Shown here piece after piece: positions 1 to 64,000 of a stretch of DNA of 64,000 bases. The position numbers were made by a program, and so were the translations under genes. The stretch covers positions 229,057 through 293,056 of the forward strand of contig JBAZUU010000001.1 of NCBI GenBank assembly GCA_041661275.1, written 5' to 3'. The notes under the pieces were generated by a model. It saw nothing but the letters and a program-made list of their open reading frames with translations. It had not been told where the DNA came from and made no database searches. Numbering within the stretch: position 1 is the first letter of the stretch; each line of letters begins with the position of its first letter. The stretch comes from Parcubacteria group bacterium (GTDB taxonomy: Bacteria > Patescibacteriota > Minisyncoccia > Moranbacterales > UBA2206).

Positions 1-258
1 ATCCAATCAAGCGAATTTTCATCAGTTGCATGTTCTGTCGCTTCCAGGATATCCCGAATGTATATTCTAAAAATCTCCCTCCCTTCATCTGATACTTTTC
101 CAGTACAGAGATATTCATTGACATTCTCCCTGTTTATCTCGTGCATCAAATGAAGACTGAGAAGCAATCCCTTTTGTGCTGAAGAAAGAATTTTCCATAG
201 TCTGGCTACATTTGGGTATTCTTCTTTAACTGGCTTAATATTCATTTCGCTCTCCATA
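1..258 (-). CDS. hypothetical protein, 5'-partial view (runs off window start)
   Basis: Reverse-strand reading from an ATG near 258 (MESEMNIKPVKEEYPNVARLWKIL...) stays open to the window edge. It is absent from the supplied ORF track and I recognise no domain. Confidence 0.3.
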
Positions 259-372
259 ATTTTCAAATATATATTTTAAAGAACTTCCCATCCTCTGAAA
301 CCACTTCACTTTGAAATGATTTCGGAAATGGAGCCCAGCGATATGCGGTGGCATATGCTGGGCGGAAGAGGG

Positions 373-876
373 TTATTTTCGTGTCAGTTTGTACACTGAC
401 ACATACTTATCATAGTTGAAGATGTCAAAGTGGTACCGATATGTCTTACCACGACTGATTGAACAAGTTTTGAATTCAAACTGGTTCGTGTTTGTCAGTC
501 CTGCATCGTTCAGAAGGGGCTCGACTATTTCTTTGCTCCAAAACTGATCCGAAGTGGCAGCTATTGCTTTTACTTCTACTTCGATCCCTGCAGCAAGAAA
601 CTTTTCTTCAACTTCATCAGAGAAGAAGCATTGGGAGTGTGTCACTATATTAGGCAAACTACCCTCGCCTATTATGGCTACATAATCCATGTGACCCAGT
701 TCTTTGTAGGCAGTGATCATTGCTTCCACGCCTCTGTCGAAGTTTTCTTGCGGATTATCGTACCTATTTGCTGCTGCTTTCCTTATTTCATACATCCATT
801 CACTATGAGGTACTGTTCCATTCAAGACAACGGGGTCATTTACGACTCCAAGTACCATTTTTTTGGATTTTTCCAT
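373..876 (-). CDS. hypothetical protein
   Basis: 167 aa ORF from the track with a plausible start context. I recognise no family. Confidence 0.5.
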   Translation of the reverse strand: MEKSKKMVLGVVNDPVVLNGTVPHSEWMYEIRKAAANRYDNPQENFDRGVEAMITAYKELGHMDYVAIIGEGSLPNIVTHSQCFFSDEVEEKFLAAGIEVEVKAIAATSDQFWSKEIVEPLLNDAGLTNTNQFEFKTCSISRGKTYRYHFDIFNYDKYVSVYKLTRK

Positions 877-1147
877 TTTTTTCTCCTCTATTTAGCAATG
901 GTAATTTAATAAACCCTCTATTCTCAACGAACTGTGTTACGAGTTCTGTCTTTTCGGCTTCTCACCGTAACAGCCTAGTATACCATTTTTTTGACCATTA
1001 GTCCATAGTTAATGACAATAGGCAAGTATAACCAAGAAGGACATAGTCTATATTTGGCTTATATATTGCATTATCTAGCGATATATGCTACAATAATAGT
1101 GTCGTCATATTTGATGACAGCAATGTATAAATTGCAAAAAACCACCC

Positions 1148-1175
1148 GTAGAGACGCATTGCAATGCGTCTCTAC
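1148..1175. repeat. perfect 28 bp palindrome GTAGAGACGCATTGCAATGCGTCTCTAC upstream of the TrmB-like gene
   Basis: Read directly from the sequence. It shares the stem GTAGAGACG/CGTCTCTAC with the hairpin at 1935-1963. Confidence 0.6.
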
Positions 1176-1194
1176 GTCGCGGGAAACATAATAT

Positions 1195-1920
1195 ATGCAC
1201 ATAGACGAACTAAAAAAGGCTGGTTTAAGCGAAAATGAGGCCAAGGTGTATCTGGCGGCTTTGGAGCTGGGCGAAACCAGTGTGTATAGGCTAGCCAAGA
1301 AATCAGGGGTCAAAAGGACAACCACCTATCTGGCAGTAGAGAATTTGAAGGAAAAAGGGCTGATGAGCAGTTATGAAAGCAATAATGTGGCGGTGGTTTA
1401 TGCCGAAAACCCCAAAAAACTGGTAGAATCCATGGAAAACAAGAAAAGAGATCTGGAAAGAATACTTCCGGAACTTTTGGCTTTTAATAATTTGATCGAT
1501 AAAAAACCGAAAATAAAATATTTTGAGGGGAAAGAATCGTATAAAGAAGTTTTTAGCGATGTTTTGAAATATCCTGACAGCGAAATGTTGGGCACGTTCA
1601 ATGAAAAATTTTGGGATTGGGAAGGATATTTTACCAGTTATTTCATGCCAAAAAGAAAAGAAAAAAAAATTTGGGCAAGAGTTTTGTTTAAGGATAATCC
1701 TGAACTGAAAAGTATTGCCGAGAGTGGAAATGTTACCTTTTCCCAAATTAAAATGGTGCCATCAGAGAAATTTAATATTGAAATAGAAATGGTGGTTTAT
1801 GGAAAGAATAAAGTGGGAATGGTTTCCTATGACGAAGAAATGGCTATCATTATTGAAAGCCAGAAAATCCATGATACCCAGAAGAGCTTTTTTGAAGTAA
1901 TGTGGGATATGCTACAATAG
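1195..1920 (+). CDS. TrmB-family (sugar-specific) transcriptional regulator
   Basis: N-terminal winged HTH (SENEAKVYLAALELGETSVYRLAKKSGVKRTTTYLAVENLKEKGL) typical of TrmB. It is a paralog of the ORF at 22560-23306. Confidence 0.7.
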   Translation: MHIDELKKAGLSENEAKVYLAALELGETSVYRLAKKSGVKRTTTYLAVENLKEKGLMSSYESNNVAVVYAENPKKLVESMENKKRDLERILPELLAFNNLIDKKPKIKYFEGKESYKEVFSDVLKYPDSEMLGTFNEKFWDWEGYFTSYFMPKRKEKKIWARVLFKDNPELKSIAESGNVTFSQIKMVPSEKFNIEIEMVVYGKNKVGMVSYDEEMAIIIESQKIHDTQKSFFEVMWDMLQ

Positions 1921-1934
1921 CCAGGTTACCTTGC

Positions 1935-1963
1935 GTAGAGACGAGGCACTGCCTCGTCTCTAC
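1935..1963. repeat. hairpin GTAGAGACGAGGCACTGCCTCGTCTCTAC downstream of the TrmB-like gene
   Basis: A 13 bp stem with a 3 nt loop and the same outer stem as 1148-1175. It may act as a terminator or is a small repeat family. Confidence 0.55.
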
Positions 1964-1980
1964 GAGAAGGCGAAATATGA

Positions 1981-4221
1981 ATGTCTAAAATCCTAGAAAA
2001 ACTAAATCCTTCCCAGCGCGAGGCGGTGGAGACGATTGATGGGCCGGTGCTTATCATTGCCGGAGCGGGTTCAGGGAAAACGCGGGCGCTCACTCATCGG
2101 GTGGCGTATTTGATTTGTGACAAAAATGTCAGTCCAAGGCGAATTTTGGCGGTGACATTCACAAACAAAGCTGCTCAAGAGATGAAGGAACGGATTGCAG
2201 AATTATTAGGTACTGATGACAACGATGGGAGTTCGACTCCCATTATGGGAGTCGAACTCCCAAGGAAAGAGATGCCGTTGGTGGGCACTTTTCATTCAAT
2301 CTGTGTGAGAATTTTGCGGCGGGAAATTGAGAAAGTGGGATATAAAAAATCATTTTCAATTCTCGATGCGCAGGATCAATTGGCACTTATGAAAAGGACG
2401 ATGAAGGAAATGCAAATTGATACCGATCAATTTAAACCACAAGCCATTTTGGGAGCAATTTCCAAAGCTAAAAACGAATTGATAGATGAAGCGGTTTTTG
2501 AAGAAGGCATCGGCGGATATTGGGAAGACGCAGTGTCGAAAGTTTATAAAACATATCAAAAAAAACTAAAAGACCAAAACGCTTTGGATTTTGACGATCT
2601 CATTATGCAAACAGTCAAAATTTTCAAGACATACCCAGAAATTTTGGCCAAATATCAGGAATTTTGGCGGTACATCATGGTGGATGAATATCAGGATACT
2701 AATCACGCGCAATATACTTTGGTAAAGCTGTTGTCTCAAAAGTATAAAAACATATGGGTTTGCGGTGATGACTGGCAAGGAATTTATATGTTTAGAGGCG
2801 CAGACATTCAAAACATACTCGACTTTGAAAAAGACTATTCAGACGCCAAAGTGATAAAACTAGAACAAAATTATCGTTCTACACAAAACATTCTGGACGC
2901 GGCTTACGGTGTTATTTCTAAAAACATTAATCGAAAAGATAAAAAAATATGGACCGACCAAGCGGGCGGGCATCTCATTACTTCATATGAAGCGGAAGAT
3001 GAAAGGGATGAGTCTGGTTTTATCGCCGAAGAAATCCGGAGAATAAGAAAAAAAGAAAACTATTCATTTTCCGATTTTGTGATTTTATATAGAACCAATG
3101 CTCAATCACGAACCATTGAAGAAGCGATGCTCAAAAATTCCCTGCCCTATCGAATTATTGGGGGCTTAAAATTCTATCAAAGAAAAGAAATAAAAGACGT
3201 CATTGCCTACCTTCGGCTTATTGAAAATTTTTATGACGAAGTTTCTTTGGAGCGCGTTATAAATGTTCCCAAAAAAGATATCGGCGAGATAACCTTGAAT
3301 AAATGGATAAAATTAGCCAGAGAAAATAATGTTAATCCGATAGGGTTTGGAGCTGGTAATTTAAAGATAGAGCCCTCTCCTGTCGCGAAGACGCGACATC
3401 CTCTCCCAGAGGGAGAGGAGGAAAGTAATGTGTTTTTAATTCCTTCCTCTAAAAAAGATAAAATTGCCAAGTTTTGTGAGTTTATAAAGAGGATGAATGA
3501 TGTAAAAAATAATATTCCACTGACTGATTTTATCCAAAAAGTCTTCATTGAATCCGGCTATGAAAAATTTTTGCTCGATGGAACGGAAGAAGGTGAAATG
3601 AGAAATGAGAACGTGCGCGAACTTTTGACGGTGGCTAAAAAATATGATGAATACGAAAGCGATGAAGGTTTGAAATTATTTTTGGAAGAAGTGGCACTTG
3701 TTTCTGATACGGACAATATCGATCAAAATAAAGACGCGGTGCATCTGATGACTTTGCACTCAGCCAAAGGACTGGAATTTAAGGTAGTTTTCATTGCCGG
3801 CCTCGAAGAGGGACTTCTGCCACATTCTCGAAGCATGATAGACGGTCGGGAGATGGAAGAGGAAAGAAGGTTGATGTACGTAGGAATAACTCGCGCCAAA
3901 GTCAAAGTATATTTATTATTTACCAGAGAAAGAAACATCTTTGGCTCAACGCAAGTCAATGCTCCGTCAAGATTTCTTGACGATATTCCGGAACACCTGC
4001 TCGAAGACTCAAATCCCAAATCTCAAATCCCAAATTCCAAACAAATCACAAATCCAAAATCACAAATTCAAAATTCTTTTCGAGATGGTGACAAAGTCAG
4101 TCATGAAATTTTTGGTGAGGGAAGAATAATCGCGACGCAAGGAGATATAATAACTGTGGCGTTTAAAAAAGCAGGATTGAAAAAACTAGCAGCGTCGATA
4201 GCGCCGTTAAGAAAAATTTAG
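1981..4221 (+). CDS. uvrD: UvrD/PcrA/Rep-family ATP-dependent DNA helicase
   Basis: Walker A (AGAGSGKTRALTHR) and the helicase motifs (VDEYQDTN, YRST, LMTLHSAKGLEF, VGITRAK) are present. The ORF also contains three repeat-derived in-frame insertions (see findings). Confidence 0.9.
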   Translation: MSKILEKLNPSQREAVETIDGPVLIIAGAGSGKTRALTHRVAYLICDKNVSPRRILAVTFTNKAAQEMKERIAELLGTDDNDGSSTPIMGVELPRKEMPLVGTFHSICVRILRREIEKVGYKKSFSILDAQDQLALMKRTMKEMQIDTDQFKPQAILGAISKAKNELIDEAVFEEGIGGYWEDAVSKVYKTYQKKLKDQNALDFDDLIMQTVKIFKTYPEILAKYQEFWRYIMVDEYQDTNHAQYTLVKLLSQKYKNIWVCGDDWQGIYMFRGADIQNILDFEKDYSDAKVIKLEQNYRSTQNILDAAYGVISKNINRKDKKIWTDQAGGHLITSYEAEDERDESGFIAEEIRRIRKKENYSFSDFVILYRTNAQSRTIEEAMLKNSLPYRIIGGLKFYQRKEIKDVIAYLRLIENFYDEVSLERVINVPKKDIGEITLNKWIKLARENNVNPIGFGAGNLKIEPSPVAKTRHPLPEGEEESNVFLIPSSKKDKIAKFCEFIKRMNDVKNNIPLTDFIQKVFIESGYEKFLLDGTEEGEMRNENVRELLTVAKKYDEYESDEGLKLFLEEVALVSDTDNIDQNKDAVHLMTLHSAKGLEFKVVFIAGLEEGLLPHSRSMIDGREMEEERRLMYVGITRAKVKVYLLFTRERNIFGSTQVNAPSRFLDDIPEHLLEDSNPKSQIPNSKQITNPKSQIQNSFRDGDKVSHEIFGEGRIIATQGDIITVAFKKAGLKKLAASIAPLRKI
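3372..3422 (+). repeat. CCCTCTCC/GGGAGAGGAGGA structured repeat, copy 1, in frame inside uvrD
   Basis: CCCTCTCCTGTC-GCGAAGACGC-GACATCCTCTCCCAGAGGGAGAGGAGGA. It encodes ...EPSPVAKTRHPLPEGEEE... within the helicase. Confidence 0.8.
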
Positions 4222-4343
4222 AATTTGAAATTTGAAATGAATTTTAAATGATTAAATTTAAAATTAAGACATTCAGAAATTTAAAATTGATTAAAAATTA
4301 AAAATTCTAAATTAAAAATTGAATAAGATAGTCTTAATAAAAC

Positions 4344-4375
4344 AAAAAAACCCAGGATTACTCCGGGCTTTTTTT
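4344..4375. terminator. putative bidirectional intrinsic terminator between convergent uvrD and the LysM/CHAP gene
   Basis: An A-run, an imperfect GC hairpin (CCCAGGATTACTCCGGG) and a T-run. Confidence 0.45.
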
Positions 4376-4385
4376 ACAATAAAAT

Positions 4386-5639
4386 CTAGTATACAAATCC
4401 CTTAACCGCTCTACTTCCTATCGGTATGGTTCTAGTGGATCTCTTGGCGAAGCCTGCATAGTTCATTTCGGATATAGTGAACGAAGATCCGCTGACTGAT
4501 TCTACGATAGCCACGTGTCCCCACCAGGATTCAGAAGAAACCATAATAGCTCCCGGTCTCGGAGTTTTCCCCGTGGAATATCCAGCCGCTTTGGCGTGAT
4601 AGAGCCATGTACCAGCATTTCCGCCCCAAGGAACGTAACGACGAGAGGCTACATACCAAGTGCAGTATCCGTATGGGAAGCTGTGGCCAGCGCCTGCTTT
4701 TCCGGAAAGCACTGATTTTCCGGCGGTGAATGAATCATATTGACGTGGAGCAATACCAATGGAAGAGCCACTGGAAGTAGAAGGAGTGGTAGCTTGTGGA
4801 ACTTCTTTCTGACCATCTGGAATAGTTATTTCTTCGCCCTCCTTTAGCTCTCCATTAGCCGGAAGTCCGTTAAAAGCAATAATTTTATCCTTGTCGGCTT
4901 TATATTCATTACTGACACTATCGATAGTATCACCCTTCTTTACGGTATATGTTAATCCGGAAACAGGGAGAATGAATATCTTATCTCCGGGCATAATGTC
5001 GTCAACATTATCCATTTCGTTTGCCCAGAGAATTGTGTTTACGCTAATCTTGTGGCTAGCGGCAATAGCGCTGACTGTATCGCCAGGCTGAACTTCATAG
5101 ATAACAACTCCGCCATCTTCTTCCGGGTCTTTTCGCACAGGACTCATTCCGGCGATAAGTGATTGTCCTTGAAGCATAAGCGGGCTTTCTTCTTCATCTT
5201 TTGATTCGGGATCGGGAGAGGTGCTGGCTTCAGCCAAAGGCGCCAAGGCTACATTAGTCTTTTTAGCGGATTTCAGAAACATTTTATCTTTTAGCGGATT
5301 ATCATAGTTTTCTTCTTGTCCAAAATAGCCAAATAAAAACCCGCTAGACTCACGGCCTGCGGTGAAATTGGTAGCGGAAACCAAAAGAGCGCAGGAAGCA
5401 ACAACGATAAACGCGCTGTAATTCCGGAATAGGTGCAGAACCTTGATGGTTCGCCGCTCTTTTATGAAACGCACTAATGCTTTTTGTATGATGTGAACCC
5501 GGGCAGCCAGGTTTTTGAGATTTTCGCGTCCTAATAAACTGATGGATAGAGTTTCGAGTAGTTTACTAATAACGATAAACCTTTCTTGTGTTTTGGGCTT
5601 TGGAATTGGCTGAAACCAGCTGTTTCCTTTGACCCTCAC
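4386..5639 (-). CDS. secreted/membrane-anchored peptidoglycan hydrolase with LysM repeats and a C-terminal CHAP domain
   Basis: N-terminal TM segment, two LysM-like segments (GDTVSAIAASHKISVNTILWANE; YTVKKGDTIDSVSNEY) and a CHAP-like C-terminus (YGYCTWYV...GHVAIV). Confidence 0.75.
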   Translation of the reverse strand: MRVKGNSWFQPIPKPKTQERFIVISKLLETLSISLLGRENLKNLAARVHIIQKALVRFIKERRTIKVLHLFRNYSAFIVVASCALLVSATNFTAGRESSGFLFGYFGQEENYDNPLKDKMFLKSAKKTNVALAPLAEASTSPDPESKDEEESPLMLQGQSLIAGMSPVRKDPEEDGGVVIYEVQPGDTVSAIAASHKISVNTILWANEMDNVDDIMPGDKIFILPVSGLTYTVKKGDTIDSVSNEYKADKDKIIAFNGLPANGELKEGEEITIPDGQKEVPQATTPSTSSGSSIGIAPRQYDSFTAGKSVLSGKAGAGHSFPYGYCTWYVASRRYVPWGGNAGTWLYHAKAAGYSTGKTPRPGAIMVSSESWWGHVAIVESVSGSSFTISEMNYAGFAKRSTRTIPIGSRAVKGFVY

Positions 5640-5716
5640 CCTAATTCTTACGTGCTTTCCAGTATAGCCGAAACGGCTTTTTTTGTCAAAACGGATTATT
5701 GTCGCTATAATGATAA

Positions 5717-6679
5717 GTGTCGCAAAACGAAGTTATGAATATCCAAAGCCTAAAAACCCAATTCCTGGAATATCTAGAAATTGAACGCTCGCGGTCGCCA
5801 AAGACCATCGAAAATTATAGCCACTATCTGGATGTCTTTTTGAATTGGGCTCATATCAATGATCCAAAAGAGATAAATGATGATCTGGTGAGAAATTTTC
5901 GCATCCATCTCAACCGCTTGGAGGACAAAAAGGGCAAGCGGCTTCAAAAGGTGACTCAGGGGTATTATGTCATTGCTCTACGCTCATTTTTGAAATATCT
6001 GGCCAAGCGTGATATCAAGACATTGCAAGCGGAAAAAGTGGAAATTGGTAAAACACCAGATCGAGAAGTGGAGTTCCTGGAAGAAGATGAGGTGGAGAGG
6101 CTTTTGGGTGCGGCGAAGGGATCTGATTTCAAATCGCTTCGCGACCGGGCAATTCTCGAGATGCTATTTTCCGCTGGACTGCGTGTTTCGGAGCTGACTG
6201 GTATCAATCGGGATAAATTAAACTTGAAATCAGGCGAGCTGTCTGTTCGTGGAAAAGGCGATAAAATCAGGGTGGTTTTTATTTCCGATACGGCCAAAGA
6301 TGCTTTGAAATCATATTTAGAAAAAAGAACAGATATTGACCCGGCACTTTTTGTGCGGGATGCCAAGGCGCAAGAAAAATTCGAATCAAAAAACAAAAAA
6401 AATAAAAAAGATAATGATAATCTTCGTCTCACCCCCCGTTCCATCCAAAGAATCGTAAAACATTATGCGGTCAAAGCCGGTATTGTCAAAAATGTCCACC
6501 CGCACACGTTACGTCATTCTTTCGCGACTGATTTGTTAATTAACGGAGCGGATATAAGAAGCGTTCAGGCCATGCTCGGCCATTCTTCGATCACCACAAC
6601 GCAGGTCTATACTCACATAACAAACCAACAACTTCGCGAAGTGCACAAAGCCTTTCATGCGAGGAGGAGGAAGAAATAA
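5717..6679 (+). CDS. tyrosine site-specific recombinase, XerC/XerD family
   Basis: The catalytic C-terminus (HPHTLRHSFATDLLINGADIRSVQAMLGHSSITTTQVYTH) matches the family. A K/N-rich low-complexity insertion lies before the catalytic domain. Confidence 0.85.
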   Translation: MSQNEVMNIQSLKTQFLEYLEIERSRSPKTIENYSHYLDVFLNWAHINDPKEINDDLVRNFRIHLNRLEDKKGKRLQKVTQGYYVIALRSFLKYLAKRDIKTLQAEKVEIGKTPDREVEFLEEDEVERLLGAAKGSDFKSLRDRAILEMLFSAGLRVSELTGINRDKLNLKSGELSVRGKGDKIRVVFISDTAKDALKSYLEKRTDIDPALFVRDAKAQEKFESKNKKNKKDNDNLRLTPRSIQRIVKHYAVKAGIVKNVHPHTLRHSFATDLLINGADIRSVQAMLGHSSITTTQVYTHITNQQLREVHKAFHARRRKK

Positions 6680-6722
6680 AAATATAAACAAATAAAATAC
6701 CTTGCAAGGTATTTTTATATTG

Positions 6723-6795
6723 TGGGACTGGCTGGATTTGAACCAGCGACCAAACGATTATGAGTCGTCCGCTCTGACCACTGAGCTACAGTCCC
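6723..6795 (-). tRNA. tRNA with CAU anticodon (Met elongator, or Ile2 via lysidine; tilS is present in this window)
   Basis: Manual cloverleaf: GGGACTG-TA-GCTC..GAGC-GACGA-CTCATAA-TCGTT..GGTTCAAATCC..CAGTCCC-A. Confidence 0.8.
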
Positions 6796-6814
6796 GTATT
6801 TAGTTTATAATTCG

Positions 6815-6888
6815 TGGGTCTGTGCAGACTCGAACTGCAGACCTCGTCGATGTCAACGACGCGCTCTAACCAACTGAGCTACAGACCC
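6815..6888 (-). tRNA. tRNA-Val(GAC)
   Basis: Manual cloverleaf: GGGTCTG-TA-GCTCAGTTGGTTAGAGC-G-CGTCG-TTGACAT-CGACG...TTCGAGT...CAGACCC-A. Confidence 0.8.
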
Positions 6889-6991
6889 GCATCAATATAA
6901 TCTTATTTTAATTTGTCGCTCTAGTCAATGAAACATAAAACATGAAACATAAAACTGCCAAAACAATCAGGCAGTTTTATTTTGTGAAAAT

Positions 6992-7957
6992 TTACTTTTC
7001 AATTTCAGCTGTTTTCACAGGATCTACTGTGGGAAGAATTTCTTTTTCCACTTCCTCGATCGGTTCTTCTATTTTTTCTTCCACTATTGGTGTGGCTATT
7101 TCGTGGAAAAAGAGAAGCCAGGCGGTTTGGTGGAAAACTTGAAAAACGGATTGAATAAGAAGAATAATAATACATATGGCCAATCCTATGATGACAGTAA
7201 CGGCGATGCCGATTTTTCCTAAAAAGGCGAAAGCGACAGCCAGTACTGCCAGTGGAGCGATAAGAATCATCATAGCTATCATCAAAATAATTCCCACCGG
7301 GATGAAAAGAATTCCCATAATCAAACTTGTGGCCAGGTTTTTTCTAAAAAGTTCATAGGATGTTTCGATGGCGTTCCAGGACGATAGTTTTCCGGAAACA
7401 ATGTAGATTTCTCCGTAAGTCTTGATATACGTGACCAGAATTACTATGGGGATAAAAATGAGAACGGCAAAAATAGCCAGCATCACTCCAAGAATATATG
7501 ATTTGGCTATGAAAAGGAAAATTACCGGTGTAGCAAGAATTACGATGGAAGCTATCATTAAGAGACATAATATTATGCCAAGAAGAAATATTTTCCAAAA
7601 GTATTTTTTCCCTTCTCGCATTCCGGAACGAAATTCAAAAGGTTTGTTTTTTAACACCTTTTCGATAGATTCAATAATTCCTCCCCGGGCGATGATGGAT
7701 AAAACTACAAACATCAGAAATATGACAGTAAGTATTATCGCTCCAGTAATGACCAGCCCTAAATGATCAGAGATAAACTGTGTAGCTCGTTCACTACTAT
7801 TTTTGTTTTTCTCATCAAAAGCATAATTCATATTACCCATTCCTCCGCCAAGCGCCAGTAACAACCCAAACCACCAAAGAGCTCGGTTTTTCCAAGTGAT
7901 GTCGAATGCTTTTTTGAAGATATCGATATAGGCGATATCTTGTAATTTTTTATTCAT
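6992..7957 (-). CDS. polytopic membrane protein, unknown function
   Basis: Multiple hydrophobic helices and a C-terminal acidic tail. I assign no family. Confidence 0.55.
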   Translation of the reverse strand: MNKKLQDIAYIDIFKKAFDITWKNRALWWFGLLLALGGGMGNMNYAFDEKNKNSSERATQFISDHLGLVITGAIILTVIFLMFVVLSIIARGGIIESIEKVLKNKPFEFRSGMREGKKYFWKIFLLGIILCLLMIASIVILATPVIFLFIAKSYILGVMLAIFAVLIFIPIVILVTYIKTYGEIYIVSGKLSSWNAIETSYELFRKNLATSLIMGILFIPVGIILMIAMMILIAPLAVLAVAFAFLGKIGIAVTVIIGLAICIIILLIQSVFQVFHQTAWLLFFHEIATPIVEEKIEEPIEEVEKEILPTVDPVKTAEIEK

Positions 7958-9788
7958 CTTTTTTTATTTCTTTTTTAATTCCGGCTATCTCATTGAATTC
8001 TTCTTGTTCTATTGTTTCTTTTTCCAAAAGAACAGAAGACAATTTGTCGAGTGTTTCCTTCTTCTCTTTTAATATTTTTTCTGTCACGTTGTAGGCGTCA
8101 CTAATGAATTTAGAAACCTGGTCGTCAATTTCTTCCGCCATTTTGTCGGAATAGTTTTTTTCTTCGTGGATTTCTTTGCCCAGGAAAATCATTTCTTCCT
8201 TATGGCCGAAAGTGCGCGGCCCCAGATCACTCATGCCATATCGAGTGACCAAGTTTCTCGCAATCTTAGTTGCTCGATCGAGATCGTTTGACGCACCGGT
8301 AGTGATATCACCAAAAGTCATTTTTTCACTGGCATATCCTCCAAGGAGAACGGACAATTCATCAATGAAATATCCCCGGCTAAGAAGAGTCTTGTCTTTT
8401 TCCGGGGCACTAAAAGTATATCCGCCAGCGTGTCCACGGGAGATGATAGAAATTTTTTGTACCGGATCAGCGTGTGGAAGGCTGGCGGCAACAAGCGCGT
8501 GTCCCGCTTCGTGGTAGGCGATAATTTTTTTCTCGTCCTCTTCTATTCTTCGGCTCTTTCGTTCTGGTCCGAGGATTACTTTTTCAATTGATTCAGTCAT
8601 CTCAAAGAGTCCAATCTCTTTTTTGTTGCGTCTGGCGGCCAGAATCGCCGCTTCATTCAAAAGATTGGAAAGATCAGCGCCGGAAAAACCGGGAGTGCGC
8701 CGGGCAATGACGCGAATATCTGTTCCTTTTTCCACCGGCTTATTTTTGGAGTGAATTTTCAAGATTTCTACGCGTTCGTCAATGTCAGGAAGATCCATAA
8801 CCACTCTTCGGTCAAATCGGCCTGGGCGAAGAAGAGCTGGATCAAGAACGTCAGGCCTATTGGTAGCAGCAATGACAATAACATTAGTGAAAGTGTCAAA
8901 ACCGTCCATTTCAACCAGGATTTGGTTTAGAGTTTGTTCTCGTTCATCATGCCCCCCACCCAATCCCGCTCCACGATGACGGCCGACCGCATCAATTTCA
9001 TCGATAAAAACAATGGAAGGAGCATTCTTTTTAGCTTGTTTGAAAAGATCGCGGACGCGCGAAGCTCCCACTCCCACAAACATTTCCACAAATTCTGATC
9101 CGGAGATGTTGAAAAATGGGACATTGGCTTCCCCAGCCACGGCTTTGGAAATCAGTGTTTTTCCGGTTCCTGGAGGACCAAGAAGGAGAACGCCTTTGGG
9201 AATTTTAGCGCCGAGAGCCAAAAATTTCTTAGGATTTCGCAGAAATTCTACTATTTCATAGAGTTCTTCTTTGGATTCTTTGGCACCGGCCACGTCAGCA
9301 AAAGTTATTCTTTTCTTCTTGTCCTTGGGGTCAGTCATGCGCGCGCGGGAAAGTCCGAAAGAAAGCGCTTGTGTGTTTCCACGTTGCGCTTGTCGGAGCA
9401 TAAACCATATGAAAACGGAAATAAGAATAAAAGGAAGTAAAAACGGTAAAATTATTCCCGCCCAAGCTCCCGCAGAAGACTCGCCCTTAACATCCAAATT
9501 AACGGATTGTAATTTCTGTGTATCCACACCATAGTTTTTCAAAGATTCAGTGAGACCCGTTTCTTTTTCCTTAGTAGCTTTTTCAGATTTTCCGTCATTG
9601 AGCTCAACAGCCAACTCATTATTGTCTACGGTAATTTTTTTGACCTGACCGTCGTTTACCTGATTGGCTAGTTGAGTAAGAGAGATTTGTTCTGGTTTTT
9701 GTTGCGGGGCGCTATAGAGAACAAGTATTCCGGATATGAACAAAAATACCAAGAGCACAATGCCGATATTTTTAAATAATTTATTCAT
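7950..9788 (-). CDS. ftsH: ATP-dependent zinc metalloprotease FtsH
   Basis: N-terminal TM segments, an AAA module ([12 protein letters not shown]) and the HEAGH zinc motif. Confidence 0.95.
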
Positions 9789-9808
9789 AATTATTATATT
9801 TTACAAAG

Positions 9809-10795
9809 TTATTTGATTAGTTCTATTTTCAGTTTATCACCTTGTCTTGTTACTTTCAATCCTTTGAATAATACAACCTGGCGCTTATTCTTATTACTAG
9901 CGATGATCTTGATCAGTTCTTTTATATGCGCCGACTCAATATCCTTGAGACCAGATTTTTTATCGGAAATTGCCCGTAAAATCACTCTTTTTTGGATAGC
10001 GGGCGGAAGATCAAGGATTTTTTTGACGCTTAACTCTTTATTCTTGGCATATGCCCTATCCGAGACTTGTGAAATATATTCCAGATCCTCGGCGATAGTT
10101 TCAATGGAAGAAAAAATAGTCTTTTTGATCTGCGGATTGAAATTTTTTTCAAGATATGGAATGAGTTTGTTTCTGATCTTGTTCCTTAGATATTTTGATT
10201 CGAGGTTGGTTTTGTCAATTCTGTATTTTAATTTATTCTCTTTTAAATATTTTTCGATTTCAGCTCGGGGAATATTTAGGAGCGGTCGGATAACTTTCTC
10301 ATTTTTATACTGCATAGCAGAGAGTCCCTGAAGTCCCGCGCCGCGGATAATTCTCATGAGATATGTTTCTACCTGATCGTCCTGATTATGAGCAACAGCG
10401 ATAAGATCAAAATTATTTTCAGATCGAACTTTTTCAAAAAAATCATAGCGGATGTCACGCAGTTCTTTTTCAGAAGGAGTTTTCCTAAAACCCGGTTTTA
10501 GGATTTTTATTTTCAAGCCGTATTTTTTTGCCAAATCGCGGACGAATTTTTCATCCTTGTCGCTGTCTTTTCCGCGCAGGCCATAATTTACATGAGCAAT
10601 GATCAGCTCAAGGTCGTATTTTTTTTGTAATTTACTAAAAATATCCAAGATACAAGTTGAGTCTGGTCCGCCGGAAACTGCTAGAATAATTTTTGACCCA
10701 CGCTCAAAGATTTTATGTTGAAAGATAGTGTTCTGAACTTTTTTAACTAGACTTTTCATTAATTTTGGATTGGATGAATCCGAGCACTTTCTCAA
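9809..10795 (-). CDS. tilS: tRNA(Ile)-lysidine synthetase TilS
   Basis: PP-loop ILAVSGGPDSTCIL. The position next to ftsH matches the conserved tilS-ftsH neighbourhood. The true start is probably an internal Met, because the ORF overlaps cmk. Confidence 0.85.
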   Translation of the reverse strand: MRKCSDSSNPKLMKSLVKKVQNTIFQHKIFERGSKIILAVSGGPDSTCILDIFSKLQKKYDLELIIAHVNYGLRGKDSDKDEKFVRDLAKKYGLKIKILKPGFRKTPSEKELRDIRYDFFEKVRSENNFDLIAVAHNQDDQVETYLMRIIRGAGLQGLSAMQYKNEKVIRPLLNIPRAEIEKYLKENKLKYRIDKTNLESKYLRNKIRNKLIPYLEKNFNPQIKKTIFSSIETIAEDLEYISQVSDRAYAKNKELSVKKILDLPPAIQKRVILRAISDKKSGLKDIESAHIKELIKIIASNKNKRQVVLFKGLKVTRQGDKLKIELIK

Positions 10796-11315
10796 AAACT
10801 TGTTCTGGATCCAGATCGGTAGTATCTACTACGAAATCGTAATTATTCTTGTTTCTGATATTTATCCCGTAATATTGCATATATCTCTTATCATCAGTTT
10901 CTCTTCTTTCCTGAACTTTTTTCATAACGTAATCTACGGAAGCGGGCGGTTTTTTTGTTTCATTCCTGTTGTTCTTTTCCAGAATCTCTTTATATATACG
11001 CTTAGCGCCTTCCTCTTCGGCTACTTTCAGATAAATTTTTATAGAATTTGGGATGAAATGCCAGGCTACCCGGCTATCAATGATAAAGTTATCCTGTTCT
11101 TTAGATAATTTTATTACATAATCATCAACTTCTTTATCTATGCTAGGATCGGTTTCGCCTAGCTTTAGATATTCAACCAAACTCAACCCTCTTTTTTTAG
11201 ACATTTCGCGGAAAATTTCTCCGGTCGTGTATCGGGTAAAATTTATTTTTTCTGCCAATTTTTTGGCAACCGTAGTTTTTCCCGATCCCTCGTCGCCGTT
11301 GATAGTTATGATCAT
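10743..11315 (-). CDS. cmk: cytidylate kinase
   Basis: P-loop GDEGSGKTT and an NMP-kinase architecture. Its position immediately upstream of rpsA matches the conserved cmk-rpsA pair. Confidence 0.75.
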   Translation of the reverse strand: MIITINGDEGSGKTTVAKKLAEKINFTRYTTGEIFREMSKKRGLSLVEYLKLGETDPSIDKEVDDYVIKLSKEQDNFIIDSRVAWHFIPNSIKIYLKVAEEEGAKRIYKEILEKNNRNETKKPPASVDYVMKKVQERRETDDKRYMQYYGINIRNKNNYDFVVDTTDLDPEQVFEKVLGFIQSKINEKSS

Positions 11316-11325
11316 ACTTTTTTAT

Positions 11326-12672
11326 TTATTTTTCCTCTTTTTTACTTTTCTTTGTCTTCTTAGGCTTTTCGCCTTCTTCTTTTTTCGCCTTTTTTTCTTT
11401 TTTCTCTGTCTTTTCCTCTTTCCTTTCAGTCTTTTCGGCTTTTTTTGCTTTCTTTTTGTCCGCCAAAACTAAGCCCATGCGATGTTCTTTTGGTTCAATA
11501 GAAAGTATCTGCCATTGGTATTTTTCTCCGTTTTTGATCAGTTCGTCGAGCGTTTTTCCAGGATAAGCTTCGCTCATCTCGGAGATGTGCGCCAAACCAT
11601 GGATGTCTTTGTCGAGATAAACAAAAGCACCAAAAGGATTTATCTTATGTACAGTTCCAGTAACAATATCGTTCACTTTATATTTCTTTTCTACTTCACT
11701 CCAAGGATCTTTCTGGAGAGCGCGCATAGAAAGAGAAATTTTGTCGGCGTCTATACCGATAATTTTTGCTTCTACCCGGTCGCCAACTTTCACAATAGTC
11801 CTTGGGTCTTCAATGAGTTGCCAGGCTAATTCTGATATGTGGACCAATCCTTCCATCTTTTCACCGTCAGTTGTTTCTTCGCTATTTTTTCCGGGAGCGG
11901 AAAATTTTACGAAAGCTCCAAAGTCAACTACGCCACTCACTTCACCACTCACAACATCGCCAACGGCCATATTGGAAATGATTTCTCTATCTTTGTCGGA
12001 AGTAGCCGCTTTTTCACTAACAATCAGTTTTTGTGATTCTCGGTCAGCGTCCAAAATCTTTACTTCCAGTTCTTTGCCGATCAATTTTTTCAAGAGATTT
12101 AATATCTTATTCTTGTCACCATCTTCAACTCTTGGATAGTTTTTGCTGGAAAGCTGGGAAACGGGCAAAAATCCGGAAATTCCGTTGACTTCAACCAAAA
12201 GTCCGCCTTTGTTAGCGCTAAGAATTTTTGTACCGATCTTTTCCTGGGTATCACGCTTAGATTCGATGTCATCCCATGCCTTTTCATAAGAAGCTTCACG
12301 GATGGAAAGTTCGATATATCCATCTTCATTTTCCGTTTCCGTGACCACTGCTGTCACCTCATCACCGATTTTCAATTTTCCCGCGGCCATTCCGTCTTTG
12401 ATCTCTTTTCCCATGACCACTCCGGTGCCAAAAGGCGCCAGGTCCATATATATTTCAGAGGTAGAAACCTCGATTACACGCCCAACGATCGTTTCGCCTA
12501 CAGTTGGATATGTAATCGGATTTTTTCCGATCAATTTTCCCATTAAAGTTTCATCCTTGACTTCTTCTTTGGCATCTTTCACGCTTTTCTTTTCTTTTTT
12601 AGCGCTTTCTACAATTTCAGTGTCAGAAATTTTGTCCACTTCTTTAGCCAGATTGTCCAATATGTCGTTCAT
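11326..12672 (-). CDS. rpsA: 30S ribosomal protein S1 (short form) with lysine-rich C-terminal tail
   Basis: Repeated S1 domains (VGDVVSGEVSGVVDFGAFVKF; VNDIVTGTVHKINPFGAFVYL) and a KKAKK-type tail. Confidence 0.85.
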   Translation of the reverse strand: MNDILDNLAKEVDKISDTEIVESAKKEKKSVKDAKEEVKDETLMGKLIGKNPITYPTVGETIVGRVIEVSTSEIYMDLAPFGTGVVMGKEIKDGMAAGKLKIGDEVTAVVTETENEDGYIELSIREASYEKAWDDIESKRDTQEKIGTKILSANKGGLLVEVNGISGFLPVSQLSSKNYPRVEDGDKNKILNLLKKLIGKELEVKILDADRESQKLIVSEKAATSDKDREIISNMAVGDVVSGEVSGVVDFGAFVKFSAPGKNSEETTDGEKMEGLVHISELAWQLIEDPRTIVKVGDRVEAKIIGIDADKISLSMRALQKDPWSEVEKKYKVNDIVTGTVHKINPFGAFVYLDKDIHGLAHISEMSEAYPGKTLDELIKNGEKYQWQILSIEPKEHRMGLVLADKKKAKKAEKTERKEEKTEKKEKKAKKEEGEKPKKTKKSKKEEK

Positions 12673-12831
12673 TTTTGTGTGAATAATAAATTAATGATTA
12701 ATAAGTATTAAAACAAAAAATTCCCTAAAAAAGGAATTATTAAGAAAGTGTTCGGGAATTAAAGCATTCCCTATTTGATTTTTCTTAATAATTATATAGT
12801 AAAGTATAGTTTAGGCCTTAGATTTTGTCAA

Positions 12832-12900
12832 CCCCGCACTAACTTTGCACCAGCACAAAGTGCTGAATTGGCCAAGGGCCAGTGCAAAGTTAGTGCGGGG
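12832..12900. promoter_or_regulatory. 19 bp perfect inverted repeat (CCCCGCACTAACTTTGCAC ... GTGCAAAGTTAGTGCGGGG) with a 31 nt loop that contains a nested hairpin
   Basis: Read directly. It lies about 160 nt upstream of the rpsA start on the minus strand and overlaps the 3' end of the 12890-13447 ORF. No T-run follows it. Confidence 0.5.
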
Positions 12901-13447
12901 TCAAATTCTTATGCCTTTTTACTAAATATATCACGAGATAGGCTAAAATAATCAATGAATAGTTGGTTATCATAAACCAGGGTGTGCCCCAATGGACACC
13001 ATTCACCTTAAAATCGGAAAAAGGCCAAAGGAAGGGCGTAGGATAGAAATCATAGGAATGAGACGGAATGTCCATAATAATATGAATGATCCAGCCAAGC
13101 ATTTCCCACACTGGTCGTCTAAAAATCAGCCAAATTAGGCCGAAAATAAGGAAAAATATGAGCAGACTATGGCTTAGGTTATACAGATGATGGGTCAAAT
13201 TGTTGATAACAAGCCCATTTCCGGTGGCTGGCTCCATGTGGGCCGGTCCTGGATGGTCCATTTTAGGAATTCCTGGGAATATATATGAGGCGAACATATA
13301 TATGAAAGCCGGCGCGAAAGCAAAAACATCCGGAAAAACGCCAAAAACCACCATTTTCCACGTTTTTAACGGTTTTTTCTTGAATATTTTAATATTCCCA
13401 GCCTTCGAAGCTGCCCCAGCCCAAAGGCCGTGTGCGAAAACATCCAT
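12890..13447 (-). CDS. membrane-bound metal-dependent hydrolase-like protein (DUF457/YdjM-like)
   Basis: MDVFAHGLWAG start, histidine-rich motifs and several TM helices. The family call is tentative. Confidence 0.5.
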   Translation of the reverse strand: MDVFAHGLWAGAASKAGNIKIFKKKPLKTWKMVVFGVFPDVFAFAPAFIYMFASYIFPGIPKMDHPGPAHMEPATGNGLVINNLTHHLYNLSHSLLIFFLIFGLIWLIFRRPVWEMLGWIIHIIMDIPSHSYDFYPTPFLWPFSDFKVNGVHWGTPWFMITNYSLIILAYLVIYLVKRHKNLTPH

Positions 13448-13590
13448 CCGGTAGTAGAATTTCGACTGAGTTTTCCTCTGGAAAACTCAAATCAAAACTA
13501 AATAAAATTAATTAAACTTCTAATTAAATACAATTTAATGAATATATAATGACTAAGATTTTAAAAGTCGAAATTTCACTACCGGATCCA

Positions 13591-13854
13591 TCAGCGTTTT
13601 TTATAAAAATACTCTTTTAGCCTTCTCTTTAATAACCTCCTACCATGACTAGTTTTGAAATATTTCTCTCGCCTCTTAGCATCATTTTCATTTAAAACTG
13701 CTTCATAATAAATTAATTTCCATGGCATATATCTTTTTGTCGATTGCGATATTCCTGAATTATGTTCTTCAAATCTTCTTTTTAGGTCAGTAGTATAGCC
13801 AATATAGAGTTCGCTATTTTTCAAGCTTTCTAGTATATATGTATAATAAAACAT
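13591..13854 (-). CDS. GIY-YIG nuclease-superfamily small protein
   Basis: YYTYILES...LYIGYTTDLKRRFEEHN matches the GIY-YIG motif arrangement. Confidence 0.75.
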   Translation of the reverse strand: MFYYTYILESLKNSELYIGYTTDLKRRFEEHNSGISQSTKRYMPWKLIYYEAVLNENDAKRREKYFKTSHGRRLLKRRLKEYFYKKR

Positions 13855-13969
13855 TTTTTTTGTTTTCTCTATTATTACACACTTTAACCAAATAAAATAG
13901 CCCGCATAATCCTCTCTCCTCCTTAAAGAGTGGAAAATGCGGGCGGGTGTTTGTTGACGGTTGTGTTTG

Positions 13970-14863
13970 TCAGGCTGCTTTGGCAGCGAGGGCCAGAATC
14001 TCTTTCTGGACGTCCGGATCCTGAAAATGGCCAGGATTATTCTGGAAGTCGCAAATCACGCGATATTCGTCCGGACGCATTACTTTTTGTAGCTTGGGCA
14101 GCTTTTCATCAAACTCAATAATGTAGTTGACTTCCAGTTCAGCGGGAACCAAACCGAGTTCCGGATTGAAAGCAAAATCGGACGCCTTTTTTCGGTTGTT
14201 TGCGCTTCTATTCAAGGTGTAAAAAACCTTGTTGCAAGTGACCGATATCCTGCTTTGCTGGGCTGCCCAGAGCACGATGAGTCTGGCAATCAGTTTACTT
14301 CCCAGATCGTTTGCCATATCGTCGAATATGCCGACGATATCACCATTTCGGAGACGGGCCTCGACAAATTCCTTCTGGCCGTACTGCTGCGCAGAGTCCG
14401 TGCTGATTTTTCGAAGCAGATCCATGCACTCTTGTGGAGTGCGGACTTTTTCAGGCAGTGGCCTTGTGTAACCGATCCGGCGACTCCGATCGTTGTAGGC
14501 GAGCGAAGCGACAGCTGTTCCTCCGATGAGTGGAACTCCTGCCATTTCAATTCCGATGAGGACATCAAGGCTATGGACGAGGATGAGATCGGCCATCGCT
14601 CTGCATACATCATGAAAAAGCTTGGCGGAATCGCCGATCGGTCGCATGTTGTAAAACCAGGGTGCCCAACTATCGTTTTTTAGTGTCCAGCCTTCCAGAC
14701 GGTTCTTTTCTTTTGCCGCGTTCCAGAGAGTTTGTAAATACATCTCTCTATAGAGCGGAATTATGAGCAGATCTGCCCATTCTTCTTTTGATCGGTAGGC
14801 CATCTTTTCCGTCCTTTCTTGAAATAGAGGAGAAGCTGGCTGCTGATTAGGCGGCGTGCACAA
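13970..14863 (-). CDS. pyrE: type I phosphoribosyltransferase, orotate phosphoribosyltransferase-like
   Basis: PRTase-like segments (LDVLIGIEMAGVPLIGGTAVAS; NGDIVGIFDDMANDLGSKL). It overlaps the OMP-decarboxylase gene by 17 nt. The local GC content is far above the window average. Confidence 0.55.
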   Translation of the reverse strand: MCTPPNQQPASPLFQERTEKMAYRSKEEWADLLIIPLYREMYLQTLWNAAKEKNRLEGWTLKNDSWAPWFYNMRPIGDSAKLFHDVCRAMADLILVHSLDVLIGIEMAGVPLIGGTAVASLAYNDRSRRIGYTRPLPEKVRTPQECMDLLRKISTDSAQQYGQKEFVEARLRNGDIVGIFDDMANDLGSKLIARLIVLWAAQQSRISVTCNKVFYTLNRSANNRKKASDFAFNPELGLVPAELEVNYIIEFDEKLPKLQKVMRPDEYRVICDFQNNPGHFQDPDVQKEILALAAKAA

Positions 14864-15881
14864 GAGCTTCGTTGATGTTCCTTTGCATTTTCATGGCGAC
14901 CTTAGCTGATGCTTCTGCAAAATCGGGGCCGTCGGAAGCGAAATCGATCTCGGAGGCGCTGTTGATGGACATGCTTCCCTCTCCCCGATAGCCCGCCTTG
15001 ACGGTCTGAAAAATGAATCCGCCTTGAGTTCCGACCCCCGGGACCAGAAACCACAGGTAATCCTTGACGATTTCTCGGCAACGGGAAAGATGCCAGGAAA
15101 AAATGTTGCCGGATCCTTTTTCTTCCGGCGGTTCGTAGGCGGCGGCCATCACGAGACCGGCGTCAGCCTGTACGCCGAACTTTTCTGACCAGGCCAGTAC
15201 GCGTTCCGCAATGAATTCCCAGTAATGTCTGCCGTCGGCCAGTTTGATGTCCTGGACTTCCCGTGCGGAAGGGTTGCTGGTGTAGCACAAACTGACGATA
15301 GCCCGGCCGGGCGTGGCATTACTTATCAGGCTTTCCATGCATTCTGAACCCATATAGGGGCCGAAGTTCATGCCATCGACCCCGTCGATTTCCAAATGAG
15401 CAATACGGTAGCGTTGCTGTGTCCGACCGATATCTCCACGCTTGCAGTCCAGAAAGACTGGGATGCTGGGATGGAACTTGTGGATATGATCGACAATGGC
15501 CTGAAGAGCCAGTCGCCCCCCCTCAAAGGCCTCGTAATGAGCGACCTGCGGTTTGAAGTGTAACGTGTACGGCGCTGTCGAATCCACGATTTCTGTCATC
15601 CATTTGGCGCATCGGCGCCAGTCGCTTGGAAAAGATCTGCGAACAATATCCGGACATTTTTCCATTATTGGGTCCAGACCAACGCAAACCAGTGACTTGA
15701 CTTTTCTTTCACGCAATACCAGTTTTTGTCTGAAACCTATTGCCTCACTCATGATTTTCTCCCTTTTCATTTTTTCGCGCGAATTCATTCCCGGCGGCAA
15801 CGATTGCCACCAGATCCATAGCCCTTTTTTCTGTAATTTTCTCCTATTTTGTAAATGCAATTCAATTTTTCGCAAAGTCAA
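14847..15881 (-). CDS. pyrF: orotidine-5'-phosphate decarboxylase, type 2
   Basis: VCVGLDP, FLDCKRGDIGRT and LVPGVGTQGG motifs. The N-terminal 40-60 aa are probably not translated, since an internal Met (MSEAIGF...) is a likelier start. The gene is GC-rich. Confidence 0.75.
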   Translation of the reverse strand: MTLRKIELHLQNRRKLQKKGLWIWWQSLPPGMNSREKMKREKIMSEAIGFRQKLVLRERKVKSLVCVGLDPIMEKCPDIVRRSFPSDWRRCAKWMTEIVDSTAPYTLHFKPQVAHYEAFEGGRLALQAIVDHIHKFHPSIPVFLDCKRGDIGRTQQRYRIAHLEIDGVDGMNFGPYMGSECMESLISNATPGRAIVSLCYTSNPSAREVQDIKLADGRHYWEFIAERVLAWSEKFGVQADAGLVMAAAYEPPEEKGSGNIFSWHLSRCREIVKDYLWFLVPGVGTQGGFIFQTVKAGYRGEGSMSINSASEIDFASDGPDFAEASAKVAMKMQRNINEALVHAA

Positions 15882-16098
15882 ATTTCAACGAACTGTTTAA
15901 AAAATCCCAAAGAAAAATTTCTCCTTGAGCCTCCTTAGCCAATTTTTAATCTATCTTAAACCTACGGCAAAATCCCCCATCCGTCAACAAAAATCCATCC
16001 AAAATACTCTCGACAACGCCTGTTTATTATGATAATATGACATAGTATTGTATCTTTTTTATACAAAATACTATATACTAAATACCAAATACTATTCT

Positions 16099-16758
16099 AT
16101 GATTATCCAATACTACGGGCATTCTTGCTTTAAAATAACCACAAAACCGGCCGGACGAGGACAAGATGATGTGACGATGTTCATCGATCCTTTTGACAAA
16201 GCCATTGGTCTTCGTCCGCCACAAGGACAAGCAGATTTGGTTTTGGTGACACACGACCATCATGACCATAATAATGTCGAAGCGATCAAAGGTGAACCAT
16301 ATATCATCGACATTCCGGGAGAATATTCGGTCAAAGGTGTCAATATTGTCGGAATGAAGACGTTCCATGACAAAAAAGAAGGCGCTGAACGCGGAGCTAA
16401 TACTATATATATACTAGAAACAGAAGAATTGCGGATCTGCCATATGGGTGATTTGGGGCATTCTCTCTCTGAAAAGGAGCTGGAAGCGATAAATGGTGTG
16501 AATATTTTGATGATTCCCATTGGCGGAAAATATACGCTCGACGGAAAAGAAGCGGTTGATATAATCAAAAAGATTGAGCCGGAAATTGTTATTCCAATTC
16601 ACTATAAAATAAGTGGGTCAACAGTGGACGTGGATGACGAGAAAAAGTTTTGCAAAGAAATTGGAAACTGTCCGAAAGAAAAAGTAACAAAGATCAATAT
16701 CAAGAAAAAAGATTTGGAGGGAAAAAGTATGGAAGTAATACTTATGGGAGTCGAATAA
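16099..16758 (+). CDS. metallo-beta-lactamase-fold metal-dependent hydrolase (UPF0173-like)
   Basis: HxHxDH motif (VTHDHHDHNN). The track ORF starts at 16048, but MIIQYYGHSCF at 16099 is the likelier start. Confidence 0.75.
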   Translation: MIIQYYGHSCFKITTKPAGRGQDDVTMFIDPFDKAIGLRPPQGQADLVLVTHDHHDHNNVEAIKGEPYIIDIPGEYSVKGVNIVGMKTFHDKKEGAERGANTIYILETEELRICHMGDLGHSLSEKELEAINGVNILMIPIGGKYTLDGKEAVDIIKKIEPEIVIPIHYKISGSTVDVDDEKKFCKEIGNCPKEKVTKINIKKKDLEGKSMEVILMGVE

Positions 16759-16782
16759 AAATTTAAAAATATTTATAACTAC

Positions 16783-17106
16783 ATGGGGTTTATACAGAAC
16801 AAAATAAACGAAATAAGAAAAAAGCCAGAACATATCAGGATCCGTTACGCTTGGGCTTGTGCTGCTGGCGTAACATTTTTGGTCATCATCATCTGGATCG
16901 TTTCTCTCACTGCTAAGAATCAGGACGAAATTACCAATCAGGAAATTTTTACTCCAGAACAGATGAAACCGATCGAAGACCTGAAAACTAGTGGACAAGA
17001 TCTGAAGAACGCTACGGATAAATTGAAAGATGCCGCAGGAAATGCCCAAAACCAACAGAAGATCAGTAATCCGCAGAATCCGGGAGAAGGATTTAATAAC
17101 CAATAA
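16783..17106 (+). CDS. small membrane-anchored protein, unknown function
   Basis: A single TM helix followed by a Q/N-rich tail. Confidence 0.4.
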   Translation: MGFIQNKINEIRKKPEHIRIRYAWACAAGVTFLVIIIWIVSLTAKNQDEITNQEIFTPEQMKPIEDLKTSGQDLKNATDKLKDAAGNAQNQQKISNPQNPGEGFNNQ

Positions 17107-17262
17107 GAATTGGAATTTCTAATTTTCAATTTCTAATTTCTAAACAATTTCTAATTTCTAAACAATTTCTAATTTTTCAATGACTAAATTTCCAAATTGA
17201 AGAATTAAAACATTGGAAATTGTTTGAAAATTGAAAATTATAAATTGAAAATTAGTTTTCGT
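17107..17262. repeat. AT-rich tandem and inverted repeats (AATTTCTAATTTCTAAACA units; TTGAAAATTGAAAATT)
   Basis: Read directly. They are related to the low-complexity repeats at 4008-4075, 4222-4330 and 49838-49968. Confidence 0.6.
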
Positions 17263-17263
17263 T

Positions 17264-20200
17264 ATGGAAAAAGATATCAAAAATACTAGCGTTATTCAAT
17301 CGCGGGAAATTACCGAAGAAATTTCGCAATCCTATTTGGATTATGCTATGAGCGTCATTGTCGCTCGCGCTTTGCCTGATGTTCGCGATGGCTTGAAGCC
17401 GGTTCACCGAAGAATCCTCTATTCCATGTGGAACACTGGTCTTCGCGCCAATGCTAAATTCCGAAAATCAGCCACAGTGGTCGGAGAAGTCTTGGGAAAA
17501 TATCACCCGCATGGCGACGTGGCGGTCTATGATTCTATGGTGAGAATGGCCCAGGATTTTTCTCTACGCTATCCATTGGTGCGCGGTCAGGGAAACTTCG
17601 GTTGTTTTACAAAAGACACTAGGGTCAAACTGGCTGATGGGCGGAATTTAAGCTTCGAAGATCTTATAAAAGAAGATAAACAGGGCAAAAAAAATTACAC
17701 CTATACGGTTAATTCTTTGGGTTTAATTTCAATAGCTCAAATAAAAAAACCTCGCCTTACCATTGAAAATGCAGAAGTCATTAGAGTTGTGCTGGACAAT
17801 GGGCAGAAAATTAAATGTACTCCTAATCATTTGTTTATGCTCAAAAACGGCCAATATGAAGAAGCGCAAAATCTGAAAAAAGAGGATTCTCTAATGCCGT
17901 TATATGAAAAGTTATCGGAAAAAACTGATAGGCTAAATCGTGAAGGATATACTCTAGTATACCAGCCCAAAAAAGACGAATGGGTTCCCGTGCACCACCT
18001 GGCTGATAATTTCAATTTGACTGTTGGAAAATACATAAAAAGTGTCGGTAGGGTAAGGCATCATTCGGATTTCAATAAACTTAATAACAGTCCTGAAAAT
18101 ATTGTCAGAATGAATTGGAAAGAGCATTGGAGCGTTCATTATGAAAACGCTTCCTTGTTGCATAAAAGCGCGAATTATCGCCAAAAAATTAAAGAAGGTC
18201 GGGATAAATATTGGTCAGACTCTCAAGTTCGAGAGCAATATGCAAAGCGTTTATCTGAAAGGAATGTGATAAATTGGGAAAATCCGGAATATCGGGAAAA
18301 GATGCGTCTTTTTTTGAGCGAGATGAATAAGCAGTATATGAAAGATCATCCGGAAAAACGCCAGGAAATTAGTGAGCGCGCTACAAAAACTTTGAAAAGG
18401 CTTTGGAAAAATCCCGAGTATCGCGCGATAATGCATGAAAGAATAATCAAGGGAAACAAAAATCACAAAACCAATAAAACCGGCAGGTTAAAGTTCCTCA
18501 ATGTTTGTAAGGAAATTATTGCAAAAAATCTTGAGATAAATGAAAAAAATTATTCTCAATTCAGAAAAAAAGTTTATGCCTATGGAGCGGCAACGCTATG
18601 GGAGACAGGATTGAATAAATATTTTCAAAATAGTCCTGACCTGATTCGACAGGAAATAAGCAAAAATCACAGAATCGTTAGGATCGAAAAGATAAAAGAA
18701 AAAGAAGATGTGTTTGACCTTACGATTGATAATTCTCACAACTTTTGTTTGGGTGCCGGAGTATTTGTTCATAACTCGATGGATGGTGATAGCGCGGCAG
18801 CCTATCGTTATACAGAAGCCAAGCTTTCTGTCATTGCTGAAGAAATGCTTATTGACATCGAAAAGAATACTGTCGATTTTGTGCCGAACTTTGACGGACA
18901 GCACAAAGAACCAACTGTTCTTCCCGCCGGACTCCCTCAGCTTCTTCTCAACGGTTCTATGGGAATCGCTGTCGGGATGGCGACAAACATCCCTCCGCAT
19001 AATTTAGGCGAACTTATCGACGGCATCAATTGTCTTATTGAAAATCCGGACGCGGAAATTTCTGATCTCGCGGAATTTGTGAAAGGTCCGGACTTCCCTA
19101 CTGGTGGTATAATTTACAACAAAAAAGACATCCTGGAAGCCTACAAGACCGGACGGGGAAAAATTCTCACGCGAGCCAAGGCGGAAATCGTGGAAACAAA
19201 AGCCGGTGCGTTTCAAATCATTGTGAGCGAAATGACTTATGCCACTAACAAAGCGACAATGATTGAGCGAATGGCTGATCTGGTGCATGAAGGAAAAATT
19301 GTCGGTATTAGGGACATTCGAGATGAATCAGACAAGGAAGGAGTGCGGCTGGTCATTGAGCTCAAAAAAGACGCTTATCCGCAAAAAGTTTTGAATAAAC
19401 TATATTCCCTCACCGATCTCCAAAAAAACTTTGGAGTGAATATGTTGGCGCTGGTCGGTGGCATTGAACCGCAGATCTTGAACCTGAAAGATATTTTGGA
19501 AGAATATATCGAACACCGAAAAATTGTCATCACTCGCCGGACTAAATATGATCTGGAAAAAGCACGAGACCGGGCGCATATTTTAGAGGGCTTGAAAATC
19601 GCTCTTGATCATATCGACGCGGTGATAGAAACAATCAAAAAATCAGAAACCAAGGAAATTGCTCATGTCAATTTGATGAAAAAATTCAAATTATCCGACA
19701 GACAGGCTACAGCAATTCTCGAAATGAGATTGCAAACTTTGGCGGGGCTAGAGCAAAAGAAAATCGAAGACGAGCTAGCCGAAAAACTGAAACTGATTGC
19801 GGAGCTCGAAGCTATTCTAAAGAGTGAAAAGAAAATTTTAGGAATAGTCAAAGATGAGTTGGCGCGCGTCAAAGAAAAATATGGCGATGAGAGAAAAACC
19901 AAGATCGTGAAAGGCGGCATCACCGAATTCAAGCAAGAAGACCTTGTGCCGAACGATGAAGCGATAATCACTATTTCCAAAGAAGGATATATTAAAAGAA
20001 TGGATCCGGCCGTATACAAAGTTCAGCGTCGGGGCGGAAAAGGAGTGATTGGCGCCACCACCAAAGAAGGCGATGAAATTTCTGAAATGCTGGGCGTTAT
20101 GGCGCACGACAATCTTCTCTTTTTCACCAACACCGGAAAAGTTTTCCAGACGAAAGCTTATGAAATTCCCGCTTCCACCCGGATCGCCAAAGGCCAGTCC

Positions 20201-20884
20201 ATTGTCAATTTCCTTTCACTTTCCAGTGAAGAAAAAATAACCGCGTTGGTGGCGTCTGGAAAAGATGACGCCTATAAATATATGTTTATGGCCACGGAAA
20301 ACGGCACAGTGAAAAAAACATCGATCGAAGAATTTGAAAATGTCAGGCGTTCCGGACTCATCGCGATAAAGCTGGAAAAAGGTGACGCGCTTTCCTGGGC
20401 GGAAGCGACATCGGGATCTGACGAGGTAGTCATCACTACGCAAAAAGGACAAGCCATCCGCTTTCGCGAATCCGATGTCCGTCCGATGGGTCGTGCTGCA
20501 GCGGGAGTGCGTGGCATCAAACTAAAAACCGAAGACAAAGTGGTCGGGATGGATGTCGTTTTTAAAGGACAAAAAGGCAATCAGCTTTTGGTCATCGGAG
20601 AAAATGGATATGGAAAAAGATCAGATCTCAAATCATACAAAGTCCAGAAGCGCGGTGGGTCAGGAATCAAGACTGCTTCCATCACAGCCAAGACTGGAAA
20701 ACTGATCGGAGCGCAAGTAGTCAATCTTGATGATATTGAACAAGATCTTATTATGACAAGTGAGAAAGGACAGATCATCCGCATTGAGCTAAAAACCGTC
20801 TCCGTCCTCGGCCGCGCGACGCAAGGTGTCAGGGTTATGCGTCCACAACCCGGCGACAAAGTTTCGGCGATAACGGTTTTGTAA
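17264..20884 (+). CDS. gyrA: DNA gyrase subunit A, interrupted by an intein
   Basis: [23 protein letters not shown] and [12 protein letters not shown], then the intein, then [17 protein letters not shown] and the GyrA beta-pinwheel repeats. The extein totals about 815 aa. Confidence 0.95.
17603..18775 (+). mobile_element. GyrA intein (about 391 aa) at the canonical site between GNFG and SMDGD
   Basis: It begins with Cys ([13 protein letters not shown]...), ends ...[12 protein letters not shown] and is followed by Ser. The central domain carries tandem NPEYR(E/A) repeats. I see no LAGLIDADG motif. Confidence 0.85.
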
Positions 20885-21042
20885 AAATAACACAATATAA
20901 AATTTTGCAGGGGCAGACCTTGTGTCTGTCCTTTTTCCGTGTTTAAAAAATGTAGGGAATAAAAATTTTTGTTCCCTACTGTTGGTGTTCATAGGAAAAC
21001 AAAAAAGGAAGCGTCGAATTTTCAAACGCTTCCCTAGGTAAA

Positions 21043-21315
21043 TTAATTGCAACGCTTCCACTCTACGCGATAGTTGTTGATGAACATCCATCCTTCATCC
21101 GGAAGAACGTAAATAATTCTTCCGTCAGTGATGTAGATGTCAGCATCTTCAAGGTCGATTTCGTCTCCGACTTTCAAATTGGGAAAAGAGACATTGATAT
21201 CAAGATATGCTTCGCCGTATTTTGTTGCGACGATAGCGATTATTTTTTTGTCATCTTCGAAGCTGGTAATCTTGCCTGTTAGCGATGCGGGAATTTTTTC
21301 CATTGTTGTCTCCAA
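21043..21315 (-). CDS. hypothetical protein
   Basis: 90 aa ORF, third gene of a same-strand trio. I recognise no family. Confidence 0.4.
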   Translation of the reverse strand: METTMEKIPASLTGKITSFEDDKKIIAIVATKYGEAYLDINVSFPNLKVGDEIDLEDADIYITDGRIIYVLPDEGWMFINNYRVEWKRCN

Positions 21316-21321
21316 AAGATA

Positions 21322-21708
21322 TCAATAGCGATCATCACATCGGACAAAAACGTACGGAGGATCTTCTTCTAGCCGATAAATATAATCTACATCTCTGTCC
21401 GTGGATTCTATTACATCTCGATCTTTTTTTATATAATATAACTCCTTCCAGTCGGACAGTGTCCCTATCGTTGTAAGTTTTGAAGCTTGGAGGTCTTCGA
21501 ACCATCTTTGCATCTTTTTGAGATGCTTAGGCGGTACATTTTCAATGGGATAGTTTGGGTCCGAAAGTGCTAAATATAATCCAATTGACGCTTCCAGGGA
21601 ACCGAAAGAGAACTCACTAAACTCTCCGGCCGCTATCTTTTTCAAGAGATTCTTCGCCTCTTCTACTATAAACTTGTCATATATTCGAAAAAACCCCTTT
21701 TTTGACAT
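21322..21708 (-). CDS. hypothetical protein
   Basis: 128 aa ORF with a 6 nt gap to the downstream ORF. Confidence 0.45.
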   Translation of the reverse strand: MSKKGFFRIYDKFIVEEAKNLLKKIAAGEFSEFSFGSLEASIGLYLALSDPNYPIENVPPKHLKKMQRWFEDLQASKLTTIGTLSDWKELYYIKKDRDVIESTDRDVDYIYRLEEDPPYVFVRCDDRY

Positions 21709-21840
21709 GACTACTCCTTTTTGATGACGGATTTAATTTCAATGAGCTATCATTTCACTTGAATTTTCCTTGAACAATTCAAGAAAAACTCGAGAAAATG
21801 TGGGAAGTTTTGAGGATAAACTTCCCGGAAACCATAGTGG

Positions 21841-22182
21841 TTAGGAAATATAATGTCCTCCGTCATTCAGTCTATTCTCCCACCACCGATCTACTCTTTT
21901 CCTTCTATTTTCATTTAACACCACCCTATCGCCAGAATAGGAATCGAAAACTTGTATTTCCTTCCCAGCATCCAGAAGCGCAAATGCGTTCCGAAGGGCA
22001 TTATTGAAATCATCTCTAAAGCATGCTGAGCAGATTCCACCGAAGATAACTACGGAATTTGATATTAAAGGAAGATCAGTGTAGGGTTCAAGCTTTATTA
22101 CCTCGGTAGCCTTATTTTCCAACTCTTGATCTTTGCGTCCCTCACCAAATGCTTCTCCTTTTACGAATGTGTAATTTATCAT
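21841..22182 (-). CDS. hypothetical protein
   Basis: 113 aa ORF. An inverted CCCTCTCC-family repeat lies about 236 nt upstream and is oriented toward it. Confidence 0.45.
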   Translation of the reverse strand: MINYTFVKGEAFGEGRKDQELENKATEVIKLEPYTDLPLISNSVVIFGGICSACFRDDFNNALRNAFALLDAGKEIQVFDSYSGDRVVLNENRRKRVDRWWENRLNDGGHYIS

Positions 22183-22417
22183 TTCCTACTCCTTGTGAAA
22201 TCAGGGCAATTATTTATATGAACTTTTTTAAGATTCCAGCTCCCCTTTGGAACTTTCATCTTAACTGTCTATTATACTCCCGAACGGCCAAAATGTCAAA
22301 GATGGACGTCAAGTAAATGGGGTAAAATATAATAAAATGGCTTAAACAAGCCACAAGAATATTGAAAAGTACATACAATGTTGACGGATAGTGCCGACAT
22401 ATGGTAGAATAGAGGTA

Positions 22418-22467
22418 TCCTCCTCTCCCTTTGGGAGAGGATGCCGAGTCTTCGAGGCAGGAGAGGG
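22418..22467 (-). repeat. CCCTCTCC/GGGAGAGGAGGA structured repeat, copy 2 (reverse orientation, degenerate inner hairpin)
   Basis: On the plus strand it reads TCCTCCTCTCCCTTTGGGAGAGGATGCC...GCAGGAGAGGG. Confidence 0.7.
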
Positions 22468-22498
22468 CTCTTAATTAAAATCGTTAATCTAACGAAGA

Positions 22499-22554
22499 GC
22501 CCTCTCTGTCACGATAAGAATCGCGACATCTCTCCCAAAGGGAGAGAGGGAGGA
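22499..22554 (+). repeat. CCCTCTCC structured repeat, copy 3, ending 6 nt before the TrmB-paralog ATG
   Basis: GCCCTCTCTGTC-ACGATAAGAATCGC-GACATCTCTCCCAAAGGGAGAGAGGGAGGA. The GGAGG serves as the Shine-Dalgarno sequence. Confidence 0.8.
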
Positions 22555-22559
22555 ATTTT

Positions 22560-23306
22560 ATGGACACGAAACTTACCCTCGAACAATTTGGCCTGCATGG
22601 CAGAAAGGCAGATGTGTATCTGGCGGCTTTGGAATTGGGTGGAGCCAGTGTCATTGATATTTCCCGAAAAGCCAATACTAAAAGAACAACGGTATATGAC
22701 ATACTGCTCGATCTTAAAAATGACGGACTAATATCCGAAACAATGAAAGGCGCGAAGAGACTTTTTATCGGTGAAGATCCGGAAAAGATAAAAAAAGATC
22801 TGGAAAAAAAGGAAGCTTTGTTTTCGGAAATCCTTCCCCAGTTGAAATCCATATACAACGTCAAAGGAATGAAACCGAAGATAAAATTCTATGAAGGGAA
22901 AGAAGGACTCATCGAAGCTTATGATGACGCGCTAAAATATTCCGGAGAAGTTTTGGCGTTTGGATCGGAAGATGTATTAAATGTCTTGGGCCAGGATTGG
23001 GCTGAGCAATATATAAAAAGAAGAGTGAAAAAAAATATCAGGATTCGCGCTATCCTGCCAGAAACAAAACAACTAACGGAAAATATCGTGGCGAGAGATC
23101 AGGAACATTTGCGCGCGTGTAAATTAATCAAAAAAGAAAAATATCCTTTTTCAGTGGAAGTGGATATTTATGGGCATCAAAAAGTAGCGCTCATTTCCTG
23201 CAAAGAACAAATGGCAGTGATAATAGAAAGCGCGGAGATAAATAATACGATGAAATGGATTTTTGAAATGTGTTGGGACAATTTACCGGAGATAAAGATA
23301 AAATAA
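22560..23306 (+). CDS. TrmB-family transcriptional regulator (second paralog)
   Basis: ADVYLAALELGGASVIDISRKANTKRTTVYDILLDLKNDGL has the same architecture as the ORF at 1195-1920. Confidence 0.7.
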   Translation: MDTKLTLEQFGLHGRKADVYLAALELGGASVIDISRKANTKRTTVYDILLDLKNDGLISETMKGAKRLFIGEDPEKIKKDLEKKEALFSEILPQLKSIYNVKGMKPKIKFYEGKEGLIEAYDDALKYSGEVLAFGSEDVLNVLGQDWAEQYIKRRVKKNIRIRAILPETKQLTENIVARDQEHLRACKLIKKEKYPFSVEVDIYGHQKVALISCKEQMAVIIESAEINNTMKWIFEMCWDNLPEIKIK

Positions 23307-23345
23307 TAATGTTGTTTTTTTCGGGGAATATTGTAATATAGTAGT

Positions 23346-23524
23346 ATGAGTAACAAAAAATTAACCACAATCTTAAGAAAATATCAAAAATCCCCTCGTA
23401 AAAAGGGCACTTTTTCTGCATTTGAAAAGAAGATGCTATACAGGACAACCAAGACCGAAAATCCTCAAACAAGTATGTCTATGGTGGAAAAAGTGCTTAA
23501 AATGTTTTCAGCTAAAACTTCATG
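23346..23524 (+). CDS. small ORF (59 aa) overlapping the Fic start by ATGA; possible Fic-associated antitoxin-like partner
   Basis: Translated by eye (MSNKKLTTILRKYQKSPRKKGTFSAFEKKMLYRTTKTENPQTSMSMVEKVLKMFSAKTS). It is below the track cutoff and speculative. Confidence 0.3.
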
Positions 23525-24142
23525 AAAAGAAAAATTGGAGAGACGAGTTATAAACAAACCGCTTTCGGAATAATCCCGCGTTCAAAATTGATCCTTCTGG
23601 AAATAGAAGGAACTAAACGAGCGTGGGATTTTATTTTGCATCAAGGATCCAAAAGAAAAATTCCAATTACTGTTGAGTTTATAAAAAAATTGCACAATGT
23701 TGGTTTTGGTTGGATATTTCCGAAATTTGGTGGCAACTTCAGAAAAATTAATGTGCAAGTTTCCAATCATAAACCGCCGCAATTTTATCTGATAGACCAA
23801 CTCATGGCAAACTTTACGAAAGATTTAGAAGCCAGATTGAAATATTTGCCCAAAATCGAAAAATATAATTTTCTTCCAGAACTCATTTCCCTTCTCTCCT
23901 GGTCGCATCATCGTTTTTTATGGATTCATCCATTTGCCGATTATAACGGACGTATTGCTAGACTGCTCACAAATATTATTCTTCTAAATCTCAACCTTCC
24001 TCCGATCGAACTCAAAATCGAAACAAAGGCGGGAAGATTAAAATACATAAACGCATTACACTTGGCTGACCAGGGAAATTGTGTAAAGCTGGAAAAAATA
24101 ATCAGAGAGGCAATAGAAGAATCAGCGAAAGAATTGAACTAA
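23522..24142 (+). CDS. Fic/Doc-family protein (Fido domain)
   Basis: HPFADYNGRIARLL matches the Fic motif HPFx(D/E)GNGRxxR, with G replaced by Y. Confidence 0.8.
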   Translation: MKRKIGETSYKQTAFGIIPRSKLILLEIEGTKRAWDFILHQGSKRKIPITVEFIKKLHNVGFGWIFPKFGGNFRKINVQVSNHKPPQFYLIDQLMANFTKDLEARLKYLPKIEKYNFLPELISLLSWSHHRFLWIHPFADYNGRIARLLTNIILLNLNLPPIELKIETKAGRLKYINALHLADQGNCVKLEKIIREAIEESAKELN

Positions 24143-24162
24143 GCGCAACATTTTTCTATAAA

Positions 24163-24194
24163 CAAAAAAGACGGATCGATACCCGTCTTTTTTA
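24163..24194. terminator. bidirectional intrinsic terminator (fic / O-antigen-ligase-family gene)
   Basis: AAAAAAGACGG-ATCGATAC-CCGTCTTTTTT. Confidence 0.7.
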
Positions 24195-24227
24195 ATTTTA
24201 CATACAACTTTATAAAGTTTGTCAAAT

Positions 24228-25802
24228 TTAAGAATCTTTATAAAGTTTCATCCCGGCAATAAATCCCAAAATAATCCACAACATCAGACTCCCCTGCTGG
24301 ATATCCCAGAAATAGTGGTCAAAGAGCATTATGAAGATGAAACCCAGGAGAATGCCTTTGAAATAGCGAAGAGAGATATCTATTGACAAATAGGTATTAT
24401 CGTTGCTTAATATAGGTTTAGCAGTAAATACCTTGTATAACCAGTATATAAATAGCCCAAGGCCTATAATCCCCAATTCACTCCAAATCAAAAGGAAGAC
24501 ATTATGAACCGGTTGGAACTGCCAGACTTCTAGTGGAACAAGGGCGTACCTTTGCATGTTCCACACAAATTGCCCTATTCCCACTCCCAGGACGGGATTG
24601 GCCAGAATTGTTCCACGTGAAACATTTAGGTAGGTCAGGCGCTCCTGAAAAGACTGCTCTAAATTTCGGTCCAAATCCTGGTTGGCCAAAAGGCCAAGGG
24701 ATATAATTATCAATATTGAGAGTATAGCAATGCGTAATCGAGAATTGTTCCACCCCGTAACGACTTCAGATGTTCCACGTGGAACATATATGTATAGCAA
24801 AGCTACGAATAATCCCAAAATGGCAGATTTAGAGAACGACAAAATTAGAGCGAAAACCTGTAAGGCTAAAACGGCGTATAGGATTACTTGGAGTAATCTA
24901 ACATATCCGACTAGGATTGTTCCACCCCGAAGGAATTCAAATTGTTCCACGCCCGCCTCGCGTCGACGAGTCTCCGCGAGTCGAGGCGGGTGGAACAATT
25001 TAAGATAAAGGAGGGTCAAGATGATTGATAGTAGTAAATATCCTCCCAGGATATTGGGATGAGGGAAGAGTCCATAGGCTCGGATATAACGTTCCCCGCC
25101 CGCCTCGCCGAAGACGGCAAGTCGAGGCAGGTGGAACACTATTTTGGCCACTCCGGGGATGTTTGGGGCTATCATACTTTCGCCCAAAACTGACAAGCCA
25201 ATTGAGCGCTGGATCAAAACCTGTATTATTCCTATAGCGGATTGGATAAAACCGACCAGTATGATAATAAGTGAGAAGATGTTCCACGTGGAACAATTTA
25301 GTGTTGTTGATGTCTTGTTGGATGTAGAATGTTCCACGTGGAACATTCGTGGTACGAAGCGGAATATTATAAACAGATATAAAAGATAAAACTCCAATAA
25401 CTTGGCAGATCTAAAAAAGGCAATGGTATGGTTGTCCGACCATAAAATTGACAAAAATGACCAAATGACCAAAAGGAGCGGAAGGGACAAATAAAGAGAT
25501 TTTAAAAATCGTCTTGACGTGGGGGATAACTTGTGTTTTAACCAAGTTATCCACAGTCTATACATTGACGAATAATCTTTTGTGTTGTATAATATAGTAA
25601 ACAACCATAAAACTATGGTTACCCCTAGTAAGATATCGGATATATAAACATATATCCCAGCGTACTCATTGAATGTTCCTTGAAATGGGAAGTATAATAT
25701 TACTTTTCTTAACGTTAAGGAAAAACTAAATAAAAACAAAAAGAAAAGCCAAATATCCGGTTGTATTTTTATGTTTTCCCAAATTTTTCTTATTTTTTCC
25801 AT
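24228..25802 (-). CDS. O-antigen ligase family (Wzy_C) polytopic membrane protein carrying multiple in-frame palindromic-repeat insertions
   Basis: The hallmark ILSFSKSAILGLFVALL segment and about 10 TM helices are present. The ORF stays open across roughly 600 bp of nested palindromes. Confidence 0.65.
   Translation of the reverse strand: MEKIRKIWENIKIQPDIWLFFLFLFSFSLTLRKVILYFPFQGTFNEYAGIYVYISDILLGVTIVLWLFTILYNTKDYSSMYRLWITWLKHKLSPTSRRFLKSLYLSLPLLLVIWSFLSILWSDNHTIAFFRSAKLLEFYLLYLFIIFRFVPRMFHVEHSTSNKTSTTLNCSTWNIFSLIIILVGFIQSAIGIIQVLIQRSIGLSVLGESMIAPNIPGVAKIVFHLPRLAVFGEAGGERYIRAYGLFPHPNILGGYLLLSIILTLLYLKLFHPPRLAETRRREAGVEQFEFLRGGTILVGYVRLLQVILYAVLALQVFALILSFSKSAILGLFVALLYIYVPRGTSEVVTGWNNSRLRIAILSILIIISLGLLANQDLDRNLEQSFQERLTYLNVSRGTILANPVLGVGIGQFVWNMQRYALVPLEVWQFQPVHNVFLLIWSELGIIGLGLFIYWLYKVFTAKPILSNDNTYLSIDISLRYFKGILLGFIFIMLFDHYFWDIQQGSLMLWIILGFIAGMKLYKDS
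24745..25347. repeat. nested MITE/RPE-like palindromic elements (TTGTTCCAC ... GTGGAACAA; core TGTTCCACGTGGAACA; GC-rich inner hairpins CGCCCGCCTCG...CGAGGCGGG)
   Basis: Copies at 24746-24786, 24916-24999, 25090-25139, 25279-25298 and 25328-25347, read directly. All lie inside the 24228-25802 ORF. Confidence 0.75.
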
Positions 25803-25931
25803 ATATAGTTGCTTCTATTATACAAGCCACTCGAATAAAAACAAATGTTATGCTAGACTGGACAAAGCTCATTAAATTAAAAATCAAATAACAACTCAAT
25901 CTTAAACATTACACAGAAAGGATTTGTAAAA

Positions 25932-26999
25932 ATGGCCGCTACCTTTAAGGAAATGCTAGAGGAATTGTCATCGCGTATTGTCCAGGGCGGAATGGGTGTA
26001 AGAATTTCCCTTTCCGGCTTGGCATCTGCGGTAATGGCAGAAGGCGGCCTGGGAGTTATTTCTTTGGCTGCTATTGGAATGGGCGAACCTAACTTTGCCA
26101 AGAAATATTTCGAAGCCAACATCTCAGCTGCAAAGGAAGAAATAAGAAAGGCTCGAGAGATGGCCAAGGGAATCCTTGGTGTTAACATCATGGTGGCTCT
26201 AAGTGATTTTGCCAGTATGGTGGAGATAGCCATAAAGGAAAGGGTGGACGTGATTTTTTCCGGAGCAGGACTTCCTCTTGATCTGCCGAGATTTCTTACT
26301 GATGGGTCTCTGACAAAATTGGTTCCCATTATCTCATCAGGAAAGGCAGCCAGAGTCTTGTGCAAAAAATGGCTCAAAGAGTTTAATTATCTTCCTGACG
26401 GATTTGTTGTTGAAGGTCCGAAGGCTGGTGGGCATCTAGGATTTTCCCAAGATGAAATTGATAATCCAAACTTTGCCTTGGAAAAGCTCGTAACCGATGT
26501 TGTTCAGGAAATTTATCCATTTGAGAAGGAATGCAAAAAAGAAATTGCTGTCATTCCAGCTGGAGGAATCTGGAGCGGGAAGGACGTAGAAAAATTTTTG
26601 TGTCTCGGATTTCCTGCAGTGCAGATGGCCACGCGATTTGTGGCTACAGACGAATGTGATGCAGCTCTTCCTTTCAAACAATCCTATGTTGATTCTAAGG
26701 AGGGAAGTACCTGCATTATAAAAAGCCCAGTCGGAATGCCAGGAAGGGCGATACGGAATAAGTTTATTCAGGATACGGAAGAAGGAGGAAAGAAACCGGA
26801 CAGATGCTTTTGCCACTGCATCAAGACATGCGATCCAAAAAAGGCGCCTTATTGCATTTCAAAAGCATTGCAAAACGCTCAAAAGGGCGACCTTGATGAG
26901 GGATTTGCTTTTGCTGGCGCGAATGTACATCAGGTGGAAAAAATAGTTCCAGTTCGCGAGCTTATGGAGGCTATCCAAAAAGAACGCCAAGAAGATTAG
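25932..26999 (+). CDS. nitronate monooxygenase / NPD-family FMN oxidoreductase (FabK-like)
   Basis: IVQGGMGVRISLSGLASAVMAEGGLGVI and a TIM-barrel FMN-binding pattern. Confidence 0.75.
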   Translation: MAATFKEMLEELSSRIVQGGMGVRISLSGLASAVMAEGGLGVISLAAIGMGEPNFAKKYFEANISAAKEEIRKAREMAKGILGVNIMVALSDFASMVEIAIKERVDVIFSGAGLPLDLPRFLTDGSLTKLVPIISSGKAARVLCKKWLKEFNYLPDGFVVEGPKAGGHLGFSQDEIDNPNFALEKLVTDVVQEIYPFEKECKKEIAVIPAGGIWSGKDVEKFLCLGFPAVQMATRFVATDECDAALPFKQSYVDSKEGSTCIIKSPVGMPGRAIRNKFIQDTEEGGKKPDRCFCHCIKTCDPKKAPYCISKALQNAQKGDLDEGFAFAGANVHQVEKIVPVRELMEAIQKERQED

Positions 27000-27113
27000 A
27001 ATGTATAATGCATACCAACTAGCCCGTCGGGTAACATTCCGGCGGGCTCGGTTTTTATTGACCTACATTATTTTAGTTGGTATGATAAAATGTATTGTAT
27101 AATAAGAATAAAT

Positions 27114-27186
27114 GGGCCATTAGCTCATCTGGTAGAGCGCATCCATGGCATGGATGAGGTGACCGGTTCGATCCCGGTATGGTCCA
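27114..27186 (+). tRNA. tRNA-Ala(GGC)
   Basis: GGGCCAT-TA-GCTCATCTGGTAGAGC-G-CATCC-ATGGCAT-GGATG...ATGGTCC-A, with the G3:U70 alanine identity pair. A TATAAT-like box lies about 12 nt upstream. Confidence 0.85.
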
Positions 27187-27228
27187 CGATTTTGTTAGTC
27201 AATTTGCTCAGCTTGTCCCCCACCACTT

Positions 27229-27302
<74 letters not shown>

Positions 27303-27323
27303 CCCAAGTGGTGGGGGATAAAG

Positions 27324-27378
27324 TTAGAGCGCTCCGTTCACATCGGAGAGGTCTCTGGTTCGAGTCCAGATACACCCA
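27324..27378 (+). ncRNA. tRNA-Val(CAC)-like 3' fragment (D-stem 3' strand through acceptor 3' strand) lacking a recognisable 5' half
   Basis: TTAGAGCG-CTCCG-TTCACAT-CGGAG-AGGTC-TCTGG-TTCGAGT-CCAGA-TACACCC-A. Relative to the upstream tRNA-Val it shows compensatory changes in the anticodon and T stems. Confidence 0.5.
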
Positions 27379-27394
27379 CTATAAAATTTATAAA

Positions 27395-27910
27395 ATGGAA
27401 AAAGTAATTTTAGTTGATGAGAAAGATAATTCTGTCGGCGAGGCGGAAAAATTAGAAGCACATAAGAAAGGACTTCTTCATCGGGCATTTTCTATTTTTA
27501 TTTTTAATTCAAAAGGAGAATTGTTATTACAAAAAAGGGCGAAAGCAAAGTATCATTCTGGAGGGTTGTGGTCTAATACTTGCTGTTCTCATCCAGCGCC
27601 GAAAAAAAATATTTTAGACGAAGCGCATAGGAGATTAAAAGAAGAGATGGGAATTGATTGTGAACTCAAAGAAATATATACATTTATATATAAGGCAAAA
27701 TTGAACAATGATCTGACGGAATATGAATATGATCATGTCTTTGCCGGAAGATACGATGAAAATCCAAAGCCTAATTCAGACGAAGTGGAGGATTGGAAAT
27801 GGGTCAATTTAGATTGGTTGGCCGAAGACATAAAAAATAATCCGCAAAATTATACATATTGGCTGAAGGATTGTTATAGGGATGTGGTGGAGAAAATAAG
27901 GGGCTTGTAG
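27395..27910 (+). CDS. idi: isopentenyl-diphosphate delta-isomerase, type 1 (Nudix)
   Basis: HRAFSIFIFNSKGELLLQKRAKAKYHSGGLWSNTCCSHP includes the NTCCSHP signature. The track start at 27308 lies inside the tRNA-like sequence, so the Met at 27395 is the likelier start. Confidence 0.85.
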   Translation: MEKVILVDEKDNSVGEAEKLEAHKKGLLHRAFSIFIFNSKGELLLQKRAKAKYHSGGLWSNTCCSHPAPKKNILDEAHRRLKEEMGIDCELKEIYTFIYKAKLNNDLTEYEYDHVFAGRYDENPKPNSDEVEDWKWVNLDWLAEDIKNNPQNYTYWLKDCYRDVVEKIRGL

Positions 27911-27973
27911 CTCATCTGGTAGAGCGCCGCATTCGCATTGCGGAGGTAAGGAGTTCGAGTCTCCTCAAGTCCA
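27901..27973 (+). tRNA. tRNA-Ala(CGC)
   Basis: GGGCTTG-TA-GCTCATCTGGTAGAGC-G-CCGCA-TTCGCAT-TGCGG...CAAGTCC-A with G3:U70. It overlaps the idi stop codon. Confidence 0.85.
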
Positions 27974-27987
27974 CAAAAAATAATAAG

Positions 27988-28539
27988 ATGAGTAAAAAAA
28001 TAATTTTCATTCCAGGGTGGTTAGATCAGGGAATAAACTTTCCCCAATATGAGACGCTGGAAATTTGGAAAGAGAATATAAAGCCAGATGTGAAATTAGA
28101 TTGCGATGTCATCATCGCTCATAGCCTCGGTTGTCATTTTGCTCTTTTCGATTGGGAAAACGCGAAAGATAAAAAAATAGTTTTTGTGAACCCACTAGTG
28201 AGCAACCGAAATGTTTTTTCCTGGTTCTGGCGGTGGGTGAAATTTAGAATGGGAGAGACGCAATCCGTTCAGAGGAAATATATAATAAGTCCAAGACGGG
28301 TAGCCAGAGGAGTTTTCTATTATTTCAAATTTCTCATGCCAGATGCATTTTCTCGATTGGATAATATGACCGATCATAATATGATTGTCATCAGAGGTAA
28401 AAAAGATTTATATTTTTGCGATGAAGAATCATGCGTATTGTTAAAAGAGAAAAAAATTGAAGTTATAGAATTGGATGAAGTAGGGCATCTTTGGAATAGC
28501 AAAATTGATGAAGAGATTAGAAGAATAATTGGTGAGTAA
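27988..28539 (+). CDS. alpha/beta-hydrolase-fold serine hydrolase (YdeN-like)
   Basis: Nucleophile elbow AHSLGC and a C-terminal Asp/His region. Confidence 0.55.
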   Translation: MSKKIIFIPGWLDQGINFPQYETLEIWKENIKPDVKLDCDVIIAHSLGCHFALFDWENAKDKKIVFVNPLVSNRNVFSWFWRWVKFRMGETQSVQRKYIISPRRVARGVFYYFKFLMPDAFSRLDNMTDHNMIVIRGKKDLYFCDEESCVLLKEKKIEVIELDEVGHLWNSKIDEEIRRIIGE

Positions 28540-28542
28540 TTA

Positions 28543-28615
28543 GCGCTTGTAGCTCAGTGGATAGAGCGCCGCCGTCCTAAGGCGGGCGTCGCAGGTTCGA
28601 TTCCTGCCAAGCGCA
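28543..28615 (+). tRNA. tRNA-Arg(CCT)
   Basis: GCGCTTG-TA-GCTCAGTGGATAGAGC-G-CCGCC-GTCCTAA-GGCGG...CAAGCGC-A. Confidence 0.8.
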
Positions 28616-28632
28616 CGGTAAAATAAAAAAAC

Positions 28633-28658
28633 ATTCCTGTTGGCAGGGATGTTTTTTG
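28633..28658 (+). terminator. intrinsic terminator after the tRNA/hydrolase cluster
   Basis: CATTCCTG-TTGG-CAGGGATG followed by TTTTTT. Confidence 0.75.
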
Positions 28659-28667
28659 AAAGATAAT

Positions 28668-29111
28668 TTATTTTATTTTCTTCAACTCTTTTCGCAACTG
28701 ATTGGCGTGGAGTTCGGTGTCTTTGTTTAATCTTTCCATAACTTTTTTCACAGTAATGTTGGTCGGAATGAACATATCAAAACACTTTTTTTCAAGCATT
28801 GATTGTTCAATGCGAAGAGCAATATTTATCGCATCTGCATGAGATAGTTTGGCTTTTTTAGCTTCCTCTATTTTTTCTTCCACATATCCGCTGACATAAC
28901 TCACTACACCCCTGGTGAACTTATTTTCTTTGAACAATTCTTTTTCCTTGGCAAAATTTTTGGCAATCTCTTTGGCGTGGATCACTTCTTCATCAGAAAT
29001 CTTTTTCCAGAAAGCCTTTTTGGCAGGAATCTTTTGAGAGTAGAGATTATATAAAATACTTATCTTCAATTCATTGTCTTCAAAAAGATCTATGATGGAG
29101 CGTTCTTTCAT
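28668..29111 (-). CDS. hypothetical protein (helical, possibly ferritin-like)
   Basis: 147 aa ORF. I have no confident family assignment. Confidence 0.45.
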   Translation of the reverse strand: MKERSIIDLFEDNELKISILYNLYSQKIPAKKAFWKKISDEEVIHAKEIAKNFAKEKELFKENKFTRGVVSYVSGYVEEKIEEAKKAKLSHADAINIALRIEQSMLEKKCFDMFIPTNITVKKVMERLNKDTELHANQLRKELKKIK

Positions 29112-29224
29112 GGTTTTAGTTTAGGTTATTACTACTGAAATTATAATAGGTTTTTGGGAAATAAAAAAGCCTCAGGTTGAGAGAAGTAATATGCAAGAAA
29201 TGCATAGTGCGATTAAAACGAATC

Positions 29225-29359
29225 TGTGCATTTTTTGCACATATTAAATAAGGATGCATTTGATTGTTCACAATGGACACATGTTCCATTTTGGAACATA
29301 TTAAAAAAATCAATTCTTTTCAAAAAGGGAATGGTTCAGTTATCCGGAAATTCCGGATA
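29225..29359. promoter_or_regulatory. three operator-like palindromes upstream of the GHKL/STAS operon
   Basis: TGTGCA-N5-TGCACA (29225-29241), ATGTTCCA-TTTT-TGGAACAT (29281-29299) and TATCCGGAA-A-TTCCGGATA (29339-29359). Confidence 0.5.
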
Positions 29360-29409
29360 GTTGGGTGATAATTTTTGACTGTAGAGGTATTATTTAGTAT
29401 AGTCTTACT

Positions 29410-29982
29410 ATGGATACCAACTTAGAAAAATTAGGATATCAGTGGATAACTGCGACATCCGACAGTGTCGACGTTGAGAGTGAGTATTATTGCCAGACGA
29501 AAGATATCTTTGAAGCAAGAAATGATAGGATGTCCGAGGAACTTATAATCAGGGGAATGGATGACGGGTTGGCTTATCTCATTTACGCGATCGCCGGAGA
29601 GTTGGGGAATAACTCTTTTGATCATAATATTGGCAATTGGCCCAATGTAATGGGAATTTTTTATGCTTTTGATTATGATGGAAAAAATGGGATTTTAGTA
29701 ATAGCGGACAGGGGAATCGGTGTCTTGGGTAGCCTAAAGAATGCCGTGTCAAATCTAAAAGATGATAAGGAAGCATTAGAGATAGCATTTACCAAGAAAA
29801 TATCTAGTCGTGTTTTGGAAAATAGGGGCAATGGATTAAAGTTTATCAAAAGCAATGTTTCAGAGAAGAATTTTACGCTGGAATTTATTTCCGGAAACGC
29901 TAAGGCGGATCTCAATCATGATATGAAGATAAGCGAAGCCGAGCAGCTCATTGCTGGGTGCCTGGCGATTTTAAAATTTTAA
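29410..29982 (+). CDS. GHKL-superfamily ATPase-domain protein (HATPase_c; anti-sigma/serine-kinase-like)
   Basis: N box ELGNNSFDH, G1 box ADRGIGV and G2 box NRGNGLKF. Confidence 0.7.
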   Translation: MDTNLEKLGYQWITATSDSVDVESEYYCQTKDIFEARNDRMSEELIIRGMDDGLAYLIYAIAGELGNNSFDHNIGNWPNVMGIFYAFDYDGKNGILVIADRGIGVLGSLKNAVSNLKDDKEALEIAFTKKISSRVLENRGNGLKFIKSNVSEKNFTLEFISGNAKADLNHDMKISEAEQLIAGCLAILKF

Positions 29983-29987
29983 AAATT

Positions 29988-30269
29988 ATGAAAATTGAAA
30001 TAATAAAATACGGCGACAAGCTTGTTTCTCGCCCATCAGGAAGAGAAGTGTTTTTGTCTATGGAGTCGAATATTCTAAAAGACTTATCAAATGATGAGCC
30101 TATAGAGATAGATTTCGCCGGAGTAAAGGCACTGACTCCTTCTTGGGCTGATGAAGTAATTACAAAAATCGCTCAGCGATTTAAAAAGGTGAGTTTAGTC
30201 AATACTGAAAATATGACCGTCCAGGCGACACTGAAAACCCTACGGGAATATTCGGATTTGAAGGTATAG
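29988..30269 (+). CDS. STAS-like (DUF4325-like) small protein, partner of the upstream GHKL ATPase
   Basis: DFAGVKALTPSWADEVITKIAQ resembles a STAS/DUF4325 core. I take the start at MKIEIIKYG, 6 nt after the upstream stop. Confidence 0.5.
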   Translation: MKIEIIKYGDKLVSRPSGREVFLSMESNILKDLSNDEPIEIDFAGVKALTPSWADEVITKIAQRFKKVSLVNTENMTVQATLKTLREYSDLKV

Positions 30270-30435
30270 AAAACATTGCAATGAATTTGCTGCGGCAAAA
30301 AATGTAGTGTTTTTTTATTTTGTTTTTTGGAAATAAAAAAGCCCGGCGCGGTGGCGTTGAGTAGAACAAAAAATAAAAAAAGCCTGGAATATTTTGATTT
30401 TCCAGGCGGTGGTTATTTTGTCTTTGTGAGTAGTA

Positions 30436-30933
30436 TTATTGAAAGTCAAGTGATTTGAGAATTTTCTTCCAAAATGAACGATGTTCTTTTTTTGATTGAC
30501 AAAAGGACTCCTGACTTACTTTGACTTTGAGCATGTCTCTAAAATAAGAGCATTCAGTCGGTGGTTCAACCTTGATGCCCTCCCCTGAATCTGAACCCCA
30601 TGGCAGATCGATCGTGTTCGGATGTGGTTTTCCACCATTTCTGTCCCAGATGACCAGACCATAAATTTCATAATTGCCAGGCAAAAGAAATCTTATCGTT
30701 GTCTCTTTTTGGAAAAGAGGAATAAATTTCTTTTCCCAGATACGCAGATAGTTTCGACTTCCCTCGGAATTGCAGGCGACTATGATAGCCATAAATGGTT
30801 TTGTTGCCCAGTGTGTTTGCAGGTCGGATTCAAGATATTTATCAATTTCCCATTTTAGCACCAATTCCGGTTTTTCCAATTCCATCACCGGAGTTGTCCA
30901 GTCATCACTTTCTCTCTTAAAAAGACGGCTCAT
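30436..30933 (-). CDS. hypothetical protein
   Basis: 165 aa ORF. Its GC content is higher than the flanking DNA. Confidence 0.45.
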   Translation of the reverse strand: MSRLFKRESDDWTTPVMELEKPELVLKWEIDKYLESDLQTHWATKPFMAIIVACNSEGSRNYLRIWEKKFIPLFQKETTIRFLLPGNYEIYGLVIWDRNGGKPHPNTIDLPWGSDSGEGIKVEPPTECSYFRDMLKVKVSQESFCQSKKEHRSFWKKILKSLDFQ

Positions 30934-30948
30934 GATACTATCCTTTCC

Positions 30949-31467
30949 TCAGAACTGTGTGAACAGCTCTCTCAGAGCTTCTATTATCAGAAACACCCGA
31001 TAGTAATGATCTCCGAGCCCGTAGTTAACTGAGTGATAATGGTTTCCGCACTGCTGGACCGCCTGAATATGGAGCTTACCTTCATCGTCTGAAAATAAAA
31101 AAAGAGAATGAAATTTGGGGTGGCACTTTCTCATGTAATCAAAATTTCTCTCTTCCTCGGCCTTCTCTACCAAAAGAAGATATTTCTTTTCGATTGCAGT
31201 TTGGCAAGACTCAGGAAAATTGAATGGTGCGTAAAGACAGGTTAATGGTAGGTGAATTCCTCTCGCTTGAAGTCTCCTTAACATCTCTTCGATCGCATGT
31301 CTTGATGCGCTACCGAAGCACATGAATATTGATCCATGCAGTTGTTGCATCTGGCTGATGGAAAGCAGAAGTATAATTGATTTTTCCTCTCCACTGATTA
31401 TCTTTTCAGTCAGATCTTGTATTTCATCTGGACCATAAAACCTGTTCCAATCCGATTTAATATCCAT
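30949..31467 (-). CDS. hypothetical protein
   Basis: 172 aa, Cys/His-rich, with no family recognised. Confidence 0.45.
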   Translation of the reverse strand: MDIKSDWNRFYGPDEIQDLTEKIISGEEKSIILLLSISQMQQLHGSIFMCFGSASRHAIEEMLRRLQARGIHLPLTCLYAPFNFPESCQTAIEKKYLLLVEKAEEERNFDYMRKCHPKFHSLFLFSDDEGKLHIQAVQQCGNHYHSVNYGLGDHYYRVFLIIEALRELFTQF

Positions 31468-31729
31468 TTAATTCCCCTTTCCTTTTTTGTCGTTCAAGTT
31501 CTCGATTGAGCCTGCAAAATCCATCGTAACTATCAATTAAAAATACTCCAAACATACCAAAAGTAACAATAGTTAGAATGATGAAAATTGCGACAATATA
31601 AATGATGCAAACAAGATAAAGTATAAGAAGTATCAATTTGCAAAGTATTTTCACTAAAAGCCACGCAATTTCGAAGATGCTAGGATCTTGCTTCATTACT
31701 TCTCCAATTCCACTGGGGGTATTTTTCAA
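31457..31729 (-). CDS. small membrane protein
   Basis: 90 aa with one long hydrophobic segment. It overlaps the downstream ORF by 11 nt. Confidence 0.4.
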   Translation of the reverse strand: MKNTPSGIGEVMKQDPSIFEIAWLLVKILCKLILLILYLVCIIYIVAIFIILTIVTFGMFGVFLIDSYDGFCRLNRELERQKRKGELNGY

Positions 31730-31862
31730 AGATCCCTGTCTTTTATAGACATCTAGCTATTCTAGAGAAAAATTTATTGTTTGTCAATATATTTAAAACA
31801 AATTATTGACTAATTTTTAAAAATAAGCTAGAATTTGGCTATAAAGTGCTAATGTTTATAAA

Positions 31863-32846
31863 ATGCTGGAAGAATTAGACAAAAAGATGTTATATAGCTT
31901 GGATGAAGATTCATCGAAATCTTTGACGCATATAAGCCAAGAATTGGAGATTACGCCGCAGCTGGTCAAATATCACCTGGAAAAACTGGAAAAAGAGGGT
32001 ATTATTTTGGCTTATTGGCCAATGATTGAGTTTAGAAAACTGGGGTATTTTAACGTGTCTTACTTCCTAAAATTAAAAAACCTCTCTTTGGAAATTGAAA
32101 AAAACATCTACCAATATCTGAAAAATAAAAATGATTTCAATATTGTAATGCGGGGAGACGGGTATTGGGACTTGCATATAACAATTTCCACCAAAAGTAT
32201 TTTTAGGTCGGTGGAAATTTTCAATGAATTTTATGATAAGTTTCATCATTATATTTTTACCTATGATACAGCCATTTCCGTCGGCTTCTATCAATTTAGA
32301 AGAGAATATCTAAACGATAAAAAATCAATAAAGCAAAGATCAAAAATTCCAATGGCTTATACTGGAGCCGATGTTGCCAAGGTTGAACTAAAAAAGAAAG
32401 ATTTGGAGATAATTTCTGAGTTAAATAGAAATTCTAGGCAAAATTACGCGGATCTGGCGAAAAAGTTAAAAATATCAAGAGACAGTGTGATTTATAGTTT
32501 GGAAAAAATTAAAAAAGACGAAATTATCCAAAGTCATACATATTTGTTAAATCATGAAAAAATTGGCTTTCCGCGATACAGAATTTTAGTGCAAATGACC
32601 AATCTGACGAGTGAAAAATTTCAGGATTTTTTTGATTTTTGTCAGGATCATCCTAACATAATTCATCTTCTGCGGTTATTCGGCAATTGGCAGGCGCTGA
32701 TTGACGTAGAAATTGAGAATCGGGAGAAGCTGAGAAAGCTATTTGGGCAGATTACTAATAATTTTGATGGTTTAGTTTTGCGTCTGGAAAATACGCAAGT
32801 GTATAAGATTGATAAGTTTCGGGATGTGCCATTTGATATTATTTGA
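31863..32846 (+). CDS. tandem-duplicated Lrp/AsnC-like winged-helix transcriptional regulator
   Basis: Two HTH-like segments (LTHISQELEITPQLVKYHLEKLEKEGII; YADLAKKLKISRDSVIYSLEKIKKDEII), each followed by a RAM-like region. Confidence 0.5.
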   Translation: MLEELDKKMLYSLDEDSSKSLTHISQELEITPQLVKYHLEKLEKEGIILAYWPMIEFRKLGYFNVSYFLKLKNLSLEIEKNIYQYLKNKNDFNIVMRGDGYWDLHITISTKSIFRSVEIFNEFYDKFHHYIFTYDTAISVGFYQFRREYLNDKKSIKQRSKIPMAYTGADVAKVELKKKDLEIISELNRNSRQNYADLAKKLKISRDSVIYSLEKIKKDEIIQSHTYLLNHEKIGFPRYRILVQMTNLTSEKFQDFFDFCQDHPNIIHLLRLFGNWQALIDVEIENREKLRKLFGQITNNFDGLVLRLENTQVYKIDKFRDVPFDII

Positions 32847-32888
32847 AATTTTCGTCGGTGGATGGTAGTGTATAATACCAATGAAGGT

Positions 32889-32942
32889 GCCCTCTCTGTC
32901 ACGATAAGAATCGTGACATCTCTCCCGGAGGGAGAGAAGGAT
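32889..32942 (+). repeat. CCCTCTCC structured repeat, copy 4, upstream of cca
   Basis: GCCCTCTCTGTC-ACGATAAGAATCGT-GACATCTCTCCCGGAGGGAGAGAAGGATA. A TATAAT box lies just upstream at about 32870. Confidence 0.8.
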
Positions 32943-32956
32943 AATGAAGAAGATTT

Positions 32957-34525
32957 ATGATTGATAAAATCCCACAATATGTAATTGGAATTATCCAAAA
33001 ACTTGAAACTGCCGGTTTTGAGGGTTTTGTGGTGGGCGGGTGCGTGCGGGATATACTTTTGGATAAAGAGCCAAAGGATTGGGATGTGGCGACGAACGCC
33101 AAGCCGGAGGAAATAATGAAAATATTTACGGACAGTGTTTATGAGAATGAATTTGGAACAGTTGGAATAAAAATTAAGGCCGATCCGAATCTACGAATGA
33201 AATCCGAATCTACGAATGAGTCAGGAGTAACCATTGATGTTGTGGAAATTACCACTTATAGAATTGAATCCAAGTATTCTGATAAGCGGCATCCGGATAG
33301 TGTAAAATTTGCGAAGACTCTGGAAGAAGATTTGAGTCGGAGAGATTTTACGGTTAATGCGATGGCGTTGCGTTTGAATTTTTCTAAGGTTCGACCTTTC
33401 CCTTCCTCGAGCAAAGCTCTCGGAATTCCTCAAGGTCAAACCTTGAAAAATTTCGAATATGAAATAATTGATCCGTTTATTGGACAAAATGATCTGAAAA
33501 ATAAAATCATTCGGGCTGTTGGAAAAGCGAATGATAGGTTCAACGAAGATGCGCTGCGCATGATGCGAGCGATTCGTTTTGCAGTGCAGTTAGATTTTAA
33601 GATTGAGAAAAAGACATTTCTAGCTATCAAAAAGAATGCGAAAAACTTAAAGTTCATTTCCCAAGAAAGGATAAAAGACGAGTTTGAAAAGATAATTTTG
33701 TCGCCAAAGCCGGCGGAAGGGATAAAACTTCTTTATGAGTCCGGATTACTTTTTCAATTCATTCCTGAAATGGAGGAATCAGTCGGATTTGAACAGGGTT
33801 TTCATCATTATCACGGGCCATATCGCATGGTTTTTGATCATATGGTGGCGTCGCTCGAACATTGTCCATCAGAAAAACTCGAAGTACGATTAGCTTGTCT
33901 ATTTCATGATATTGGAAAACCAAGAACGGCTGGAGGAAAGGGGATAGAAACTACGTTTTATAACCACCAATACGCCGGAGCAAGAATGACGCGCGAAATC
34001 CTGCGACGTTTGCGATTTTCACGTGAAACAATTGAAAAGACAGTTATGCTGGTGCAAAACCATATGTTTTTCTATGATGTTGATCAAGTGGGGGAAGCAG
34101 GAGTGAGGCGAGTAGTGCGTCGGGTAGGACTGGAAAATATCAACGACCTCATCGACGTGCGGATTGGAGATAGGCTTGGGTCGGGAGTGGCGAAGGCGGT
34201 GCCATATAAACTGCGTCACTTCAAATATATGGTGGAAAAAGTATCGCATGATCCGATTTCGGTGAAACAATTGAAAATAAACGGCAATGATTTAATGAAT
34301 GAGTTGAAACTTGCTCCCGGACCGAAAATTGGGGCGATTTTGGACGTGCTGCTAGCAGAGGTTATTGATAACCCGGCGTTGAATGATAAAAAACAACTGT
34401 TAAAAAGGGCTAAGGATTTGGAAATCAGGGATATTGGGGAAATTAGGGAAATGGCCAAAAGGAAAATAGAAGAGGAAAAACAGGTGGAAGATAAAAAAAT
34501 CAAAGGAAAGTACTGGGTTAAATAG
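32957..34525 (+). CDS. cca: CCA-adding tRNA nucleotidyltransferase / poly(A)-polymerase family with HD domain
   Basis: GGCVRDILL...DWD head domain and HD motif LACLFHDIGKP. It contains a tandem 16/19 nt duplication (33184-33218) that encodes an extra loop. Confidence 0.8.
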   Translation: MIDKIPQYVIGIIQKLETAGFEGFVVGGCVRDILLDKEPKDWDVATNAKPEEIMKIFTDSVYENEFGTVGIKIKADPNLRMKSESTNESGVTIDVVEITTYRIESKYSDKRHPDSVKFAKTLEEDLSRRDFTVNAMALRLNFSKVRPFPSSSKALGIPQGQTLKNFEYEIIDPFIGQNDLKNKIIRAVGKANDRFNEDALRMMRAIRFAVQLDFKIEKKTFLAIKKNAKNLKFISQERIKDEFEKIILSPKPAEGIKLLYESGLLFQFIPEMEESVGFEQGFHHYHGPYRMVFDHMVASLEHCPSEKLEVRLACLFHDIGKPRTAGGKGIETTFYNHQYAGARMTREILRRLRFSRETIEKTVMLVQNHMFFYDVDQVGEAGVRRVVRRVGLENINDLIDVRIGDRLGSGVAKAVPYKLRHFKYMVEKVSHDPISVKQLKINGNDLMNELKLAPGPKIGAILDVLLAEVIDNPALNDKKQLLKRAKDLEIRDIGEIREMAKRKIEEEKQVEDKKIKGKYWVK

Positions 34526-34545
34526 CATTCTGGTATAATAAAGGT

Positions 34546-34614
34546 GCCCTCTCCTGTCAGCCAGAATTTTAAGAAAAATTCAGACTGACATCCTCTCCCA
34601 AAGGGAGAGGAGGA
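34546..34614 (+). repeat. CCCTCTCC structured repeat, copy 5 (long inner hairpin), upstream of the ORF at 34634
   Basis: GCCCTCTCCTGTC-AGCCAGAATTTTAAGAAAAATTCAGACT-GACATCCTCTCCCAAAGGGAGAGGAGGA, with TATAAT immediately upstream. Confidence 0.8.
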
Positions 34615-34633
34615 TAATGCAGGTTACTATTTT

Positions 34634-35278
34634 ATGGCTTCGCAAATTGCCCATATAATATATGACAATAGTTTCTTCAAAAAAATTGAGAAAAGTGGGA
34701 TTTCCGGTTTAATCTTGCCGGCGGAAAAATTGAATCGAGAGGAGTTTATTCTAGGTTCGGTTTTTCCCGATGTCAGAAGGATTGATAATTCTATCAAGAG
34801 AAGGGACACGCATATGCACTTTACCTTAATCGATCTTGATTTTTCCGGGCTAACTTCTTTTGAAGCAGGATGGAAGTTCCATCTCTATTGTGATATGAGG
34901 CGGGAAGAAATTTTGAATAAATATAAGTTTTATGATCTAGAAAACACTTCTGATTTCTATGGACATCCGGCGAAAATTTTGGAAGACGAATTGGTCTATG
35001 ATGATTATAATAACTGGGAAAAGATGTCGCTCTATCTCAAAAATCCGCCATTTCATCCGGTTCTTGATAGTGTCAATGAAGATACATACCGGCTTTGGTA
35101 TGCAATGATTTCCAGATATGTAGAAAGAAAACCTGATGATGCGACAATGCGAACTTTTCTTCTCAAGCAAGTTAATCTGGATGCAAAAATAAATCTTCTG
35201 GTAGAACACGTGGGGAAAATAAGGAAAAACAAAAAAGCAAAGGAAATTTTATTAAAAATTAAGGAAGAAATAATATGA
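34634..35278 (+). CDS. hypothetical protein
   Basis: 214 aa. Its stop overlaps the start of the next gene (ATGA). Confidence 0.45.
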   Translation: MASQIAHIIYDNSFFKKIEKSGISGLILPAEKLNREEFILGSVFPDVRRIDNSIKRRDTHMHFTLIDLDFSGLTSFEAGWKFHLYCDMRREEILNKYKFYDLENTSDFYGHPAKILEDELVYDDYNNWEKMSLYLKNPPFHPVLDSVNEDTYRLWYAMISRYVERKPDDATMRTFLLKQVNLDAKINLLVEHVGKIRKNKKAKEILLKIKEEII

Positions 35279-35718
35279 AAATAATAAACCATGTGATGAA
35301 GATGACGACCAGCGCTACCTTGGATTTTATTGATGTAACGGACAAAGTGAAGAAAATAATAAAGGAAAAAGGAATAAAAAACGGGATAATCAATGTTCAG
35401 TCGATGCATACAACTTTTGCCGTTATTATCCAGGAGGCCGAACCCTTGCTTTTAGGCGATCTCAAAAAGACGTTGGAAAAGGTAGCGCCAAGAACGACAA
35501 AATATATGCATGACAATTTCAAAATTCGGACTGTGAACATGAATCCGAATGAACCTATAAACGGGCATAGCCATTGCAAAGCAGTCTTTTTGACGCCTGG
35601 AGTATTTTTGAATATTGTGAAATCAGAATTGCAGTTAGGACAGTGGCAAAGAATTTTCGCGGTGGAACTTGATGACGCGCGGCCGAGAAGGATCGCTTTA
35701 CAGATAATTGGACGATGA
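35275..35718 (+). CDS. YjbQ/UPF0047-family protein (secondary thiamine-phosphate synthase-like)
   Basis: Length and motifs (GIINVQSMHTTFAVIIQE...NGHSHCKA) fit YjbQ. Confidence 0.7.
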   Translation: MKIINHVMKMTTSATLDFIDVTDKVKKIIKEKGIKNGIINVQSMHTTFAVIIQEAEPLLLGDLKKTLEKVAPRTTKYMHDNFKIRTVNMNPNEPINGHSHCKAVFLTPGVFLNIVKSELQLGQWQRIFAVELDDARPRRIALQIIGR

Positions 35719-35806
35719 AATAACGTAAGTTGACATTGACAGAAAAGGAATTTTTCGAGATTAAAAATTCTTTTTATTTCTTATAATTATCTTATATTTT
35801 AAAATT

Positions 35807-37477
35807 ATGAAATCAGACATTCAAATCGCGCAGGAAGCAAAAATGAAACCGATAAAGGAAATAGCAAAAAAAGCAGGGATAGGGGAAAAAGATCTGGAAT
35901 TTTATGGTGATTATAAAGCCAAATTGAAACCAGAACTTTGGGATAAGATCAAAAAAAGAAAAGATGGAAAGTTGATATTGGTTACAGCTATCAATCCGAC
36001 TCCGGCGGGAGAAGGAAAGACCACCACTTCTATAGGGCTTGCGCAAGCGATGAACGCTATGGGGAAAAGAACGATGCTGGCGCTTCGCGAACCATCCCTT
36101 GGCCCATGCATGGGAATAAAGGGTGGAGCGGCGGGTGGCGGATATTCGCAAGTAATGCCGATGGATGAGATAAATCTGCATTTTACTGGTGACATTCACG
36201 CGGTGACGACGGCCAATAATCTATTGTCCGCGATGATTGATAATCATATCTATCACGGAAATATCCTGGGAATTGATCCGGAAAAAGTGATTTGGAAAAG
36301 ATGTATGGATTTGAACGACAGGGCACTGCGAAAAGTGACGGTGGATTTGAGCAAAAAAAATAAAAAATTAATCCGTGATGACAATTTTAATATCTCCGTA
36401 GCATCAGAAATAATGGCCATTCTTTGTCTTTCAGAGAATATCATTGATCTCAAAAAAAGAATTGACCGGATAATCGTAGCGTATAATTTTCGAGGATTTC
36501 CAATATACGCCAAAGATTTGAAAGCGACAGGCGCCATAGCCGTACTTCTAAAAGATGCTCTGAAACCTAACTTGGTACAAACTCTTGAGCATACGCCAGC
36601 ATTAATCCACGGCGGGCCGTTTGCCAACATTGCTCATGGTTGTAATTCCATCCTTGCTACCCGCTATGGCTTGAAACTGGGGGATTATCTCATAACGGAA
36701 GCGGGATTCGGAGCAGACCTTGGGGCGGAAAAATTTTTTGACATAAAATGCCGGATGGCGAAATTAAAACCGGATGCTGTGGTCGTCGTAGCAACGATCA
36801 GATCTTTGAAGTACAACGGGGGAACTAATCTAGCGGACGTAAAGACGCAAAATCTTGCGTCTCTACAAAGGGGCGCGGCCAATTTGGGAAAGCATATTGA
36901 AAATATCAAAAAATTTGGCGTGCCAGCGATAGTAGCGGTCAATGTTTTTCCGGATGATACGAAAGAGGAAATAGAATTGGTGAAAAATATTTGCCAAAAG
37001 CTAGGTGCGGAAATGGCGGTGTCGCGAGTTTGGGCGGAGGGCGGAGAAGGCGGAAAGGAACTGGCTCAAACCCTACTCAAAACTTTAAAAAATAAAAAAT
37101 CCCATTTCAAACCTGTTTATGACACAAAGAAAAGTATTAAAGAAAAAATAAATATCATTGCCCGGGAAATTTATGGAGCGCGCGATGTGAAATTTTCCGC
37201 GCGGGCGATAGAGAATATAAAAAAGATAGAAAAAAATAAACTGGATAAAGTTCCAGTTTGCATTGCCAAGACACAATATTCTTTGACGGATGATCCCAAA
37301 ATTTTGGGTCGTCCAAAAGATTTTACAATTTCTGTTTCCGAAGTAAGAATCAGTAATGGCGCGGGATTTGTGGTGGCGCTGGCTGGAGACATAATGACTA
37401 TGCCAGGATTGCCCAAAGTTCCGGCGGCAGAAAAGATTGATGTTGATGGCAAAGGTAGGATTTCGGGATTGTTCTAG
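35807..37477 (+). CDS. fhs: formate--tetrahydrofolate ligase
   Basis: [17 protein letters not shown] and colinearity with FTHFS throughout. Confidence 0.95.
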
Positions 37478-37618
37478 CTTAAGAGGAGAGAATAAAAAAT
37501 ATTTTTAAAATAACTCGAACGCTCTATTTTCTTTTCAAAATTTTCCCTCAATCGACGGCATCCGAAGGAAAATTTTGAAGAAAATAGGCATTCTCAAACA
37601 AGATTTTAAAAATATTTT

Positions 37619-38824
37619 TTATTCTCTCCTTTCTGTGTTTATATATTTTTTATTTTTTAATTCTTCTGGCAGATAAACTTGATCCGAACTATTTTCAAGC
37701 GGAGTATATTTGTAATCTTTTCCGTAGCCCAAATCTTTCATCAATTTTGTTGGGGCATTTCGAATGTGAAGCGGAACAGGCAAATTGCCGAATTTTTCCA
37801 CGTCAGCCTTGGCCTTGCCATAAGCTGAATAGGCTGTAACGTCCTTTTTCGAGTTGGAAAGATAAATGACGCACTGCGCCAGATGGACGTTGCATTCCGG
37901 CATACCCAGTTTGTGACAAGCGTCAAAAACAGCATTGGCTAAAATAAGCGCAGTATTGTTAGCTAAGCCGATATCTTCGGATGCGAAACGTACTAATCTT
38001 CTGGCAATATAAACCGGATCTTCGCCGCCTTCAAGCATCCGAGCGAGCCAATAGACGGCGGCATTGGCATCGCCTCCGCGCATTGATTTGTGGAGTGCCG
38101 AAATAATATTATAATGTTCTTCGCCGGTTTTGTCGTAAAGCAGATGGGATTTTTGCAAAACTTCATGGACTAATTTTTCCGTGATGTTTTTGCTTTGATT
38201 GGCCGAAGCTTCAAGGGTGTTGATCGCCATCCTGGCGTCGCCATTGGAGAGATGGGAGATAAGGGTGATAAGGGAAGGCTTTATGGAAATTTTCTTTTTA
38301 TTCTCACTGTTTATTTTTTTAATCGCTCGGTTTATGATTTCATCAATATCTTTAGAGCTCAATTTTTCCAGAACAAAAACGCGCGAGCGGGAAACGAGAG
38401 CGCCGATAACTTCAAAGGATGGATTTTCAGTAGTGGCGCCGATGAGAATGATCGTCCCATTTTCCACATAAGGCAAAAGCGCGTCCTGCTGGGCTTTGTT
38501 CCAGCGATGAATTTCATCGATGAAAAGAATTGTTTTTTGACCAAGACGCTTATTTGTTTTTGCTTTTTCAATAACCTCCAGCAAATTTTTCTTTCCTGAT
38601 GAGACTGCGCTCAACTTTATGAAATCCGACTTCGTAATATTGGCAATGATAGTTGCCAGAGTGGTTTTTCCTGATCCCGGCGGTCCCCAAAGGATCATTG
38701 AAGGCACACTGTCGCTTTCAATGGCTTTCTTTAGGAATGAATTTTTGCCGACCAATTTCTCTTGTCCAAAAAATTCTTCGAGAGACTGTGGACGAATCTG
38801 GTCGGCAAGGGGAGAGGAGTTCAT
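37619..38824 (-). CDS. rarA: replication-associated recombination protein A (MgsA/RarA AAA+ ATPase)
   Basis: ILWGPPGSGKTTLA, DEIHRWNKAQQD and the C-terminal MRGGDANAAVYWLARML. Confidence 0.9.
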   Translation of the reverse strand: MNSSPLADQIRPQSLEEFFGQEKLVGKNSFLKKAIESDSVPSMILWGPPGSGKTTLATIIANITKSDFIKLSAVSSGKKNLLEVIEKAKTNKRLGQKTILFIDEIHRWNKAQQDALLPYVENGTIILIGATTENPSFEVIGALVSRSRVFVLEKLSSKDIDEIINRAIKKINSENKKKISIKPSLITLISHLSNGDARMAINTLEASANQSKNITEKLVHEVLQKSHLLYDKTGEEHYNIISALHKSMRGGDANAAVYWLARMLEGGEDPVYIARRLVRFASEDIGLANNTALILANAVFDACHKLGMPECNVHLAQCVIYLSNSKKDVTAYSAYGKAKADVEKFGNLPVPLHIRNAPTKLMKDLGYGKDYKYTPLENSSDQVYLPEELKNKKYINTERRE

Positions 38825-38941
38825 AGGAGGTGAAGGGGGTAAAGACGGATTAGGACTAGCTAGTGATATTGTATCACTAACATTATAATTTAGGCAAATA
38901 TATAAAAGCCCCCGGAGGGGCCTTTATCTGTTCTATTCAAT

Positions 38942-39181
38942 TTAGTCTCCCATATCTGATGACCCGTTGTCTGAATCATTGTCTCCTGACCTGTCTCCTT
39001 CATGTCTGTCACCTCTGTCGCCACGATTATCGCGATTCTCGCTGTGACGATCGCCTCTGTGGTCTCCGCTGTTGCCATTTTCCTTGGCGAATGCCACCGG
39101 AGCGGCGAATACGCCTAAAGCGAGAACAAGGGAGGAAACTCCGACAAATGCCGCTTTTTTAACTGATGTTAAACTTTTCAT
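38942..39181 (-). CDS. small secreted low-complexity protein with repeated RGD / GDR motifs
   Basis: Signal peptide (MKSLTSVKKAAFVGVSSLVLALGVFAAPVAFA) followed by DHRGDRHSENRDNRGDRGDRHEGDRSGDNDSD. Confidence 0.45.
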   Translation of the reverse strand: MKSLTSVKKAAFVGVSSLVLALGVFAAPVAFAKENGNSGDHRGDRHSENRDNRGDRGDRHEGDRSGDNDSDNGSSDMGD

Positions 39182-39348
39182 TGTTTTGATTTTAATAATT
39201 ACGAATATCTAAAAATATATTATTTTCCCCTATTGCTAGTTATACAAGGGAAAGGCCATTATATTTCTACTCATTCAGTAGGAATTAAAATACTGGCCAA
39301 AAATGGTTTTAGCAGGTAGTATAAAAATATTGATTATTATTACTACTT

Positions 39349-40206
39349 ATGAACGCAAAAATTATTGATGGCAAAAAGATTTCTGCCCAAATAAAAGAAG
39401 AATTGCGAGCAGAGGTAGAAGAACTAAAAAAGAAAAATATAATGCCAGGACTGGCAGTTGTTATTGTCGGCGTCGATCCAGCTTCGACTATTTATGTTCA
39501 CAACAAAAAGAAAGCGGCCAAAGATTTAGGAATATATTCGGAAGTATATGAGATGCCTGAAAATACCAAAGAAGAAGAGCTGATCGAATTGATTAACAAG
39601 CTGAATAAAAACGAAAAAATCCACGGAGTTTTAGTCCAGCTTCCTTTGCCCAAGCATATCAATGAAGAAAGAATAATTCTAACGATTGATCCCAAAAAAG
39701 ACGTTGATTGTTTTCATCCGGAAAATATTGGAAAAGTTATGATTGGTGGGGCTATAGTTTTTCCATGCACGCCAGCGGGGATAGTCGAACTTCTAAAACG
39801 AAGTAAGATTGAAATTTCGGGGCGTGATTGTGTGGTAATTGGCAGAAGTAATATTGTCGGAAAACCAGCGGCTCTTATGCTTCTTCAAGAAAACGCGACG
39901 GTGACTATTTGTCACTCCAAGACAAAAGATCTGAAAAAATACTGTCTTGAAGCGGATATAATAATTGCGGCAGTGGGAAAAGCAAAGATGGTGACGGCGG
40001 ATATGATAAAGAATGGCGCGGTAGTCATTGACGTAGGCATAAACCGATTGCCAGACGGAAAATTAGTGGGAGATGTGGATTTTGGTGGTGTGATTGACAA
40101 GATTTCAGCGATAACACCAGTTCCGGGTGGAGTAGGCCCAATGACGATTGCGATGCTAATGAAAAACACAATAAATATAGCCAAAAATTATGAAAATAGA
40201 AATTGA
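39349..40206 (+). CDS. folD: bifunctional methylenetetrahydrofolate dehydrogenase/cyclohydrolase
   Basis: The conserved YVHNKKKA..., GRSNIVGKPAALML and PGGVGPMT motifs. Confidence 0.9.
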   Translation: MNAKIIDGKKISAQIKEELRAEVEELKKKNIMPGLAVVIVGVDPASTIYVHNKKKAAKDLGIYSEVYEMPENTKEEELIELINKLNKNEKIHGVLVQLPLPKHINEERIILTIDPKKDVDCFHPENIGKVMIGGAIVFPCTPAGIVELLKRSKIEISGRDCVVIGRSNIVGKPAALMLLQENATVTICHSKTKDLKKYCLEADIIIAAVGKAKMVTADMIKNGAVVIDVGINRLPDGKLVGDVDFGGVIDKISAITPVPGGVGPMTIAMLMKNTINIAKNYENRN

Positions 40207-40483
40207 AAAATTATCAACCAACCCGGCCAATGCTATGCGGCGGGCGGGGTATACGTTTCAGCGGCAAGAAGGGGAGGAGATGAGTTTTGTGCGTCCATTT
40301 TCTCAATCCGGGTATCCGCGGTTCCATGTCTATGTCAAAGTGGTGGGCGCGGGGCTAGCTATCAGTTTTCATTACGATGCTAAAAAAGAAACTTATGGTG
40401 AAGGGACGAGGCATCATGGGGAATATGAAGAAGGCGGGATATTAAAAGAAGAGGTAGAACGGTTGAAAAAGGCGCTAGCATAG
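40190..40483 (+). CDS. hypothetical protein, co-transcribed with folD
   Basis: 97 aa, overlapping the folD end by 17 nt. Confidence 0.45.
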   Translation: MKIEIEKLSTNPANAMRRAGYTFQRQEGEEMSFVRPFSQSGYPRFHVYVKVVGAGLAISFHYDAKKETYGEGTRHHGEYEEGGILKEEVERLKKALA

Positions 40484-40528
40484 ATGTTGTCAAAAAGTAA
40501 TATTAACTGTAGAATGATTAGGTTTGCT

Positions 40529-40577
40529 CCCTCTCCTGTCCCGAAACGGGACATCCTCTCCCGGAGGGAGAGGAGGA
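40529..40577 (+). repeat. CCCTCTCC structured repeat, copy 6, 21 nt upstream of tRNA-Leu(CAG)
   Basis: CCCTCTCCTGTC-CCGAAACGG-GACATCCTCTCCCGGAGGGAGAGGAGGA, preceded by a TAGAAT box. Confidence 0.8.
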
Positions 40578-40598
40578 TTTGAAGGTTACTGTTTATAG

Positions 40599-40682
40599 GC
40601 CCAGGTGGCGGAATTGGTATACGCGCTAGTTTCAGGTACTAGTTCCCGTAAGGGATTGGAGGTTCGAGTCCTCTTCTGGGCA
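40599..40682 (+). tRNA. tRNA-Leu(CAG)
   Basis: Type II tRNA with a long variable arm and anticodon loop TTCAGGT. Confidence 0.85.
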
Positions 40683-40717
40683 CAAGGATTAAAATAAAAA
40701 GTGAAAAGCAAATATTT

Positions 40718-40801
40718 GCCCGGGTGGCGGAATTGGTATACGCGCTAGTCTTAGGAACTAGTACTCGCAAGGGTTTGAAGGTTCGAGTCCTTTCCCGGGC
40801 A
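40718..40801 (+). tRNA. tRNA-Leu(TAG)
   Basis: Type II tRNA with anticodon loop CTTAGGA. Confidence 0.85.
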
Positions 40802-40816
40802 CTTAATTTTAAATCA

Positions 40817-40937
40817 GAGAGGCGGAATTGGCTTGCCTCGATTCGACGAGATGTCTCATCGAGTCGAAGCGGGTATACGCGTCCCGCCTTGGCGGGATAC
40901 TCGCAAGGGTTTGAAGGTTCGAGTCCTTTCCCGGGCA
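40817..40937 (+). pseudogene. degenerate tRNA-Leu(TAG)-derived tRNA-like sequence
   Basis: The 3' 39 nt are identical to tRNA-Leu(TAG). A roughly 41 nt hairpin is inserted in the D-loop. The anticodon arm is replaced by the tight hairpin TCCCGCCTTGGCGGGA. The 5' acceptor strand is not complementary to the 3' strand. Confidence 0.5.
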
Positions 40938-40939
40938 CG

Positions 40940-41896
40940 ATGAAAAAAATAACTGTCGAAAAAAATAATTCAGAACAAAGAATTGATAAGTTCCTGGTGA
41001 AGGAATTTTTTTCTTATACTCGCGGAGAAATTATCCGCCAGATAAAAAATGGTAATGTTTTGGCTAATGGTAAAAAAACAAAACCCAGCTATATCCTGAA
41101 AGAAAACGATGAGCTGGAAATAAATCTGGAAGAAACCAGTTCGGAACTTCTTCCTAATAAAAAAATAAAATTGGAAATTATTTTTCAAGACGAAAATATC
41201 GTTGTTGTCAACAAACCCGCTGGTTTGCAGGTCCACCCAGACTTTCACGAGAAAAAAAATACGCTTGTAAACGCATTGATTAATAAATTCCCGGAAATAA
41301 AAAATGTCGGCGAGAATATGATGCGACCGGGGATTGTTCATCGCCTAGACAAAGATACTTCGGGTGTAATTATCATTGCTAGAAATCAGAAGACATTTGT
41401 GGAGTTGAAAAATAAGTTTAAAAATAGGGAAGTAGAAAAAAAATACTGGGCGATTGTTTACCGGGCTTCGGAATCGGGAAGATTAGGGGAATCGGGGATT
41501 TTATCGGGGGTAATCGAGGCGCCAATTGCTCGATCATCTAAGTATCGAAAGCAGGTGATTGCCGGAAAGAAAACAAAAACTAAAGTCAGAGAAGCAGTTA
41601 CTAAGTATAGAGTGTTGAAAGAATGGAATATTTTTTCTCTTTTAGAAGTTACTCCGAAAACTGGGCGGATGCATCAAATTCGAGTCCATCTGACTTCTAT
41701 CGGTCATCCAATCGTGGGGGATAAACTTTATAAGAATAAGACCAATAGGACAAATAGGACGAATATAATAGAGAACAGAGCAGTAAGGCAGATGCTTCAT
41801 GCCAAAAGCATCAGATTTAATCTTTTTGGGGAGGACTTCTCGTTTGAGGCACAGATACCAGAAGATTTCAATCAATTCTTGACTTCCAGCCGATAA
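40940..41896 (+). CDS. RluA-family pseudouridine synthase (RluD-like, with S4-like N-terminus)
   Basis: HRLDKDTSGVIIIARN catalytic motif. The track ORF starts at 40724 and spuriously spans the tRNAs, so I take the start at MKKITVEKN. Confidence 0.85.
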   Translation: MKKITVEKNNSEQRIDKFLVKEFFSYTRGEIIRQIKNGNVLANGKKTKPSYILKENDELEINLEETSSELLPNKKIKLEIIFQDENIVVVNKPAGLQVHPDFHEKKNTLVNALINKFPEIKNVGENMMRPGIVHRLDKDTSGVIIIARNQKTFVELKNKFKNREVEKKYWAIVYRASESGRLGESGILSGVIEAPIARSSKYRKQVIAGKKTKTKVREAVTKYRVLKEWNIFSLLEVTPKTGRMHQIRVHLTSIGHPIVGDKLYKNKTNRTNRTNIIENRAVRQMLHAKSIRFNLFGEDFSFEAQIPEDFNQFLTSSR

Positions 41897-41966
41897 AAAG
41901 GTATCCTGAATAGGCTAAAAGCAAGAGTTGCTTTTTTTATTTTAATTATTTGTATATAATAATCGT

Positions 41967-42419
41967 ATGCGTAAAGAAATCATCGAATTTAACAAAAGCC
42001 AGAGAGGGTCGAAGAAAATGGATTTTCAGGCCGGAGATGTAGTGAAGGTGAGCATGAAGATCAAGGAAGGCGGAAAAGAAAGAATCCAGATTTTTGAAGG
42101 TCTGGTTATTGCGGTTAAGGGGCGACAAAGTTCTTCCCCGACTTTGACTGTCCGAAAAGTTTCTCACGGAGTGGGAGTGGAGATGATCATTCCGGTTCTT
42201 TCTCCGAACATTTCCAAGATAACCTTGGTCAAACGGGCGAAAGTCCGACGATCGAAACTATATTATGTCCGTGATCTGACGGCCAAGCAAAGCCGCATGA
42301 AATATAAGGACATTGCGGAATTTATCAAAGACGAAACGTCTGACGTTCCTGCTGCCGAAGAAGTTAAGGAAGAAAAATTAGAAACCGAAGAAAAAATAGT
42401 AGCAAAAGAGGAGAAATAA
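41967..42419 (+). CDS. rplS: 50S ribosomal protein L19 with K/E-rich C-terminal extension
   Basis: FQAGDVVKVSMKIKEGGKERIQIFEGLVIAVKG...TVRK matches L19. Confidence 0.9.
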   Translation: MRKEIIEFNKSQRGSKKMDFQAGDVVKVSMKIKEGGKERIQIFEGLVIAVKGRQSSSPTLTVRKVSHGVGVEMIIPVLSPNISKITLVKRAKVRRSKLYYVRDLTAKQSRMKYKDIAEFIKDETSDVPAAEEVKEEKLETEEKIVAKEEK

Positions 42420-42433
42420 TAGCCAATGGCCAA

Positions 42434-42518
42434 GCGAACGTGGCGGAACTTGGTATACGCGCTACCTTGAGGTGGTAGTGGGAGCAATCCCGTGGAGGTT
42501 CGAGTCCTCTCGTTCGCA
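42434..42518 (+). tRNA. tRNA-Leu(GAG)
   Basis: Type II tRNA with anticodon loop TTGAGGT. Confidence 0.85.
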
Positions 42519-42679
42519 CTAACACGTTGTCTATGCGGGCTCGCCCCGTACCATTTTTCGGAAAATTTTTCTTTATAGATTAATTTAAGGCGAAGCCGCT
42601 TCGCTTTCAGATCTACTTACCAGATAAATTGTTGTTGAAAATGGTACGGGGTGAAAGTCCCGCCGAAGGCACTTTGCGG

Positions 42680-42752
42680 GGATCCCTAGCTCAATGGCTA
42701 GAGCACTTCATTTACACTGAAGGGGTTATAGGTTCGAGTCCTATGGGATCCA
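42680..42752 (+). tRNA. tRNA-Val(TAC)
   Basis: GGATCCC-TA-GCTCAATGGCTAGAGC-A-CTTCA-TTTACAC-TGAAG...GGGATCC-A. Confidence 0.85.
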
Positions 42753-42775
42753 CACACATTGGAATTATATAGTTT

Positions 42776-42825
42776 CCCTCTCCTGTCCCGCAGACGGGAC
42801 ATCCTCTCCCAGAGGGAGAGGAGGA
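42776..42825 (+). repeat. CCCTCTCC structured repeat, copy 7, 21 nt upstream of tRNA-Phe
   Basis: CCCTCTCCTGTC-CCGCAGACGG-GACATCCTCTCCCAGAGGGAGAGGAGGA, preceded by a TATATA box. Confidence 0.8.
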
Positions 42826-42846
42826 TTTGAAGAATACTGTTTGTAG

Positions 42847-43152
42847 GCCAGGTTAGCTCAGCGGTAGAGCGAAGGACTGAATTTCGGTCCGTCCGGCAGT
42901 AATGCCGGAATGAAAATTGGGTGAATTCGAGGAAACCTAAGTTGCCGATGAGGCAAAATGGCAATCTCGAGCCAAGTCTTGATGGGCATAGTTTTCAAGA
43001 AAGGTGTAGAGACTAGCGAGTGAGTCCCAACAATAATCTCGCATTAGCGCCCAATATCCTGATGAAGGATAATGAAATAGTCCAATCCTTGGGGAAACTC
43101 AAGAAGGAAAAGGAAAATCCTTGCGTGCCCAGTTCGACTCTGGGACCTGGCA
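42847..43152 (+). tRNA. tRNA-Phe(GAA) split by a group I intron in the anticodon loop
   Basis: Exon 1 is GCCAGGT-TA-GCTCAGCGGTAGAGC-G-AAGGA-CT (42847-42878). Exon 2 is GAAAA-TCCTT-GCGTG-CCCAG-TTCGACT-CTGGG-ACCTGGC-A (43113-43152). Spliced loop is CTGAAAA. Confidence 0.75.
42879..43112 (+). ncRNA. group I intron (234 nt), no ORF
   Basis: The internal guide GGTCC pairs with exon 1 GGACU through a U:G at the splice site, and the intron ends in G. Its core resembles the cyanobacterial tRNA-Leu intron as I recall it (GGAAACCTAA; CTCGAGCCAAGTC; GGTGTAGAGACTAGCG; TAGTCCAATCC). Confidence 0.75.
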
Positions 43153-43209
43153 CTTACAAAGTTAAAAGTTCAAAATTAAAAGTTAAAAGTTTGGCTAACT
43201 TTTAACTAT

Positions 43210-43281
43210 GCGGGTGTAGTATAGTGGTTATTACGTCAGGTTGCCAATCTGAATACGGCGGTTCGATTCCGCTCACCCGCT
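43210..43281 (+). tRNA. tRNA-Gly(GCC)
   Basis: GCGGGTG...TCAGG-TTGCCAA-TCTGA...GGCGGTTCGATTCCGCT-CACCCGC-T. Confidence 0.85.
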
Positions 43282-43291
43282 CAAAATCACG

Positions 43292-43318
43292 AAAAACGGC
43301 TTAAATAGGCCGTTTTTG
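43292..43318 (+). terminator. intrinsic terminator closing the tRNA cluster
   Basis: AACGGC-TTAAATAG-GCCGTT followed by TTTT. Confidence 0.75.
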
Positions 43319-43399
43319 TGTTTGACAAATATGAAATTATGTAATAATATATATTGTTGATAGCATGTAACTAGGAATGGGTATTAAAAGGAGGAAAAT

Positions 43400-43693
43400 A
43401 TGAAACTGCTCAAAGAAGCACCCTTCGAAATCGTCTTCGGTACCAAAGAGGGAGAGGAAAAGGATGTGCACAGTAATTTGTCAGCGTGGCTTATTATGAC
43501 GACCCTTTCATCCGGGAAGCCCATTGTGCGCGTGAATTATGCTATCGATTCGGGGAAAATGGTTGGCGAGCATTATGAGAAATCAGAAGGATGGAATGTC
43601 ATGTCTCTCGAGGAAGTAGAAAGGTTTGTGAAAAAGCTAGAGGAATTTATTGAAAAAGGAAAGGAGTTTTTAAGAGAACATAAACAGAAGTAG
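43400..43693 (+). CDS. hypothetical small protein
   Basis: Strong RBS (AAAGGAGGAAAATATG), 97 aa, and a terminator-like hairpin downstream. Confidence 0.5.
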   Translation: MKLLKEAPFEIVFGTKEGEEKDVHSNLSAWLIMTTLSSGKPIVRVNYAIDSGKMVGEHYEKSEGWNVMSLEEVERFVKKLEEFIEKGKEFLREHKQK

Positions 43694-43985
43694 AATTCGA
43701 CCTTTACGGCTCGCTGCTCAAACAGGGCGGGTCGTTTTTATTCTCAAATAAGTACTTCTTCTCCGAATCCAGTTCTAACTGCATGTACCAAGGAGCTCAC
43801 TTTTTTGAAAACACGACTTTTTGTAGATCGTGTTTTTAGTTACGTTATACTATGAGTATATTTGACTTTTTCGTTCCTAAATAGAGAATATTATATGGAC
43901 TAACGCAAAATATTGATAACTTTCGCCAAAATAAATAGGCGCCCAGGTTTAGGCACCTATCGATGAGAAAAGAGTCTGCTTATCT

Positions 43986-44240
43986 TCAGTCTGTCCAGTT
44001 CCTTTCCGACCAGACTTCATTATGAGCTTTTTTGAATATTTCTTCGTGCTTTTCTCTCCGTTGACATTCCTCACCACACAAATCGGATTGCCAATGAAAA
44101 GCACTGTCGGGACTAGAGAGAAAGCAGTTGGAATTACTTATTACGATCAAGCATTCATTGTAAAGAGCTTGGTCGTCCATTTCCTCAAGCCGTTTTTGGT
44201 AAAACTCCCTTTTTTCTTCTGCCGTTTCCTTTGTTTTCAT
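43986..44240 (-). CDS. hypothetical Cys-containing small protein
   Basis: 84 aa with a CxxxC ... C pattern. Confidence 0.35.
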   Translation of the reverse strand: MKTKETAEEKREFYQKRLEEMDDQALYNECLIVISNSNCFLSSPDSAFHWQSDLCGEECQRREKHEEIFKKAHNEVWSERNWTD

Positions 44241-44439
44241 GTGGTACCTCCTTTATTTTTTCCATCAATACATTCGTCACGCTTCTTGATTGTGATAAGA
44301 AGCTTAGCATTATCTTAGGAATAGTCAATATATTTAATACTCGAGTTTAAATAATCCATTATTAGATTCAGTCCTTACTGTACGTACTAGTTAGTTTCAA
44401 AATATTTGAAATCCCCTACGTAGGAGATTTTTGTTTTTT

Positions 44440-44498
44440 GTGGCTTATTTAAGCCATATTAGGTACTTTGATGTATATCAAATGGCTTATTTAAGCCA
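44440..44498. promoter_or_regulatory. two copies of the near-palindrome TGGCTTATTTAAGCCA, 43 nt apart, upstream of the 3D-domain gene
   Basis: Read directly. The arrangement is operator-like. Confidence 0.4.
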
Positions 44499-44622
44499 AA
44501 ATAAGCGAACAGTTGTTGACTACTGGACGGCAATTTGCTATAATGTCCAGTTAGCATGAGAAAGCCTTGAATATGGCTTTTTATGTTAGCCTAGTACCGC
44601 TTAACAAATAACATACTATTTA

Positions 44623-45180
44623 ATGCGTATCATTAGGATTGCGTTGTTACTGACCATATTATTTGTGCCGGTAACTCCTCAGATTGCTCTTGCGGCAACT
44701 GAGCAAGACTCTAATGAAACAAATATAAAATTTAATATAAAAGACGACCTGGTCATTGAAAACGGAGTGATAAAAAATAAGCCTTTCGCTTTTATTAAGG
44801 AAGACTACAAGCCGGTGAAAACTAATCGTGATATAGAAATTGAAAAGATAATTGAGAAATATCACGAAAGACACGAGAGTGCCAGACTTCCCGAAGGACA
44901 ATTCATTATCAACGCTTCAGCGTACACTGCGGCGGCCGATGAATGTGGAAAGTCCGACGGAATTACCGCTTCCGGGCTTATGGTTAAAGAAAATGAAACT
45001 ATCGCTTGTCCTCCGCAGTTTCCATTCGGAACGAAACTACAAATCGACGGAATGGGAACATATATGTGTCAGGACCGTGGTGGAGCCATTAAGGCCAATC
45101 ATATAGACATCTATGTGGAGACTAAAAAGGAAGCTTTCAGTTTCGGAAGACGAAATCTTTTGGCCCAAGTAGTGGAATAA
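44623..45180 (+). CDS. secreted 3D-domain protein (MltA/YuiC/YabE-like cell-wall-binding or lytic-transglycosylase-like)
   Basis: Signal peptide and a C-terminal 3D-domain pattern (GITASGLMV...ACPPQFPFGTKLQIDGMGTYMCQDRGGAIK..HIDIY). Confidence 0.7.
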   Translation: MRIIRIALLLTILFVPVTPQIALAATEQDSNETNIKFNIKDDLVIENGVIKNKPFAFIKEDYKPVKTNRDIEIEKIIEKYHERHESARLPEGQFIINASAYTAAADECGKSDGITASGLMVKENETIACPPQFPFGTKLQIDGMGTYMCQDRGGAIKANHIDIYVETKKEAFSFGRRNLLAQVVE

Positions 45181-45199
45181 AAACAAATTATTAAAGCAA

Positions 45200-45226
45200 G
45201 GGCCTCGCAGTAATGCGGGGTTTTTG
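45200..45226 (+). terminator. intrinsic terminator
   Basis: GGCCTCGCA-GTAA-TGCGGGG followed by TTTTT. Confidence 0.7.
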
Positions 45227-45338
45227 TATTGACAATATGCCGTTGATTACTTAAGCTAGATTAGTATATGACATTGTCGCTCCTTGATAATAACGGTATA
45301 ATATACTATAATTGCAGTATGTAGTATAGCCACCTAAT

Positions 45339-46076
45339 ATGGGCATAAAATATCAGGTCAATGAAAAATTTTTCGATAAATGGTCATTGGAAATGGCATA
45401 TATTCTTGGATATTTGTATGCAGATGGAAGCTTGGAAGATGCGAGTTATTTAAGAGGAAAGTATCTGAGGGTTTCCAGTATAGATAGGGAGTCGATATTG
45501 AAAATAAAGCACTTATTGAACTCCAAACATAAGATTGTCAAAAAGAAAAACTTATCAGGAAACCAGAAGAACTGTTATCTTTTGAGAATTGGAAGTCATG
45601 TTTTATATAACAGACTTATTGAACTAGGGCTGTTCCCGAACAAATCACTTTCGATGAAATTTCCTGATATGCCCGAAAAATATCTGCGTTTTTTTGTCCT
45701 AGGTTATTTTGATGGAGATGGGTGTGTTATGGTGCGCAAGGAGAGAAATAAAAAAGGTGCATTTGTATTAAAAGGGCTTCGCGTTGTGTTTACTTGTGGC
45801 AGTATCGATTTTTTGGAGAAGTTAGCTAAAAGAATAAATAATGCTATCAATACAAAGCAATTAAAAATATATAACGGACATAGATCGTATATGCTTTCTT
45901 ATTCAACAGACGATAGTGTATTGATTTTTAAATTCATATATAATATAAGTAAGCCAATTTTTTTAAAAAGAAAGTTTGTAAAATTCTGTGATTATTTCGA
46001 TTTAAGAATTAATAGAAAGGATAAGTATGTGTGCAAGATAATCGAAAGGTTTAATCTTGGCCGTGTGGCGAAGTAG
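45339..46076 (+). CDS. free-standing double-motif LAGLIDADG homing endonuclease
   Basis: Two LAGLIDADG motifs (LGYLYADGSL and LGYFDGDGCV) about 100 aa apart. The ORF end overlaps tRNA-Cys by about 18 nt. Confidence 0.8.
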   Translation: MGIKYQVNEKFFDKWSLEMAYILGYLYADGSLEDASYLRGKYLRVSSIDRESILKIKHLLNSKHKIVKKKNLSGNQKNCYLLRIGSHVLYNRLIELGLFPNKSLSMKFPDMPEKYLRFFVLGYFDGDGCVMVRKERNKKGAFVLKGLRVVFTCGSIDFLEKLAKRINNAINTKQLKIYNGHRSYMLSYSTDDSVLIFKFIYNISKPIFLKRKFVKFCDYFDLRINRKDKYVCKIIERFNLGRVAK

Positions 46077-46131
46077 TTAACGCGGCGGTCTGCAAAACCG
46101 CTACGCGTGGGTGCAAATCCCACCGCGGCCT
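46059..46131 (+). tRNA. tRNA-Cys(GCA)
   Basis: GGCCGTG-TG-GCG...GCGGT-CTGCAAA-ACCGC...GTGGGTGCAAATCCCAC-CGCGGCC-T. Confidence 0.8.
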
Positions 46132-46140
46132 CAAGATATT

Positions 46141-46224
46141 GCCCAGGTGGTGTAATCGGCAGCCACGCGAGACTTAAAATTTCGTGACCGAAAGGTCGTG
46201 CGGGTTCGAGTCCCGCCCTGGGCA
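46141..46224 (+). tRNA. tRNA-Leu(TAA), intron-less
   Basis: Type II tRNA with anticodon stem CGAGA/TTTCG (one G:U) and loop CTTAAAA. Confidence 0.8.
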
Positions 46225-46227
46225 CGC

Positions 46228-46262
46228 AAAAAAATCGTTCCGATTAGGCGGGACGATTTTAG
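46228..46262. terminator. bidirectional intrinsic terminator (tRNA cluster / udg)
   Basis: A-run, ATCGTTCCG-ATTAGG-CGGGACGAT, then a T-run. Confidence 0.65.
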
Positions 46263-46846
46263 TTTTCTCCGCTTTTTATTTTTTCGATCACCTTAGGGAT
46301 TCGTTTGAAATCTTTGATGAGAACTTCGCGCATACTTCCATTATATAGCGCGGCGGCGGGGTGATAGAGAGTATAGAAAACCTGTTTTCCGATGCCGTCT
46401 ATTTCGCGTCTCTTAGCTTGTCCGTGAATTTTGGATATTAGCATTCCGGGTAAAAACCTTTCCATCGAATGTCGGCCGAGTGTGACAATTAATTTAGGCT
46501 CAATAATTCTTATCTGTTCCAGAAGCCATGGCCAGCAAGACGCGACTTCGTCAGGCAGGGGATCACGGTTTTGCGGCGGACGGCATTTGACGACGTTGGC
46601 GATATAGACATCTTCACGTTTCAAATTAATAATACCGAGCATCTCGTCTAGAAATTTTCCAGCGGCTCCTACGAATGGCCGTCCCAATTCGTCTTCCTTG
46701 GCACCAGGTCCTTCACCGATGAACATAATTTCAGCTTCCGCATTGCCTTCGCCCGGAACGACATTCTTGCAACTCGTGCGCAAAACGCATTGGGAGCACG
46801 CTGTCATTTTTTTATTCAATTCTTCAAGAAGTTGTTGTTTAGACAT
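46259..46846 (-). CDS. uracil-DNA glycosylase, family 4 (4Fe-4S type)
   Basis: GEGPGAKEDELGRPFVGAAGKFL and the Cys ligands (C..C ... C). Confidence 0.85.
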   Translation of the reverse strand: MSKQQLLEELNKKMTACSQCVLRTSCKNVVPGEGNAEAEIMFIGEGPGAKEDELGRPFVGAAGKFLDEMLGIINLKREDVYIANVVKCRPPQNRDPLPDEVASCWPWLLEQIRIIEPKLIVTLGRHSMERFLPGMLISKIHGQAKRREIDGIGKQVFYTLYHPAAALYNGSMREVLIKDFKRIPKVIEKIKSGEN

Positions 46847-46864
46847 AGTTGTAAAAAAAGTGTT

Positions 46865-46917
46865 TCCCTCTCTCCCTCTGGGAGAGATGTCACGATTCTT
46901 ATCGTGACAGAGAGGGT
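46865..46917 (-). repeat. CCCTCTCC structured repeat, copy 8, oriented toward and just upstream of udg
   Basis: The reverse complement reads ACCCTCTCTGTC-ACGATAAGAATCGT-GACATCTCTCCCAGAGGGAGAGAGGGA, with a TATATA box upstream on the minus strand. Confidence 0.8.
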
Positions 46918-46967
46918 ACTATATAAAACTGAATAAAATATATAATTTTGTGAATTTAATTTAGAGT

Positions 46968-47018
46968 CCTCTCCTATCCCGCCAAGGCGGGACATCCTCT
47001 CCCAAAGGGAGAGGAGGA
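46968..47018 (+). repeat. CCCTCTCC structured repeat, copy 9 (variant TCCTCTCCTATC), with no gene downstream on its strand
   Basis: TCCTCTCCTATC-CCGCCAAGGCGG-GACATCCTCTCCCAAAGGGAGAGGAGGA. Confidence 0.75.
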
Positions 47019-47035
47019 AGCGCTAACTGTTTTTA

Positions 47036-47539
47036 TTATTTCAAATCGTGCACTCTTACTAACTTACAACTATCGTTCTCTGTATTCCATACCGCAAAAG
47101 TTGGCGGATAGAAATCTCCAGTCACATTTCCCGGATTGAGCATTTTGCATTTTCCAATAGTTTCTTCCCATGGTTTGTGCGTGTGGCCATAAAAAACAAA
47201 CGAATAATTTTTGCTCTCACATAATTCTTTCGCAATATTGGGGTAATGAGTAAATGCCACCTTATTTTTATCAAGCAAAACTTCACCGAAATTGGAAAAT
47301 ATTTTTAAATTTTTATGATCCTTGGAAAAATCTATATCTTTATGCTGGTCGCGATCCATATTGCCGAAGGCGTAGTAGAAAGTACCCGTGAAATTATTAT
47401 TCACGAACTTCAATGTTTCTTTCGATGCCAAATCGCCGCAACAAATAATGGTGCTGATATTATTTTCCTGGCAATAATCCAGAACTTTTTTCAAGTTTAC
47501 TTCGTTGTTGTGAACGTCAGAGATGATGGCGATTTTCAT
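47036..47539 (-). CDS. metallophosphoesterase (YfcE/MJ0936-like phosphodiesterase)
   Basis: DVHNN, GDL and GHTH motifs. Confidence 0.8.
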   Translation of the reverse strand: MKIAIISDVHNNEVNLKKVLDYCQENNISTIICCGDLASKETLKFVNNNFTGTFYYAFGNMDRDQHKDIDFSKDHKNLKIFSNFGEVLLDKNKVAFTHYPNIAKELCESKNYSFVFYGHTHKPWEETIGKCKMLNPGNVTGDFYPPTFAVWNTENDSCKLVRVHDLK

Positions 47540-47675
47540 AATGCGTAACCCGTCATTCTGAGCGGAATGAACCCGTCTTGGCGGGAGAATGAAGTCGAAG
47601 AATCTGCCAAATATTAGTGCTAGTGATAATTTATAGTAGATCCTTCGACTACGTCCAATAAGAATTGGACTTCGC

Positions 47676-48506
47676 TCAGGATGACGACTTTCTTAGTTTT
47701 TTCAAAATTTCAATATCTTCCCTTACCTTATCATGTTCTGTTTCCAAAATCATATCAATATCATTCTTTTTGGCAAAAGCGACGATATTTTTGAAGGCAT
47801 CAAGGCCGATTTTTCCCTCGCCGATGTGGGTGTGGCGGTCGCGGTTGGAATTGAATTCTGTTTGGCTGTCGTTGGTGTGGAATAATTTAATTTTATTCAA
47901 TCCTATTTCTTTATCGATTCGCCTGATAGTTTTTTCAAAATCATGCCAGTCGTAACCCGATGCAAAACTATGCTGGGTATCGAGACAAATTCCGGCGATG
48001 GCTGGACTATTTACTCCTTTGATTATTTCCGCCAGTTCTTTCAAATCATCGCCGATGATCATGCCTGTTCCGGCGCTGTTTTCCAAAAGCAATTTTGTTT
48101 CTCCCAAGTAATCTTTCAGACATTCTTTCAACATTTCAATTACTTTTTTGGTGGCTTCTTTTTTGCCTAAGTCTTTGGCACTGCCTAGATGAGTCATCAC
48201 ATATTTCGCGCCGATTAGACTTCCACGTTCCAGTTCGTCGCGGACAACTTTCACTGAACCATAGCGGATGCGGTTATTGGCAGAAGCGAAATTGATGTAA
48301 TATGGCGTATGAACGTAAGTATTTAGTATTTGATATTTAGTATTTTGTAGCTTAAAAGACTCGATAATTTCAGATGTTAATTCTGACGCCCTGCCTCCCT
48401 GAGGAGCCCGGGTGAAAATTTGCGTCACCTCGCAACCCAAATCCGCCGCGTTTTTAGGCGCATTCTGTATTCCGCCGGCAATTGAGACGTGACAGCCGAT
48501 ATTCAT
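47676..48506 (-). CDS. nfo: endonuclease IV (AP endonuclease family 2)
   Basis: TIM-barrel Nfo motifs (HVSIAGG...; HTPYYINFAS; THLG; ENSAGTG). Confidence 0.9.
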   Translation of the reverse strand: MNIGCHVSIAGGIQNAPKNAADLGCEVTQIFTRAPQGGRASELTSEIIESFKLQNTKYQILNTYVHTPYYINFASANNRIRYGSVKVVRDELERGSLIGAKYVMTHLGSAKDLGKKEATKKVIEMLKECLKDYLGETKLLLENSAGTGMIIGDDLKELAEIIKGVNSPAIAGICLDTQHSFASGYDWHDFEKTIRRIDKEIGLNKIKLFHTNDSQTEFNSNRDRHTHIGEGKIGLDAFKNIVAFAKKNDIDMILETEHDKVREDIEILKKLRKSSS

Positions 48507-48551
48507 ATGATAAGTATAAGGGATATTTGGGATATTGGGGAGATGGGAAAA

Positions 48552-49511
48552 TTAAACTATCTTCCATCCCTCCTCCGTCTCCACAATTTTTCCTTTGATT
48601 TCGAACCCGCTGGCTAGTTTGTGGCCGCCGCCGCCAAATGTCGCGGCAAGCTTGGAAACGTCCATGTCTTTATATTCCTCACTCCGGAGACTACCCTTCA
48701 CAATTCCACCTTCTCGTTCAGATAAGATCAAAGAAAATTTTGTTCCCGGGACAGTGTTTAGGATGCTTGCTACCTGGGCGATATCTTCTGATGAAGCCTG
48801 ACATTCTTCCATATCTTTTTGCGTGATGACAGAAGCAATCATACCATTTTTCGAATTAACTTTAGCTTTTTCAAAAGCTCGTCCCCATAATTTCAATGTG
48901 CAGATACCTTTATTACTAAGAGTGGTCTGGACAATTTTGGCCACTGGCGCGCCTTTTTTCATTAAGTCACTCGCTATTTCCATGGTGCGAGCGGTAGTGT
49001 TGGAATGCTGGAAAGTTCCAGTGTCGCCCAGAATTCCCATCATCAGATAGGTCGCCATTTTTCTGGTGATTTCGATTTTATTAAAAACAAAAAATTCATA
49101 AACTAATTCGCAGACCGAAGAGACGCCGGCATCAAGAATATTAATGTCTTTTTTCATAGTGATGTCTGGATGATGGTCGAGAATGGCGACAACTTGGTCA
49201 GAGGTGAATTTATCCACGATCTTATCAAAACCTCTCTCGACACTATCGCAGGCAATGATCAGCTTATATTTTCCTGCATCAAGATCCGATGGTAATTCAA
49301 ATTTCTCCGGAACTATGGGGCTAAGAGATTCCGGGAATGGATCAAGACAGGATAGGTCAGCATTTTTTCCAAGTGATTTTGCGTATTCTCTCAACGCCAA
49401 AACAGACCCGGTCGTATCAGGGTCAGGGTGGGAGTGGGCGAAAAGAAGAATATTATCCGATTCTTTTATGACGTAGTTAAGAGTATGGAACTCTTTTGCA
49501 AAATTTTTCAT
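48552..49511 (-). CDS. nrnA: DHH/DHHA1 phosphoesterase (NrnA-like oligoribonuclease / pAp phosphatase)
   Basis: FAHSHPDPD, the DHH motif (ILDHHPD) and the DHHA1 GGGGH motif. Confidence 0.8.
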   Translation of the reverse strand: MKNFAKEFHTLNYVIKESDNILLFAHSHPDPDTTGSVLALREYAKSLGKNADLSCLDPFPESLSPIVPEKFELPSDLDAGKYKLIIACDSVERGFDKIVDKFTSDQVVAILDHHPDITMKKDINILDAGVSSVCELVYEFFVFNKIEITRKMATYLMMGILGDTGTFQHSNTTARTMEIASDLMKKGAPVAKIVQTTLSNKGICTLKLWGRAFEKAKVNSKNGMIASVITQKDMEECQASSEDIAQVASILNTVPGTKFSLILSEREGGIVKGSLRSEEYKDMDVSKLAATFGGGGHKLASGFEIKGKIVETEEGWKIV

Positions 49512-49837
49512 ATCTCTTTCAGAAGTCGTTCGATTTCGTCAGCTTTGGATTCGGTTGTGTCTAGTTGAAATACGATCTTGGGCAAAGGCCGCATATGCAA
49601 TTTTTTGTTGAGCGCACCCTGGATCACAAAAATTTCTTTTTCCAGAGTTTTCATGGCGTAATCCCTTTCACTCTCCGGAAAAATACTGACGAATATACGA
49701 GTATAACGGAGATCGGGAGTAGTGTCAACTTTGGCGATAGTTACAAAAACACCCCCTTTTAAAGAGAGTTCTTTGAGAATGATATCGTTGACGTGTTGTC
49801 GGATAAGCTCGTTAATTTTTAGTGTCCTTTCTGACAT
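49508..49837 (-). CDS. rbfA: ribosome-binding factor A
   Basis: Length, the KH-like pattern and its position immediately downstream of infB. Confidence 0.85.
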   Translation of the reverse strand: MSERTLKINELIRQHVNDIILKELSLKGGVFVTIAKVDTTPDLRYTRIFVSIFPESERDYAMKTLEKEIFVIQGALNKKLHMRPLPKIVFQLDTTESKADEIERLLKEI

Positions 49838-49968
49838 AAAAATCCAAAATCCAAAATCTCAAATTCCAAATAAATCACAATGACCAAAATCCAAAGTTAT
49901 AAACCGTTTCGGATTTCGAGCCTTTATATTTTGAATTTATTTGTGATTTGTAATTTTGAATTTGTAAT
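49838..49968. repeat. AT-rich imperfect palindromic repeat (AAAATCCAAAATCTCAAATTCCAAATAAATCACAA ... TTGTGATTTGTAATTTTGAATTTG)
   Basis: Read directly. It matches the in-frame uvrD segment at 4008-4075. Confidence 0.6.
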
Positions 49969-51744
49969 TTACAAAGTCTTCTTCTTCACTTCTTCCCTAT
50001 AGCAAACAATAGTGTCTCCTTCTTTTATCTTCGTCTCACCCAAAAAAGTTATTCCGCATTCATTGTCCCGCTCACACTCCGGAACATTAATTTTATTTTG
50101 TTGAAGGTTGTCTAATTTTCCTTGTCCGATAATGTTGTCATCTCTCATAACTTCAAGAAGACAACCGTTAGCTAGTCTTCCTGTGGTCACTTTTCCTCCG
50201 ACGATCATATCTTTCTTTCCGGTTTTGAAAAGTGCCAGAACTTTCATCTTGCCCAGGTCATTGCGAATAATTTCCGGTGGCAGCATATCAATCAATCTAT
50301 TTTTTATATCTTCGATAAGTTCATAAATAATTTTGTAACTTTTCACTTCCACATTGGAATTTTCAGCCATTCTTTTGGCGACTGGCGTGATTTCCACACT
50401 GAATCCATAAATAATAGCTTTGGCGCTGGCGGCTAGCCGCACATCTGATTCGGTTATATTACCGACACCAGTCGCGACATAATCAATAGCCACTTCATCT
50501 GATTTAATTTCCCCCAAAATCTGCTCGATAGCTTCGAGAGACCCTTGCACATCTGATTTTAGGATAACATTAAGCTTTTTCACGTTTTCGTCAGCGATGG
50601 TTTTCATCATTTTTTGCGCGGTGAAGGCGCCTTTTTCTTCTATTTGCTGGTTTCTGATGGCGTCATGCTTGGCTCGGGCAGATTTGGCGGAAATAACCTG
50701 GACTATATCATTAGTATTAGGAGCGCTATTGAGGCCAATGAGACTAACTGGGGTGGAGGGTAGAGCCTGAACAATTCTAATTCCTCTAAAATCCTCAAGG
50801 CGTCTTACGCGGCCATAAGTTTGGCCGGCAATAATGTCCTGCCCCTCTTTTAGTGTTCCAGTTTTAACAAGAACTGTGGCGACAGGTCCTTTTTGCGGGT
50901 CAAGATGAGATTCCAGTACCACGCCCAGGGCATCGCGAGTATAATCAGCCTTAAATTCTTCTACTTCATCGATCAGAAGTATATTTTCCAAAAGTTCGTC
51001 GATGCCGATATTTTGCTTGGCACTAATCTTGGAATATAGAACGTCACCGCCCCAGTCTTCCAGAAGAATCCCGTTTTCGCCTAATTCTTGTTTTACTCTT
51101 TGTATATTTACTCCCGGTTTATCGATCTTGTTTATTGCCACAACTGTCGGAATTTTTTTAGCGAGAAGATATTCGATAACTTCTTTCGTCTGCGGTCGCA
51201 CGCCGTCGTCTGCTGCCACCACAAGAACAGCAATGTCAGCCAGGCTCACGCCGCGTTCGCGCATAGCAGAGAAAGCTTCGTGGCCGGGAGTATCAACAAA
51301 AGTGATGAGTTGCCCCTTCTTTTTTACCTGATAAGCATTGATATGCTGGGTGATCCCTCCGGCTTCTTTGGCGACGACATTGGTTTTTCTGATGGTGTCG
51401 AGAAGGGTGGTTTTCCCATGGTCAACGTGGCCCAAAATTGTGACGATAGGCGGACGTTTTTTCAAATGTTCTCCTGATTCTTTTTCCTGTTTTAATATTT
51501 CGATCAATTTTTCCAGAGTCATCCCGGCCTCTTTTTCCGTTATTTCTTCAGAAACTTCAAAACCCAGGTCAGACGCAATAATAGAGGCTGTCTCGAAATC
51601 AATTCTCTCGTTTATCGTAGCCAGAATGCCATTTTTCATTAGTTCAGTGATAACAGCATTCAAGGGCAAGTTTAAAAGCTCACTGAATTTTTTGACAGTG
51701 ACAGACGCGGGCAATGAAACCTTTTTTGTTGCTATATCGGGCAT
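49969..51744 (-). CDS. infB: translation initiation factor IF-2 (short form)
   Basis: G domain (GHVDHGKTTLLD, DTPGH, NKID) and the C-terminal beta-barrels. Confidence 0.95.
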   Translation of the reverse strand: MPDIATKKVSLPASVTVKKFSELLNLPLNAVITELMKNGILATINERIDFETASIIASDLGFEVSEEITEKEAGMTLEKLIEILKQEKESGEHLKKRPPIVTILGHVDHGKTTLLDTIRKTNVVAKEAGGITQHINAYQVKKKGQLITFVDTPGHEAFSAMRERGVSLADIAVLVVAADDGVRPQTKEVIEYLLAKKIPTVVAINKIDKPGVNIQRVKQELGENGILLEDWGGDVLYSKISAKQNIGIDELLENILLIDEVEEFKADYTRDALGVVLESHLDPQKGPVATVLVKTGTLKEGQDIIAGQTYGRVRRLEDFRGIRIVQALPSTPVSLIGLNSAPNTNDIVQVISAKSARAKHDAIRNQQIEEKGAFTAQKMMKTIADENVKKLNVILKSDVQGSLEAIEQILGEIKSDEVAIDYVATGVGNITESDVRLAASAKAIIYGFSVEITPVAKRMAENSNVEVKSYKIIYELIEDIKNRLIDMLPPEIIRNDLGKMKVLALFKTGKKDMIVGGKVTTGRLANGCLLEVMRDDNIIGQGKLDNLQQNKINVPECERDNECGITFLGETKIKEGDTIVCYREEVKKKTL

Positions 51745-51759
51745 AAAATAACTTATAGT

Positions 51760-52263
51760 CTACTTCTTATTAATAGCGATTTTTATCGCTTCTTTTTCTT
51801 CATCAGTTAGCGGATATTTTTCCGACTGGCCGTCGGTAATATTTTTGCAATATATTCTTGTTCCTTCGCGGGAATAGAGAGAACTGATGGTTAGTCCGGT
51901 ATTTTTTCCGTTGAGAAGAGCAATGGCAAAACTCTGATCGCCGCCTACGTCCCGGAAAGGATTGAAGCGGACAATGCCTACTTTGAATAATCCGCGCGAG
52001 GCTAAGTTGTTGATCTGGTTGGAAATATTAAACAGCTCTTGAATATCGTGATCGAGCGTTTTTATGGCTTTCCCCTGGCTCAAAAGCAGCTCTTCCAGAT
52101 TTCCTGTTTTCCCTCCGGAAAAGAATTCCTCGTTTTTTTTGGCTAATCTTTTCAATTTTACCTGCAAAATGATGTTCCAAATAAAAAGAATAATCAAAAA
52201 AACAAGGAACACCAAGAGTAATAATGGCAGAAAATGTTGGATTACTGTTGCTATATTAGCCAT
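51760..52263 (-). CDS. membrane-anchored hypothetical protein (DUF4446-like)
   Basis: N-terminal TM helix and the conserved VGIVRFNPFRDVGGDQSFAIALL segment. Confidence 0.5.
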   Translation of the reverse strand: MANIATVIQHFLPLLLLVFLVFLIILFIWNIILQVKLKRLAKKNEEFFSGGKTGNLEELLLSQGKAIKTLDHDIQELFNISNQINNLASRGLFKVGIVRFNPFRDVGGDQSFAIALLNGKNTGLTISSLYSREGTRIYCKNITDGQSEKYPLTDEEKEAIKIAINKK

Positions 52264-52328
52264 TTATTTCGATTATTGCGGGGGATAAACTTATTTCAGG
52301 CTAACATTAGTGGGGGTAAATGTAAAGG

Positions 52329-52417
52329 CGGAAGCGGAGGGATTCGAACCCCCGATACCCTTTCGGGTATACCGCATTTCGAGTGCGGCCCATTCAACCG
52401 GACTCTGGCACGCTTCC
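52329..52417 (-). tRNA. tRNA-Ser(CGA)
   Basis: The reverse complement reads GGAAGCG-TG-CCAG...CCGCA-CTCGAAA-TGCGG, a long variable arm, then GGGGGTTCGAATCCCTC-CGCTTCC-G. Confidence 0.8.
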
Positions 52418-52508
52418 AAAATATTATATTGTTGATTAATCAAAATTATTGTACAATATAAACACAGACAATCACTTTCTAGTTTAAAACAAAAAAATAA
52501 ATAAGCCA

Positions 52509-53111
52509 ATGGGCAAGACAAAAAATTCTATTATTTCTGAAAAGCTGGATGTTCCAGTCGATGGGGCGAAATTTTTGAATCCGGAAAAAATTGTGAAAGA
52601 GATGGAAATAAAGCCGGGGATGATCATTGCTGATTTTGGTTGTGGTACCGGATATTTTTGTTTTCCTTTGGCTCAGAAAGTGGGGAAAGGCGGAAAGATA
52701 TACGCTATTGATATATTGAATTCCAAGTTGGAAACAGTAGCCAGCCAGGCCAAACTCAGCGGTATCAATAATATTATAACCAGCCGGGCCAATCTGGAAG
52801 CGACAGAAGGATCAAAGCTTCAAAAAGAAAGTGTTGACTGGGTAATTTTGGTCAATATGCTTTTTCAAAATAACAGTGAGGGGAAAAAGAAGATCATGCA
52901 GGAAGCTAAAAGAGTATTGAAAAAAGGAGGAAATATACTGGTTATCGAGTGGGATAAGGACAAGTCAACTATCGGTCCTGAAAAAACTATCAGAGTTTCC
53001 AAAGATGAAATGATGAGAATCGCCCGGGAATATGGTCTTGGGATTGCGACAGAAATTCCGGTTAGTGATTTCCATTACGGAATGATTTTGGCAAAATATA
53101 AAGAAAACTAA
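52509..53111 (+). CDS. class I SAM-dependent methyltransferase
   Basis: Motif I IADFGCGTGYF and motif II KIYAIDI. Confidence 0.75.
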   Translation: MGKTKNSIISEKLDVPVDGAKFLNPEKIVKEMEIKPGMIIADFGCGTGYFCFPLAQKVGKGGKIYAIDILNSKLETVASQAKLSGINNIITSRANLEATEGSKLQKESVDWVILVNMLFQNNSEGKKKIMQEAKRVLKKGGNILVIEWDKDKSTIGPEKTIRVSKDEMMRIAREYGLGIATEIPVSDFHYGMILAKYKEN

Positions 53112-53143
53112 GGCGGACGAATTAATACGCAAATATAAATAAG

Positions 53144-54520
53144 ATGAAAAATAAAATCGTTATATCAATTCTTTTTTTTACGATGCTGCTGACTCTTTCC
53201 GGTTGCGGATGTAAGTCAAATAATGCCGGTCAGGCAGCGATAGAATTGGAAATTTGGGGACCCATTGATGACAGCTTTACCTATAAGGATGTGTTCGAGG
53301 CCTATCAGAAGTTATATCCCAATGTTAAGGATATAAGGTATAGGAGATTTTCTCCGGATACGTATGAAAAAGAATTGGTGGACGCCCTGGCCTCGGGACA
53401 AGGTCCGGATATATTTCTTATTCACAATACCTGGCTTCCGAGTTTTAAGGATAAAATTATTCCGGCGCCCGCGGAGATCATCAATGAACAAAGATTCCGA
53501 TCGAATTTCGTCGATGTGGTTGTTGCCGATTTTTTGGATCAGGGAAAAGTTTGGGCCTCTCCGCTTTCAGTTGATTCTCTGGGGCTTTACTATAATAAGG
53601 ATCTTTTCAATGAAGCTGGTATCAGCACTCCGCCAAAAAACTGGGATGAATTTGGAAAAGATGCTCGGCTGTTGACTAAATTTTCAACGAGCCATGAAAT
53701 TATCCAGTCGGGGGCGGCATTCGGCGCAGCTTATAATATTAATCGCTCAACAGATGTCCTTAATCTGCTTATGATGCAAAGCGGGACGCAAACAAATGAT
53801 AAGGGCGTTCTGGACTTAAGAACCTCCAAAGTTACCGGCGGGTCTAACTATTCTCCGGCCGAAGATGCTTTGAGTTTTTATACTCAGTTTGCTCAAGCTA
53901 CCTCGCCCTACTATTCCTGGAACTCGCGGATGCACTATTCCATTGACGCTTTTTCAGAAGGGACTCTGGCTATGATGTTCAATTATTCCTGGCACATTCA
54001 GACTATAAAAGACAAATCACCCAAGCTGAACTTTGCCGTTGCTTCGGTTCCGCAGTTTGCCGGAAGCTCGCCGATGAATTTCGCCAACTATTGGGGGTTT
54101 GCTGTGGCTAAAAATAAACAAACTGCGGAAGGGGTAACCAATGAAACCAGGATTTCTGAAAGTTGGAAGCTTATTAATTTTTTGACAACCAAGCCGGAAG
54201 GACAGTTTGCTGCCGCGAACGGAGGGATGCTGGGTAGTGGAGCGATCGACTCCAATTATGATCCGGCGAAAGAATATCTCGAAAAGACAAGAAAGCCGGC
54301 GGCCAGACGCGATCTGATTGAAACGCAAAAAACTGACGCGGAACTGGGAGTGTTTGCCAAGGATAACCTGATAGCCAAGAGTTGGAAGGAAGTCCAGCCG
54401 GACGCGATCGAAAGCATATTGGCGGAAATGATAGACCAGGTGAATAAAGGTCAGGCTAATGTTACCGACGCGATAGAAACAGCCAGTCAGAGGATAGGGA
54501 AATTAAGTAGCGAGGAATAA
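53144..54520 (+). CDS. ABC-transporter extracellular solute-binding lipoprotein (carbohydrate family 1-like)
   Basis: Lipobox LTLSGCG and an SBP_bac_1-like architecture. Confidence 0.75.
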   Translation: MKNKIVISILFFTMLLTLSGCGCKSNNAGQAAIELEIWGPIDDSFTYKDVFEAYQKLYPNVKDIRYRRFSPDTYEKELVDALASGQGPDIFLIHNTWLPSFKDKIIPAPAEIINEQRFRSNFVDVVVADFLDQGKVWASPLSVDSLGLYYNKDLFNEAGISTPPKNWDEFGKDARLLTKFSTSHEIIQSGAAFGAAYNINRSTDVLNLLMMQSGTQTNDKGVLDLRTSKVTGGSNYSPAEDALSFYTQFAQATSPYYSWNSRMHYSIDAFSEGTLAMMFNYSWHIQTIKDKSPKLNFAVASVPQFAGSSPMNFANYWGFAVAKNKQTAEGVTNETRISESWKLINFLTTKPEGQFAAANGGMLGSGAIDSNYDPAKEYLEKTRKPAARRDLIETQKTDAELGVFAKDNLIAKSWKEVQPDAIESILAEMIDQVNKGQANVTDAIETASQRIGKLSSEE

Positions 54521-54550
54521 TATTTTAATATAATATAAAATAAAAATAAA

Positions 54551-55282
54551 ATGAAGAAAAAAAATATAGCGATTTTCATTATTATGTTTCTAGGACTGAT
54601 TGCCGTATCAAACATAATAACAGCACAGGCCGCTACAACCACAACTGATACCGCATTAGAACAATTAACTGGGAAAACATCAACCACTTCTTCCTCAAGC
54701 GATTCAACAATTTCCTTTTCTTTTCTTAATCCTATTGGCGCCACTACTGTTGCCGCGGTTCTTAAGAGCTTATTGACCAACCTGCAATCAGTAGTCATTA
54801 CTATTGCCATAATCTTTATAGTCATCGGAGGTCTTATGTATATGATGTCCGGCGGGAGCGAAAAAACAATCACGCGCGCCAAGTCATGTGTTGCCGGGGC
54901 AGTGATAGGATTGGCGATAGTGCTGGCGGCACCTATATTCCTAAATGAAGTTATAGCTATTTTTGGCGGCTCCAGCGGAATTGGTTCTACCGGCAGTAGC
55001 GTCAGGCTCAAGACTGTTGTGGAAAAAATTCTGGATTTGTTGTTGTCTGTTTTAGGAATCATTGCTATAATCTCTCTAGTTGTCGGAGGCGGAATGTATC
55101 TCACTTCCTATGGCGATGAAGACAGAATAAAGACGGCTAAAAAAATTGTTACTTACGCCATAATTGGAATAGTGATTTCTCTTTCAGCATTGGTTATTGT
55201 AAGTGAAGTAGGAAGTATTTTAGGCGGAACCACTTCGAGCAGTACCTCATCCACTTCAATATCGAGCTTGTTGGGATTTTAA
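54551..55282 (+). CDS. VirB2/TrbC-like pilin-family protein, internally duplicated (two pilin units)
   Basis: Signal peptide, then two repeats of TM helix, G(G)xMY..(S/T)GxE...(R/K)AK loop, and a second TM helix. Confidence 0.55.
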   Translation: MKKKNIAIFIIMFLGLIAVSNIITAQAATTTTDTALEQLTGKTSTTSSSSDSTISFSFLNPIGATTVAAVLKSLLTNLQSVVITIAIIFIVIGGLMYMMSGGSEKTITRAKSCVAGAVIGLAIVLAAPIFLNEVIAIFGGSSGIGSTGSSVRLKTVVEKILDLLLSVLGIIAIISLVVGGGMYLTSYGDEDRIKTAKKIVTYAIIGIVISLSALVIVSEVGSILGGTTSSSTSSTSISSLLGF

Positions 55283-55298
55283 ATAGAAAGTTGAGGTA

Positions 55299-55456
55299 AC
55301 CCCAGCACCAATTCCGATAAAAATTTACATATTATAAAGATTAGTGCTCGGATTCGCCTTCGGCTTAGAATTAAACAAAAACCAAAGTCTCTCGAGTGAA
55401 TTGGTGCGGGGTTCTCAATTTTGTAACCACTCGCTTCGCTCGCGGACAAAATTGGA
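55299..55456. repeat. conserved structured leader upstream of pilin paralog 2
   Basis: IR CCCCAGCACCAATTC/GAATTGGTGCGGGG plus a CAATTTTG...CAAAATTG hairpin. The region is duplicated at 55929-56082. Confidence 0.65.
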
Positions 55457-55478
55457 AAAATAGAAAGGCAGGTGTTAT

Positions 55479-55829
55479 ATGAAAAAAATAAAAATGTTGT
55501 TCTATTCTATGAATGTCGCGTTGCTGACTGTTCCGGCGTTGGCTTCGGCTCAATTGACCAAACCGACAGGAACCGGACTTCCTGAAAGCACCCTTTCTAC
55601 CATTGTTCAGAACGTAATGTATTGGCTTTTGTGGCTGGTGGGAATCGTCGGAGTTATCGGATTTGCTATTGCCGGACTTCTCTATCTCACCGCAACGGGA
55701 GATGAAACCAGATTAAACAGAGCTAAAAGCGCTATGCTTTATTCCATAATCGGAATTATCGTGGCTTTGGCCGGACTTATTGCCATCAACTTCGCCTATG
55801 GCCTTTTGGGAGGAGCGAAAAAATTCTAA
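55479..55829 (+). CDS. VirB2/TrbC-like pilin-family protein
   Basis: Signal peptide (..ALASA), GLP motif, TM helix, TGDETRLNRAK loop, TM helix. Confidence 0.6.
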   Translation: MKKIKMLFYSMNVALLTVPALASAQLTKPTGTGLPESTLSTIVQNVMYWLLWLVGIVGVIGFAIAGLLYLTATGDETRLNRAKSAMLYSIIGIIVALAGLIAINFAYGLLGGAKKF

Positions 55830-55928
55830 GTGATCATTTTGAATTTTTCAGATAAAAACAGTCTGCGGGTTATCCACAGGCTGTTTTGTTTTGTGAAGTG
55901 TGGTATAATAATGCTGCGGTGAAATAAT

Positions 55929-56082
55929 CCCAGCACCAATTCCGACAAGGATTAACAAAGTGTAAAGATTAGCGCTCGGATTCGCCTACGGCTTTAATTT
56001 AAAATAAATATTAAAATAAGTTTGCGAATTGGTGCGGGATGCTCAATTTTGTAGCTACTCGCAAGGCTCGCAGACAAAATTG
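55929..56082. repeat. conserved structured leader upstream of pilin paralog 3 (second copy)
   Basis: Same blocks and IRs as 55299-55456, at roughly 85% identity by eye. Confidence 0.65.
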
Positions 56083-56096
56083 GCAAAATACAAAAA

Positions 56097-56465
56097 ATGA
56101 AAAAGAAAATATCTTTTCTCGCCGCAGTTGTTGTTTCTCTTTTATTTTCGGTCGTGGATACCGGAAATGTTTTTGCAGCTTGGAGCGCTGACACCTTAAC
56201 CACATTCGGTCTACCAAGCGGAACTATAACATCAATCGTGGGATATATCTTGTTGTGGCTTCTATATATGCTGGGTATTGTGGGTGTGATCGGATTTGTC
56301 ATTTCGGGTCTTATGTATCTTATTTCAACAGGGGATCAAACTATGATCGATCGCGCCAAAAAAGGGATGACCTATTCAATAGTCGGAATCGTTGTAGGTT
56401 TGGTCGGTCTGGTTATCATTAGGGCGGTTGATACCATACTAAGAGGAGCTTCATCAACTTTTTAA
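56097..56465 (+). CDS. VirB2/TrbC-like pilin-family protein
   Basis: Signal peptide, GLP motif, TM helix, TGDQTMIDRAK loop, TM helix. Confidence 0.6.
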   Translation: MKKKISFLAAVVVSLLFSVVDTGNVFAAWSADTLTTFGLPSGTITSIVGYILLWLLYMLGIVGVIGFVISGLMYLISTGDQTMIDRAKKGMTYSIVGIVVGLVGLVIIRAVDTILRGASSTF

Positions 56466-56468
56466 GGA

Positions 56469-56837
56469 ATGGAAATGAAAAAAGTAAAAAAATATCTATT
56501 ATTGGTATTCTCAATAGCTTTCGTGTCTTTTCATTGTGAAACAGTTATGGCTGCCTATTCTCTTCCCACCAATACCGGCTTGCCAACTTCCAGTTCAGGA
56601 ATAAAAGGAATTCTTGCCAATCTGCTTAGCTGGCTCCTGTCGATTTTTGGCATAATCGCTATCATCGGGTTTGTTGTTTCCGGTATTCAATATTTTCTGG
56701 CTACGGGAGATGAGAAAATGATGCAGACCGCCAAGAGAAACGCTCTATATTCAATCCTTGGTGTTATTGTGGCGCTTTCCGCTTATGTTGTCATAAAGGC
56801 AATCGATACCGCGCTTAGAGGATCTTCCGGTTTTTAG
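56469..56837 (+). CDS. VirB2/TrbC-like pilin-family protein
   Basis: Same architecture (TGDEKMMQTAK loop). It starts 4 nt after paralog 3. Confidence 0.6.
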   Translation: MEMKKVKKYLLLVFSIAFVSFHCETVMAAYSLPTNTGLPTSSSGIKGILANLLSWLLSIFGIIAIIGFVVSGIQYFLATGDEKMMQTAKRNALYSILGVIVALSAYVVIKAIDTALRGSSGF

Positions 56838-56904
56838 TTTTTGGAAATTTAAAAAAGGCGTCCCGTATTGAACGGTTCGCCTTTTTTGATTTGCCGCAAT
56901 CCTT

Positions 56905-58107
56905 TTATTGCGGCGTCAATATTATTTTTTGGCAGAGAGAAATAATCTCCACCTCTTCTTGATCCGACTTCAGGACAAACCCGAAGTCGTTGGTAGCTAT
57001 TTGTTTCTTAACTTCCGCGTCCAGAAAGGCGCAGATACGGTGGCTGCTAGTATACCTTGCTGCCTCCAGGGGAATAATTTTTCCGTAAACCGTCCCTTTT
57101 TCAGTCTCTCTCTTGTCTAGCACCAGAGAAATCGGTTCTTTTTTTTGGTTCCCTTTTTTAGGATCGGATCCGGGATTTTTTTCCGGCAATTTCTCTGAAA
57201 ACTTTCCTACCGGAATAAATCCGACATATTTTCCCGGCTGATCCGTCACTGGATCGGGCAGGGAAAATTTTTCGAAGATGACGCCGTTGACTTCAACAGA
57301 TTCATCCATGGCGACAACCTCGGTCGATTTTGTATATTTCAAAGTGAGGGGTATACAACCGGAAGTTGTGCAAGAATACACGGTTTCTCCGGCCGGAATC
57401 TGTCGTGTGCGCTGGGATTGATTGAGCTCACGCGATTTCAGATTCAGTGAGCTAAACAATCCATTCGCGAAACCGGTTTTTCCGGTACCGGGAATCAGGC
57501 CTGGAGGAATAATGAGATATACAGAATACAAGAAGCATCCAATCGCGTAGTAATAGATGACATCTTTGTATAAAGTAAATCCCTTTTCCCATTTCCATGC
57601 TGCAAGCTTTATAATCAACAGGCTTGAAAGCATGAGTATGATAGCACGACGGTCAGTGCCGAATGGAAGGGTGCCCAGAAACAAGGATGCTATGGACGCC
57701 CAAAGCAATACGGTGCCAACCGTGTCTATGTATTTGTCCAGAAAATCTTTCACCGCTTTCTTTTTTTCTAATTCAACTTCTATTTCTATTGACTCATCTC
57801 CAGTTTTATCCGGAGTTTTTTTAAAGAGTCTGGAGAATGCTTCCAGGCCAAGCACGGACAGGACTATTCCTTCTCTCGATGCCACGAATATGACAAGAAG
57901 AGAAATGATGAGGCCGATAATCAGATTTATACCTTTCAGGCCGACTAGGTTTAGAGCATACTCCGCGAGAATAAGAGGAATGATGAGCAATATTGTTCTC
58001 ATCAAAAACCTGCTATGAATTTTTTTCCCTCTTTCCTTCAGTGATCCTAGTGTGTCATTGGGATCCAGCCCGAAAATTTTTGCCAGTATTTCAAGAATAT
58101 CGTTCAT
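56905..58107 (-). CDS. polytopic membrane protein with C-terminal extracytoplasmic domain
   Basis: 400 aa with at least 6 TM helices in the N-terminal half. It is convergent with the pilin cluster. Confidence 0.5.
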   Translation of the reverse strand: MNDILEILAKIFGLDPNDTLGSLKERGKKIHSRFLMRTILLIIPLILAEYALNLVGLKGINLIIGLIISLLVIFVASREGIVLSVLGLEAFSRLFKKTPDKTGDESIEIEVELEKKKAVKDFLDKYIDTVGTVLLWASIASLFLGTLPFGTDRRAIILMLSSLLIIKLAAWKWEKGFTLYKDVIYYYAIGCFLYSVYLIIPPGLIPGTGKTGFANGLFSSLNLKSRELNQSQRTRQIPAGETVYSCTTSGCIPLTLKYTKSTEVVAMDESVEVNGVIFEKFSLPDPVTDQPGKYVGFIPVGKFSEKLPEKNPGSDPKKGNQKKEPISLVLDKRETEKGTVYGKIIPLEAARYTSSHRICAFLDAEVKKQIATNDFGFVLKSDQEEVEIISLCQKIILTPQ

Positions 58108-58110
58108 GGG

Positions 58111-58896
58111 TTATTTTCCTCCTACAGTGGCGATAGTATAGAGAAGAAAGGTCATAATTGATGCATATCCAAGGATAAACAGAACTCGTTTTGTGGGTGA
58201 GTTGGACAAACGGAAATCAAACACATTAGCCCAGTAGCTCATTCCTGGATTTCTTCCAGCGATTTTTTTGTTCATACCATCCAAGCCGGAAATGACATCG
58301 TTTTTGTTTTCCGATGCCCACTTCTTGAACTTTTCGAGTTTTCTTTCCCAATCGCCCTTGAGAACCCCAGTAGAATCAAGAAGATTGAGTTTCTGGTGAT
58401 TAGTCAGCTTGGAAAAAGCGATAAGAAATCTTACGGCCGGATTAGTTCTGATTTCGGTGGTTTTCTCTTTTACTTCCGGAGCACTTTTCGCGCGGGGTAT
58501 TTCATGACGTTCCTTGGTTACCCTGCAACTTTCCTCATGATAAAGAATTCCCAGGGAAACCCTAAAACGTTCATTCTGTGTTCCATCCAGGTGTTTTTTC
58601 TGGAAAGCAACAATTTTGGCCAGAGCTCGCGGGTCTTTCTTTTCCAGCTTTTCCATAAGCCTTCCGCAAAGATCTAAATAAATAGCCGTGTCGGAAAGAT
58701 TAAGAAAACCTCCGAATTTCAGTTCCGGACCAGCCGTTTCAGCTGTAGTTTCTCCTGTTCCCGCGATTCCCGAAGCGACCTTGTTCCCCAAAGCAGAAGA
58801 AATGTATTTCTTCATCTGGTTCAGGCTGAAAAGTTCCGTTACAGTATCACTGAAGAGACTTATTATGGTTTCTTTTGCTGTGTCGAGCATGCTCAT
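58111..58896 (-). CDS. hypothetical protein with C-terminal TM anchor
   Basis: 261 aa, 4 nt upstream of the ORF at 56905-58107. Confidence 0.45.
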   Translation of the reverse strand: MSMLDTAKETIISLFSDTVTELFSLNQMKKYISSALGNKVASGIAGTGETTAETAGPELKFGGFLNLSDTAIYLDLCGRLMEKLEKKDPRALAKIVAFQKKHLDGTQNERFRVSLGILYHEESCRVTKERHEIPRAKSAPEVKEKTTEIRTNPAVRFLIAFSKLTNHQKLNLLDSTGVLKGDWERKLEKFKKWASENKNDVISGLDGMNKKIAGRNPGMSYWANVFDFRLSNSPTKRVLFILGYASIMTFLLYTIATVGGK

Positions 58897-59091
58897 GATT
58901 CCCCCCTATATGTATTATGTAATTTTCAAAGAGCCCGGAGGCTCAAAAATAAGCCTATTATCAGTACATCTGATAACATCAAATACTAGCATAAATTTTG
59001 GAAAAATGCAAGGGAGATTGACAGGAATTTAGCAATATGTAATAATTATATTACAAAAAGGTGTATAATATGTAATTAAATTAATACAATT

Positions 59092-60285
59092 ATGAAAAAA
59101 AGACTACTTTATTATGAAATTATACCTTACATAAGCCATAAAAACGCCATTGTTATTACCGGAATGCGTCAGGTGGGAAAAACGACATTAATGAGACAGA
59201 TTTTCGAAGATATTGACCAAAATAAGCCAAAAATATGGTTTGACTTTGATAATCCTTTAGACCAAAGGACTTTCGAAGATTTGGAGTATCGGAATATTTT
59301 CGAAAGACTGAAAATTGCCAGTGGGGCAGAGAGAGACGAGCAAATATATGTTTTTATTGATGAAATTCAGAATTTTCCCGAAATAACCAAAATAATAAAA
59401 TTTCTTATCGACAATTTTGGGGTAAAGTTTATTGTTACCGGATCATCAAATTTTTATCTCAAAAATCTGTTTCCGGAGTCGCTTTCCGGAAGAAAGTTTC
59501 TCTATGAACTTTCTCCGCTTAGCTTTCGGGAGTGCTTATATTTTAGGGATAAATTATCCATGGAGCAAGCAATGAAGGTACGGCTCGAGGAAGGACTGGC
59601 TGAAAAAAATATTACCGAATTTCAAAAGCTGGATCAGGAGTATGAGGAATATTTACGTTTCGGAGGATTTCCGGAAGTAGTTCTGACTTCAGACATCGAA
59701 ACAAAACGGCTAGTGCTAAAAAATATATTTACGTCATTTTTTGAAAAAGATCTGAAAATAATCTCAGGCTTTAAGGACGTTCGGGAACTACGTGATTTTA
59801 TCCTCCTGCTTGTTCCAAGGGTGGGATCCATGCTGGATGTTTCAAAATTAGCGGCTGAATTGGGGATATTAAGGCCGAAAGCCTACAGCTATTTGGAATT
59901 TTTGCGGGGAATATTTTTTATCCGGCTTCTTCCAAAATTTACTAAAAGTATCGACCGGTCAGTTGCCGGAGGAAAAAAAATATATTTTACCGATAACGGT
60001 ATCCTGACTACCGTTGGTAACGTTAATGATGCTCAACTTTTCGAAAATGCGGTCGTGAATCAGCTGGCTCTCTACGGCGACCTGAGTTTCTACAATAAAA
60101 GAAACAAGGAAGAGATTGATATAATTCTCAAAAAAGAAAAAGCTTTTGAAGTGAAGCTCGGAGGAAGCAAAAAATATCTCGAAAAAGCGGAAAGGATATC
60201 TGCAAAAATTGATATTAAACAGGTTTTTGTCGTGAGTCGAAAGTATAGCAAGGAGGCGGGTATGGTTTTTCCAATGTTTTTATAG
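59092..60285 (+). CDS. AAA+ ATPase with DUF4143-type C-terminus
   Basis: P-loop GMRQVGKTTL and length/architecture typical of this family. Confidence 0.75.
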   Translation: MKKRLLYYEIIPYISHKNAIVITGMRQVGKTTLMRQIFEDIDQNKPKIWFDFDNPLDQRTFEDLEYRNIFERLKIASGAERDEQIYVFIDEIQNFPEITKIIKFLIDNFGVKFIVTGSSNFYLKNLFPESLSGRKFLYELSPLSFRECLYFRDKLSMEQAMKVRLEEGLAEKNITEFQKLDQEYEEYLRFGGFPEVVLTSDIETKRLVLKNIFTSFFEKDLKIISGFKDVRELRDFILLLVPRVGSMLDVSKLAAELGILRPKAYSYLEFLRGIFFIRLLPKFTKSIDRSVAGGKKIYFTDNGILTTVGNVNDAQLFENAVVNQLALYGDLSFYNKRNKEEIDIILKKEKAFEVKLGGSKKYLEKAERISAKIDIKQVFVVSRKYSKEAGMVFPMFL

Positions 60286-60440
60286 CCGTAGTTGTTGAGA
60301 ATGGGCATGAAAAGGGGCTGAAAATCAGGCTTTCTTTGACCTTCTTTATGCCGATGTTATAATAAAAGCATTAAGCAACAATTAATATAAAAATAAAAAT
60401 GAGTAGTTATAAAAATGAGAATCAGACCAGAAAAAGAATA

Positions 60441-60472
60441 GGAAGACTTTTTTTATCGGTCTTCTTTTTTGT
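60441..60472 (+). terminator. intrinsic terminator after the AAA+ ATPase gene
   Basis: GAAGAC ... GTCTTC hairpin followed by a T-run. Confidence 0.55.
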
Positions 60473-60551
60473 TTTGTTTTTTTGTGTTTCTGGTAACTCC
60501 GCTTTGGCTGCCGAAACCCAAGGCGGATTTTTTTCGGATAAAATCTGGGTT

Positions 60552-60586
60552 TGACACAAATTTTAGGTTCTGATAGTATAAAAATG
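60552..60586 (+). promoter_or_regulatory. sigma70-like promoter for nusA (TTGACA, 17 nt spacer, TAGTAT)
   Basis: Read directly. About 150 nt of highly structured leader follow, including the hairpin GTTCGCG-CAA-GCGAAC and the inverted repeat AATCTACGAAT/ATTCGTAGATT. Confidence 0.6.
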
Positions 60587-60745
60587 TAAGTAGCAGGTAT
60601 GGAGTTCGCGCAAGCGAACTTTCTTTGTTAAATAGACGCGATTCGAATCAGCGAATGCATTCGAATCTACGAATAAAAGAAGAGCGATTCGTAGATTTTG
60701 TAGATTCGTTTAACGTATTCGTAAATTCGAATCGGTATAAAAAAT

Positions 60746-62092
60746 ATGACTCCAAGAAAAAAGAAAATGCAAAATGACGCTGATGCGTCAGGAAGAGGGG
60801 ATTTCGGTTCAGCTATCGCGCAAATCTGCGAAGAAAAAGGAATTTCCAAAGACAAGGTGATCGAAACGATTCAGTTGGCGCTGGCGGCGGCTTACAAAAA
60901 AGACTATGGCAAGAAAGGCCAGAATATTCGGGCGGAATTCAATGAAGTGTCCGGTGACACTAATTTTTTTCTGGTGAAAGAGGTGGTAGATGAAACTACC
61001 CGGGAATTTCCAGTAGAAGAACCCGCCGACGCTGAAGCTATAGCGGGCGAGGAAGAAAAAAAGGAAGGAAAGAAAGAAAAAAGAGAAGAATCTACTTTCG
61101 TTCCGGGAGATGAAGAAAAACTTCCTCGATTCAATCCGGAGCGCGATTTGACCATGGAAGAGGCAAAGAAGGTCAAAAAAGGTGCGAAAGTCGGTGATAT
61201 TGTCGAAACAGAATTGGAAGCGAAAAAAGATTATGGCCGGGTAGCAGCGCAAACGGCCAAGCAGGTTATCATCCAACGTATTCGTGAAGCGGAACGCGAC
61301 GCGATGTATGACGAATATAAAAACCGCGAAGGGGAAGTAGTCAGTGGTGTGGTGCAACGGGTGGAGGGTCGGAATGTTTTTGTGGATCTTGGAAAGTCAA
61401 TAGGTATTCTTTTTCCTTCTGAGCAGGTGGAAAGAGAGAGTTATCGTGTTGGTCAGAGAATCAAAGTTTATGTGGCAAAAGTTGATGCCGGAACGAAAGG
61501 CCCCGGAATAACTCTTTCGCGAGTGCACCCGGAAATGATCAAAAGGCTATTCGAGTTGGAAGTGCCGGAAATTTTTGCCGGTACCGTTGAGATAAAGGCT
61601 ATTGCGAGGGAGGCAGGAGAGAGAACGAAAATCGCCGTGTCTTCCAATGAAGAGGGAATCGATCCGATCGGTTCTTGTGTCGGACAAAAGGGAACACGGG
61701 TGCAGGCAGTAATCGACGAATTAGGCGGAGAAAAGATCGATATAATTCTTTGGGATGATGATATCGCTAAATTCATTTCCTCTGCCCTTTCACCGGCCAA
61801 GGTTCTGCGAGTCGATATTAGGGAAATGCAAAAGGAAGCAGTGGTGGTAGTTCCGGAAGACCAGCTTTCCCTGGCTATCGGCAAACGTGGTCAGAATGTG
61901 CGCCTAGCGGCCAAGTTAACTGGATGGAAAATTGACATTTCTGGCGTATCACCGGAGGGAGATAAGGTAGAAAAAGAGAAAAAAGAAGAAGTGAAAGAAA
62001 AAAAAGAAGATAGCGAGACTGAAGAAAAGATTGAAACTGAAGGAATTAAAGAAGATGCAAAAGAGGAGGCAAAAGAGAAAGTAGAAGAATAA
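60746..62092 (+). CDS. nusA: transcription termination/antitermination factor NusA with acidic/lysine-rich insertions
   Basis: [19 protein letters not shown], an S1 domain ([21 protein letters not shown]) and two KH domains. Confidence 0.9.
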
Positions 62093-62112
62093 TTATTTTA
62101 ATTTTTAAAAAT

Positions 62113-64000
62113 ATGACGACACTATTCATCCTTGGAGGGGCAGTGATGGCTATCATCTATGGCTTGGTGCTGATCGAGACAGTTCTCAAATTACCGGAGG
62201 GAAATGAGAAAATGAAAGAGATCGCCAAAGCGATCCAGGAGGGAGCCAAAGCCTATCTCAATCGCCAGTATAAAACGGTAGCAATGGTGGCAGTGATTCT
62301 TTTTGTGGTTATTGGATTTGTTCCATCTCTTGGCTGGATGACAGCTTTGGCTTTCATTATTGGCGCTTTTCTTTCCGCTCTCACAGGCTACATCGGAATG
62401 AATGTGTCAGTCAGAGCCAACGTCAGGACAACTGAAGCGGCTCGCGGCGGAATGCAAAAAGCATTGACTGTAGCTTTCCGTGGCGGTTCAGTTACCGGAC
62501 TACTGGTTGTAGGTCTCGCTCTTTTGGGAACAGCCGGATTTTATTTTGTGACTAAAGACATTCATGCGCTTATCGGTTTTGGTTTTGGAGGATCTCTGAT
62601 TTCCATTTTTGCGCGACTGGGTGGAGGAATTTTTACTAAAGCGGCTGACGTCGGAGCAGATCTAGTCGGAAAAGTAGAAGCGGGTATTCCGGAGGATGAT
62701 CCAAGAAACCCAGCAGTGATTGCGGACAATGTTGGTGACAACGTCGGAGATTGCGCGGGAATGGCAGCTGATCTATTTGAGACATACGCCGTCACTTCCA
62801 TCGCTACTATGATCCTGGGATCGCTTCTTTTCAAAAGCTTTCCCGACGCGGTGATTTTCCCCCTTGTTCTTGGCGCAATTTCCATCGTTACTTCGATCAT
62901 CGGAACATTTTTTGTGAAACTGGGAAAGACGCAAAATATTATGGGAGCATTATATAAGGGACTGATCGTCTCTGGAGTTTTGGCGGCCATTCTTTTTTAC
63001 CCAGCGACGCAATACATTATGGGAGGAAACGGAATTTATTCTGTAATGAGCCTATATCTCGCATCTCTTATTGGTCTTCTCGTGACCGCGGCTATGGTAG
63101 TTATCACTGAATATTATACTTCTACAAGCTATCAACCAGTGAAGGATATCGCCAAAGCTTCTGAAACTGGACACGGCACCAATGTCATTGCAGGACTAGC
63201 CGTATCAATGAAATCAACTGCTTGGCCGGTCATCGTCATTGTGGCGGCCATTCTTGGCGCCTTCGAGCTCGCTGGAATATATGGCGTGGCAATTGCTGCT
63301 ATGTCTATGCTTTCTATGGCGGGAATAATTGTGGCTATCGATTCTTACGGACCGATTACTGATAACGCTGGTGGAATTGCGGAAATGGCGGAACTGGGAG
63401 ATGATGTTCGAAATATCACTGATCCACTGGACGCTGTTGGTAACACGACAAAAGCGGTGACTAAGGGTTATGCTATCGGCAGTGCGGCTCTGGCAGCACT
63501 TGTACTATTCGCCGACTTCACTCATTCCATTCCGGACACTTTTCAGTTTATGATAAATGATCCGCGGGTTCTTGCTGGACTTTTCATCGGCGGCCTCTTG
63601 CCATACTATTTTGGCGCGCTTTCTATGCAAGCGGTGGGTCGCGCTGCAGGTGCAGTTGTTGAAGACGTGAGAAATCAGTTTAGAAATAATCCAGGAATTA
63701 TGGCGGGAACATCAAAACCAGACTATGGTTCAACTGTGGACATCGTAACGAAAGCCGCCATCAAGGAAATGATTTTCCCGGCTCTTATTCCAGTTCTAGC
63801 TCCAATCCTCGTTGGATTTATTCTCGGAGTTCACGCATTGGGCGGACTGCTTGTTGGTTCGATTGTCACTGGAATTTTTGTGGCCGTTTCCATGACTTCT
63901 GGCGGTGGCGCTTGGGACAATGCCAAAAAATATATCGAGTCAGGAAATTATGGTGGTAAGGGTTCATTTGCTCATCAAGCCGCGGTAACCGGCGATACGG
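62113..64000 (+). CDS. hppA: membrane H+(or Na+)-translocating pyrophosphatase, 3'-truncated by the window end
   Basis: Hallmark segments ([14 protein letters not shown]..., [27 protein letters not shown]) and many TM helices. Absent from the track only because it runs off the window. Confidence 0.9.

Follow-up and report, generated by a model that had tools for sequence, protein, structure and literature searches.

The window, a 64,000-nucleotide stretch of a contig from a Parcubacteria group bacterium, contains an intact, free-standing gene for a homing endonuclease with two LAGLIDADG motifs (Table 1). The gene is not embedded in a group I or group II intron or in a host protein, and lies between the terminator-like hairpin of an upstream 3D-domain gene and a complete tRNA-Cys gene. 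An initial annotation, made from the letters of the sequence, had described a free-standing, double-motif gene of 245 aa, and Pfam searches confirm this description: the ORF matches LAGLIDADG_3 in two stretches (E = 1.2e-10) as well as LAGLIDADG_1 (E = 7.6e-5), with both matches exceeding the curated Pfam cut-offs. The same annotation had singled out loss of the catalytic acidic residues as a point to check. Both aspartates are retained in the window protein, and D29 and D127 are invariant in 199 of 199 members of the endonuclease family, with K102 present in 198 of 199. The Pfam search detected LAGLIDADG domains only, with no GIY-YIG, WhiA, or HTH domain in the ORF. The lack of a WhiA or HTH match and the retained catalytic aspartates rule out a domesticated LAGLIDADG protein of the WhiA type.

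Public gene calls begin the endonuclease ORF too late. The call for this contig starts at Met19 and yields a protein of 227 aa; the 18 residues that it omits are conserved across homologues, including K4, V7, F12, and W15, and the real start is therefore at 45339. The public label of such ORFs is only generic LAGLIDADG endonuclease or hypothetical protein. An AlphaFold2 model of the 245-aa protein (pLDDT 89, pTM 0.88) has the order of helices and strands expected for two pseudo-symmetric αββαββα domains packed through the LAGLIDADG helices, followed by an additional helical stretch at the C terminus (residues 190–238). Residues 241–245, the C terminus that overlaps the tRNA gene, are modelled with a pLDDT below 50. 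The top Foldseek match of the model is I-Tsp061I (PDB 2dch, E = 1.4e-9), followed by I-AniI, I-SceI, and the I-OnuI group. At E ≤ 0.001 there are 101 matching PDB structures, and each of the 50 listed is a LAGLIDADG enzyme, a maturase, or the endonuclease domain of an intein. I-Tsp061I is also the nearest PDB match by sequence (E = 1.2e-5) and, like the present protein, is a monomer with two LAGLIDADG domains and a Pfam LAGLIDADG_3 match. In contrast, archaeal enzymes of the I-Tsp061I type are encoded within rRNA introns while the present gene is free-standing with its own putative promoter, and the two proteins differ in sequence (~20% identity) and in the extra C-terminal segment. Single-chain LAGLIDADG homing endonucleases recognise long DNA targets (about 18–22 bp), and the 245-aa protein probably cleaves DNA site-specifically as well, at a target whose position we infer from the comparisons below.

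The initial annotation had placed the gene upstream of tRNA-Cys and tRNA-Leu(UAA) with an overlap of about 18 nt. ARAGORN and Rfam both identify the two tRNA genes, and the overlap is exactly 18 nt, with the first 18 nt of tRNA-Cys encoding the last five residues of the endonuclease (GRVAK) and its TAG stop codon (46074–46076), which forms nt 16–18 of the tRNA. In this tRNA-Cys, the D loop carries A18 and the T loop G55. A search of 44300–46400 with Rfam, at gathering and at permissive thresholds, returned the two tRNAs only.

Table 1. Features of the endonuclease–tRNA-Cys locus and related elements in the window.
Feature	Position	Strand	Remarks
GyrA ORF carrying the intein	17264..20884		
Group I intron in tRNA-Phe	42869..43104		
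Terminator-like hairpin and T-run of the upstream 3D-domain gene	45203..45225	+	Read from sequence; the automated hairpin scan did not list it
Putative sigma-70-type promoter-like site, TTGATA-17-TATAAT	45284..45312	+	11/12 matches; predicted from sequence
Family-specific conserved DNA motif, TTGCAGTAT-N-ATAGCCACCTAAT	45312..45338	+	Immediately 5' of the start codon
LAGLIDADG homing endonuclease gene	45339..46076	+	245 aa, ATG start, single chain, two domains
First LAGLIDADG motif, ILGYLYADG	45402..45428	+	Residues 22–30; catalytic Asp29 at 45423–45425
Second LAGLIDADG motif, VLGYFDGDG	45696..45722	+	Residues 120–128; catalytic Asp127 at 45717–45719
Putative weak promoter-like site within the ORF 3' end, TAGAAA-18-GATAAT	46013..46042	+	9/12 matches; 16 nt before tRNA-Cys; predicted from sequence
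tRNA-Cys(GCA)	46059..46132	+	ARAGORN and Rfam, 61.8 bits
tRNA-Leu(UAA)	46141..46225	+	ARAGORN and Rfam; usual downstream partner of tRNA-Cys in the phylum
Terminator-like hairpin closing the endonuclease–tRNA-Cys–tRNA-Leu unit	46231..46260	+	Computed scan; also an inverted repeat

From the promoter-like site upstream of the ORF, transcription is predicted to begin near 45319, giving a leader of ~20 nt that lacks a Shine-Dalgarno sequence. The conserved motif that follows it takes the form TTGCAG-17-TATAAT in most Paceibacteria-type relatives, where it stands 6 nt 5' of a GTG start in a leaderless layout; 31 loci have its TGCAG element at -34/-35, and 14, including the window, have it at -26/-27. 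This motif occurs in 32 of 68 upstream regions of occupied loci and in 0 of 106 upstream regions of tRNA-Cys genes that have no endonuclease gene, and because it is absent from all 106 it is not the ancestral tRNA-Cys promoter. The idea that it mirrors the tRNA 5' end, as a possible operator, was dropped: the two have no more than a 5-mer in common, and no co-variation with the tRNA was seen by eye. As judged from sequence, the inserted cassette appears to bring, and probably uses, a promoter of its own that has no counterpart at empty sites. The weaker site, which lies within the ORF 3' end, may serve the tRNAs as an internal promoter, with transcription predicted to start near 46049, and promoter-like sites lie inside the ORF 3' end at 38% of family loci compared with 9% of within-ORF control windows.

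The endonuclease belongs to a large Patescibacteria family, apparently without earlier description, that is located directly 5' of tRNA-Cys. Free-standing LAGLIDADG genes had been considered uncommon in bacteria in the initial annotation; the tRNA-Cys-linked type is not rare in this phylum, because at least 394 species genomes encode a homologue at 43–65% identity. The best 80 of these 394 loci all come from Patescibacteria or from mislabelled MAGs, and in 78 of the 80 a tRNA-Cys(GCA) gene on the same strand starts between -23 and +24 nt from the end of the ORF, the remaining two loci being cut by contig ends. The endonuclease stop codon falls within the tRNA in 54 of 79 loci, 28 of which share the 18-nt overlap seen in the window. 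The ORF is intact in 78 of the 80 loci, a count that covers only the best 80 of 394 and so favours intact copies; with that scope, the near-absence of decayed copies counts against the classical cycle of gain, decay, and loss, which predicts many. Across the family dN/dS is 0.06–0.20, indicating purifying selection, a range that excludes the window's own pairings, for which dS is saturated (window compared with L001 and L002).

Relatives also provide the comparison of presence and absence that the initial annotation had suggested, with both occupied and empty versions of one homologous site with conserved flanks (empty in L106, L283, and L284). Loci L283 and L284 contain the 3D-domain gene, tRNA-Cys, tRNA-Leu, and the UDG gene without the endonuclease gene, and their flanks are 78–79% identical to the window, compared with 68–70% for the occupied L001 and L002. 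In L283, roughly 180 nt separate the 3D-domain gene from tRNA-Cys. On the contig with P0121 the genes follow the same order, and there is space for the tRNAs only. In a blastn alignment of the window with L283, positions 44531–45229 align at 78.8% identity and the alignment then breaks just past the hairpin of the 3D-domain gene, which shows that the cassette was simply inserted between a protein-coding gene and a tRNA gene. The empty L106 has a different arrangement (infB-rbfA-tRNA-Cys-Leu-Lys-Leu) and nests among occupied loci by RbfA (84%) and IF-2 (73%). Because empty sites nest among occupied relatives, the endonuclease gene is dispensable. In a metagenome sample, 0 of 15 low-GC tRNA-Cys/tRNA-Leu(UAA) loci have an endonuclease gene upstream, a rough estimate of occupancy because most matches to the anticodon-arm pattern used lack the gene order or composition typical of Patescibacteria. 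The cassette has no target duplications or terminal repeats and is not a transposon. As a further possible integration scar, a leftover copy of the tRNA-Cys 5' end was sought upstream of the ORF, and none was found.

Comparison of the endonuclease with host proteins indicates that the family is mobile on evolutionary timescales. Some endonuclease pairs are 72–83% identical though the IF-2 proteins of their hosts are only 46–48% identical, as for L032 and L042 (83% compared with 48%) and for L034 and L029 (78% compared with 46%), while vertically inherited pairs such as L028 and L048 show the opposite pattern (63% compared with 80%). For L032 and L042 this discordance between endonuclease and host is accompanied by an island of ~975 nt with 80% nucleotide identity, which extends from 130 nt 5' of the ORF to 64 nt beyond tRNA-Cys. 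The tRNA-Cys allele likewise appears to follow the endonuclease gene rather than the flanks. The window tRNA-Cys is 96% identical to that of the occupied L002 and 74% identical to that of the empty L283, and L002 and L283 are 76% identical in tRNA-Cys compared with 92% in tRNA-Leu. Therefore, the endonuclease family seems to spread jointly with tRNA-Cys. The A18/G55 form of tRNA-Cys was rejected as a marker of occupancy or a source of immunity: this variant is also present in the empty L106, L108, and L138 and in further metagenome contigs of both low and higher GC, and some occupied loci have a canonical tRNA-Cys (L005–L011). In the window's own group, the occupied relatives L001, L002, L003, L005, and L013 are syntenic with the window and align over the whole region with no island of higher identity, so recent inheritance there looks vertical. 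Homing-type elements that are active in this genome, as the initial annotation had argued, are a possibility; what the comparisons support is mobility of the family over evolutionary time and, through the empty sites in close relatives, mobility in this lineage. The window aligns with the occupied L001 and L002 over the whole region with no identity island.

We consider it likely that the locus is a free-standing LAGLIDADG cassette 5' of tRNA-Cys, made up of a promoter and the 245-aa ORF and effectively including the tRNA-Cys allele next to it, that spreads by homing. In this model, the monomeric two-domain enzyme would cut cassette-less genomes at or near the junction of the upstream flank and the tRNA-Cys 5' end, and repair by recombination from an occupied allele would copy in the cassette and co-convert the neighbouring tRNA-Cys. 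Because the insertion would split the target site, occupied alleles would be protected. Protection could not be explained by the tRNA sequence alone, because tRNA-Cys genes can be near-identical in empty (L108) and occupied (L012 and L015) loci. The cassette would displace the native tRNA-Cys promoter, and the tRNAs would then be transcribed from the cassette promoter or from the promoter-like site in the ORF 3' end; because the ORF would have no room for a terminator or stop of its own, most members would read into the tRNA until a stop is reached. Both this mode of protection and the use of these promoters are predicted from comparison of the loci. A tRNA or intron-insertion site had been suggested as the target in the initial annotation, with tRNA-Phe and tRNA-Leu as candidates, and a tRNA locus is indeed likelier than a protein gene, with tRNA-Cys as the relevant tRNA.

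Several of these observations could also be explained by a domesticated LAGLIDADG protein, needed by the host and inherited mainly vertically, that supplies a promoter or leader to the essential tRNA-Cys operon or regulates it by binding DNA. Identity within the endonuclease family averages 52–54%, compared with ~46% for RbfA and ~46% for the C-terminal part of IF-2 from the same loci, and the 78 intact ORFs among 80 and the strong purifying selection would suit such a role. So would the displaced native promoter with promoter-like sites enriched within the ORF 3' end, and an upstream motif that is conserved even where its fit to a promoter is lost, as in the window type. However, the nested empty sites show that the gene is dispensable, it was absent upstream of all 15 sampled low-GC metagenome loci, and the discordant identities and nucleotide island indicate horizontal transfer. 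In addition, a protein that only binds DNA would not need the two catalytic aspartates, yet both are invariant, and there is no WhiA-type HTH domain, making domestication improbable.

We assign an equally low probability to the possibility that the family was once mobile and that the window copy is a resident relic, passed on vertically without targets because its deletion would risk the overlapping, single tRNA-Cys and its promoter. The syntenic occupied relatives without an island of higher identity fit this explanation, as does an ORF that overlaps the tRNA and stands between promoter and tRNA. Against it, the ORF is intact and retains every conserved residue, and dN/dS is low even though the overlap would leave the remainder of the ORF open to inactivating mutations. 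The relatives with the most similar flanking DNA are empty, so targets exist in nature and there was gain or loss in the window's lineage.

An ordinary intron- or intein-encoded enzyme, or a trans-acting endonuclease of the tRNA-Phe group I intron 2.2 kb upstream, is very improbable: that intron (87 bits, Rfam) and the GyrA intein (Intein_splicing, E = 2e-22) are both real, as initially annotated, and the closest relative with a solved structure comes from an archaeal rRNA intron, but no intron model matches 44300–46400 even at E values up to 10, the downstream tRNA-Cys is complete, a separate promoter-like site precedes the ORF, a terminator-like hairpin follows the upstream gene, and the empty sites show a simple intergenic insertion. 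The initial annotation had linked the endonuclease to these two elements. The tRNA-Cys association persists in relatives with an uninterrupted tRNA-Phe gene (L005, L030, L066, and L067), so there is no tie to the tRNA-Phe intron, and kinship with the GyrA intein was rejected because the endonuclease has no sequence similarity to the intein-carrying GyrA ORF.

The closest analogue of a homing cassette at tRNA-Cys is SegB of phage T4, a GIY-YIG homing endonuclease whose free-standing gene lies in the T4 tRNA gene cluster. SegB is reported to recognise a site that includes conserved tRNA sequence and to promote the spread of its gene along with the tRNA genes around it (PMC2330249). Here too a free-standing endonuclease gene lies in a tRNA cluster and, according to comparative data, moves jointly with a tRNA allele. 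However, SegB is a functional analogue rather than a member of the same family: its fold and catalysis are GIY-YIG rather than LAGLIDADG, it resides in a phage genome rather than a cellular chromosome, and it is not tied to a single tRNA, while members of the present family are tied to the tRNA-Cys 5' end, many of them terminating within the tRNA. Endonucleases of the same superfamily from 16S and 23S rRNA insertions in CPR/Patescibacteria (I-ShaI) are reported to combine vertical inheritance with site-specific homing; these proteins are nearly all single-domain (homodimeric), many of their insertions are group I intron-like, and the word tRNA is absent from the paper that describes them (PMC11270868). 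The present family, from the same phylum, is in contrast two-domain, free-standing, and tRNA-Cys-linked. Phages also encode clear homologues. The window protein matches the phrog_4645 profile (E = 4.6e-44) with residues 3–213 at profile positions 92–297 of 308, so that the N-terminal part of the phage profile is absent from it, and hundreds of relatives at 26–37% identity are found on viral contigs. A tRNA lies within 3 kb in only 3 of 80 phage loci, and given this lack of association with tRNAs a phage origin of the tRNA link was rejected.

Much work exists on the free-standing homing endonucleases of phages and on the LAGLIDADG enzymes of introns and inteins. A LAGLIDADG family that is chromosomal and free-standing, located at the 5' end of one tRNA throughout a phylum and apparently carrying the tRNA allele with it, is a new setting for which we found no description. 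It offers a natural case of a selfish gene hitchhiking on a presumably essential tRNA gene, indicates that ultrasmall, host-dependent bacteria exchange and recombine DNA, and makes it possible to ask if nuclease expression is coupled to tRNA processing. The hundreds of diverged, related monomeric meganucleases, probably with a related target, are also material for studying specificity evolution and for enzyme engineering.

A more far-reaching version of the homing model, which we view as possible but rather unlikely, is a composite selfish element made of the LAGLIDADG endonuclease and its own tRNA-Cys allele. By taking the place of the resident tRNA-Cys and of its promoter, such an element would make transcription of an essential tRNA depend on it and would therefore be hard to lose. 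With the stop codon inside the tRNA, processing by RNase P would give a stop-less endonuclease mRNA, and nuclease output would then be tied to tRNA maturation and ribosome rescue, which would keep an enzyme of potential toxicity in check. HNH, GIY-YIG, and other LAGLIDADG genes are present in the 5' flanks of neighbouring tRNAs, including tRNA-Leu(UAA), so that homing endonucleases in this phylum may commonly use tRNA 5' ends as a landing zone.

The 245-residue open reading frame 5′ of tRNA-Cys carries two LAGLIDADG motifs (ILGYLYADG and VLGYFDGDG), and it scores above the curated Pfam cut-offs for LAGLIDADG_1 (E 7.6e-5) and, over two stretches, for LAGLIDADG_3 (E 1.2e-10), supporting its initial annotation as a free-standing, double-motif homing endonuclease gene. 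A permissive Rfam scan of positions 44300-46400 gave no intron-like match, in agreement with the earlier view that no intron surrounds the gene. The reported overlap of about 18 nt with tRNA-Cys proved to be exactly 18 nt: the stop codon TAG at 46074-46076 coincides with nucleotides 16-18 of the tRNA, and the tRNA gene encodes the final five residues of the endonuclease (GRVAK) as well as its stop. Because residues 1-18 are conserved among homologues, the true start is at 45339 rather than at Met19, where the public gene call on the contig begins.

Features of the endonuclease locus, and other genes and elements discussed in the text
Feature	Sequence	Coordinates	Strand	Remarks
Endonuclease gene	Window	45339..46076	+	245 aa, ATG start
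tRNA-Cys(GCA)	Window	46059..46132		ARAGORN and Rfam
tRNA-Leu(UAA)	Window	46141..46225		ARAGORN and Rfam; terminator-like hairpin 3′ of gene
3D-domain gene	Window	44623..45180		Upstream of endonuclease gene; terminator-like hairpin after gene
Sigma-70-type site, TTGATA-17-TATAAT	Window	45284..45312		Rated good; between 3D-gene hairpin and endonuclease gene
Weak promoter-like site	Window	46013..46042		In 3′ end of endonuclease gene
Group I intron	Window	42869-43104		Rfam RF00028, 87.4 bits; between tRNA-Val(UAC) and tRNA-Gly(GCC)
GyrA gene with intein	Window	17264-20884		1206 aa; Intein_splicing E 2e-22, residues ~123-504
Weak tRNA match	Window	27314-27378		Rfam, 34.9 bits; directly 3′ of tRNA-Val(CAC); no ARAGORN call
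HNH gene	L037	4802-5419
HNH gene	L282	4717-5211	-
HNH gene	Contig carrying P0127	4364-4855
LAGLIDADG gene 3′ of tRNA-Cys	L071	3678-4343
LAGLIDADG gene 3′ of tRNA-Cys	L125	553-1050
LAGLIDADG gene 3′ of tRNA-Cys	L155	1556-2026
GIY-YIG gene	L049	2027-2299
GIY-YIG gene	L283	6256-6501
Distant LAGLIDADG relative	L204	3001-3648		427-kb viral contig

An AlphaFold2 model of the protein, with 25 homologues as input, is confident (pLDDT 89, pTM 0.88), with disorder limited to the tRNA-encoded tail (residues 241-245). All 50 matches listed in a Foldseek search of the PDB are LAGLIDADG enzymes, maturases, or intein endonuclease domains, with the archaeal, intron-encoded I-Tsp061I (2dch) at the top and then I-AabMI, an intein endonuclease domain, I-AniI, I-SceI, and the I-OnuI group. 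A sequence-profile search returned 2dch as its sole match. By fold and sequence, the window protein groups with single-chain LAGLIDADG enzymes such as I-Tsp061I. Across 199 aligned family members, no substitution affects the glycines of the two motifs or the catalytic acidic residues D29 and D127, and 198 retain K102. Among family pairs with unsaturated synonymous sites, dN/dS is 0.06-0.20. The endonuclease thus looks like a working monomeric, two-domain LAGLIDADG enzyme, and cleavage is predicted.

A protein search recovered 516 homologues, the best 120 of which are 50-65% identical, 202-282 residues long (mostly 220-260), and, where their source is named, all from Parcubacteria, Patescibacteria, Moranbacteria, or Taylorbacteria. 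Scanning a single genome for each species placed relatives in 394 stretches, and we analyzed the best 80 of these loci, all from metagenome-assembled genomes. Most of the 80 are labelled as Patescibacteria lineages (Moranbacteria, Nomurabacteria, Yanofskybacteria, Kaiserbacteria, Taylorbacteria, Magasanikbacteria, Levybacteria, Falkowbacteria, Doudnabacteria, and others), and a few bear other automatic labels. tRNA-Cys(GCA) lies directly 3′ of the gene on the same strand in 78 of these 80 loci, always with a gap of 24 nt or less, and the remaining two are interrupted by contig ends. Adjacency to tRNA-Cys is a hallmark of the family, and the link to the tRNA-Phe intron that had been suggested is unsupported. 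The stop codon falls within tRNA-Cys in 54 of 79 loci, 28 of which have the 18-nt overlap of the window via the D-loop TAG, and just 5′ of the tRNA in 25. The conserved Arg211 codon and tRNA position +1 are separated by a median of 87 nt (interquartile range 80-90 nt). The upstream neighbour depends on lineage, being the 3D-domain gene in the group of the window and infB-rbfA in ~38 Paceibacteria-type loci.

Comparison of relatives for presence or absence of the gene, as had been proposed, revealed empty sites. UDG homologues 85-87% identical sit in the order 3D gene, tRNA-Cys, tRNA-Leu(UAA), UDG, and in three such loci (L283, L284, and the contig carrying protein P0121) the interval holds the two tRNAs only. 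The window aligns by blastn with L283 at 78.8% over 44531-45229 and 77.8% over 46221-46789, with homology lost between 45230 and ~46086, and its flanks are closer to this empty locus than to the occupied loci L001 and L002 (68-70%). In the Paceibacteria-type clade, the empty locus L106 reads infB-rbfA, 40 nt, then tRNA-Cys-Leu(UAA)-Lys-Leu(UAG); its RbfA and IF-2 are 84% and 73% identical to those of the occupied loci L027, L033, and L024, which matches the closeness of occupied loci to one another.

In seemingly vertical pairs of loci the endonuclease outpaces IF-2 in divergence (63% vs 80% identity for L028/L048; 64% vs 79% for L047/L080), while in other pairs the order is reversed (83% vs 48% for L032/L042; 78% vs 46% for L034/L029; 72% vs 47% for L045/L032). 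An island of ~975 nt with 80% nucleotide identity is common to L032 and L042; it begins 130 nt 5′ of the gene and ends 64 nt past tRNA-Cys, and beyond it their flanks are barely alignable. Between occupied L002 and empty L283, tRNA-Leu is 92% identical and tRNA-Cys only 76%; the tRNA-Cys of the window is 96% identical to that of L002 and 74% to that of L283, and those of L032, L033, and L042 are identical. The tRNA-Cys gene therefore appears to travel with the endonuclease gene. Of 15 low-GC tRNA-Cys/tRNA-Leu(UAA) loci taken from metagenomes, none has the endonuclease gene upstream. No transposon features (target duplications or terminal repeats) were found. Taken as a whole, the empty sites, discordant divergence, tRNA linkage, low occupancy, and lack of transposon features are consistent with homing accompanied by co-conversion of the adjacent tRNA, and not with a core gene.

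A conserved motif lies immediately 5′ of the endonuclease start codon. In 31 loci TGCAG is 34-35 nt upstream and the region reads TTGCAG-17-TATAAT and is followed 6 nt later by a GTG start, a layout that resembles a leaderless-mRNA promoter. In 14 loci, including the window, TGCAG is 26-27 nt upstream of ATG, with a separate TATAAT just before it. The motif occurs in 32 of 68 occupied upstream regions versus 0 of 106 gene-less tRNA-Cys upstream regions. Empty sites instead have ordinary promoter-like hexamers 8-25 nt 5′ of the tRNA, indicating that insertion of the cassette displaces the promoter native to tRNA-Cys. The last 45 nt of the gene are enriched in promoter-like sites, often TTGATA-18-TACAAT (38% of loci versus 9% of control windows), and either such a site or the promoter of the cassette may serve the tRNAs in occupied loci.

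In the mechanism we propose, the enzyme would probably cut empty alleles at, or close to, the point where the upstream flank meets tRNA-Cys +1. Repair by recombination with an occupied allele would then copy in the promoter-gene cassette, usually with the adjoining tRNA-Cys, and insertion would split the site, leaving occupied alleles protected. We place the putative target at this junction because the insertion always has its right boundary at the 5′ end of the tRNA and because occupied and empty tRNA-Cys are nearly identical in some cases (L108 vs L012/L015), so that protection could not come from the tRNA sequence alone. That the frame finds its stop codon within the tRNA seems to be a by-product of compaction: the model shows a disordered tail, and 25 of 79 members stop just before the tRNA.

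The closest functional analogue, judged from comparative data, is T4 SegB, which is encoded by a free-standing gene within a tRNA cluster, recognises a target containing conserved tRNA sequence, and spreads its gene along with the tRNA genes around it (PMC2330249). SegB is a phage-borne GIY-YIG enzyme, however, and the window gene would be SegB-like in its working rather than a member of that family. The phage family phrog_4645 is homologous to the window endonuclease, and many relatives on viral contigs are 26-37% identical but, unlike the tRNA-Cys-linked family, lack tRNA linkage. Among 80 phage loci, only three have a tRNA within 3 kb of the relative; one of these is on the jumbo-phage-sized contig L204 (32% identity), 72 nt 5′ of tRNA-Trp in a tRNA cluster. 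Published LAGLIDADG genes of this phylum lie inside 16S/23S insertions and are almost all single-domain (PMC11270868, PMC8172020, PMC11809585, PMC7143001), and the most complete survey does not mention tRNA (PMC11270868). We found no description of the tRNA-Cys-linked family in the full-text collection searched, which lacks most subscription journals, so it may have been described elsewhere. New here are the association with tRNA-Cys, which holds to the nucleotide throughout the family, and the evidence for joint movement of gene and tRNA as a unit.

Other homing-type genes occur in the same tRNA cluster. HNH endonuclease genes of ~165 residues lie between tRNA-Cys and tRNA-Leu(UAA), directly 5′ of tRNA-Leu, at three loci; the open frame in L037 extends into the tRNA-Leu gene, and its protein is confirmed by Pfam (HNH_3 and HNH), with the L282 protein alike by eye. 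Further LAGLIDADG genes 3′ of tRNA-Cys suggest a second insertion site at the 5′ flank of the neighbouring tRNA: that of L071, a distant relative, ends ~10 nt before tRNA-Leu(UAA), and those of L125 and L155, interrupted by contig ends, match the family at ~41% identity where they align. Small GIY-YIG genes are also found near the cluster, the one in L049 between tRNA-Cys and tRNA-Leu(UAA) and ending ~5 nt before the tRNA. The 5′ flanks of tRNAs in these genomes therefore hold genes with catalytic domains of three homing-endonuclease families.

Elsewhere in the window, the group I intron stands where relatives have an uninterrupted tRNA-Phe; ARAGORN calls no tRNA-Phe there, the intron is too short for an endonuclease gene, and L007 aligns with it at 76%. 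The intein-bearing GyrA protein matches no LAGLIDADG family of Pfam at E <= 0.001 and shows no similarity to the endonuclease linked to tRNA-Cys. The weak tRNA match could represent an unusual or degenerate tRNA. By eye, tRNA-Cys genes in which A replaces the leading G of the D-loop GG pair (..GTAG.. / ..GCAG..) have the T-loop TGCRA, not TTCRA (window 46059-46132, L001-L200), an apparent 18/55 covariation (A18 with G55). The A18 variant creates the in-tRNA TAG stop, and A18/G55 is also present in endonuclease-free tRNA-Cys genes and in contigs of other composition.

Follow-up and report, generated by a model that had tools for sequence, protein, structure and literature searches.

Why are two genes of a tandem pilin array each preceded by a long, structured leader, and why do these leaders resemble each other more closely than do the genes that follow them? 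The question is raised by the window, by which we mean the whole 64,000-nucleotide stretch of DNA analysed here, from a Parcubacteria group bacterium. A first-pass annotation, made from the sequence alone, had described a cluster of four VirB2/TrbC-like pilin paralogues with duplicated leaders, and had suggested that these leaders have an RNA regulatory or processing function. As set out below, the locus is a standard, ordinary Patescibacteria tandem array of VirB2/TrbC-like pilin paralogues, of a kind already published, and each of its two leaders is an independent copy of a two-helix cis element that is generic and lineage-wide.

The identity of the pilins held up when the family HMMs were run. 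All four pilin ORFs, on the plus strand, exceeded the curated Pfam cut-off for PF18895 (T4SS_pilin; 26.6 bits): gene 1 (54551-55282, 243 aa) with 61.1 bits in two stretches, gene 2 (55479-55829, 116 aa) with 42.4 bits, gene 3 (56097-56465, 122 aa) with 27.1 bits, which is barely over the cut-off, and gene 4 (56469-56837, 122 aa) with 45.8 bits. The TrbC family, PF04956 (cut-off 27.9 bits), was passed by gene 1 at 39.2 bits, and gene 4 fell slightly short at 27.5 bits. Gene 1 encodes a signal peptide followed by two tandem VirB2-like units sharing 45% identity across 71 aa (E=2e-14), in agreement with the internal duplication first proposed. On inspection, the translations contain signal peptides with AxA-type ends, two hydrophobic helices, and a polar TGDE/TGDQ...AK loop. 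Two motifs had been assigned to every gene; the loop, as TGD(E/Q)...(R/T)AK, is indeed legible in all five pilin units, but GLP is present only in genes 2-4 and is missing from gene 1. The gene 3 product is identical to the NCBI protein WCV59_01265 from a Parcubacteria group bacterium MAG, and an exact-sequence look-up of pilin 2 returned no record. Arrays of 2-11 VirB2 genes have been described in Patescibacteria, and ~40% of such pilin genes have no virB4 nearby (PMC12102498). The array in the window shares with the published ones its small signal-peptide proteins with two hydrophobic helices, the low identity of its tandem paralogues (40-46% here), and the separation from virB4 that is often seen; we find no essential difference, although here gene 1 is a fusion of two units and two syntenic membrane ORFs of no known family adjoin. 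Because such arrays are already catalogued, the pilin array by itself adds little.

The surroundings of the array are also largely as first described. A Pfam scan of 18 window ORFs, the ten longest included, revealed no VirB4, VirB6 or coupling protein, consistent with the earlier remark that the window lacks a T4SS ATPase. The two convergent membrane-protein genes reported beyond the array correspond to minus-strand ORFs with hydrophobic segments at 56905-58107 (400 aa) and 58111-58896 (261 aa); neither matched a Pfam or NCBIfam family, and counterparts, syntenic with the pilin array, are present in loci L001, L002, L006 and L129. Between the convergent gene sets, an inverted repeat (I2, 56843-56895) with 24-nt arms that are 79% complementary is probably a bidirectional terminator. 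Within the array, a plus-strand hairpin with a T-run 3' of gene 2 (55854-55893) is read directly from the sequence as a putative intrinsic terminator; a simple terminator scan listed no plus-strand terminator at this position, and the position is kept in L006, L002, L003, L127 and L129, with compensatory changes in the stem. Also read by eye was a plus-strand extended -10 box, TGGTATAAT (55901-55909), the likely promoter of a transcript carrying leader 3 and genes 3 and 4. The same box occurs in L006, L127, L128 (as TGGTATGAT) and L223.

The two ~160-nt structured leaders with inverted repeats were located where the first-pass annotation had placed them. Leader 2 (55299-55459, plus strand; 77.5 bits with covariance model R1) is intercistronic between genes 1 and 2, and leader 3 (55928-56087, plus strand; 76.3 bits with the same model), of which L006 has an orthologous copy, starts ~19 nt past its own -10 box. 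In the element, P1 is a long-range stem, 13-18 bp in length, that encloses a variable interior (arms 55300-55314 and 55398-55411 in leader 2, 55929-55942 and 56026-56038 in leader 3). P2 follows directly (55412-55457 and 56040-56085); in it, a 12-bp stem carrying a bulged U is succeeded by a 2-nt bulge, a second stem of 4 bp, a UC/UC internal loop and a 2-bp tip. Leader 2 also has an inner GCC-UUC-GGC hairpin and an A-rich linker, and a separate SD-like AAAGGCAGGTG lies 3' of it; an A-rich tract of 9 nt (56088-56096) links leader 3 to the ATG, and no SD is present there. An SD-like motif precedes only ~10 of 45 window genes. In the two window copies, the paired part of P2 ends 9 and 19 nt short of the start codon, so a model of start-codon sequestration does not fit here. 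The leaders form direct repeats of each other (55292-55380 with 55920-56008, 81%; 55398-55466 with 56026-56094, 86%), each leader contains an inverted repeat (55301-55314 with 55398-55411, and 55930-55942 with 56026-56038), and patterns derived from them occur at only these two places in the window, where the chance expectation is 0. They represent different subtypes (GGGGUUCU...UUGGAAAA versus GGGAUGCU...UUGGCA), and their fold z-scores are modest (-1.15 for leader 2 and -2.83 for leader 3).

Conservation of the leaders is at least as high as that of the coding regions, as had been claimed: leaders 2 and 3 are ~78-79% identical, as against 57-63% for the paralogous coding sequences 2 and 3 overall and 35% at their third codon positions. 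Comparison of orthologues gave 75-81% identity for the leader and 54.5% for third codon positions, so the leaders change more slowly than synonymous-type sites. P2 covaries very strongly. Of the cells in alignment A2, 96.7% were paired, compared with 30-47% in slid controls, and all eight of the variable pairs showed compensatory changes; 149 distinct hits from GTDB, an independent set, gave 97.6% of cells paired and 17 of 18 pairs compensated. In two subfamilies, one of them the 17-member subfamily of leader 2, RNAalifold recovered both helices together with the bulged U of P2.

Exact-pattern scans of two collections revealed a family that extends far beyond this locus, with >120 metagenome loci and >119 GTDB loci; named hosts are nearly all Patescibacteria, from many classes. 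No copy was present in the viral contigs scanned, and an exact interior motif, AGATTAGNGCTCGGATTCGCC, had no hits in GTDB genomes. Searches of Rfam 15 with the leaders and with an r-protein-type member gave no match at gathering thresholds or at E<=10, and the literature searched described nothing specific by way of a CPR leader or RNase P insertion module; the P1-P2 element is missing from both. Family-wide, it occupies the gap from a promoter or upstream stop codon to the next start codon. The genes 3' of it include those for L27, L32, L35, L11, L13, L15, S3, S11, SecY and SecDF, as well as FtsZ, MraZ, MraW, GroES, GAPDH, PilM and PilB, and several same-strand copies lie within r-protein operons. 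The start codons at which copies terminate exactly are those of L27, L32, L35, L11, L15, S3, SecY, FtsZ, MraZ, GroES and PilM, among others. In GTDB, 31 copies terminate exactly at a start codon, with TTG within the stem or ATG one nucleotide beyond it; about a quarter of the copies listed in each set are in exact sense-strand register with a start codon, and this probably holds for about half of the listed copies outside RNase P RNA. Other copies form inverted doublets inside RNase P RNA, at three different positions, adjoin the CCA ends of tRNAs and tmRNA, or lie antisense to tRNA, tmRNA and 16S genes, and the ends of the element can themselves provide the CCA of a tRNA or the TTG start of an ORF. 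Copies are few: the window has 2 in its 64 kb, and one MAG has at least 5 loci. Similarity is highest (84-85% identity) between copies that precede one and the same gene in different genomes; such copies are retained between genomes with compensatory changes in P1, and paralogous copies across genomes are still ~69% identical over 160 nt.

Among pilin loci, the element is present in the window and L006 only, and seven others lack it. The closest syntenic pilin loci are among those without it, and there unrelated palindromes fill the same UTRs. Comparison of the filled sites (window and L006) with the empty ones (L127 and L128) revealed no target-site duplication, and the flanks at the filled sites add up to the length of the empty site. 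A 10-nt repeat, AAATAGAAAG, is present beside leader 2 and does not touch the ends of the element, and long target-site duplications had no support once the empty sites had been located.

What might such an element do in a pilin mRNA? The reading we prefer, to which we give about an even chance, is that a generic, modular cis element, gained and lost over time, is part of the array's mRNAs and acts on processing, stability or initiation. The element would be co-transcribed within the pilin mRNA, leader 2 as an intercistronic segment and leader 3 downstream of its own -10 box, and would most likely act post-transcriptionally. The downstream cistron could thereby gain a 5' region that is defined, protected or processed, and, in organisms where Shine-Dalgarno sequences are mostly lacking, the element could present the start site. 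The structure, its covariation and distribution, the register with start codons and the presence or absence among relatives are observed; that RNA, rather than DNA, is the functional form is inferred, as is every mechanistic step, be it cleavage, stabilisation or control of initiation. In favour of this reading are the covariation, the start-codon register, the copies within r-protein operons, the similarity of copies before the same gene, the conservation above third codon positions and the scarcity of SD-like motifs; against it are the lack of a G-U excess in the stems, the antisense copies and RNase P doublets, the absence from the closest syntenic pilin loci, the distance of the window start codons from P2 and the modest fold z-scores.

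The main rival, which we consider possible but rather unlikely, regards the element as palindromic DNA, selfish or neutral, of a REP/BIME/REPIN-like, MITE-like or IS200/IS605-derived PATE-like kind. On this view the hairpins would be important in single-stranded DNA, both pilin leaders would be insertions without host function, and copies would persist only where tolerated, in 5' UTRs, intercistronic gaps, RNase P helix tips and tRNA trailers. The variable presence of the element among close syntenic loci, with other palindromes at the same sites, fits this account, as do the inverted doublets in RNase P RNA, the occurrence of either orientation relative to stable RNA genes, and the CCA and TTG supplied by the element's ends. 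The proximal stem of the element is near-invariant in sequence and has an extrahelical base, as do hairpins bound by Y1 transposases. In addition, G-U and A-C pairs are strand-symmetric in number (GU 20 versus AC 29 for P1 in mRNA contexts, GU 36 versus AC 50 for P2); the lack of a G-U excess over A-C is unusual for RNA-selected helices and favours a DNA element. However, the pilin sites have no target-site duplication and flanks that simply sum to the empty-site length, copy number is low, and viral contigs lack copies. The start-codon register of about a quarter of the listed copies, the retention of same-gene copies with compensatory P1 changes, and the residual similarity of cross-genome paralogues also argue against an insertion that is only tolerated.

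A bolder version of an RNA function, which we put forward tentatively and regard as doubtful, is that P1-P2 serves as RNA punctuation throughout the Patescibacteria: the conserved bulged hairpin would be the recognition site of a host nuclease that cleaves at the hairpin's foot. Such cuts would release near-leaderless mRNAs from operons, trim the 3' ends of tRNAs and tmRNA at CCA, and free RNase P RNA of the module. Being removed from the RNA, the element could spread into any transcribed site. The punctuation model as a whole would explain the exact registration to start codons and CCA ends, function in both orientations, and strand-symmetric pairing.

By contrast, the idea closest to the first-pass annotation, that the leaders are riboregulators or processing signals specific to the pilins and evolved together with these paralogues, now appears very improbable. 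Two copies in one pilin operon, conserved above the coding sequence, would suit it, but it is already contradicted by the distribution of the element, which precedes dozens of housekeeping genes, occurs in RNase P RNA, and is missing from the nearest syntenic pilin loci. Even the subfamily to which the leaders belong is found before MraY, L15, SecY, FtsX-like, PilM, RmlA and MFS genes, and the nearest relative of leader 2, L089, lies before an unrelated gene; leader 2 is at least as close (80%) to a copy in another contig, located before an unrelated gene, as it is to leader 3 (78%). Simple hitch-hiking, in which the leaders were duplicated along with the tandem paralogous genes and have yet to diverge, had been thought unlikely from the start and is hardly tenable, given the saturation of third codon positions (35% identity) against ~79% in the leaders, relatives with the same four-gene array and no leaders, and the different subtypes of leaders 2 and 3.

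Several other readings of the leader sequence were tried and set aside. A promoter inside P2 would have a spacing of 14 or 20 nt between the -35-like TTGTAA and the -10-like CAAAAT, and for one inside the A-rich linker, the TAnnnT hexamers are expected by chance. Similarity to rrn boxA (UGCUC...) involves sequence that is paired here, and copies near 16S are antisense. The AUGGCU left flank follows neither the exon nor the intron end rules of group I introns, and as a relic start codon its upstream AUG has no preceding SD. Data were too few for the P2 3' strand as an alternative SD (the 16S of L106 lacks CCUCC and that of L178 is canonical). Small ORFs on either strand of the leaders are not borne out, as substitutions are not 3-periodic and the stems account for the open stretches.

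The leader matters more than the array, as a structured, very strongly covarying element common to many Patescibacteria classes that precedes ribosomal, division, secretion and pilus operons and occurs within RNase P RNA. If it acts as RNA, it bears on mRNA 5' ends and translation start in reduced, largely SD-poor organisms, and could also explain the "diverged" RNase P RNAs, which require manual refolding (PMC8172020). As a mobile DNA element it would instead represent a rare instance of one family conserved superphylum-wide. Either way, a covariance model of the element would improve gene and RNA annotation in Patescibacteria genomes.

Among known systems, riboswitch and T-box leaders likewise place one conserved fold before many unrelated operons, and share with part of the family, though not with the window copies, a 3' helix over the start codon. 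Unlike them, the element also occurs in RNase P RNA and antisense to RNA genes; its P1 interior is subfamily-specific, with no riboswitch-type ligand-binding core, and since it ranges from ~14 to >160 nt without family-wide conservation, no common aptamer is evident. The intervening sequences excised from 23S rRNA by RNase III, and the RNase III sites of T7 early mRNA, are also extended hairpins of sporadic occurrence, at helix tips of stable RNAs or between cistrons. Those systems undergo cleavage or excision and the analogy is one of position only; moreover, unlike in 23S intervening sequences, the host here is RNase P RNA or mRNA and the stem sequence is conserved. A MITE has terminal inverted repeats, for which P1 could pass, and a target-site duplication, which was not found. 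REP/BIME/REPIN sequences are by definition short, imperfect, high-copy palindromes, often in inverted doublets, with an associated RAYT transposase. Together with ERIC and the Neisseria Correia elements, they are palindromic intergenic repeats transcribed into mRNAs, and the element resembles all of these in forming hairpins and sometimes inverted doublets, in being gained and lost between relatives, and in occupying UTR and intercistronic sites with a possible effect on mRNA processing or stability. Whereas those repeats are species-specific and high-copy, the element described here lies inside RNase P RNA, shows no target-site duplication, is registered to start codons and CCA ends, and, at low copy number, maintains one stem across many classes of Patescibacteria.

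Four consecutive plus-strand ORFs make up the pilin array: gene 1 (54551-55282), gene 2 (55479-55829), gene 3 (56097-56465) and gene 4 (56469-56837). In a Pfam scan, all four exceed the 26.6-bit cut-off of PF18895 (T4SS_pilin), scoring 61.1, 42.4, 27.1 and 45.8 bits, respectively, and gene 1 also passes PF04956 (TrbC/VirB2). The first-pass annotation had proposed these four pilin paralogs, with gene 1 an internal duplication, and both claims stand; the two units within gene 1 are 45% identical (E=2e-14). The TGD(E/Q)...AK loop that it described is present in all five pilin units, whereas its GLP motif occurs in genes 2-4 and is absent from gene 1. In NCBIfam, the only similarity of the four pilin ORFs, to a mycoplasma ICE pilin-like conjugal transfer protein, falls below threshold. 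The gene 3 protein is identical to one in an NCBI MAG named Parcubacteria group bacterium, and its closest named relatives are from Moranbacteria. Tandem arrays of 2-11 divergent VirB2 genes, many of them away from virB4, have been reported in Patescibacteria (PMC12102498), and the protein side of the finding is real but ordinary and already known.

The array lies within the syntenic order infB, DUF4446, methyltransferase, SBP, four pilins, two ORFs, nusA. The two convergent ORFs (56905-58896) match no family in Pfam or NCBIfam and recur beside the pilin array in relatives. Between them and nusA is a gene for an AAA_14/DUF4143 ATPase (59092-60285, plus strand); in L002, a related contig, an AbiEii-family gene occupies the same position, marking a variable spot within otherwise conserved synteny. 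In line with the first-pass annotation, which saw no T4SS ATPase or coupling-protein gene in the window, VirB4, VirD4 and VirB6 were absent from the 18 window ORFs scanned with Pfam (including the ten longest). These ORFs have housekeeping roles, among them UvrD, an intein-bearing GyrA, FtsH, S1 and CCA-adding enzyme. The GyrA ORF (17264-20884, plus strand; 1206 aa) carries Pfam Intein_splicing at residues 123-504. Elsewhere, a group I intron (Rfam, 87 bits; 42869-43104, plus strand) lies between tRNA-Val (42680-42753) and tRNA-Gly (43210-43282), and probably interrupts a tRNA gene missed by ARAGORN and Rfam.

The object of interest is the family of elements represented by the leaders of genes 2 and 3, which we did not find described in literature searches and which had no match in Rfam 15 (both leaders and one relative). 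The leaders (55292-55466 and 55920-56094) share 81-86% identity over ungapped blocks and 79% overall, compared with 57-63% for the paralogous pilin coding regions (35% at third positions). When the window is compared with its orthologous contig, L006, leader identity is 75-81%, versus 54.5% at gene 3 third positions. Thus, the leaders are not diverging faster than synonymous sites and are constrained, as the first-pass annotation had suspected. Both contain P1, a 13-15 bp long-range stem enclosing ~83 nt, directly followed by a long hairpin, P2. P1 arms are at 55300-55314/55398-55411 in leader 2 and 55929-55942/56026-56038 in leader 3, with P2 at 55412-55457 and 56040-56085. A covariance model of the element scores the leaders at 77.5 and 76.3 bits and the rest of the window at no more than 16.3 bits, and leader-derived motifs do not recur within the 64-kb window. 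Leader 2 is intercistronic. Between gene 2 and leader 3 lie a hairpin with a T-run at 55854-55893 and, at 55901-55909, an extended -10 box (TGGTATAAT), both conserved in relatives, suggesting that leader 3 forms the 5' UTR of a transcript of its own. No SD precedes gene 3, and a 9-nt A-rich tract separates the end of the element from the gene 3 ATG.

At its base, P2 has a 12-bp stem that contains a single bulged U. Above this come a 2-nt bulge, a second stem of 4 bp and an internal UC/UC loop; the tip has 2 bp and a 3-4 nt loop or, in a second class, a simpler 5-bp form. Across 29 sequences, 96.7% of cells are paired (30-47% in slid controls), and double compensatory changes are seen at each of the eight variable pairs. 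In an independent GTDB set of 149 distinct hits, aligned by fitting to the model, 97.6% are paired and compensatory changes occur at 17 of 18 pairs, among them positions of the proximal stem, which is otherwise conserved. At the P2 foot, two base pairs co-vary with the sequence that follows (UGCU/GGCA, CGCU/GGCG, UACU/GGUA, UUCU/GGAA). Unguided RNAalifold finds both helices in eight ribosomal-protein leaders and in a 17-member subfamily holding both window leaders. The element is conserved, co-varying and two-helix.

Scanning for exact matches to the P2 stem (CAATTTTGTA N10-35 ACAAAATTGG) gave more than 120 metagenome loci, and a slightly longer pattern matched more than 119 loci in GTDB species genomes. 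The pattern was found in none of 2.9 million viral contigs, where chance matches for the 22-base pattern were estimated at a few. Among the matches listed, nearly all named GTDB hosts are Patescibacteria, with labels including Moranbacteria, Paceibacterota, Yanofsky-, Nomura-, Zambryski-, Kaiser-, Wolfe-, Falkow-, Komeili- and Sungbacteria and Spechtbacterales, as well as many Saccharibacteria-labelled MAGs.

Among these same matches, the ends of 31 GTDB copies are exactly in register with a start codon: TTG lies within the final four bases of the stem, with GCN next, or ATG comes one base past the stem; ten more lie within 30 nt of a start, and the metagenome copies behave likewise. Pfam assigns the downstream genes to L27 (four genomes), L32, L35, L11, L13, S11, FtsE-type ABC, PilM, PilB-type ATPase, MraW, SecY, SecDF, FtsZ, MraZ, GroES, GAPDH, ParB and others. 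In ribosomal-protein operons, several same-strand copies fill entire intercistronic gaps; contig L038 has copies before L24, S8 and L6, and L215 has four within 4 kb. Some copies begin 1-4 nt past the upstream stop codon, while others follow a -10 box. In L025 (2560-2760) and the identical L051, a stand-alone P1-P2 copy directly followed by an intrinsic terminator, with no adjoining ORF start, may be a small RNA gene.

Copies also accompany stable RNAs. About 29 of the GTDB copies listed lie inside RNase P RNA, where a mirror-image hairpin (P0) joins P1 and P2 in a pseudo-symmetric module, present one to three times per gene at the P18 tip, in P15-17 or just past P4. In the RNase P RNA genes at L011 682-1264, L041 167-614, L114 348-924 (Rfam call of 520-924), L110 369-1156 and L065 418-905, such modules bring gene length to up to 788 nt and disturb the Rfam alignment. 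The hairpin lies in reverse orientation in six listed cases, beginning precisely at the CCA encoded by a tRNA, tmRNA or tRNA-like fragment (L125 127-250, L086 8293-8692, L032 8716-8860, L152, L159, L171); in L032, a fragment resembling a tRNA 3' half also lies in front. Two listed copies are antisense upstream of 16S genes. A conserved flank (CAGCAACUAUCCGACAC / CGCAACCACAUAACGC) right after class-i hairpins in L091, L119, L134, L172, L182, L217 and L249 had no Rfam match where run (L091, L119), and may be another structured RNA hosting the module.

The window subfamily (P1 ...CCCAGCACCAAUUC / GAAUUGGUGCGGG..., an inner GCC-NNN-GGC hairpin and an A-rich linker) occurs on other, mostly Moranbacteria-like contigs before MraY, L15, SecY, an FtsX-like gene, PilM, RmlA, glycosyltransferase and MFS genes. 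Its median pairwise identity is 69%, and its closest pairs precede the same gene in different genomes (L15, 85%; MFS, 84%). Leader 2 is 80% identical to a copy before an unrelated gene (L089) and 78% to leader 3, which is itself 77% identical to L006 and to the leader of a HypC-like gene; leaders 2 and 3 are of different subtypes, and neither is a recent duplicate of the other. The element is gained or lost between relatives: it is absent from the syntenic pilin loci of L002 and L003 and from the closer L127-L131. L127 and L128 retain the same -10 box before a plain, A-rich UTR; in L002, L003 and L129, the ribosome-binding site of gene 2 is immediately preceded by other hairpins. Comparing filled with empty pilin sites revealed no target-site duplication. 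In L130 (130-320) and L131 (220-370), the 5' UTR of the gene 3 orthologue holds another kind of element, ~190 nt long, whose terminal inverted repeats span 18-19 bp (CAGGACTTACGCGTTTG...).

Besides the two-helix structure, the analysis shows the element's transcription context (through promoters, terminators and positions in operons), its register with start codons and its gain or loss among relatives. We prefer the inference that the element works in RNA. Its role could be to delimit, protect or process the 5' region of the cistron that follows and to present the start site; in the pilin array, this would make gene 2 independent of gene 1 and place a copy at the 5' end of the transcript for genes 3 and 4. 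Only ~10 of 45 long window ORFs have an SD-like motif upstream, and in many of the 45 a TATAAT-like box lies 6-20 nt upstream of the ATG, so short-leader or leaderless initiation seems, from these motifs, to be the norm in this genome. The 16S rRNA 3' end in L106 (391-445) lacks the CCUCC anti-SD (...GGAAGCUGUUCGUGGAAUAAUUCAAUUUGAAAUCG); that of L178 is normal (GGAUCACCUCCU). Alternatively, though we consider this less likely than the RNA reading, these could be palindromic DNA elements of the REPIN, MITE or IS200/IS605-derived kind, surviving only where the transcript tolerates them. Consistent with this, G-U pairs do not exceed A-C in P1 (20 vs 29 in mRNA contexts, 26 vs 34 elsewhere) or in P2 (36 vs 50, partly owing to one conserved A-C position), copies flank stable RNA genes in both orientations, the proximal stem sequence is nearly invariant, and the pilin sites differ between close relatives. 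A DNA-element origin and an acquired RNA role are not mutually exclusive. A pilin-specific regulator and simple hitch-hiking with duplicated genes are contradicted by the distribution and identity data. The original observation is confirmed and its pilin interpretation supported; selection on the leader structures holds, but their pilin-specific scope does not.

In a bolder version of the RNA role, a nuclease would cut at the hairpin foot (RNA punctuation or excision), which would also account for the CCA and RNase P contexts. CPR RNase P RNAs are reported to carry large helix extensions and to require manual refolding (PMC8172020), and the modules described here fit that report.
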